DNA of 27,320 nt from Longimicrobiales bacterium (GCA_038259715.1 JBBSOM010000001.1:1-27320); one strand, 5' to 3'; counted from the first letter of the stretch, positions 1 to 27,320 are shown. Notes: a model not told the origin generated them from the letters alone. Program-made: numbers and translations.

Positions 1-35
1 GCATGGCGTGGTTGCACGGGGAGGCGGAAGCGTGA
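1..35 (+). CDS. 3' end of an upstream CDS (partial, ...MAWLHGEAEA*), product not identifiable
   Basis: The frame read from position 3 (ATG GCG TGG TTG CAC GGG GAG GCG GAA GCG TGA) ends at TGA 33-35. This overlaps the GTG start of ilvE (GTGA), the same coupling seen in the rest of the operon. Confidence 0.5.
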   Translation, partial: MAWLHGEAEA

Positions 36-982
36 GCACTCCGGACTTCCGCACCTCGTGGATCTGGAAGGACGGGGACTTCCTCGCGTGGGAGGACGCC
101 AACATCCACGTCATGAGCCACGTGGTGCACTATGGGTCCTCTGTCTTCGAGGGGGTCCGCTGCTACCCTACACCCCAGGGGCCGGCGCTCTTCCGGCTAG
201 GGGATCACCTGCGGCGTCTGAAGGAGTCGGCCCGAGTCTACCAGATGCCGATGGCCTTTGACGGCGGGGACCTGGCCGAAGCGAGCCGTGAGCTCTTCCG
301 GCGCAACGACCTGGACGAAGGCTACCTCCGTCCTCTGGTGATCCGCGGAATGGGTGCGCTCGGAGTCAATCCGGCGGCCAGCCCCGTGGAGACGTACCTG
401 ATGTGCTGGTCCTGGGGTCGGTATCTGGGCGCGAGCGCCCTGGACGAGGGCGTGGACGCATGTGTGTCGACCTGGTTCCGGCCGGCGCCCAACACCTTTC
501 CGGCGCTGGCCAAGGCGGGGGGGAACTACCTCAACAGCCAGTTGATGAAGATGGAAGCCGTCAGGAACGGGTATGCCGAGGGCATCGCGGTGGGGCCGAG
601 CGGGCTCGTGAGTGAGGGCAGCGCGCAGAACATCTTCCTCGTGAAGGACGGCGCGGTGGCGACGCCCGCGCTGGACGGGACCATGCTCGGCGGCATCACC
701 CGGGACACGGTGTTGAAGCTTTGCCGGGATCTCGGCATTGCGGCCGTGGAGACCCAGGTCCCCAGGGAGTCGCTCTACGCCGCGGACGAGCTGTTCTTCA
801 CCGGGACCGCCGCGGAACTCACGCCGGTGCGCAGCGTCGACCGGACTCCCGTGGGCGAAGGGGTGGGGCCCATCACGAGAACGCTTCAGACCGCCTACAT
901 GGACCTGGTGCGCGGCGCCCGTCCCGATCCTCGCGGATGGCGGGACCTCATCGGACAGCCGGCGCGGGTGGAGGTCGCATGA
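32..982 (+). CDS. ilvE: Branched-chain amino acid aminotransferase (PLP fold type IV), 316 aa
   Basis: Motifs HYGSSVFEGVRCY, AKAGGNY (PLP lysine), EGSAQNIF, GITR and GTAAE. GTG at 32 follows a GGAGG RBS; the ORF track starts at 8. Confidence 0.95.
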   Translation: MSTPDFRTSWIWKDGDFLAWEDANIHVMSHVVHYGSSVFEGVRCYPTPQGPALFRLGDHLRRLKESARVYQMPMAFDGGDLAEASRELFRRNDLDEGYLRPLVIRGMGALGVNPAASPVETYLMCWSWGRYLGASALDEGVDACVSTWFRPAPNTFPALAKAGGNYLNSQLMKMEAVRNGYAEGIAVGPSGLVSEGSAQNIFLVKDGAVATPALDGTMLGGITRDTVLKLCRDLGIAAVETQVPRESLYAADELFFTGTAAELTPVRSVDRTPVGEGVGPITRTLQTAYMDLVRGARPDPRGWRDLIGQPARVEVA

Positions 983-2685
983 GCAGCACCGGTGGGGGAA
1001 ACGGCTCTTCCGATCCAGGTGCCCGGAACAGCGCGAAGATGCTCCTGGGACGTGACCGGGCTCCGGCCCGCGCGATGCTCAGAGCGGTCGGTCTCGGGGA
1101 CGACGACTTCGGGCGGCCGCTGGTGGCGGTCGCCAACACGTGGACGGACACCATGCCATGCAACGCGGGGTTGCGGGACGTAGCGGCCTGGGTGCGCCAG
1201 GGCGTACGGGACGCCGGCGGCGTCTCGCTCGAGTTCAACACGATCGCGGTCTCGGACGGCATCACCATGGGTACGCCGGGGATGCGAGCTTCGCTGATAA
1301 GCCGCGAAGTGATCGCCGACTCCATCGAGGTGGTGGGGCGGGGATACTCGTTCGACGCCATCGTTGCGCTGTCCGGATGCGACAAGACCATTCCGGGGTC
1401 GGTGATGGCGCTCGCGCGCCTCGATGTACCGTCCGTGATGCTCTATGGAGGCTCGATCCAACCGGGACGCTACAAGGGCCGTGACCTCACGGTCCAGGAC
1501 GTCTTCGAGGCGGTGGGCGCGTGCGCGGCGGGCCGTATCACCGAAGACGAGCTCGGCCAGATCGAGCGGGCCGCTTGCCCGGGCGCCGGCGCCTGCGGGG
1601 GCCAGTTCACGGCCAATACCATGGCGACCGTGTTCGAGGCCATGGGCATCTCGCCCCTGGGGAGCAACACGGTACCGGCCACGAACGCGGCCAAGGAGGC
1701 GGTGGCCCGCGCGTGTGGCGCCCTGGCGGTGCGGTTGGCGCGCCAGGACCTCCGTCCCGCGGCGATCCTGACGAGGGAGAGCTTCGAGAACGGCATCGCC
1801 ATGGCCGTGACTACGGGGGGCTCCACCAACGCGGTGCTCCACCTGCTGGCCCTGGCCAAGGAGGTGGGTGTCGAACTGGACATCGACGCGTTCGAGACCG
1901 TCAGCGCACGCACGCCCGTCTTGGCCGATCTGAAGCCGGGCGGGCGTTACGTGGCCACGGACCTGCACGAGGCGGGCGGCGTGGGCGTGATCGTGCGGCG
2001 TCTGTTGGATGCGGGCCTGATGCACGGAGACGCCATGACGGTGACCGGCCGCACGTTGGCCGAAGAGGCCGCCGCGGTCGAGAAGACCAGCGGTCAGCCG
2101 GTGGTGCGCCCGCTGACCGATCCGCTCAAGGCGCGCGGAGGCCTGATGATCCTCAAGGGCAACCTGGCGCCGGACGGATGTGTGTTGAAGACCGTGGGGC
2201 ACGAGCGCGCCCGGCACGAGGGACCGGCACGGGTTTTCGAGTGTGAGGAAGACGCGTTCGCGGCCGTGCAGGGCGGCAAGATCGAGGCGGGCGACGTGAT
2301 GGTCATCCGTGGCGAGGGGCCGCGGGGAGGGCCCGGCATGCGGGAGATGCTGGCCGTCACCGCCGCCGTGGTGGGCGCCGGGTTGGGTGAGTCTTGCGCA
2401 TTGCTCACAGACGGTCGCTTTTCAGGAGCCACGCACGGCCTCATGGCCGGGCACGTGGCTCCCGAGGCGGTCGACGGCGGACCGATCGGCGCGGTGCGCG
2501 ACGGAGACACAATCACCTTCGATCTGGCGGCGGGAACCCTGAGCGTGGACCTTGACGCGGAGGAGATCCGCCGGCGAATCGACGCAGCGCGCTTCGAGCC
2601 GCGGCGGGTGCCCCCCGGCGTGATGGCCAAGTATCAACGCCTGGTCTCCTCCGCGTCCACCGGAGCCACCACGGGGGGGGTATGA
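979..2685 (+). CDS. ilvD: Dihydroxy-acid dehydratase, 568 aa, likely [2Fe-2S] type
   Basis: Motifs [59 protein letters not shown] and GHVAPEA. The PCN cysteine marks the [2Fe-2S] subgroup. ATG 979 overlaps the ilvE stop (ATGA). Confidence 0.96.
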
Positions 2686-4088
2686 CGCCGCGCACGCTGC
2701 TCGAGAAGGTCTGGGATGCCCACGTGGTCCATAGCGAGCCGGGCGAGCCGGACCTGTTGTACGTGGATCTGCATCTCCTCCACGAAGTGACTTCACCCCA
2801 GGCGTTCGAAGGTCTGCGGCTGGCGGGGCGACGCGTACGCCGTCCCGAACTCTGCGTCGCCACGGTGGACCACAACATCCCCACCACCGATCGCTCGCTC
2901 CCCGTGCTCGATTCCGTCGCGCGGCGCCAGATGGAGGTGCTCCGGCAGAACGTCGCCGAGGCGGGCATCCGGCTTTTCGACGTGGACGACGAGCGTCAAG
3001 GCATCGTGCATGTGATCGGACCGGAGCTGGGCCTGACGCATCCGGGCATGGTCATCGTGTGCGGCGACAGCCACACGTCCACCCACGGTGCCTTCGGGTC
3101 GCTCGCGTTCGGGATCGGCACGTCGGAGGTAGAGCACGTGCTCGCCACCCAGTGCATTCCGCGGCGCCGTCCCCGCTCCATGGAGATCCGTGTGGACGGC
3201 ACGCTTCCGGTGGGCGTCACGTCCAAGGATCTGATCCTGGCGATCATCGCGCAGATCGGCGTCGCGGGGGCCGCGGGGCATGTCGTCGAGTACACGGGCG
3301 AGGCCATCCGTGCCCTCTCGATGGAGGGGCGCATGACCGTCTGCAACATGTCGATCGAGGCGGGCGCCCGAGCGGGCATGATCGCTCCGGACGACACCAC
3401 CTTCGACTATCTGCGCGGACGGGAACTGGCACCCGCCGTTGACGAGTACGAGCGCCGGGTGACGGCATGGCGTGGACTGGCCACCGACCCCGGGGCGACG
3501 TACGACGCGAGCGTCGTCGTGGACGCCGGCCGGCTGGAGCCGCAGGTGAGCTGGGGGACCAACCCGGGGATGGTTCTGCCCATCTCGGGGCGCATCCCCC
3601 ATCCCGCCGATGCACCGGACGCAGCCGGTCGCGAGGCGACGGAACGCGCTCTGGCGTATATGGACCTGCGTCCGGGTACGCCCGTGGAAGCCATCGAGCT
3701 CGACCGGGTCTTCATCGGCTCGTGCACGAACGCGCGCATCGAAGACCTGCGCGAAGCGGCGGCGCTCGTACGGGGGCGCCGAGTGCACGCAAGCGTGCAC
3801 GCGATGGTGGTGCCTGGCTCGGGGCGGGTGAAGCGCCAGGCCGAGGCCGAGGGGTTGGACCGCATCTTCCGGGAAGCCGGCTTCGAGTGGCGGGAGGCGG
3901 GTTGCTCGATGTGCCTGGGCATGAACCCCGACATCCTGGCGCCCGGGCAGCGGTGCGCCTCCACGTCCAACCGGAACTTCGAGGGTCGGCAGGGCCGGGG
4001 AGGGCGTACCCATCTGGTGAGTCCCGCCGTGGCCGCCGCGGCCGCGGTCCACGGGCATTTCGTCGACCCACGTACGATGAGGAACTGA
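2682..4088 (+). CDS. leuC: 3-isopropylmalate dehydratase large subunit, 468 aa
   Basis: Motifs [33 protein letters not shown] and GCSMCLGMN (Fe-S cysteines), [16 protein letters not shown] overlap with ilvD. Confidence 0.97.
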
Positions 4089-4687
4089 TGCAGCCCTTCA
4101 CGAACCACACCGGGATCGTGGTGCCGCTCGACCGGGCGGACGTCGACACCGATCAGATCATCCCCAAGCAGTTCCTCAAGCGCGTCGAGCGCACCGGCTA
4201 CGGGGACTTCCTGTTCCACGATTGGCGGAGGACGGCGAGCGATGAAGTCCTTACGGACTTCGTGCTCAATCAGAGCCGGTACCAGGGTGCGTCCATCCTG
4301 GTCGCGCGTCGTAACTTCGGGTGCGGATCGTCGCGCGAACACGCGGCGTGGGCGCTGAAGGACTTCGGATTCCGCGTGGTGGTGGCGCCCAGCTTCGCGG
4401 ACATCTTCCGTGAGAACGCGGACCAGAACGGGCTGGTGGCGCTCACGCTCGAGGAGAGCGAGGTCGACGCGCTGCTGGCGCGGGCGAGGGACCGGGCGCC
4501 TTACCGCCTCACCGTCGATCTGGAGCGCAGGTCCGTGAGCGACGGAAGCGGCTTTCTGGCCGCGTTTCCCATGGACGACTTCCGGCGCACTTGCCTCCTG
4601 CAGGGGCTGGACCGCATCGGCCTGACGCTTCGCCACGAGTCGGAGATCGCGGCCTATGAGGGGAGGGTGGCACGGAACGAGGCTTGA
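4088..4687 (+). CDS. leuD: 3-isopropylmalate dehydratase small subunit, 199 aa
   Basis: Motifs DVDTDQIIPKQFLK, NFGCGSSREHA and APSFADIF. TGATG overlap with the leuC stop; the ORF track shows this protein inside a longer 3467..4687 shadow ORF. Confidence 0.96.
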   Translation: MQPFTNHTGIVVPLDRADVDTDQIIPKQFLKRVERTGYGDFLFHDWRRTASDEVLTDFVLNQSRYQGASILVARRNFGCGSSREHAAWALKDFGFRVVVAPSFADIFRENADQNGLVALTLEESEVDALLARARDRAPYRLTVDLERRSVSDGSGFLAAFPMDDFRRTCLLQGLDRIGLTLRHESEIAAYEGRVARNEA

Positions 4688-4740
4688 CCGCGCTATCCTT
4701 TGAACCCATTCGCGATACCAACCCCGAGTCGGAGCACGAC

Positions 4741-5568
4741 GTGAGCGCAGCAGGGAACGACGATCGTTACGATGTGGCCATCCTCGGCGGCGGGAACCTG
4801 GGCACGGCTCTGGCGCGCGGCTGGGTCGCGGCAGGGAAGGTCGAGGCTCCCCGTGTGGCTGTGACGCGTCGGCATCCGTCGAAGCTCGAAGACCTCAGCG
4901 AGGCGGGCTACGCCGTCGGCTCGGACAACGTGACGGCGGTCCAGGGCGCCAGCCTGGTGCTGCTCGCCGTGCAGCCGAGGCAACTCGGCGCGCTCATGGC
5001 CGAAATCGCACCGCACCTGGACGCGGCGCACCACCGGGTCGTTTCTGTCGTCTCCGGCGCATCGATCGAGGCCATCCGTGCCGGCCTCGTCAGCGGGGTG
5101 CCCGTGGTGCGGGCGATGCCGAACACAGCCGTGCTCATCGGCGAGTCTATGACGTGTCTGGCCGCAGACCCCGCAGACGCTGAAGCGCTCGCGCAGGCCG
5201 TCGAACTCTTCGATCTGGTCGGAAAAACACTTGTGATCGCCGAAGAAATGATGATTCCCGCCACCGCCCTGTGCGCGTGCGGCGTCGCCTTCTTCCTGCG
5301 TACCGTCCGGGCCGCGTCCCAGGGCGGGATCGAGATCGGGTTCCACCCCGAGGAGGCGCTCCTCCTGGCCGCGCAGACCGCGAAAGGTGCGGCGGCGCTC
5401 GCCATGCGCGAGGGCAGTCATCCGGAGGGCGAAATCGACCGTGTGACCACGCCGCGCGGATGCACGATCACCGGCCTGAACGAAATGGAGCACCAGGGCC
5501 TCAGTTCCGCGATGATCAAGGGTATCGTCGCGTCCGCGCGGGCCGCCGCAGGCCTCTATTCGGGGTGA
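4741..5568 (+). CDS. proC: Pyrroline-5-carboxylate reductase, ~275 aa
   Basis: Rossmann motif ILGGGNLG, then LAVQP, VVRAMPNTA and VTTPRGCTITGL. GTG 4741 follows GGAG with a 6-nt spacer. An alternative TTG at 4684 overlaps the leuD stop. Confidence 0.93.
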   Translation: MSAAGNDDRYDVAILGGGNLGTALARGWVAAGKVEAPRVAVTRRHPSKLEDLSEAGYAVGSDNVTAVQGASLVLLAVQPRQLGALMAEIAPHLDAAHHRVVSVVSGASIEAIRAGLVSGVPVVRAMPNTAVLIGESMTCLAADPADAEALAQAVELFDLVGKTLVIAEEMMIPATALCACGVAFFLRTVRAASQGGIEIGFHPEEALLLAAQTAKGAAALAMREGSHPEGEIDRVTTPRGCTITGLNEMEHQGLSSAMIKGIVASARAAAGLYSG

Positions 5569-5579
5569 TGGAACGAGGG

Positions 5580-6143
5580 CTACGGCCAGAGCCAGCCGAA
5601 CGCGCCGGCCGTCAGTAGCCCATAGATCAGCGCGTCGAACAGGTTCTTGAGCGTGGTGCTCCACCGCTGCTTCCACCAGATCGAGCGCTGGAGCAGCGCC
5701 AGGCCGTATCCGGAGAACGCGGTCGTTCCGGCGAAGCGGAAGACCGCCAGGTAGTCGGCGTCTGCGGGGACCGCGTGGCCGGTCAGGTACGCCGCGAAGA
5801 CGCTCACGAGGAGGCAGTACAAGAACCACTGCGTCATCTGCGCGCCCATCGCGAAGGGGTCTCCCGTGGGGAAGACGGTCAGGACTCCGACCGGGCCCTT
5901 CTTCGCCTTTTCGCGGTACGCGTCGGAGCGTAGCACCTTGGAGTCGCCGCCCGCGTTCGGAAACATGTAATCGCCCGCGCCGATGCCGAGCGAGCGCAGC
6001 GCGTCCAGGGCCTTGTCCTCCTCGGGGAGCTTGGCGAAGTCGTTCCGGTGCCAGGGCATGGCCATGTGGATGATGGAACTCGCGACGAACACGAAGCCCG
6101 TCGCGAGCAGAATGGGGAGCCAGAGCGAGGCAAGACCGACCAT
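5580..6143 (-). CDS. Membrane protein of unknown function, 187 aa, ~4 hydrophobic segments
   Basis: Sequence begins LWLPILLATGFVFVASSIIHM and ends LIYGLLTAGAFGWLWP. AGGAG RBS lies 6 nt before ATG 6143. Confidence 0.8.
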   Translation of the reverse strand: MVGLASLWLPILLATGFVFVASSIIHMAMPWHRNDFAKLPEEDKALDALRSLGIGAGDYMFPNAGGDSKVLRSDAYREKAKKGPVGVLTVFPTGDPFAMGAQMTQWFLYCLLVSVFAAYLTGHAVPADADYLAVFRFAGTTAFSGYGLALLQRSIWWKQRWSTTLKNLFDALIYGLLTAGAFGWLWP

Positions 6144-6231
6144 GGGCATCTCCTGCGTGAACGGGGGGATAGCGGCTTGGCTCAACAGATGCGGCCGGCG
6201 CCGGGACCGCGCCAGCGTTTTCTCGTCTGGG

Positions 6232-7389
6232 CTACGCCCACACCTCCCCGAAGAGCCGCATCCAATTCGCTCCGAGCACCTTGGTGATCGTGCTCGATCC
6301 GTGTCCGCGCTTGGCCAGGAGGTCGGCGATCATCTCCATGCGCCGGGCGTCGTTGAGCTCCGGCACGAACGGAGCGGTGTCCTCGCGCGGCGCGCTGATG
6401 CCCATCGCCTTGCGCCGGTTCACCTCGGCTTCCATGCGCGTGTAGTACTCGGGCGTGTCGTTCACCGGGGTGATCGACTGGTCGCTCCCGATGCCGACGT
6501 GGTCCTCGCCGCACACCTGGAGTGCGTGGTCGAGGTGCTTCATCGCGTCCTCCGCGGTCGGCGGGCCCGACGCGTTCAGGTAGGGCATCAGGTAGATGCC
6601 CACCACGCCTCCCTTCTGGGCGCACGCGCGCAACTCTTCGTCGCGCTTGTTGCGCGGGTGCATGAAGACGGCCTGGCACCCGGTGTGCGTGATGGCCACG
6701 GGCTTGGCCGACGTCGTGATCCCCTCGGCCGTCGTGCGCTGTCCGCAGTGGGACAGGTCGACCATAACGCCGATCTCGTTCATGCGTGCGACCAGGTCCC
6801 GGCCGAACGTGGACAGCCCGGCGTTGCCCGGCTCGAGGCTCCCGTCGCCCACGCGGTTGCGCACGTTGTACGTGAGTTGGACGATGCGCAGCCCGAGCGT
6901 GTGGAAGGTGTCCATACGGTCGAGGTCGGCGCCGAGCGCGACGGTGTCCTGGAACCCGTAGATCAGACCCACCCGGCCGCCTTCCTTGGCACGGTCCAGG
7001 TCCGCGACCGTGCGGATGCGCGCGAAGACGTCGGGGTGCCGGTCGATCTCCCGCTCCCAGCGCGCCAGGTCGTCGACGGTTTGGCCGAACGGGTCGGGTA
7101 CGTCGCCGACGACGCCAATGGTCACGTTGACTCCGGTCATGCCGGAGCGACGGGCGGCGTCGAGCGCCTTGGCGCCAAGGCCGCCCCCCTGGTCCTCAGG
7201 GATGTTGAACGCGCCCGGGCTGGCCAGGCAGTCGATGACCATGGCTTCGGAGTAGCCGGGCCAGAGACGCGACGGGGTACGTGCGCGCGCCGGCGCGGGC
7301 GTGATTCCGGTCGAGGCCGCGCCAAGGGTGGCCGGGAGGGCGGCCGCGACACCCGCGAGCTTCACGAAGGTGCGGCGATCGACGCTCAT
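6232..7389 (-). CDS. Membrane (renal-type) dipeptidase, peptidase M19 family, with Tat signal, 385 aa
   Basis: N-terminus MSVDRRTFVK is a twin-arginine motif. Family motifs: QLTYN, GLSTFGRDLVARMNEIGVMVDLSH, ITHTGC, HPRNK, HVGIGSD, KVLGANW. ATG 7389 overlaps the stop of the upstream hydrolase. Confidence 0.88.
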   Translation of the reverse strand: MSVDRRTFVKLAGVAAALPATLGAASTGITPAPARARTPSRLWPGYSEAMVIDCLASPGAFNIPEDQGGGLGAKALDAARRSGMTGVNVTIGVVGDVPDPFGQTVDDLARWEREIDRHPDVFARIRTVADLDRAKEGGRVGLIYGFQDTVALGADLDRMDTFHTLGLRIVQLTYNVRNRVGDGSLEPGNAGLSTFGRDLVARMNEIGVMVDLSHCGQRTTAEGITTSAKPVAITHTGCQAVFMHPRNKRDEELRACAQKGGVVGIYLMPYLNASGPPTAEDAMKHLDHALQVCGEDHVGIGSDQSITPVNDTPEYYTRMEAEVNRRKAMGISAPREDTAPFVPELNDARRMEMIADLLAKRGHGSSTITKVLGANWMRLFGEVWA

Positions 7390-8618
7390 CGCTTCTCCGG
7401 CCGGGTCCCGGTCGCACTCCGGAAGAGCGGGAGAATCCGGTTGACCACGGTGGTGCGGGCGGCGTTCAGGATCGCGCGGGCGTCCGGATCGGCGGCGGTG
7501 GTGCCCACGGTGTTGGAAACACCCACCACGCCGACGCCGGCTTGCGGATCGAGCAAGAAGAAGGACAGAAAACCGGCCTGCGTGCCGGTGTGGCCCACCA
7601 GATGGTGCGTGCCGTCGTCGTACAGGAAGAAGGAGAGCCCCATACTCTCCTTGCCGATATCGGAGTCCCCGATCGGGACGACGGTGTGCCACATCTCCTC
7701 GAGGCTCGAACGCTTCAGTACGGCCTTCGCATCCGTGCCGCCGTCCACCGGCGTGCCCAGCAGGAACGCGAACCAGCGGGCCATGTCGCCGAGCGGAGCG
7801 TTCAGGCCTCCGTTCGCCACCGTGATCCCGGTGTTGAAATCGAGGCCACCGGCGCGCAGGGAGCCCTTCGTCAGGTAGTAGTGATTGGAGCGGTAGGGGA
7901 GTAGGTGGTACGGGGTCATGTCGAAATAGGCGCGCCGCATCCCCAGTGGCCGGAAGATGTTCTTGTCGACGTAGGCCTCGAAGACGTCGCCGGTCACCTT
8001 CTCGATCACGCGCCCGAGGAAGATGACGCCCGGGTTGGAGTAGCTGTACTTCGATCCGGGGGGGAAGAGGATCTGCGTGTACGGCATCATGGCGACGAGC
8101 TGGCTCCACTCGGTCGGCTCGAACGGCTCCCAATCCGCGCCGTCGCTCCAGGGCCATGTACCGTCGCGGAAGCCGGCCGAATGCGACATGAGTTGCCGGA
8201 TCGTGATGTCGTCCATCGACCCGTACGGATTGTGCACGGCACGAAGCTCGGGGACGTACTTCACGATCGGATCGTCGAGCGAGATCAGGCCGCGGTCGCG
8301 GAGCTGCATGAGAGACACGGCCGTGAACGTCTTCGTGATCGACCCCCAGTGGAAGATCGTCTGCTCGTCCACCGGACGTGAGCTCGCCAGGTCCGCCATG
8401 CCGCGTGGGTTGAGCTTCACGATCTGGTCGCCGCGCAGGAACGCCATGGTGCCGCCGACGATGCCCGCCTGGCTGGATGCCGCGTCCCAGGCGTGGACCA
8501 TGTCCGACCACGCGGGGCCGAAGGCGTCGGGGAGTTGCTGGGCCGCGCAGGGCGTGGGCGGGAGCGCCAGCACGAACGGCGGGAGAAGCAGGACCAAGGC
8601 CGTCGGCATGCGTCGCAT
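7386..8618 (-). CDS. Secreted serine hydrolase of the beta-lactamase class C / PBP family, 410 aa
   Basis: SxxK (GSITK), YxN (YSYSN) and HTG (GHTGTQ) motifs. Signal peptide MRRMPTALVLLL...CAA|QQ. GGAGA RBS lies 7 nt before ATG 8618. Confidence 0.9.
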   Translation of the reverse strand: MRRMPTALVLLLPPFVLALPPTPCAAQQLPDAFGPAWSDMVHAWDAASSQAGIVGGTMAFLRGDQIVKLNPRGMADLASSRPVDEQTIFHWGSITKTFTAVSLMQLRDRGLISLDDPIVKYVPELRAVHNPYGSMDDITIRQLMSHSAGFRDGTWPWSDGADWEPFEPTEWSQLVAMMPYTQILFPPGSKYSYSNPGVIFLGRVIEKVTGDVFEAYVDKNIFRPLGMRRAYFDMTPYHLLPYRSNHYYLTKGSLRAGGLDFNTGITVANGGLNAPLGDMARWFAFLLGTPVDGGTDAKAVLKRSSLEEMWHTVVPIGDSDIGKESMGLSFFLYDDGTHHLVGHTGTQAGFLSFFLLDPQAGVGVVGVSNTVGTTAADPDARAILNAARTTVVNRILPLFRSATGTRPEKR

Positions 8619-8778
8619 CGGAGATTCTCCACGTCGTCTGGATGGGCGAGGCAATGTACGGCCCGGTCCAGTCTCCACGCACCCGTTCGCACGCAGGTCC
8701 GCGCGCACCACGCGCTTGCCCACCCCTCCCCGGGATCGCGATTCTTCCGGCCCGACCGCTGAAAGGAGAAGGGGGCAT

Positions 8779-9303
8779 ATGCGCAGACCCGACCGCGACG
8801 AGCACGACGCATACTACAGCCGCTATATCGATCTCGTCCCCGACGGGGACGTCATCGACACGCTTCAAGCCCAGATGCAGGTGACCCGAGCGCTGCTCGC
8901 GACGGTGCAGCCCGATCAGGAGGAGTACCGGTACGCACCGGGAAAATGGTCGGTGCGCGAGGTCGTCGGTCATCTGATCGACACCGAGCGGGTCTTCGGC
9001 TTTCGTTGTGTCTGGGTGGCGCGGGGCGCGGCCGGCGAGCAACCGGGCATGGAGCAGGATGACTGGGCCGCTGCATCGAACGCGGGGTCGCGCGCCCTCG
9101 GCGACCTGCTGGCCGAATGGGCCGGCGTGCGTCGCGACCACGCATCGCTCTTCCGTGGCTTCGACGACGACGCATGGGCCCGCGTCGGCTCGGCGAGCGG
9201 CCGTCCGTTCAGTGCGCGCACGTTCCCGTGGGTCATCGCCGGACACGAACTCCACCATCGGGCCCTCCTCGAGCGCGACTACCAGGTGGGGCCGAGGCGA
9301 TGA
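8779..9303 (+). CDS. DinB/YfiT family protein, 174 aa
   Basis: Motifs YRYAPGKWSVREVVGHLIDTERVF and IAGHELHH (His metal triad). Strong AAGGAG RBS upstream. Confidence 0.88.
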   Translation: MRRPDRDEHDAYYSRYIDLVPDGDVIDTLQAQMQVTRALLATVQPDQEEYRYAPGKWSVREVVGHLIDTERVFGFRCVWVARGAAGEQPGMEQDDWAAASNAGSRALGDLLAEWAGVRRDHASLFRGFDDDAWARVGSASGRPFSARTFPWVIAGHELHHRALLERDYQVGPRR

Positions 9304-9896
9304 GCGAGACGACGCCGACGTCGCCGGCCGACGACCGGGCGGCGCTCCGTCGCCGGGACCGAGGTAAGGACGACGCGTGGATCCGCGCGTTCCTGCACGC
9401 GGCGCCGGTGGGGCATATGGCCACGGTCCGGGCCGATGGGCAGCCCTTCCTGAACTCGAACCTCTTCGTGTTCGACGAAGCGCGGCACTGCGTCTACCTG
9501 CACACGCACCGTACGGGGAGGACGCGGGACAACGTGGCTGCCGATGACCGGGTGGCCTTCTCCGTGACCCTGATGGGTCGGCTGCTGCCCGCCCCCGAGG
9601 CACTCGAATTCAGCGTGGAGTACGCGGGTGTCGTGCTCTTCGGAAAGGGCTCCATCGTCGAGGACACCGGCGAGTGTCGGCACGCGCTGCGCACCCTGCT
9701 GGAAAAGTACGCACCGCATCTGCGATACGGCGAGGACTACCGCGCCACCACGGACGAGGAACTCAAGCGCACGGCCGTCTACCGCATCGACATCGAGACG
9801 TGGAGTGGCAAGCAGAAGGAGGTTCCCGCGGACTTCCCAGGCGCATTCGATCTTCCGGCGCCGCCCGTGCCTTTCCCGGAGCGGACGCCGGCCTGA
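9300..9896 (+). CDS. NimA-like flavin-binding protein (pyridoxamine 5'-phosphate oxidase superfamily), 198 aa
   Basis: Segments DDAWIR, VYLHT, GRLLPAPEALEFSVEY and DEELKRTAVYRIDIETWSGK match my recollection of Deinococcus radiodurans NimA segment by segment. ATGA overlap with dinB. Confidence 0.82.
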   Translation: MSETTPTSPADDRAALRRRDRGKDDAWIRAFLHAAPVGHMATVRADGQPFLNSNLFVFDEARHCVYLHTHRTGRTRDNVAADDRVAFSVTLMGRLLPAPEALEFSVEYAGVVLFGKGSIVEDTGECRHALRTLLEKYAPHLRYGEDYRATTDEELKRTAVYRIDIETWSGKQKEVPADFPGAFDLPAPPVPFPERTPA

Positions 9897-10010
9897 CGGT
9901 TCGGCGTCGCCCGCTGCCGCTGCTGCCCCGGCGTGAAGCCTTGCGATGACATATGTTGTTGATTGGGCTCTGATGGATCGCGGGCCGCCAACCTTAGCGG
10001 TGAGGACATC

Positions 10011-11069
10011 ATGGGTCGACGATACGCCAATATCCTGGAAACCGTGGGCAACACGCCTGTCGTCAAGATCGGCAAGCTGGCGCCCGCGGGTGTCGACCTC
10101 TTCGTCAAGATCGAGGCGTTCAATCCGATGGGTTCGGTCAAGGACCGGCTGGCGCTCGGGGTCATCGAGGACGCGGAGCGCTCGGGCCGGCTGAAGCCGG
10201 GGCAGACGGTCGTCGAGGCCACGAGCGGCAACACCGGCATCGGGCTCGCCATGGTATGCGCGCAAAAGGGCTATCCACTGGTGGTCACGATGGCCGAGAG
10301 CTTCAGCGTCGAGCGGCGCCGTCTGATGCGCTTTCTGGGCGCCAGGGTGGTGCTTACGCCCGCCGCCGAGAAGGGAATCGGCATGGTCAGGAAGGCGGTC
10401 GAGTTGGCCGATGCGCACGGCTGGTTTCTGACACGCCAGTTCGAGAACGAAGCCAACGCGGACATGCACTCGCGCACCACGGCGCGGGAGATCGTGGAGG
10501 ACTTCCGAGGTGAGCGGCTCGACTACTGGGTGACCGGCTTCGGCACGGGTGGCACGCTGAAGGGGGTCGCGCGCGTGCTCGCCAAGGAAAGGCCGGACAC
10601 GAAGATCGTGGTCTGCGAGCCGGTGGACGCGCCCATGCTTACGGACGGGTCCGAGCAGGACCGGAAACCGGACGGGTCGCCGGCCGCGAGCCATCCCGCG
10701 TGGAAGTCGCATCCGCTGCAGGGCTGGAGCCCCGACTTCATTCCGAAGCTGACCGGTGATGCGGTCGCCATGGGCGTGATCGACCGCGTCCTGACCATCG
10801 CCACCGCCGACGCGATGCGATCGAGCCAGCGGCTCGCTCGGGAGGAAGGCATCTTCGTGGGTATCAGCGCCGGCGGGACGTTCGCCGGCGCGCTTCAGGT
10901 ATGCGAAGCGGCGCCCAGCGGCTCGACGGTGCTCTGCATGCTCCCCGACACCGGGGAGCGGTATCTGAGCACGCCGCTGTTCGCGGACGTTCCGACCGAG
11001 ATGAGCGAGGAAGAGATTGGCATCTCGGAGTCGACCCCGAGCTGTCAGTTGAAGAATTCAGCGACGTGA
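10011..11069 (+). CDS. cysK: PLP-dependent cysteine synthase (O-acetylserine sulfhydrylase family), 352 aa
   Basis: Motifs FNPMGSVKDR (PLP lysine), EATSGNTG, QFENEAN, GTGGT and EGIFVGISAG. There is a ~20-aa insertion before HPLQGW. GAGGA RBS precedes ATG 10011. Confidence 0.9.
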   Translation: MGRRYANILETVGNTPVVKIGKLAPAGVDLFVKIEAFNPMGSVKDRLALGVIEDAERSGRLKPGQTVVEATSGNTGIGLAMVCAQKGYPLVVTMAESFSVERRRLMRFLGARVVLTPAAEKGIGMVRKAVELADAHGWFLTRQFENEANADMHSRTTAREIVEDFRGERLDYWVTGFGTGGTLKGVARVLAKERPDTKIVVCEPVDAPMLTDGSEQDRKPDGSPAASHPAWKSHPLQGWSPDFIPKLTGDAVAMGVIDRVLTIATADAMRSSQRLAREEGIFVGISAGGTFAGALQVCEAAPSGSTVLCMLPDTGERYLSTPLFADVPTEMSEEEIGISESTPSCQLKNSAT

Positions 11070-11077
11070 TCTGGTAA

Positions 11078-11111
11078 AGGCCGCGCCCGACTTCCGTGCC
11101 GGGCGCGGCCT
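11078..11111. terminator. GC-rich hairpin between the convergent cysK and BNR genes; probable bidirectional terminator
   Basis: AGGCCGCGCCCG (11078-11089), a 10-nt loop, then CGGGCGCGGCCT (11100-11111) form a perfect 12-bp stem. Only a short U-tract follows on the minus strand. Confidence 0.65.
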
Positions 11112-11135
11112 GAGCGTGTCGGGCGGCCCCGGACC

Positions 11136-14100
11136 TCAGCGCACCCGGCCGCTCACCGCTTGCCACTCCCCGCGCAACGTGGTCAGCATCCCGGTCAGGA
11201 ATGTCTTCTGGGAGGCCTGATCCGTCGTGGGCGGCCCGACCCAGTCGTCCACGGCGCCACGCAACCGTGACAGGCGGGACGTCAGTTCCCGGGTCTCCCG
11301 GTCCAGGTCGTGGACCTTCCCCGACACATCGTCCGGCGCCTTGGCCTCACCCTTGTCGAGGCGCTGCATGGCCGCGTTCACGTCGTGCGCGAGCGCCTGC
11401 GCTTCCAGCAGCGTGGTCGTGATCTCCTGGAGCGTGACGCGCCACTGGTGGCGTACCAGCGGGTCGACGTGGATGCGGGGGTCGTCCTCGACGCGCACCG
11501 CGCGCTCCTGTGTGACGCCGCCCGCCGTCATGCGCACCGTGTAGAGACCCGGGTCGACACGGGCGCCCTGGAGCGCGCTGCGGAAGCCACCCTCCCCGCT
11601 CTCCGCGCTCTCCCCGGGCTCGGTCGGCGCGGTCGCATCCAGCGAATATCTCAGATTCCATTCGGCGCGGTTCACGCCGCGCGCATGCGGCCCGGCCACG
11701 GTCGCGACGTGCCCTCCAGCCGCGTCGAAGACGTCGATCGACACTTCGGTATTCGCGGCGCGCACCCAATAGTCGAGGAGCGCGGCGGCGGGGGGGTTTT
11801 CCCCTTCGAAGATCATGTTGCCCGTGTGCGCGCGTTCGCTGCGGTAACGCGTCTCCTGGGCCGGATCGATCGGGAACAGGTACGCGGCCTGGGCCGCGAC
11901 CTCGGGGGTGAGGTTCTGCAGCGCGCTCACCTGATCGAGGATCCAAACGCCGCGGCCGTGCGTGCCGAGCACCAGGTCGTTGTCCCGCGGGTGGACCAGG
12001 AGGTCGTTCACGGGCACGGTGGGCAGGCCGCCGGTAAGCTCGACCCAGTGGGTGCCCTGGTCCCACGACCAGTACACACCGAATTCGGTGCCGAGGTAGA
12101 GCACGTCGGGGTTTCGGCGGTCCTCGAAGAGAGAGCGCGCCACGCGGTCCGAGGGAAGGTCGCCGACGATCGACGTCCAGGTCCGGCCGTGGTCGTCGGA
12201 GCGCCACAGGTAGTTGGCGTAGTCGTCGTTGCGGTAGTTCGTGACCGCGAGGTAGACGCGGCCGTCGTGCGCCTTCGAGGCGTGCAGGTCGTTGACCCAC
12301 CCGAGCTTGGGCATACCCGGCACGTTGGCCGTCACGTTCGTCCAGGTCTCGCCGCCGTCCGGGGTGACCTGCACCTGGCCGTCATCCGTGCCGACGTACA
12401 GTTCGCCCGGTGTGAACTCGGACTCGGCGATGGCGCTGATCGTCGGCCAATAGGGGATGCCGTCGTCGAGCGAGAGCGTGAAGGTGTCCGGACGTTCACC
12501 CATGATCTCGAGCGTGCGCCGGTCGGTGCCGGTGGTCGGGCTTCCGATCGCTTCCCATGTGTCGCCGCGGTCGGTGCTGCGGTAGAGCTTGTCGAGCCCC
12601 GCATAAAGGGTGTTCGGATCGTGCGGGCTCAGGGTGAACGGTCCGTCCCAGTTGCCCGGCGCCATCGCGTTGCCGAGGCGCTCCTTCGGGTTCTTCAGGT
12701 CCGGCCACGTCGTCCAGTTGCGCCGGTCCCCGATATAGCCTTCGGGCTGATCCGGCCGGATGTCGCGGCCCTCACCGGTCACGATGTCGTTGCGGGTCAG
12801 GCCAAGGTACTGGCTCTCGGAGTAGAGGATGCGGTTGTTCGTCGTGTCGACCCGGGATTGGAACCCGTCGCCGCCGCCCCAGCGGACCCAGTCCTGGTTC
12901 AGGATCCCTTCCGCGCGGTACACCTGGGTGGGGCCCGCCCAACTTCCGTTGTCCTGCAAGCCGCCGTACACGTTGTACGGCACCGCGTTGTCGACGTCGA
13001 CGTGGTACCACTGCGAGAGCGGAAGGTCCGTGACGAACAGGAAGTGGTTGCCGCGGTCGTAGCTGATGCCCAGCCCGCCGTCGTCGGCCTTCATGACATG
13101 GTTCGAGTCGTGCGGGTCCACCCACACGAAGCGGTCGTCGCCGTGCGTGCGGTCCTCGCGCGGTACGGTGAACGTCTTGCCGGCGTCGTCCGAATACGAG
13201 TACGCGTTCAGCATGTAGACGCGCTGGTCGTCGTTCGGGTCCACCGTGGGCTGACTCGCGTACATCGGGCGAGGATTCCAGTCGCTCTGGAACGTCCACG
13301 TGGCACCCCCGTCGTCGGAACGGTAGAGGCCGGCGCCAGTCTGTTGGTATGCGGTCGACGCGTTGTAGCGTTCACCCTGCTCGACGCTCACGTACAGGAT
13401 GCGCGGGTCCTTCGGGTACACGGCGATGCCGATGCGGCCGATCACGCCCGTGGGAAGTCCGTTGTCGAGTCCGGCGTTGGTCAGCTTGGTCCAGTTTTCA
13501 CCGCCGTCCGTCGACTTGTAGAGCCCGCTCCCGGGCCCGCCACCGTGGAAGCCCCAGGGCCGGCGCCGACGTTGGTACATGGCGGCGTAGACCGTGCGCG
13601 GGTTCGCCGGATCGATGGCGACATCCGCTGCGCCGGTTTCCGCGTCCACGTACAGGACCTTCCGCCACGTCTGACCGCCGTCGGTGGACTTGAAGAGTCC
13701 GCGCTCTTCGTTCGGGCCCCAGAGGTGTCCCATGGCCGCGACGTAGAGGGTGTTCACGTCCGTCGGGTCGAGCGCAACGCGGCCGATTTCCTTGGTGTCA
13801 CCGAGCCCCATGTTGTGCCACGTCCCGCCGCCGTCCGTGGACTTGTAGACGCCGTCTCCCCACCCGTTGCTCTGGCGGCTCGCGCGCTCGCCCGTGCCCA
13901 CCCAGACGATACTGGTATCGATCTGGCTCACGGCGATGTCACCGACCGAGTGGGTGGCCTCCCGGTAGAACACGGGCTGGAAGCGCACGCCGTTGTCCGT
14001 GGTCTTCCAGACGCCACCCGTGGCCGCGGCGACGTAGAAGACGCGCGCGTCCTTCTCCACGACCGCGATGTCGACGATGCGTCCGCTCACCACGGCTGGG

Positions 14101-14231
14101 CCGATCTCGCGGGGCCGGAGACCGGCGACGTCGGCCTGGGACAACGTCTGCCCGGATGCGAAAGACGGGACCGCGACGAGGATGGACGTCGCGACCATCA
14201 CAGTTCGAAGCGCGAAATGGGAACGGATCAA
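11136..14231 (-). CDS. Large secreted BNR/Asp-box (VPS10/sortilin-like) beta-propeller protein, putative glycosyl hydrolase, ~1031 aa
   Basis: Repeated Asp-boxes (KTTDNG, KSTDGG x3, RSDDGG, SYDRG, RSTDRG, RSDDHG), plus IGPAVVSGRI, YGGLQDNGSW and LVLGTHGRGVWI, with a helical C-terminal tail. Start is uncertain: TTG 14231 (GGAG, 7-nt spacer) or ATG 14198. Confidence 0.88.
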   Translation of the reverse strand: MIRSHFALRTVMVATSILVAVPSFASGQTLSQADVAGLRPREIGPAVVSGRIVDIAVVEKDARVFYVAAATGGVWKTTDNGVRFQPVFYREATHSVGDIAVSQIDTSIVWVGTGERASRQSNGWGDGVYKSTDGGGTWHNMGLGDTKEIGRVALDPTDVNTLYVAAMGHLWGPNEERGLFKSTDGGQTWRKVLYVDAETGAADVAIDPANPRTVYAAMYQRRRRPWGFHGGGPGSGLYKSTDGGENWTKLTNAGLDNGLPTGVIGRIGIAVYPKDPRILYVSVEQGERYNASTAYQQTGAGLYRSDDGGATWTFQSDWNPRPMYASQPTVDPNDDQRVYMLNAYSYSDDAGKTFTVPREDRTHGDDRFVWVDPHDSNHVMKADDGGLGISYDRGNHFLFVTDLPLSQWYHVDVDNAVPYNVYGGLQDNGSWAGPTQVYRAEGILNQDWVRWGGGDGFQSRVDTTNNRILYSESQYLGLTRNDIVTGEGRDIRPDQPEGYIGDRRNWTTWPDLKNPKERLGNAMAPGNWDGPFTLSPHDPNTLYAGLDKLYRSTDRGDTWEAIGSPTTGTDRRTLEIMGERPDTFTLSLDDGIPYWPTISAIAESEFTPGELYVGTDDGQVQVTPDGGETWTNVTANVPGMPKLGWVNDLHASKAHDGRVYLAVTNYRNDDYANYLWRSDDHGRTWTSIVGDLPSDRVARSLFEDRRNPDVLYLGTEFGVYWSWDQGTHWVELTGGLPTVPVNDLLVHPRDNDLVLGTHGRGVWILDQVSALQNLTPEVAAQAAYLFPIDPAQETRYRSERAHTGNMIFEGENPPAAALLDYWVRAANTEVSIDVFDAAGGHVATVAGPHARGVNRAEWNLRYSLDATAPTEPGESAESGEGGFRSALQGARVDPGLYTVRMTAGGVTQERAVRVEDDPRIHVDPLVRHQWRVTLQEITTTLLEAQALAHDVNAAMQRLDKGEAKAPDDVSGKVHDLDRETRELTSRLSRLRGAVDDWVGPPTTDQASQKTFLTGMLTTLRGEWQAVSGRVR

Positions 14232-14372
14232 GGTGGGACTCCGGCTGGGTCGATTCAGGGGTCGAATCCTAAAGATGCCCAGTCCTCGTGTGCCCCAGCA
14301 AGCGCACTTCCGCCTGGCTTCGTATCGTGCAATCGTCCATGCGTGTGTCCCTCTCCGCTGGAGGCCCCATCC

Positions 14373-15797
14373 ATGCTTCTCCGTCGCTTCTACGACGACA
14401 AGCTCGCGCAGGCCAGCTATATGGTCGGTTGTCAGGCCACGGGCGAGGCCCTCGTCGTCGACCCGCACCGTGACGTCGACGTCTACGTGACCGCGGCCGA
14501 GCAGGAAGGCATGGCGATCCGGTGGGTCGGCGAGACCCACATCCATGCCGACTACCTCTCGGGTTCCCGGGAACTGGCGGCACGCGCGGGCGCGGGCCTG
14601 CTCCTGTCCGGAGACGCTCCTCCCGAGTGGCGCTACGCCTTCGCGGAGGGCGACGGCGCCCGACTCGTGCACGACGGGGATGAGGTCCGCCTGGGTAAGA
14701 TCGGCATCCGCATTCTCCATACGCCCGGACACACTCCCGAGCACATCTCGTTCATGATCACGGACGGCGCGGCTTCGGACCAACCCATGGGTGTACTCAC
14801 GGGCGACTTCGTGTTCGTCGGGGACGTGGGCCGCCCCGACCTGCTCGAAAAGGCGGCCGGGGTGAAGGGCACGATGGAGTATGGGGCCAGAGTGCTCTAC
14901 CGGTCGCTCCAACGTTTCCGGCAATTGCCCGACTACCTTCAACTGTTGCCGGGACATGGCGCCGGTTCCGCCTGCGGAAAGGCGCTCGGGTCGGTTCCCA
15001 CGTCGACGCTCGGGTACGAGAAGCTCGTGAATTGGGCGTTTCAGTGCACGACGGAGGAAGAGTTCGTGGCCCGGGTACTCGAGGACCAACCCGAGCCGCC
15101 CCGGTACTTCGCCGAGATGAAGCGGATGAACCGTGACGGCCCCGCGATCCTCGGATCAATGCCGGCACCGCCGCGCCTGCCGGACGACGCGCTGGCGAGC
15201 GCACTGTCCTCCGGCGATCCTCTCGTCGATACGCGGCCGCGTGCGGTCTTCGCCGGGGGTCATGTCCCCGGCACCCTGAACATCCCGCTCGACCGCTCCT
15301 TCCCGAACTGGGCAGGGTGGTTCCTCCCGTACGACCGGCCGATCCGACTCATCGCGGAAGGAGCGGCGCAGGCGCGCGAGGCGGTGCGCGACCTGGTGTT
15401 GATCGGGCTCGACCGCGTTGCCGGTTGGTTCGACGCGTCGGCGGTGGAGGCGTGGGCGGCCCGGGAGGGGCCGCTCGCGACGTACGCCGTCCTCGACTGG
15501 GAGGGCGCGGAGCGGGCGGTCCGCGACGAGGGAGCCGTGCTGGTGGACGTGCGCAACCAGACGGAATGGAACGATTCCCACGTCCCGGGTGCGCACCACG
15601 TGCACCTCGGTTACCTGCGTGAGCGTGCGGGCGAGTTGCCGCGGGATCGGCCGCTGCTGGTATACTGCCGTACCGGAGCGCGCTCGGCGATCGCCGCCAG
15701 CATTCTGCGGGCGGAAGGCTTCGGCGACGTGGCGAACGTCGACGGCGGGATCACGGCACGGATCCGGCAAGGGCTCCCGGTGGAGGCTGCGGACTGA
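14373..15797 (+). CDS. MBL-fold persulfide dioxygenase-rhodanese fusion (CstB-like: PDO, pseudo-rhodanese, rhodanese), 474 aa
   Basis: Fe ligands in THIHAD, PGHTPEH and FVGDVGRPD. Conserved GHGAGSACGK cysteine. The first rhodanese domain lacks Cys; the second has VYCRTGARS. GGAGG RBS upstream. Confidence 0.88.
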   Translation: MLLRRFYDDKLAQASYMVGCQATGEALVVDPHRDVDVYVTAAEQEGMAIRWVGETHIHADYLSGSRELAARAGAGLLLSGDAPPEWRYAFAEGDGARLVHDGDEVRLGKIGIRILHTPGHTPEHISFMITDGAASDQPMGVLTGDFVFVGDVGRPDLLEKAAGVKGTMEYGARVLYRSLQRFRQLPDYLQLLPGHGAGSACGKALGSVPTSTLGYEKLVNWAFQCTTEEEFVARVLEDQPEPPRYFAEMKRMNRDGPAILGSMPAPPRLPDDALASALSSGDPLVDTRPRAVFAGGHVPGTLNIPLDRSFPNWAGWFLPYDRPIRLIAEGAAQAREAVRDLVLIGLDRVAGWFDASAVEAWAAREGPLATYAVLDWEGAERAVRDEGAVLVDVRNQTEWNDSHVPGAHHVHLGYLRERAGELPRDRPLLVYCRTGARSAIAASILRAEGFGDVANVDGGITARIRQGLPVEAAD

Positions 15798-15864
15798 GCG
15801 CGCCGACGGCGGTCGTACGTGCGGATCCCGCACTCTCGCGTGGCCGGGGTGCACCGGCCTACAT

Positions 15865-15894
15865 TCGGTGTCCCTGTGATCGGTGACCCTGTGA
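15865..15894 (+). repeat. Tandem 15-bp direct repeat upstream of the HEAT-repeat gene
   Basis: TCGGTGTCCCTGTGA followed directly by TCGGTGACCCTGTGA (14/15 identical), starting at the last base of a -10-like TACATT (15860-15865). Confidence 0.7.
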
Positions 15895-15922
15895 CTCGCC
15901 CCCGAATCCCTCTCGGAGACGT

Positions 15923-17050
15923 ATGCAGCCGTTGGAGCCCAGGAAGGAGCTGACCGGGATCGCCCGCTCCATCGACGCGCTGTTCCGCGAGTCCAGGGGC
16001 CCGGGAGTGACGGGCGAGGAGATGGTATGGGAGGAGGTCCAGGAGACGGAGCCTTCTGGACCCCCGGTCGCGGCCGCCGACCCCGCCGCGCTGGGTGCCG
16101 CGGTCGACGCCTTCCTGGCGTCCGCTCCTCTCGATCGCGGCGGAAAGGGAAGTGCCGTCCGTACGGCGGCAGCGCCGCTCCGTGAGGCCAACCAGCTCGA
16201 CGTCCTGGCCGACGCCGTGGAGCGGCTTACCCTCGAGGCCGGTGATCCGCCGGACGAGGCGTGTCTGGCCATGGCGCAAGCGCTGCTCAGCCCCGGTGTC
16301 GCGAGCTGGATCGCGGCGCGCCTGGGGGCGACGGACGACGGGGAGCGACGCGCGCGATTGGTCGCGATCAGTCGGATGCTGGGTCACGACATGGTCGTTG
16401 CGATCTCCGACGCTCTGACCTCCTCCACCGATCGGCCTGCCCGGCGGACGTACCTGGACGCCATGGTGGCCATAGGGGATGTGGCGACGCCGATCGTCGA
16501 GCAGATGGTCGAGGACAATAGGGGGTTCGTCATCCGCGACGGCGTCGCGCTCCTGGGTGAGGTCGGCGGTGACCACGCGGTCGAGTTGATCATCGGCACG
16601 CTTGCGCACAGCGAGCCCGCGGTCCGGCGCGAAGCGGTCCTGGCGCTGTGCAAGGTCGGCGGTGAGGACGCCGCGATGCTTGTCCAGGGAATGATCCAGG
16701 ATCCGGATCCGGAGGTGCGTATCGCCGCGGCGACGGCCGCCGGCGACCTCAAGGTCGAGCGCGCGATGAAGCCGCTCCTCGAGGTGCTCGACAGCGAGAC
16801 CGATCCCGCCGTGGTCATCGGCGTTCTGGGGGCGCTCGGCCGGCTCGGGGACCCGGGCGCGGTGAACGCCATTGAAAAGCGCGCGGTGGGGTCGTTCTTC
16901 TCGCACCCCCCGGCGGACGTCCGGATTGCCGCCTACCGCGCGCTGCACGACATCGGGACACCGCATGCGAAGAGCCTGCTCGCGCAGGCCGCCGACGACA
17001 AGGACGCCGACGTGAAGACGGCAGTCCGTCAGCTCCTGGGTATGCGGTAA
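15923..17050 (+). CDS. HEAT/PBS-lyase repeat protein, 375 aa
   Basis: The C-terminal half has repeats such as HSEPAVRREAVLALCKVG, DPDPEVRIAAATAAG, DPAVVIGVLGALGRLG and DVRIAAYRAL. The N-terminal region is not recognised. Confidence 0.82.
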   Translation: MQPLEPRKELTGIARSIDALFRESRGPGVTGEEMVWEEVQETEPSGPPVAAADPAALGAAVDAFLASAPLDRGGKGSAVRTAAAPLREANQLDVLADAVERLTLEAGDPPDEACLAMAQALLSPGVASWIAARLGATDDGERRARLVAISRMLGHDMVVAISDALTSSTDRPARRTYLDAMVAIGDVATPIVEQMVEDNRGFVIRDGVALLGEVGGDHAVELIIGTLAHSEPAVRREAVLALCKVGGEDAAMLVQGMIQDPDPEVRIAAATAAGDLKVERAMKPLLEVLDSETDPAVVIGVLGALGRLGDPGAVNAIEKRAVGSFFSHPPADVRIAAYRALHDIGTPHAKSLLAQAADDKDADVKTAVRQLLGMR

Positions 17051-17055
17051 AGGGG

Positions 17056-17586
17056 CTACGGAGCGTTCGCCACCCGCTCGATCACGCGGACGTTCTCGGT
17101 GTCCAGCGGACTGAAACGACCGATCCACAGGTGCCGGACCACACCCTCGGCATCGAGCAGGAACGTTTCGGGCACGCCCACCGTGGTGAAGCGGCGTACG
17201 AAGCGCTGGCCCGGGTCGTGCCAGATCGGGAAGTCCACGCCCGCGTCGGCCAGGAACGCGTGGATCTGGTCGCGGGCGCCTGCGGCGTCGATGCTCACGC
17301 CCACGACCTGGAGGCGGTCCCCCATCTGCTCATGAAGGGCCTGCAAGTCGGGCATCTCCTGCCGACATGGGACGCACCACGTAGCCCAGAGATTGAGCAG
17401 GACGGGCCGGCCGCGGAGCGCGGCGAGATCCACGCTGTCGCCCTGGAGGGACCGGGCGCCGTACTCCGGCGCCCGGTCCCCCTCGGCCACGGGACGGTGG
17501 GCGCCCGGGCCCGACCCGCCACAGGACGCCACCGCCGCCGCCACGGCCGTCATCCACACGGCCGCCGGCGGCGTTAGTCGGCTCAT
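17056..17586 (-). CDS. TlpA/ResA family thiol-disulfide oxidoreductase, probable lipoprotein, 176 aa
   Basis: LLNLWATWCVPCRQEMP (CxxC) and GVPETFLLD (cis-Pro loop). Lipobox-like VASC. ATGA overlap with the upstream gene. Confidence 0.92.
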   Translation of the reverse strand: MSRLTPPAAVWMTAVAAAVASCGGSGPGAHRPVAEGDRAPEYGARSLQGDSVDLAALRGRPVLLNLWATWCVPCRQEMPDLQALHEQMGDRLQVVGVSIDAAGARDQIHAFLADAGVDFPIWHDPGQRFVRRFTTVGVPETFLLDAEGVVRHLWIGRFSPLDTENVRVIERVANAP

Positions 17587-18896
17587 GACGGCGTCACGCC
17601 ACGAAACCGGACTGCGTCACCCTCGAGCCAGGCGACCACGGCCCCACCGTTCAGCGGCGCGATGGCGGGGTTGGATCCGGGGGTGACCACGGGGTCGCCG
17701 GCCTGGGCGTTCCCGGCGCGTGCGTTGCTCAGCAGAAAGGATGGGGCCTCCTCCCGCCGGTCCTCCCATGCGACCCATGCACCGTCGTGCCCATCGGGAG
17801 CCAGCGCGACCTGGGAAGGCGGCACCCACCCTCCGGCGAGGAGGGGCGCCGCGCTCGCAAAGGTCCGTCCGCCGTTGCTCGACACCGCGTGATACATCCC
17901 GGCGCCACTGTCTCGACCCGTGTACCACGCCACATGCAGGCCGCCCGCGGCATCCACCGTGAGGGCGGGGCCGGCGTGGGGACACCCCGGAAAGACCCAT
18001 CCGTCGTCCGCCACCTTGACCGGCGCCTTCCAGGTGCGGCCGCCGTCCGTGGAGCGCGCCACCACGACGTCACGGACGTCCCCCTCGAAGATCTTCCGCC
18101 ATGCCACGAAGAGCGTGCCGTCGGGCGCGGCCGCGAGCGCCGTGCGGCAACAGGGGCACGTCTCCGTGTCGACCACTATGCCGGGCTCGAAGCTTTCGCC
18201 TCCGTTGTGCGATACGGCGACCCGGACGCTCGAGCTGGACCCGTCGGACATGGCCATGTCGCTGTGCGACATTTCGGCGTGCGCCACGGTGCCGTCCGTT
18301 CGCGTCTCCGGGCCGCCGGATTCCGCGTTCGCGCTCTCTCGCCCATCGAGCCAGGACACGACCACGGAGCCATCCGGCGCCACCAAGAGGTTGTGGAACG
18401 TGTGGGAGGCCGGCTGGCCGCCCGCGTCGTCGTTCACGGTGATGGCGGGAGCGAACGTGCGCCCGCCGTCCTCCGAACGCGCCAGGCGGAGGTCACTCGC
18501 GGGAAAGCGGCGGCCTTCGATGATGGTATTGTTCTGCCAGGCCACGTAGACGTGACCGCCGGGCCCGGCCGCGACCTGCGCCGGTGCCTGGAGATGCGGG
18601 GCTGCATCCTGGTCGATGTCGTTCACGCGCACGGGCGCTCCGGTCGCCGATCCCCCGACGACCGTGGCCAACCGGACGTTGCCCGTCGAGCCTTCCGCGC
18701 CCTCCACCCAGGCCACGTACGCCGTGTCACTCCCCGGCGCCACCGCCACGGTGGGATTGCTCGCCCCCATCTCCGCCAGTGTGACCATGGGGCCCAAGGT
18801 CACAGGGTGCTCGGTGCATCCCGCCCATAGCAGGACCGCGATCGCGGCCGTGGATCCGGCCCGCACCATCGTGTTCATCCGCATCATCGAGTTCAT
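17583..18896 (-). CDS. Asp-box (sialidase-like fold) beta-propeller lipoprotein with Cys motifs, 437 aa
   Basis: Lipobox LWAGC. Asp-boxes SEDGGRTF, SHNGGESF, STDGGRTW and SSNGGRTF. Motifs TCPCCRT and GCPHAGP. ATG 18896 overlaps the receptor stop (ATGA). Confidence 0.85.
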   Translation of the reverse strand: MNSMMRMNTMVRAGSTAAIAVLLWAGCTEHPVTLGPMVTLAEMGASNPTVAVAPGSDTAYVAWVEGAEGSTGNVRLATVVGGSATGAPVRVNDIDQDAAPHLQAPAQVAAGPGGHVYVAWQNNTIIEGRRFPASDLRLARSEDGGRTFAPAITVNDDAGGQPASHTFHNLLVAPDGSVVVSWLDGRESANAESGGPETRTDGTVAHAEMSHSDMAMSDGSSSSVRVAVSHNGGESFEPGIVVDTETCPCCRTALAAAPDGTLFVAWRKIFEGDVRDVVVARSTDGGRTWKAPVKVADDGWVFPGCPHAGPALTVDAAGGLHVAWYTGRDSGAGMYHAVSSNGGRTFASAAPLLAGGWVPPSQVALAPDGHDGAWVAWEDRREEAPSFLLSNARAGNAQAGDPVVTPGSNPAIAPLNGGAVVAWLEGDAVRFRGVTPS

Positions 18897-21223
18897 CGGA
18901 TGCGCACTCCCGCGTAGAGCGTGCGTGGCATGCCCGGCGCGAGCTCCTGGCCGCGGAACGCGTTGTAGCTCGCCCGTTCCGCATATCGTGTGTCCCCCAG
19001 ATTGTCCAGGCGCGCGAACAGGTCGAGTCGCTCCGTCACCGAATACGTGACCCGTGCATTCAGCAGGTCGTGACCCTCGTACTCGTTCTCGTTGGCGGCG
19101 TCCATCCAGTACGGACCCACCCTCACCCATTCGAGGGTCGCGTGCGCACCGCCCAGCCAGGTCGGCGACAACTCCAGGCGGACGTTGCCGATCTGGTGGG
19201 GCGCGAACTCCATCTCCTTGCCGCTGTAGTTGGTGCCATCGTCCAGGCGCCAGTCCTGATAGGTATGCTTCGCCACGGAGTAGGACACGTCGACCTCCAC
19301 GCCCGGCGCCAGGCCGAGCCCCACGCCCACCTCCACACCACGGTGTAGGGTCTCCCCCGCGTTCACGCTCTCCGTGTGTCCGTCGTCGTGCCGATAGTCC
19401 AGGACGTCGTCCAACTTGGACATCCGGTAAAGCGCTACGTCATAGCTGACGCGACTCCCGACGTGGCCGCGCAGGCCGGCCTCCAGCGAGTTGGCCTTCA
19501 CGGGCTCCAGATCCACGGTGTTGGTGGCTGAGCCCTGGCGGAAGAGCTGACCCTCCGAGGGCGCGCGGAAGCCCCTGCGGAACGATGCGAACAGGTTCAT
19601 CCCGTCGGTGGCCTGGAACGTGATGCCGACCTTCGGGCTCAGAGCCGCGAATCCGGGCGTTCCGTCCCCAGGTCGGCGGTGAGACCCGGTCTGGAGCGGC
19701 GCGAGGTGCGTCTGATAGTCGTATCCGAGCACGTCGAATCGGAGCCCCCCGCTCAGGTGGATGCCGTCGGTGGGTGTGACCTCGGCGTGCACATAAGGGG
19801 ACACCTGGTGGAACGTCACGTCGTAGTCGTACAGCGTTGCGCCGTCGGCATAAGAGGTGAAGACCTTGCCGTCCTTCGCGGGCGTGATCGAGTGCTCCCG
19901 GTAACTGCCCGGCGAGTAGTCCACGTCCACGCCCGCGATGACCCTGCCTTTTTGACCGAGCATCGGCCGGTCCACCTTGGCCAAGATGCCCACCGAGCTG
20001 TTCTCGGTTCTATAGATGGACGGGTCGTAGGTCAACGACCAATTGGGGAGGATGTCCATCGAGTTGTACCGGGCGTACGGCGTCAAACTCAACTTCCACG
20101 TCGCCGCTTGGCGCTCGTACGCGGCAGACGCGCGGAACGCCTGGACGTCCCGATAGGAAATGGGCGTGTAGTTCACGGTGGGGTCCGACTCGAAATCGCT
20201 CCGCGACACCGCGGAACTCCCTGCCGTGTTCTGGTCGATGGAGGAGTATGTCAGGACGGTCTTCAGGAAGGAGCCTTCGCCTGCGCGCCGATCCCAGCGA
20301 AGCGTGCCGGAATACCGGTCGTACTGTGTTCCCTCGCGCCACCCGTCGGTCCGGGTCGCGTTGAAGTCGGCTCGAAGGCCATTGCCGGCAGGGGTCCCGC
20401 TCAGCGATGCCAGGAGCCGCTTGTATCCGTATGCGCCACCCTCGAGGGAAAGTTCGGCTTCCGTGTCCTGGGACGGCGCCCGGGTCCCGACGTTGATGAC
20501 GCCGCCGATGGCATCGCTGCCATAGAGCGCGCTCGCCGGCCCCTTCATGACCTCGATGCGATCGGCCTGGGGGACGTTGACCTCGTACAGCGCATTGTGG
20601 TTGAAAAAGCCGGTGGACCGGGTCGGCACGCCGTCCTCGAGATACAGGTACACCGGGCTCGTCGACAACGGCTGGCGGATGGCGGTCATGTGGCCTTCTC
20701 CGCCCGTCACATTGACCCAGACCCCGGGCACCTGGCCCATGATCTCCGAGGGGTGGGCCGGGTGCACGTCTCGTAGAGCCGCCGACCCGATGACCCCCAC
20801 GGACGCGGCTACCTCCGAGAGGTTCTGCGCCTCCCTCGACGCGGTCACCACAACCTCCGGAATGGAGAGAGCCCGGTCGGCCAGCCGGAACGTGACGTCG
20901 GCGGTGCCCCCGGGCGTCACCGTCACGCTCTGGCGCCCGGTACCGTAGCCCACCCTTTCCGCCACCAACTCCCAACTGCCCGGGCGCAGACCCACCAGAA
21001 CGAATCGCCCGCTGCGATCGGTGAGCGCTCGCCGGCCCGCGGCCGGGACGAAGACGTCCACGGATGAAAGCGCCGCGCCGGTCCCGTCCGCGACCACCGA
21101 CCCGCGCACGGCGCCCGTCTCCTGCGCCGACAGAGGTCCCACGACAGCGAAAAGCCCCACGGTCAACGCGACATAGGTGTGCAGGGGCGATGCGCCCCAC
21201 CCGTACCTCAGCCTTCCCACCAT
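18893..21223 (-). CDS. TonB-dependent receptor with N-terminal carboxypeptidase-regulatory-like domain, ~776 aa
   Basis: Signal peptide ending LSA|QE. N-domain GAVRGSV...TDRSGRF...ERVGY. TonB box PEVVVTASR. Plug IEVMKGPASALYGSDAIGGVIN. C-terminal FARLDNLGD...PRTLYAGVRIR. GAGGGG RBS precedes ATG 21223; an alternative TTG is at 21229. Confidence 0.95.
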   Translation of the reverse strand: MVGRLRYGWGASPLHTYVALTVGLFAVVGPLSAQETGAVRGSVVADGTGAALSSVDVFVPAAGRRALTDRSGRFVLVGLRPGSWELVAERVGYGTGRQSVTVTPGGTADVTFRLADRALSIPEVVVTASREAQNLSEVAASVGVIGSAALRDVHPAHPSEIMGQVPGVWVNVTGGEGHMTAIRQPLSTSPVYLYLEDGVPTRSTGFFNHNALYEVNVPQADRIEVMKGPASALYGSDAIGGVINVGTRAPSQDTEAELSLEGGAYGYKRLLASLSGTPAGNGLRADFNATRTDGWREGTQYDRYSGTLRWDRRAGEGSFLKTVLTYSSIDQNTAGSSAVSRSDFESDPTVNYTPISYRDVQAFRASAAYERQAATWKLSLTPYARYNSMDILPNWSLTYDPSIYRTENSSVGILAKVDRPMLGQKGRVIAGVDVDYSPGSYREHSITPAKDGKVFTSYADGATLYDYDVTFHQVSPYVHAEVTPTDGIHLSGGLRFDVLGYDYQTHLAPLQTGSHRRPGDGTPGFAALSPKVGITFQATDGMNLFASFRRGFRAPSEGQLFRQGSATNTVDLEPVKANSLEAGLRGHVGSRVSYDVALYRMSKLDDVLDYRHDDGHTESVNAGETLHRGVEVGVGLGLAPGVEVDVSYSVAKHTYQDWRLDDGTNYSGKEMEFAPHQIGNVRLELSPTWLGGAHATLEWVRVGPYWMDAANENEYEGHDLLNARVTYSVTERLDLFARLDNLGDTRYAERASYNAFRGQELAPGMPRTLYAGVRIR

Positions 21224-21339
21224 GTCCAATCCCCTCGTTCATGAAGGGCTACGGCGCAATGAGGCCACCGCTGCCCACGGCAATAGGATCGACGCATGGC
21301 CCGGACGCGCCGGGACATACGCAGAGAAGCAAAACGGTC

Positions 21340-21723
21340 CTAGCCGTGGATCGGGGGTGCGGTGGCGAAGGGAAGGAGGCGGGCCGCCTGCCGGAGAGGT
21401 GGCTCGGAGCGCGGGGTGCCGGCGGTCGCCGTTGTGCTCGCTGCGGCCAATGTCAACGCAGGAGCGTCGTGGCCGCCGATGAATCCAACGACTCCCCCCG
21501 CCTGACACTGTCCCACGCAGGTGCACGCCCGATGCGAGGGCGGCGTCCCCGTGTCGCCATCGGCGGGGGTCATCGCATGATGGGCGCCGAGAGCGGCTCC
21601 GCCCAATGCGAGCGCGTCGTGGTGCGGGCAAGGATGGAAGCCCAGCGCTTCGCCGAGCGTCGCGACCTGGAACGCGACGGCGAACAGGAGGGCTGTCAAC
21701 CTGAGGATGGGCTTCCGTGTCAC
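21340..21723 (-). CDS. Small Cys/His-rich DUF2946/CruR-like leader protein, ~127 aa
   Basis: Hydrophobic N-terminus (LRLTALLFAVAFQVATLGEA), then HPCPHHD, AHHAM, CTCVGQC, an Ala/Pro/Thr-rich linker and C-terminal LLPFATAPPIHG*. It lies directly upstream of a TBDT. The GTG start has only a weak RBS. Confidence 0.72.
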   Translation of the reverse strand: MTRKPILRLTALLFAVAFQVATLGEALGFHPCPHHDALALGGAALGAHHAMTPADGDTGTPPSHRACTCVGQCQAGGVVGFIGGHDAPALTLAAASTTATAGTPRSEPPLRQAARLLPFATAPPIHG

Positions 21724-21752
21724 CGTGCTTCGTCGTGTGGATGGCGTCGGGG

Positions 21753-21782
21753 AATATACCCGGAACGGTCGTAGCGGACCAA
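21753..21782 (-). promoter_or_regulatory. Putative sigma70-type promoter for the leader-TBDT operon
   Basis: Minus strand reads TTGGTC-N18-TATATT, with the -10 ending about 30 nt before GTG 21723. Confidence 0.4.
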
Positions 21783-21890
21783 CGAAGTGCCTCGCGGCCT
21801 GAGACCTGGGAGTTACGCCCTGCGCTTGCGCGCCTCGACGACCGGTAGGCATCATCCCGCCACCATCCACCGCCCGAGAGGAGCTTCGTC

Positions 21891-22358
21891 ATGCGCGCCG
21901 TCTACGTTCTGGCCTTCGCCGCCACCCTCGCCACTCCATGCCTGTTCATGCCGGGCCTGTCCGTGCAGGGCCTATCCGCGCAAGCGGCCCCCCGCATCGC
22001 CCATCAGCCCGCCGACGGCCGTCCGTACAGCGCCGCCGTACAGGTGGGCGACACGTATTGGTTCAGCGGCAAGGTCGGCGCCACCGCCGAGACCCGGGCG
22101 ATGACGGACGGGCGGGTCGCCGCCGAGACCCGGAACATCATGGAGCAGTTCAAGTCGCTCTTCGCCGAGTTGGGGCTCGACTTCGGAAACGTCGTGAAGG
22201 GGACCATCTATCTGGCCGACATCGACGGGTACGCGGAGCTGAACCAGGTGTATGGCGAGTACTTCAAGAGCGATCCTCCGGCACGGGAGGCGGTGGCGGT
22301 CAAGGACCTCGTGGGAGGAGCCGCGCTCGAGATCTCCTTCATCGCGGTGAAGCGCTGA
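21891..22358 (+). CDS. RidA/YjgF/YER057c family protein with N-terminal signal-peptide-like extension, 155 aa
   Basis: Motifs YSAAVQVGDTYWFSG, ELNQVYGEYF, PPAR (catalytic Arg) and LEISFIA. Hydrophobic N-terminus. GAGGAG RBS. Confidence 0.88.
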   Translation: MRAVYVLAFAATLATPCLFMPGLSVQGLSAQAAPRIAHQPADGRPYSAAVQVGDTYWFSGKVGATAETRAMTDGRVAAETRNIMEQFKSLFAELGLDFGNVVKGTIYLADIDGYAELNQVYGEYFKSDPPAREAVAVKDLVGGAALEISFIAVKR

Positions 22359-22361
22359 CAG

Positions 22362-24557
22362 ATGGACGATCGACGTCCCCCTTATGCCGTCGCGGTCCTC
22401 GTGGGCCTGGCGGTCTTCGCGCTGTATGTCGTGACCCTTGCGCCGACGACGGCGTTCTGGGACACGAGTGAATACATCGCGACCGCCTACATCCTCGGCA
22501 TTCCCCATCCCCCGGGAAATCCGCTCTTCGTGGTGCTCGCCCGATCGTGGAGCCTGCTGCTCTCTCCGTTCGGACTTCCGGTTGCCGTCCGCATCAACTT
22601 ATTCGCCGCGACCACGAGCGCGCTCGCCAGCGGCTGCCTTTTTCTGGTGGCGCACCGCATGGTCGCACCCAGGTTGGCGGGCCGTAAGGCGCTGGTCGGC
22701 GCGGCGGCGGCGACGCTGATAGGGGCCACCAGCTACACGGTGTGGGGGCAGTCGACCGTCAACGAGAAGGTCTATACGCTCAGCGTGGCGGTGATCGCCG
22801 CCGTGACCTGGCTCGCGCTCCGCTGGCGCGACCGTCGGGATGAGCCGGGAAGCGAGCGACTCCTGCTGTGGGCGCTCTTCCTGATGGTGCTCGGCAGTAC
22901 CAACCATCTCATGTCGGTGCTTCCGGCCCCCGCGTTGGCCGTACTGGTTCTGCTTTCGGCCCCCATGAAGGTCCTGCGGCCGAGCTTCCTGGGCCGCGCC
23001 GTGGCACTTGTGGTGCTCGGCCTGTCCCTGAACTTCTTTCTACCCATCCGCGCCGCTCAGAAGCCCGTCATCAACGAAGGGGACGCCACCTGCGAGAGCG
23101 CCGTGTCGGCCGCGGTCGCGATCTATTCGAACGGGAAGGCCGGGTGCCCCGCACTCGCCTACAATCTTGCGCGGAAGCAATACCAGAAGCCGCCGGTCAC
23201 GGAGCGCCAGGCGCCCGTGAGAGCCCAACTCGCGAATTTCTGGCAGTATTTCGACTGGCAGTGGACGCGCGGGCTGGACGTCAGCCAACTCCCGTCGGGC
23301 ACCAGGCTCCCGTTCACACTGCTGTTCCTGGCCCTGGGTCTTTGCGGCTTGTGGATGGCGTGGACGGCCGATCGGGTGGTGTTCGCGTACATGGGCACGC
23401 TCGTCGTCACGTTGACCCTCGGGCTCGTCTATTATCTGAACTTCAAGTACGGGTATTCGCTGTCACCCAACGTTCCCGGTGGGTCGACCACGCACGAGGT
23501 CCGGGAGCGCGACTACTTCTTCGTCGCCGCGTTTCTTTTATGGGGTGTCCTGTCCGGCGTAGGACTGGCCTGGGTCTGGAGTACGCTCGCCTCGGCCACG
23601 CGGCACGCGCGCGGGTGGGTGCTGGCCGCGCCCGTCCTGGCGGTGGCCTTCGTGCCGCTCGCCACGAACTGGAGTTGGGCGTCGCGCGCTGGAGACTACG
23701 CGGCGCGTGACTGGGCCTATGACCTGCTCATGAGCGTCGAACCGTACGCCATCCTCTTCACGAACGGCGACAACGACACGTTTCCGCTCTGGTATCTCCA
23801 GGAGGTGGAAGGGGTGCGCCGCGACGTGACGGTCGTCGTCGGCCAGTACCTCTTCACGGACTGGTATCCCAAGCAGATCAAGGAGTTGACCACTCCAGGC
23901 CGTCAGCGACCTTACGACGCGCCCGAGTTGGCGGAAATCTACGACGCGCCCGACCACCCGCCCGAGCGGCCGGTCACCACCCTGGACGCCGCCCAGATGG
24001 ACCAGATCCAGGGAGCGCGCCTCGATCAGGACGTGACGGTGCCCTTTCCCCAGCTCGCGGTCACGTATCCTTCCGGGATGGTTATGAACCGTGACGCGCA
24101 AATCGCGCTGGCGTTCATCCACGATTCGATCGACGAGCGCCCCATTTATTTCGCGGCGACCGGGGGCCTCATGACCACGCTCGGCCTCGGCCGGTGGGGC
24201 GTGCGTCACGGCCTGGCCGTGAAGCTCGCGCTACGCAAACTCGACCAGGCGCAGCCGGAAGGCCTCGTGAAGGGCTCGGACCAGTACGGGGGAGAGTACT
24301 TCGACCTGAAGTCTTCCCTGGCGCTGTACGAGGATCTCTACCAGTACCGCTCGATCCGGAACCGGGACATCTGGTCCGACCGGTCCACGCTGAACATCCC
24401 GTGGTACTACTACGTGATGGCGCTTCAGCTTTCGGACGTCGCCAAGCTCGCGGGACAGCCCGCCGCCGTCGTGAGCCGGCTACAACAGGACGCGCTCGCG
24501 TTCCAGGTCGTGGCCGACGGCGGTCGGATCGGCACGCCCGGCGAAGCGGGGAAGTGA
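22362..24557 (+). CDS. DUF2723 / TMEM260-like multi-pass membrane GT-C glycosyltransferase, 731 aa
   Basis: N-terminal TLAPTTAFWDTSEYIATAYILGIPHPPGNPLF, then NEKVY, EVRERDYFF and LFTNGDNDTFPLWYLQEVEGVRRDV, with many TM segments. Confidence 0.88.
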   Translation: MDDRRPPYAVAVLVGLAVFALYVVTLAPTTAFWDTSEYIATAYILGIPHPPGNPLFVVLARSWSLLLSPFGLPVAVRINLFAATTSALASGCLFLVAHRMVAPRLAGRKALVGAAAATLIGATSYTVWGQSTVNEKVYTLSVAVIAAVTWLALRWRDRRDEPGSERLLLWALFLMVLGSTNHLMSVLPAPALAVLVLLSAPMKVLRPSFLGRAVALVVLGLSLNFFLPIRAAQKPVINEGDATCESAVSAAVAIYSNGKAGCPALAYNLARKQYQKPPVTERQAPVRAQLANFWQYFDWQWTRGLDVSQLPSGTRLPFTLLFLALGLCGLWMAWTADRVVFAYMGTLVVTLTLGLVYYLNFKYGYSLSPNVPGGSTTHEVRERDYFFVAAFLLWGVLSGVGLAWVWSTLASATRHARGWVLAAPVLAVAFVPLATNWSWASRAGDYAARDWAYDLLMSVEPYAILFTNGDNDTFPLWYLQEVEGVRRDVTVVVGQYLFTDWYPKQIKELTTPGRQRPYDAPELAEIYDAPDHPPERPVTTLDAAQMDQIQGARLDQDVTVPFPQLAVTYPSGMVMNRDAQIALAFIHDSIDERPIYFAATGGLMTTLGLGRWGVRHGLAVKLALRKLDQAQPEGLVKGSDQYGGEYFDLKSSLALYEDLYQYRSIRNRDIWSDRSTLNIPWYYYVMALQLSDVAKLAGQPAAVVSRLQQDALAFQVVADGGRIGTPGEAGK

Positions 24558-24588
24558 GCGCGAGCGGGCCGCTCCGGCGCCCGTACGT

Positions 24589-24990
24589 CTACCTTCGGCT
24601 GGCCGGGTCTTCTTCGTCCGCGGCTGCGGCGGCCTCGTCGAGGAGCGCCCTGAGACGAGTCACCTCGTCGGCGCGCAGGGGTCGGTCGGAGACAAGCCGC
24701 GCCATCGCCAACTCGGCGGAGCCCTGGAAGATCTTGTCCACGATGCGGCGCAGCGCGTCGCCTCCCGCCTCTTCCGGCGCCACGACGGCGAAGTAGCGGT
24801 ACGCGCGCCCCTCCGACTCGTGTCGGACCAGGCTCTTCTCCTCCAGGATCTGCAGCATCTTGAGGACGCTGGTGTAGCCCAGGTCCACCGTGAGCGCGTC
24901 GCGCACCTCGGCAACGGTGCCGGATCCGGCACGCCAGAGCACGCTCATGATGTCCAGCTCCCGCTCGGTGAACGAGGTCTCTCCTCCCAT
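24589..24990 (-). CDS. BlaI/MecI/CopY family transcriptional repressor, 133 aa
   Basis: FTERELDIMSVLW, YTSVLKMLQILEEKSLV, EGRAYRY and IVDKIFQGS form a winged HTH plus dimerisation helix. GGGAG RBS precedes ATG 24990. Confidence 0.92.
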   Translation of the reverse strand: MGGETSFTERELDIMSVLWRAGSGTVAEVRDALTVDLGYTSVLKMLQILEEKSLVRHESEGRAYRYFAVVAPEEAGGDALRRIVDKIFQGSAELAMARLVSDRPLRADEVTRLRALLDEAAAAADEEDPASRR

Positions 24991-25033
24991 TCGATCTCCC
25001 GTCGAAGCCTGTCCCCCGGCAGCAGGGGGCATA

Positions 25034-25049
25034 TACGAAATATTTCGTA
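25034..25049. promoter_or_regulatory. Putative BlaI operator, perfect 16-bp palindrome TACGAAATATTTCGTA
   Basis: Perfect palindrome inside the only markedly AT-rich patch I noticed, upstream of blaI. The TACG..CGTA half-sites resemble the TAC(A/G) cores of BlaI/MecI/CopY operators. Confidence 0.7.
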
Positions 25050-25050
25050 G

Positions 25051-25080
25051 ATAATATGCCCCTGGACCGGCCCGTGTCCA
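25051..25080 (-). promoter_or_regulatory. Putative sigma70 promoter of blaI
   Basis: Minus strand reads TGGACA (25080-25075), N18, TATTAT (25056-25051). The palindrome begins 1 nt downstream of the -10 and covers the expected start site. Confidence 0.6.
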
Positions 25081-25169
25081 GGGTACGCAGCTCGTCGTAG
25101 AGGGGAGGCGGCCCTGACCAGGGGCTGCCGGGTGAGGAACCCGCGGTGTCAGGAGGGGTGCAATTGCCC

Positions 25170-26348
25170 ATGTCCGAGCCCGAATTGTCCCGCGAGGAAA
25201 TCTACCGCTACGCGCGCCACCTGGTCCTGCCCGAAGTCGGCCCCGAAGGGCAGCGCCGTCTCAAGGCCGCGCGCGTCGTGTGCGTCGGCGCCGGAGGGCT
25301 CGGCTCACCCCTGGCATTGTATCTGGCCGCGGCCGGCGTCGGCACGTTGGGTCTCGTGGACTTCGACGTGGTCGATGCTTCGAACCTCCATCGACAACTG
25401 CTCCACGGCACCCGCGACGTGGGCCGGAGCAAGCTCGACAGCGCGGCCGACCGCCTGGCCGACGTGAATCCACATGTCGAGATCGTGCGCCACGAACTCC
25501 GCCTGAGCAGCGAGAACGCGCTCGACGTGCTGGGGGGGTACGACGTGGTGGTGGACGGCACGGACAACTTCCCGACACGCTATCTGGTCAACGACGCCTG
25601 CGTCCTGCTCGGCAAGCCGAACGTGTACGGTTCGATCTTCCGTTGGGAGGGTCAGGTTTCGGTGTTTGCGATGCCCGGGGGGCCCTGCTATCGATGCCTC
25701 TTCCGGGAACCGCCTCCTCCTGGCCTCGTTCCCAACTGCGCCGAAGGCGGCGTCATGGGTGTTCTGCCCGGAATCATCGGCTCCATGCAGGCCATGGAGA
25801 CAATCAAGCTCGTGCTCGGCCTCGGTGACTCGCTCTCCGGCCGCCTGCTCCTCTTCGATGCCCTGGCGATGACATGGCGGGAGATCTCCGTCCGCCGCAA
25901 TCCTGAATGCCCCGTGTGCGGGGACGTACCGACGCAGAAGGGGCTCATCGACTACGACGTCTTCTGCGGCGTGGCTCCCGCGGACTCCGATGCCGCCTCG
26001 TCACCTTCCGGAAAAGAGGGAACCGTGGAAGAACTGGAACCCCGACAACTCGTCGAGCTCCTGTCGGCCGACCCGCCTCCGTTCCTGCTCGATGTGCGGG
26101 AGCCGTGGGAGTGGCAGGTGAGCAACCTCGAGTCGAAGGGAGCCGTGCTCATCCCGATGGACCGGCTCGAAGAGCACCTGGTCGAAGTGCCGACCGACCG
26201 GCCCGTGGTCGTGTGCTGCCGGAGCGGGCAGCGGAGCCTCATGGCGGCCAACTTCCTGGTGGCGTCGGGCAGGAGGGACGTCTACAACCTCCGCGGAGGG
26301 ATGAAGGCGTGGGCGCGGGACATCGCACCCGACACCCCGGTCGCGTAG
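25170..26348 (+). CDS. moeB: MoeB/ThiF E1-like adenylyltransferase fused to a C-terminal rhodanese (MoeZ/MOCS3 type), ~392 aa
   Basis: Motifs RYARHLVLPEVG, VGAGGLGSP, DFDVVDASNLHRQ, DGTDNFPTRY, Zn motifs CYRC and CPVC, and rhodanese CCRSGQRS. Start is ATG 25170 or TTG 25164 (AGGAGG, 7-nt spacer). Confidence 0.92.
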   Translation: MSEPELSREEIYRYARHLVLPEVGPEGQRRLKAARVVCVGAGGLGSPLALYLAAAGVGTLGLVDFDVVDASNLHRQLLHGTRDVGRSKLDSAADRLADVNPHVEIVRHELRLSSENALDVLGGYDVVVDGTDNFPTRYLVNDACVLLGKPNVYGSIFRWEGQVSVFAMPGGPCYRCLFREPPPPGLVPNCAEGGVMGVLPGIIGSMQAMETIKLVLGLGDSLSGRLLLFDALAMTWREISVRRNPECPVCGDVPTQKGLIDYDVFCGVAPADSDAASSPSGKEGTVEELEPRQLVELLSADPPPFLLDVREPWEWQVSNLESKGAVLIPMDRLEEHLVEVPTDRPVVVCCRSGQRSLMAANFLVASGRRDVYNLRGGMKAWARDIAPDTPVA

Positions 26349-26367
26349 GGCGGGGAGCGGCCACCTG

Positions 26368-27320
26368 ATGAGGGGACCACGCGTCGTCATCGCGGGCGCC
26401 GGATTCGGCGGCTTGTGGGTGGCCCGCGCGCTCGGGGGCGAGGCGGCCGACGTCGTGCTCGTGGACCGCAACAACTACCACACGTTCTTTCCGCTCCTGT
26501 ACCAGGTGGCCGCGGCGGAACTCGTGCCGGCCGATATCGCTTACCCTGTGCGCTCGATCTTCCGGAAGGCCGAGAACGTCGAGGTGCGCATGGCCGACGT
26601 AACCGGCCTCGACATCGAGGCGCGGCGGGTGCTCACCTCGGCCGGGCCGCTTCCGTACGACATCCTGGTGTTGGCGCTGGGCAGCGTGTCGCACTACTTC
26701 GGGGTCGAGGGCGCGGCGGAGCACGCCTTTCCACTCCGCTGGATGGACGACGCCGTCCCGCTCCGCCACCACGTTCTGACGTGCTTTGAAGTGGCTGTGG
26801 CCACGACCGACCCCGCGCTGCGCCGTCGCCTCCTCACGTTCACGGTGGTGGGGGGCGGGGCGACCGGGGTCGAGTTCTCGGGCGCTCTGGCGGAGCTGAT
26901 CCACGGACCGCTGCGCCGGGACTACCCGGGGCTCGGCGCCGAGGAGATCTCGGTGGTGCTCATCGAGGCCACGGACCATCTGCTGGGTGGAATGGGGGAG
27001 CGTCTGGGCGCCTATGCGGTCGACCGCCTGCGCCGGCGCAAGGTGTCGGTGCGTACCGGCGTCACGGTCGAGACGGTCGGACCGGATTCGGTCACGCTGG
27101 CGGGAGGGGAGTCGATCCCGACCGGGACGGTCGTCTGGACAGCCGGCATCCAGGGTGACCCGAAGGTCCGTTCCTGGGGGTTGCCTGTCGCACGTGGTGG
27201 GCGCATCCCGGTGGACGAACTGCTTCGCGTCGAGGGCCACCCGGAGATCCATGTGATCGGGGATCTCGCGTACCGCGAGGACGAACATGGCATCCCGCTG
27301 CCGCAGGTGGCTCAGGTGGC
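26368..27320 (+). CDS. ndh: Type II NADH dehydrogenase (NDH-2), 3' truncated at the window end; absent from the ORF track
   Basis: Hand translation gives MRGPRVVIAGAGFGGL...DRNNYHTFFPLLYQVA...VVGGGATGVEFSGALAE...VLIEA...WTAGI...IGDLA...PQVAQV. It has two Rossmann motifs; the acidic residue after the second beta-B strand suggests NADH. Confidence 0.9.
   Translation, partial: MRGPRVVIAGAGFGGLWVARALGGEAADVVLVDRNNYHTFFPLLYQVAAAELVPADIAYPVRSIFRKAENVEVRMADVTGLDIEARRVLTSAGPLPYDILVLALGSVSHYFGVEGAAEHAFPLRWMDDAVPLRHHVLTCFEVAVATTDPALRRRLLTFTVVGGGATGVEFSGALAELIHGPLRRDYPGLGAEEISVVLIEATDHLLGGMGERLGAYAVDRLRRRKVSVRTGVTVETVGPDSVTLAGGESIPTGTVVWTAGIQGDPKVRSWGLPVARGGRIPVDELLRVEGHPEIHVIGDLAYREDEHGIPLPQVAQV

Follow-up and report, generated by a model that had tools for sequence, protein, structure and literature searches.

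A candidate nascent-peptide-controlled metal uptake operon with a cysteine-rich propeller lipoprotein in a soil Gemmatimonadota genome

Organization of the locus

The window, a stretch of 27,320 nucleotides from a soil Gemmatimonadota genome (Longimicrobiales bacterium), contains four genes on the minus strand that encode, in this order, a small exported leader, a TonB-dependent transporter (TBDT), a propeller lipoprotein, and a TlpA/ResA-type periplasmic oxidoreductase (Table 1). A first-pass annotation, made from the sequence alone, had described four co-oriented genes, the last three of them coupled by ATGA overlaps, whose products all carry Cys and/or His-Met motifs. All four open reading frames, both overlaps, and every one of the cited motifs were found. 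A scan for promoters and terminators yielded nothing useful. The public sequencing runs in which the stretch occurs consist of soil-metagenome DNA only.

Table 1. Genes and sequence features of the locus, with positions counted from the first nucleotide of the window
Feature	Position	Strand	Details
Leader ORF	21340..21723	-	127 codons, GTG start; candidate metal-sensing arrest peptide, similar to CruR
Leader HPCPHH (H30-P-C32-P-H-H)	21619..21636	-	First Cys/His cluster, directly after the signal peptide
Leader CxCxxxC (C67-T-C69-V-G-Q-C73)	21505..21525	-	Presumed metal-sensing site
Leader LLPFATAPP	21352..21378	-	Candidate arrest motif; three codons, then stop
Leader–TBDT intergenic region	21230..21339	-	About 110 nt; presumed regulatory decision site
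TBDT	18893..21229	-	778 aa, TTG start (ATG at 21223)
TBDT stop/lipoprotein start	18893–18896	-	ATGA overlap
Propeller lipoprotein	17583..18896	-	437 aa, lipobox LWAGC27, sialidase-like beta-propeller, predicted fold pLDDT 89.5
Propeller C247-P-C249-C250	18147..18158	-	Invariant Cys triad, followed by invariant R251
Propeller C305-P306-H307	17976..17984	-	Invariant Cys/His pair
Lipoprotein stop/TlpA start	17583–17586	-	ATGA overlap
TlpA/ResA-type periplasmic thiol:disulfide oxidoreductase	17056..17586	-	176 aa, lipobox VASC22
TlpA active site W70-C71-V-P-C74	17365–17376	-	Residues counted by hand

The leader and its family

The leader is composed of an export signal, the HPCPHH cluster, a His-rich linker, CTCVGQC, a spacer of 49 residues, LLPFATAPP, and the final residues IHG. 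Its C-terminus, LLPFATAPPIHG, is directly followed by the stop codon, and P123 is located 50 residues after C73. The family is large: the leader profile retrieves 2,468 cluster representatives at E ≤ 1e-3 and 1,258 at E ≤ 1e-10, and members are found in 61 out of 151 Gemmatimonadota genomes, where they mostly precede TBDT genes. Word-indexed homologue searches returned only 5 relatives for the leader, and only the query itself for a true DUF2946 protein, because both families are too divergent for this type of search.

The residues R8, C67, C69, P123, and P124 are invariant in the leader alignment A1, and all 19 aligned leaders begin with a basic N-region, to which R8 belongs, followed by a hydrophobic stretch. 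C32 is kept in at least 90% of the sequences, and the CxCxxxC motif is present in 138 of the 150 top relatives. Among these top relatives, which are 114–223 aa long, the last Cys lies 48–50 residues before the Pro-Pro pair in 128 out of 147 leaders, and the pair is followed by two to five residues and the stop codon in 133 out of 149. The ten residues preceding the pair are strongly conserved, and the family consensus of this region reads PP[FYH][LFV]LP[FY]A[NTQ][AG]PP, then three codons and the stop. The core itself occurs as TAPP (35 leaders), QAPP (27), NGPP (27), NAPP (24), or HAPP (7), and Arg is found in front of APP or GPP in none of the 150. The leader of L070, an operon of the same type, has the C-terminal sequence RAPPRFV.

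The first-pass annotation had likened this leader to CruR, the small regulatory protein encoded upstream of a TBDT gene in Bordetella pertussis, and the CruR architecture was indeed recovered. In both operons, a small exported protein with a Cys motif is encoded by the first reading frame, a long spacer, typical of CruR operons, follows, and Pro-Pro stands three residues from the stop and about 48–49 residues after the Cys motif (PMC9426467, PMC12914433, PMC13038864). In CruR, the distance from C93 to P141 is 48 (PMC9426467), and in 31 bona fide DUF2946 proteins the last Cys precedes the Pro pair by 46–55 residues, with the same mode of 49 as in the leader family, and the sequence ends with RAPP and three further residues. 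A global profile alignment places the leader CxCxxxC as the positional counterpart of the CruR CXXC. The window leader thus has the export signal, the Cys motif at a fixed distance from the Pro motif, the first position in the operon, the spacer of about 110 nt, and the downstream, here putative, metal-homeostasis genes of a DUF2946 protein, but it lies below the Pfam threshold, and the Arg of its Pro motif is replaced, with the APP position kept. It also carries CxCxxxC and an additional HPCPHH where CruR has CXXC, and its family has Thr, Asn, or Gln where the CruR RAPP has Arg.

Profile searches place the family at the margin of DUF2946. Neither Pfam nor NCBIfam gave a match for the window leader, and DUF2946 (PF11162, gathering threshold 23.7 bits) was absent from its results at E ≤ 10. 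Sub-threshold but full-length DUF2946 matches were obtained for 7 of 19 leader relatives (best E = 0.026), as well as for the leaders of L070, L023, and L025. A genome survey of DUF2946, for which an overly strict E-value cut-off was used, returned one match. When the leader family was compared by hhalign with the 31 true DUF2946 proteins, the local alignment covered the last 15 columns only (P = 0.0019, probability 14%) and the global one gave P = 6e-4; with overall probabilities of 11–14%, the similarity is not significant beyond the C-terminal motif.

Related designs are found in other regulatory peptides. The RAPP/RGPP arrest peptides (ApdA, ApdP, SecM-like; PMC10951233, PMC12992588) are likewise small secreted proteins that are encoded upstream of the regulated gene and have an xAPP/xGPP core near the C-terminus. 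In contrast to them, the leader family has Thr, Asn, Gln, or His for Arg throughout, and its ten pre-core residues are far more conserved. The Arg of RAPP/RAGP has been reported to be irreplaceable in SecM, and the R139A exchange in CruR abolishes arrest in vitro. CutF of the CutF-CutO system of Rhodobacter capsulatus (PMC9973294; bioRxiv 10.1101/2025.02.05.636593) is also a Sec-exported leader with a Cys motif and a C-terminal Pro-rich motif. This DUF2946-type protein, in which the two motifs are about 45 residues apart, senses periplasmic copper during translation, and copper turns on a detoxifying multicopper oxidase via an mRNA stem-loop. The window operon differs in that uptake genes would be controlled and that no significant stem-loop was found: the fold z-score of the leader–TBDT spacer is −0.75, which means no significant structure. 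Conserved pairing of the last leader codons with the TBDT start region is not supported by the 31 loci examined (mean z −0.44), with pairing energies of −34.4 kcal/mol for cognate and −32.4 kcal/mol for non-cognate combinations. The MFE fold of the window itself does pair these two regions.

A leader without the Arg held essential for RAPP-type arrest, and without a conserved mRNA switch detected in either the spacer fold or the 31-locus pairing, might be a small exported metal-binding protein, such as a chaperone, a buffer, or a metallophore-like molecule, with a C-terminus conserved for folding, sorting, or contact with a partner. The DUF2946-like proteins CzcI and CopL, which have no Pro motif, have been discussed as metal-binding regulators. 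However, the Cys-to-Pro-Pro distance stays fixed in leaders whose other parts differ by tens of residues, the Pro pair is kept close to the stop codon, and the leader gene is always the first one, with a spacer after it. Such features mark a co-translational sensor rather than a folded domain, and they agree with the CruR/DUF2946 rule. A function as an exported binding protein instead of an arrest peptide is quite unlikely.

The TonB-dependent transporter

The TBDT is composed of a CarboxypepD_reg domain (residues 41–116), a plug (137–244), and a barrel (314–744). It contains no Cys at all, whereas many Arg residues of the barrel are invariant, as are H159, H180, H211, H629, and the segment RSTGFFNHNALY (204–215), which is specific to the family and located at the plug apex. 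The sequence G177-E-G-H180 is invariant in 34 homologues, and the adjacent M181 is present in only about half of them. R387, another invariant residue, is located two residues before the position of R304 of PqqU.

An assignment to OprC/NosA (TIGR01778) was rejected, as this model is absent from the best 25 NCBIfam matches and the protein has no Cys for a CxxxM/HxM site. The 732-residue chain 9rvq, presumably CrtA, judging by its length and date, matches the TBDT family profile at 1.7e-28 over its C-terminal 290 residues only. The closest solved relatives by profile are PqqU (9c4o, 8e-50) and YncD (6v81, 7e-49), both over the full length, and the sequence cluster that CrtA forms with PA0434 was therefore rejected as the home of the window TBDT.

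The nearness of PqqU and YncD raises the question of the cargo. PqqU homologues have been reported to be frequent in Gammaproteobacteria, Bacteroidota, and Gemmatimonadetes (PMC12124388), a distribution that resembles that of the window TBDT family, and in L070 the operon adjoins a divergent pqqB/pqqC-like pair (Lactamase_B_2 and PQQC-family matches). Together with the many invariant Arg residues of the barrel, this would suit a transporter of a non-metal anionic cofactor, PQQ or a related quinone, with the propeller as its redox enzyme or binder and the Cys patch acting as a redox-active disulfide that TlpA services. PqqU identity was nevertheless rejected: the NCBIfam model (NF041535) scores 111 bits against an equivalog cut-off of 1200, and none of the signature residues is aligned to a conserved TBDT residue, with Y99 falling on a deletion, R304 on N389, and R365 on a variable position. 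The plug apex is invariant in a segment of its own, and PqqU-like fragments with better scores exist on other contigs of the same genome (161.8 and 141.6 bits, compared with 74.8 for the window TBDT). Moreover, the two Cys/His leaders of CruR design that have been studied both sense a metal, and PCuAC, PepSY_TM, and CcdA neighbours suggest copper. Import of such a cofactor has little probability.

In its residues, the transporter resembles the CrtA type, in which neither Cys nor Met is conserved, His is conserved at few positions, and the neighbours include PepSY_TM, cruR, ExbBD/TonB, and PCuAC (PMC12914433). The window TBDT also has conserved His residues and no conserved Cys or Met, and such neighbours are found around some of its relatives, although it belongs to another family. 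By analogy with CrtA, a transporter with conserved His and Arg but without conserved Cys or Met probably carries a small anionic chelate.

The propeller lipoprotein and its thioredoxin partner

The lipoprotein shares a six-bladed-type propeller fold with two Asp-boxes with the GH33/BNR proteins. Despite this likeness, GH33 sialidase identity was rejected, since the FRIP motif is absent from all 55 propeller members and the BNR_2 match is partial (model positions 1–103 of 277). What is invariant in the family is a group of Cys, His, Trp, and Arg residues that has no relation to the catalytic residues of sialidases. Sialidases are the best Foldseek matches in the PDB (TM about 0.5), and the fold searches of the PDB, Swiss-Prot models, and ESM Atlas returned generic sialidase, ulvan-lyase, or “BNR” matches, which are functionally uninformative. 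The mature protein contains exactly four Cys, and C247, C249, C250, and C305, as well as H307, are invariant across the 55 sequences. A His/Met patch (about residues 205–216) is also present, but it lies in a low-confidence loop and was rejected as a conserved copper site because the length and composition of this loop vary. Several relatives have His/Met-rich inserts in the same loop.

The product of the last gene combines the thioredoxin fold, WCxxC motif, and export signal of TlpA/ResA oxidoreductases. It matches AhpC-TSA (2.9e-24) and Redoxin (2.5e-21) in Pfam and TlpA (3.4e-26) and ResA (2.9e-25) in NCBIfam, the latter two under their equivalog cut-offs. Like TlpA of Bradyrhizobium and ResA of Bacillus, it has a WCxPC site and a membrane or lipid anchor, and CcdA is an occasional neighbour as electron supplier, following TlpA in four loci. 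In contrast to these proteins, its scores remain below the cut-offs and its predicted client is the propeller, not ScoI, CoxB, or apocytochrome c.

The pairing of TlpA with the propeller had been claimed in the first-pass annotation, and a controlled complex prediction agrees with it by setting the TlpA active site on the Cys/His patch of the propeller. The ipSAE score is 0.82 in three runs, compared with 0.01 for the best control; in the calibration, the mark was reached by 51 out of 78 solved complexes and by 2 out of 108 mismatched pairs. The predicted interface comprises propeller residues 248–249 and 302–307 and TlpA residues 70–75, that is, the WCVPCR active site.

It could be argued that the four invariant periplasmic Cys of the propeller simply form two structural disulfides, as periplasmic Cys commonly do, and that TlpA is a mere neighbour with general redox tasks in cytochrome c or oxidase maturation. 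TlpA/ResA homologues do have other clients, and the thioredoxin gene is absent from 27 of 62 loci. However, the slot after the propeller is filled by two unrelated thioredoxin subfamilies in different phyla (with WATWCxPC and FWSxDCPPC, respectively), the propeller and TlpA genes of the window overlap, and the predicted contact of CVPC with CPCC and GCPH is far above the controls. A vicinal Cys pair with a third Cys and a Cys-Pro-His is, in addition, atypical for structural disulfides, and the proposal of purely structural Cys is highly improbable.

Conservation and genomic neighbours

Co-conservation of the four genes, which the first-pass annotation had predicted, was found for one pair and in part for the other two genes. 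The propeller adjoins the TBDT in 62 of 69 informative loci, distributed over Gemmatimonadota, Pseudomonadota, Nitrospinota, Bacteroidota, and Acidobacteriota, while the leader is present in 30 of 67 loci, and in 35 of 62 the gene directly after the propeller encodes a thioredoxin-fold CxxC protein. The core is thus the TBDT-propeller pair, to which the leader and TlpA are added as accessories and not as universal parts. Each testable part of the earlier reading is supported computationally.

The closest studied counterpart is the cruR-crtA(bfrG)-crpH operon of Bordetella pertussis. Both consist of a leader, a TBDT, and then a periplasmic redox partner, and PCuAC, TonB, and ExbBD genes occur near some relatives of the window operon. 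The partner differs: in Bordetella, it is the haem PepSY_TM protein CrpH, encoded after the TBDT, and in the window, it is a Cys-rich propeller with TlpA. In five loci, relatives of the window TBDT are followed by a PepSY_TM protein instead of the propeller, exactly as in Bordetella, and the two proteins show no homology to each other. This exchange fits the idea of a different periplasmic module in the first-pass annotation. The other claim of the annotation, that the combination had no known functional description, also stands, as none was found in the CruR, CutF, and CrtA papers or in a wider literature search.

The leader family heads many kinds of TBDT operons. In 25 of 29 sampled loci, a TBDT gene lies directly downstream of it, and 18 of these 25 transporters belong to other TBDT families, so the leader alone does not name the metal. 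The same design might therefore serve zinc, nickel, cobalt, cadmium, or a metallophore complex of one of these, and the His-rich linker would fit Zn and Ni no less than Cu(II). In the literature, CutF-like proteins with only His-rich motifs adjoin Ni/Co genes, and a TBDT with conserved His but without Cys or Met is compatible with such a cargo. Against this, the metal-specific neighbours that could be named are all copper proteins: PCuAC, encoded after the operon in L044 and L054, CopC, which follows the leader in one of the sampled loci, and an OprC-like TBDT (TIGR01778 as best match, 3.5e-61; PDB OprC, 1.4e-40), which is located behind a paralogous leader in the genome of the window. No neighbour of the Zur or Nik type was observed. 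Met-rich stretches in several leaders and the known clients of TlpA, which are copper-site proteins, also speak for copper. Another metal is unlikely, though it deserves consideration.

Proposed mechanism

We lean, with some reserve, towards reading the locus as a nascent-peptide-controlled uptake operon for a metal, most likely copper, whose periplasmic acceptor or reductase would work through thiols. The leader would be translated and exported co-translationally. With the ribosome at the LLPFAxAPP codons, about 49 residues would lie between this point and the CxCxxxC motif, which would just have left the tunnel and the translocon. CruR and CutF, both of them copper sensors, have the same geometry. 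Metal bound to CxCxxxC might then alter the dwell time of the ribosome at the two Pro codons, which would decide whether transcription or translation runs on through the 110-nt spacer and reaches the TBDT gene. Arrest, as well as the direction in which it would regulate, is what we infer from this architecture.

The TBDT would carry the metal across the outer membrane. In the periplasm, the cargo would arrive at the single surface patch into which the invariant CxCC and CPH motifs of the propeller combine, where the protein would take over the metal in the form of thiolate-bound Cu(I), reduce a Cu(II) chelate, or do both. TlpA would hold this patch reduced, with electrons supplied in some relatives by the neighbouring CcdA, and a haem-dependent PepSY_TM protein would fill the place of the propeller in the five related loci.

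The new parts of this operon are the propeller-TlpA module and the Arg-less leader motif. A more far-reaching joint reading, which is possible but doubtful, is that LLP[FY]A[NTQ][AG]PP defines an Arg-independent arrest class and that the CxCC/CPH propeller is a new copper-handling protein. The motif would then act in thousands of metal-sensing leaders that RAPP- and Pfam-based surveys have missed, and the propeller would be a cupric-chelate reductase and Cu(I) acceptor, recharged via CcdA and TlpA, that substitutes for the haem-dependent PepSY_TM reductase CrpH in many phyla.

Significance

Copper acquisition by Gram-negative bacteria is poorly understood, and to our knowledge, OprC and the recent CrtA-CrpH are the only TBDT copper routes studied so far. 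The locus suggests a third, widespread module that consists of a TBDT and a cysteine propeller, with a thioredoxin-fold partner as an optional part, and none of its periplasmic components has a described function. Its hosts are Gemmatimonadota, sulfur- and iron-oxidising Proteobacteria, Nitrospinota, Bacteroidota, and Acidobacteriota. Both the function of the propeller and the necessity of the RAPP Arg are accessible to standard assays. For the latter, the leader family offers a large natural test set, in which it can be asked whether this Arg is indispensable or may be replaced by a conserved upstream segment.

Operon organization and genomic setting

The leader, the TonB-dependent transporter (TBDT), the propeller lipoprotein and the TlpA-type protein are encoded one after another on the same strand, with a gap of about 110 nt between leader and TBDT and with ATGA overlaps that join the TBDT stop to the lipoprotein start and the lipoprotein stop to the TlpA start. 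The coordinates and overlaps bear out the first-pass annotation, which had described four co-oriented genes with the last three coupled by ATGA, and all of the motifs that it quoted are found in the window sequence. Since the genes are bordered by a divergent RidA-like gene upstream and a convergent HEAT-repeat gene downstream, they constitute a four-gene operon. The G+C content of the window is about 68%, its closest relatives are MAGs of Gemmatimonadales and Longimicrobiales, and the source assembly (4.1 Mb, 915 contigs) was obtained from a soil metagenome.

Genes of the operon
Gene	Position	Strand	Description
Leader	21340-21723	-	127 codons, GTG start
TBDT	18893-21229	-	778 aa; Pfam: CarboxypepD_reg, Plug, barrel
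Propeller lipoprotein	17583-18896	-	437 aa; Pfam: partial BNR_2 match and one Asp-box
TlpA-type protein	17056-17586	-	176 aa; Pfam: AhpC-TSA/Redoxin

The divergent RidA/L-PSP-family gene upstream of the leader (21891-22358, plus strand) encodes an apparent signal peptide, and at another locus (L125:820-1275) a RidA/L-PSP gene is placed likewise next to a leader copy unrelated to this one. Just downstream of the operon neighbourhood, ORF translations read by eye show a very large Asp-box (SxDxGxTW) repeat protein of the sortilin/VPS10 or BNR type (11136-14200, minus strand) and, at about 14400-15797 on the plus strand, an ORF resembling a persulfide-dioxygenase-like fusion of a metallo-beta-lactamase-fold domain and rhodanese domains.

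The leader peptide family

Eighty related loci were collected via the TBDT, and 30 of the 67 with enough upstream sequence to judge carry a leader-type ORF upstream of it. These leaders follow one design, in which a basic and hydrophobic export signal is followed by a Cys/His cluster (HPCPHH in the typical case), a linker that varies greatly in length and is rich in His and at times in Met, a CxCxxxC motif, a spacer and a conserved C-terminal block that runs to PP, with two to five residues left before the stop. Only R8, C67, C69, P123 and P124 are invariant in an alignment of 19 sequences. A Pfam search of the window leader gives no match; a profile of the family, searched against 1.84 billion cluster representatives, retrieves 2,468 proteins at E<=1e-3, of which 1,258 reach <=1e-10; almost all are 115-170 aa long and aligned from end to end. 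Among the best 150 of the 2,468 matches, the C-terminal block has the consensus PP[FYH][LFV]LP[FY]A[NTQ][AG]PP, the last Cys and the first Pro of PP lie 48-50 apart in 128 of 147, PP is followed by exactly three residues in 82 of 149, and Arg never directly precedes A/G-P-P.

The family has in common with the copper-sensing leader CruR of Bordetella pertussis and its Pfam family DUF2946 a rule of export signal, Cys motif, fixed spacing and PP near the end; in CruR and DUF2946, 45 residues separate the CXXC from a RAPP that has three residues after it (PMC9426467). Measured in the same way as for the leader family, the Cys-to-PP spacing is 46-55 (mode 49) in 31 genuine DUF2946 genes taken from the genomes of alphaproteobacteria and of one gammaproteobacterium. 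An operon of the same type in a Terasakiella genome (L070) is headed by a leader with CLSC and RAPPRFV-stop. The window leader does not match the DUF2946 model even at E<=10; sub-threshold, full-length matches are found in seven of 19 leader relatives (best E=0.026), and profile-profile comparison is significant for the last 15 columns only. Globally, the two align collinearly, signal with signal, Cys motif with CXXC and APP with RAPP (P=6e-4). On sequence grounds, the window leader thus falls outside DUF2946. The Arg of RAPP is irreplaceable in SecM, and R139A abolishes the in vitro arrest of CruR (PMC12992588). Given the lack of DUF2946 membership and the absence of this Arg, the family would represent a very distant branch of the CruR design or have converged on it. 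Any ribosome arrest by the family would depend on a new motif, in which ten unusually conserved residues before PP, placed in the upper exit tunnel, perhaps compensate for the absent Arg.

Genes behind the leader

Of 151 Gemmatimonadota genomes sampled, 61 encode leaders of this family, and these carry 83 copies altogether. A TBDT gene directly follows in 25 of 29 loci; six of these TBDTs are of the window family, one is OprC-like and 18 represent other families. With such breadth, the metal cannot be read from the leader alone. In the window's own genome, a paralogous leader of 150 aa (contig C233, L116:3608-4060, minus strand), with a Met-rich linker and ending in LLPFPLGPPIRA, precedes a TBDT gene (L116:1155-3551, minus strand) whose product has the copper receptor model TIGR01778 as its best family match and OprC as its nearest solved structure. 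At the copper ligands of OprC, Met, His and Met are aligned and Cys is replaced by Gly. Another family member precedes a CopC gene. CruR homologues head OprC, CrtA, CopC, YcnI and PCuAC operons, and the family, with an OprC-like TBDT and CopC behind its leaders, therefore behaves like them.

Two other arrangements were seen among the related loci. At L006:1377-7283, one leader is followed by two tandem TBDTs of the window family, with no propeller downstream. In a Bacteroidota-type ('Cytophagia') MAG (L034:3138-7304), the order is leader, propeller, TBDT, and the leader, which is Cys-rich and of different sequence, ends in APPVFQPPEVC.

The TonB-dependent transporter

The TBDT family, with 45-64% identity, spans Gemmatimonadota, Gamma- and Betaproteobacteria, Nitrospinota, Bacteroidota and Acidobacteriota. 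The window protein contains no Cys, and invariant in the family are four His (159, 180, 211 and 629), the plug segment RSTGFFNHNALY and many Arg. In this composition the family resembles the copper importer CrtA, in which two His, one being essential, are conserved but neither Cys nor Met, and whose cargo is copper in complex with small carboxylate chelators (PMC12914433). It is still distinct from CrtA, as chain 9rvq (732 residues), presumed from length and date to be CrtA, matches the family at only 1.7e-28 and in the C-terminal part only.

The best solved relatives of the TBDT are the PQQ importers PqqU (8e-50) and YncD (7e-49), both matching over the full length, which raises the question of whether it is itself a PqqU-like importer of PQQ. 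This reading is kept, at low probability, because the Terasakiella operon, ordered leader-TBDT-propeller-thioredoxin-TonB-ExbBD, adjoins pqqB- and pqqC-like genes. Against it, the TBDT scores 111 bits with the PqqU equivalog model, whose cut-off is 1200, the PqqU signature residues Y99, R304 and R365 correspond to a deletion, N389 and a variable site, respectively, and better PqqU-like fragments occur on other contigs of the window's genome. The pqqB-/pqqC-like genes form a divergent pair beside the operon (L070:2471-4212, minus strand; Lactamase_B_2 and PQQC-family matches).

The propeller lipoprotein and its putative thioredoxin partner

A synteny survey, as proposed in the first-pass annotation, shows that, of the 69 loci with at least 1 kb of sequence past the TBDT, 62 have the propeller next to it, five have a PepSY_TM protein there instead, and two have neither. 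The leader and TlpA, expected there as further companions, accompany the pair in part of the loci and are absent elsewhere, the CxxC thioredoxin-fold gene lying immediately 3' of the propeller in 35 of 62. The replacement by PepSY_TM mirrors the Bordetella operon, in which CrpH, a PepSY_TM protein of the haem-dependent reductase type, supports haem-copper oxidases (PMC13038864). The replacing proteins (515-540 aa; L018, L020, L022, L026 and L027, e.g. L027:3522-5096) have no detectable homology to the propeller, and their periplasmic loops bear Asp-box-like SxDGGxxW motifs.

In 55 propeller homologues (20-54% identity), S141, F167, W182, C247, C249, C250, R251, R275, W300, C305, H307, G309, W324 and P410 are invariant, and the sialidase FRIP motif occurs in no member. 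The mature window protein has the four invariant Cys and no other. Its AlphaFold2 model is a confident propeller (pLDDT 89.5), for which fold searches retrieve only generic sialidase/ulvan-lyase propellers (TM about 0.5) and unnamed 'BNR/sialidase family' clusters. One such cluster in the ESM Atlas, from Nitrososphaerota, comprises 255 BNR/Asp-box propellers and reaches a TM of 0.82. Nitrososphaerota are ammonia-oxidising archaea that depend heavily on copper. The His/Met patch that had been noted in the lipoprotein is present, but it lies in a disordered, length-variable loop and is unconserved; several relatives carry His/Met-rich inserts at the same loop. The signal is of the Sec lipoprotein type and lacks a twin-arginine; a pre-assembled cofactor would therefore seem unlikely.

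The thioredoxin slot is occupied by a WATWCxPC TlpA type in Gemmatimonadota and by a FWSxDCPPC type in Proteobacteria, and in four Gemmatimonadota loci a CcdA/DsbD_TM electron conduit is encoded as well. The presence of two unrelated subfamilies in the same slot argues that the gene is functionally linked to the propeller. Complex prediction supports, without proving, the binding of TlpA to the propeller, with ipSAE values of 0.82, 0.82 and 0.83 against 0.01 for the best control; in the calibration of the method, 51 of 78 solved complexes attain that mark, as do two of 108 mismatched pairs. The predicted interface joins propeller residues 248-249 and 302-307 to TlpA residues 70-75 (WCVPCR), and the model points to CPCC and CPH lying together in a single surface patch.

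Other neighbours

Genes for TonB, ExbB and ExbD are also found in proteobacterial loci, two of which encode the copper chaperone PCuAC (L044, 3.6e-36; L054, 8.3e-39). In a non-exhaustive annotation of the loci looked through, no glycan-use, siderophore-synthesis or B12 genes were seen. Several proteobacterial loci carry a divergent RegA-like response regulator and a histidine kinase. In the leaderless proteobacterial loci L056, L044, L019, L045, L050 and L074, a RegA/ActR-like regulator (Response_reg and Fis-type HTH; e.g. L056:2915-4785, minus strand) and a multi-pass histidine kinase precede the TBDT in divergent orientation. This pair may provide an alternative transcriptional control linked to respiration.

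Proposed mechanism and novelty

At low metal, a ribosome translating the exported leader would dwell at the PP codons and the operon would be read through. Metal bound by the Cys/His sites of the emerging leader would alter the dwell time, and expression of the uptake genes may then drop, as with CruR. Downstream, the switch could work through Rho, as it does for CruR, or by unmasking of the ribosome-binding site, as in CutF; the leader-TBDT spacer has no significant fold, and no conserved leader-to-start pairing was found. The TBDT would import the metal, probably as a small chelate, and the reduced Cys3-Cys-His patch of the propeller would accept it, reduce it or both, its thiols being restored by TlpA, which CcdA would feed where present. 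Known clients of TlpA include copper-site proteins. Copper is favoured as the metal because every metal-specific neighbour found is copper-related and by analogy with these clients, and the same system could also serve another soft metal.

The papers on CruR, CutF and CrtA mention neither a propeller/BNR protein nor TlpA, the CruR paper listing AhpC_TSA genes among operon members, and a general literature search on BNR/sialidase, copper limitation and TonB returned nothing on the propeller; the initial impression that this gene combination lacked a functional description agrees with these sources. An arrest-type leader in front of a metal TBDT is a known kind of system. New here are the family with an Arg-less motif and the TBDT-propeller-thioredoxin module, and surveys built on PF11162 or on RAPP/RGPP would overlook the leader family.
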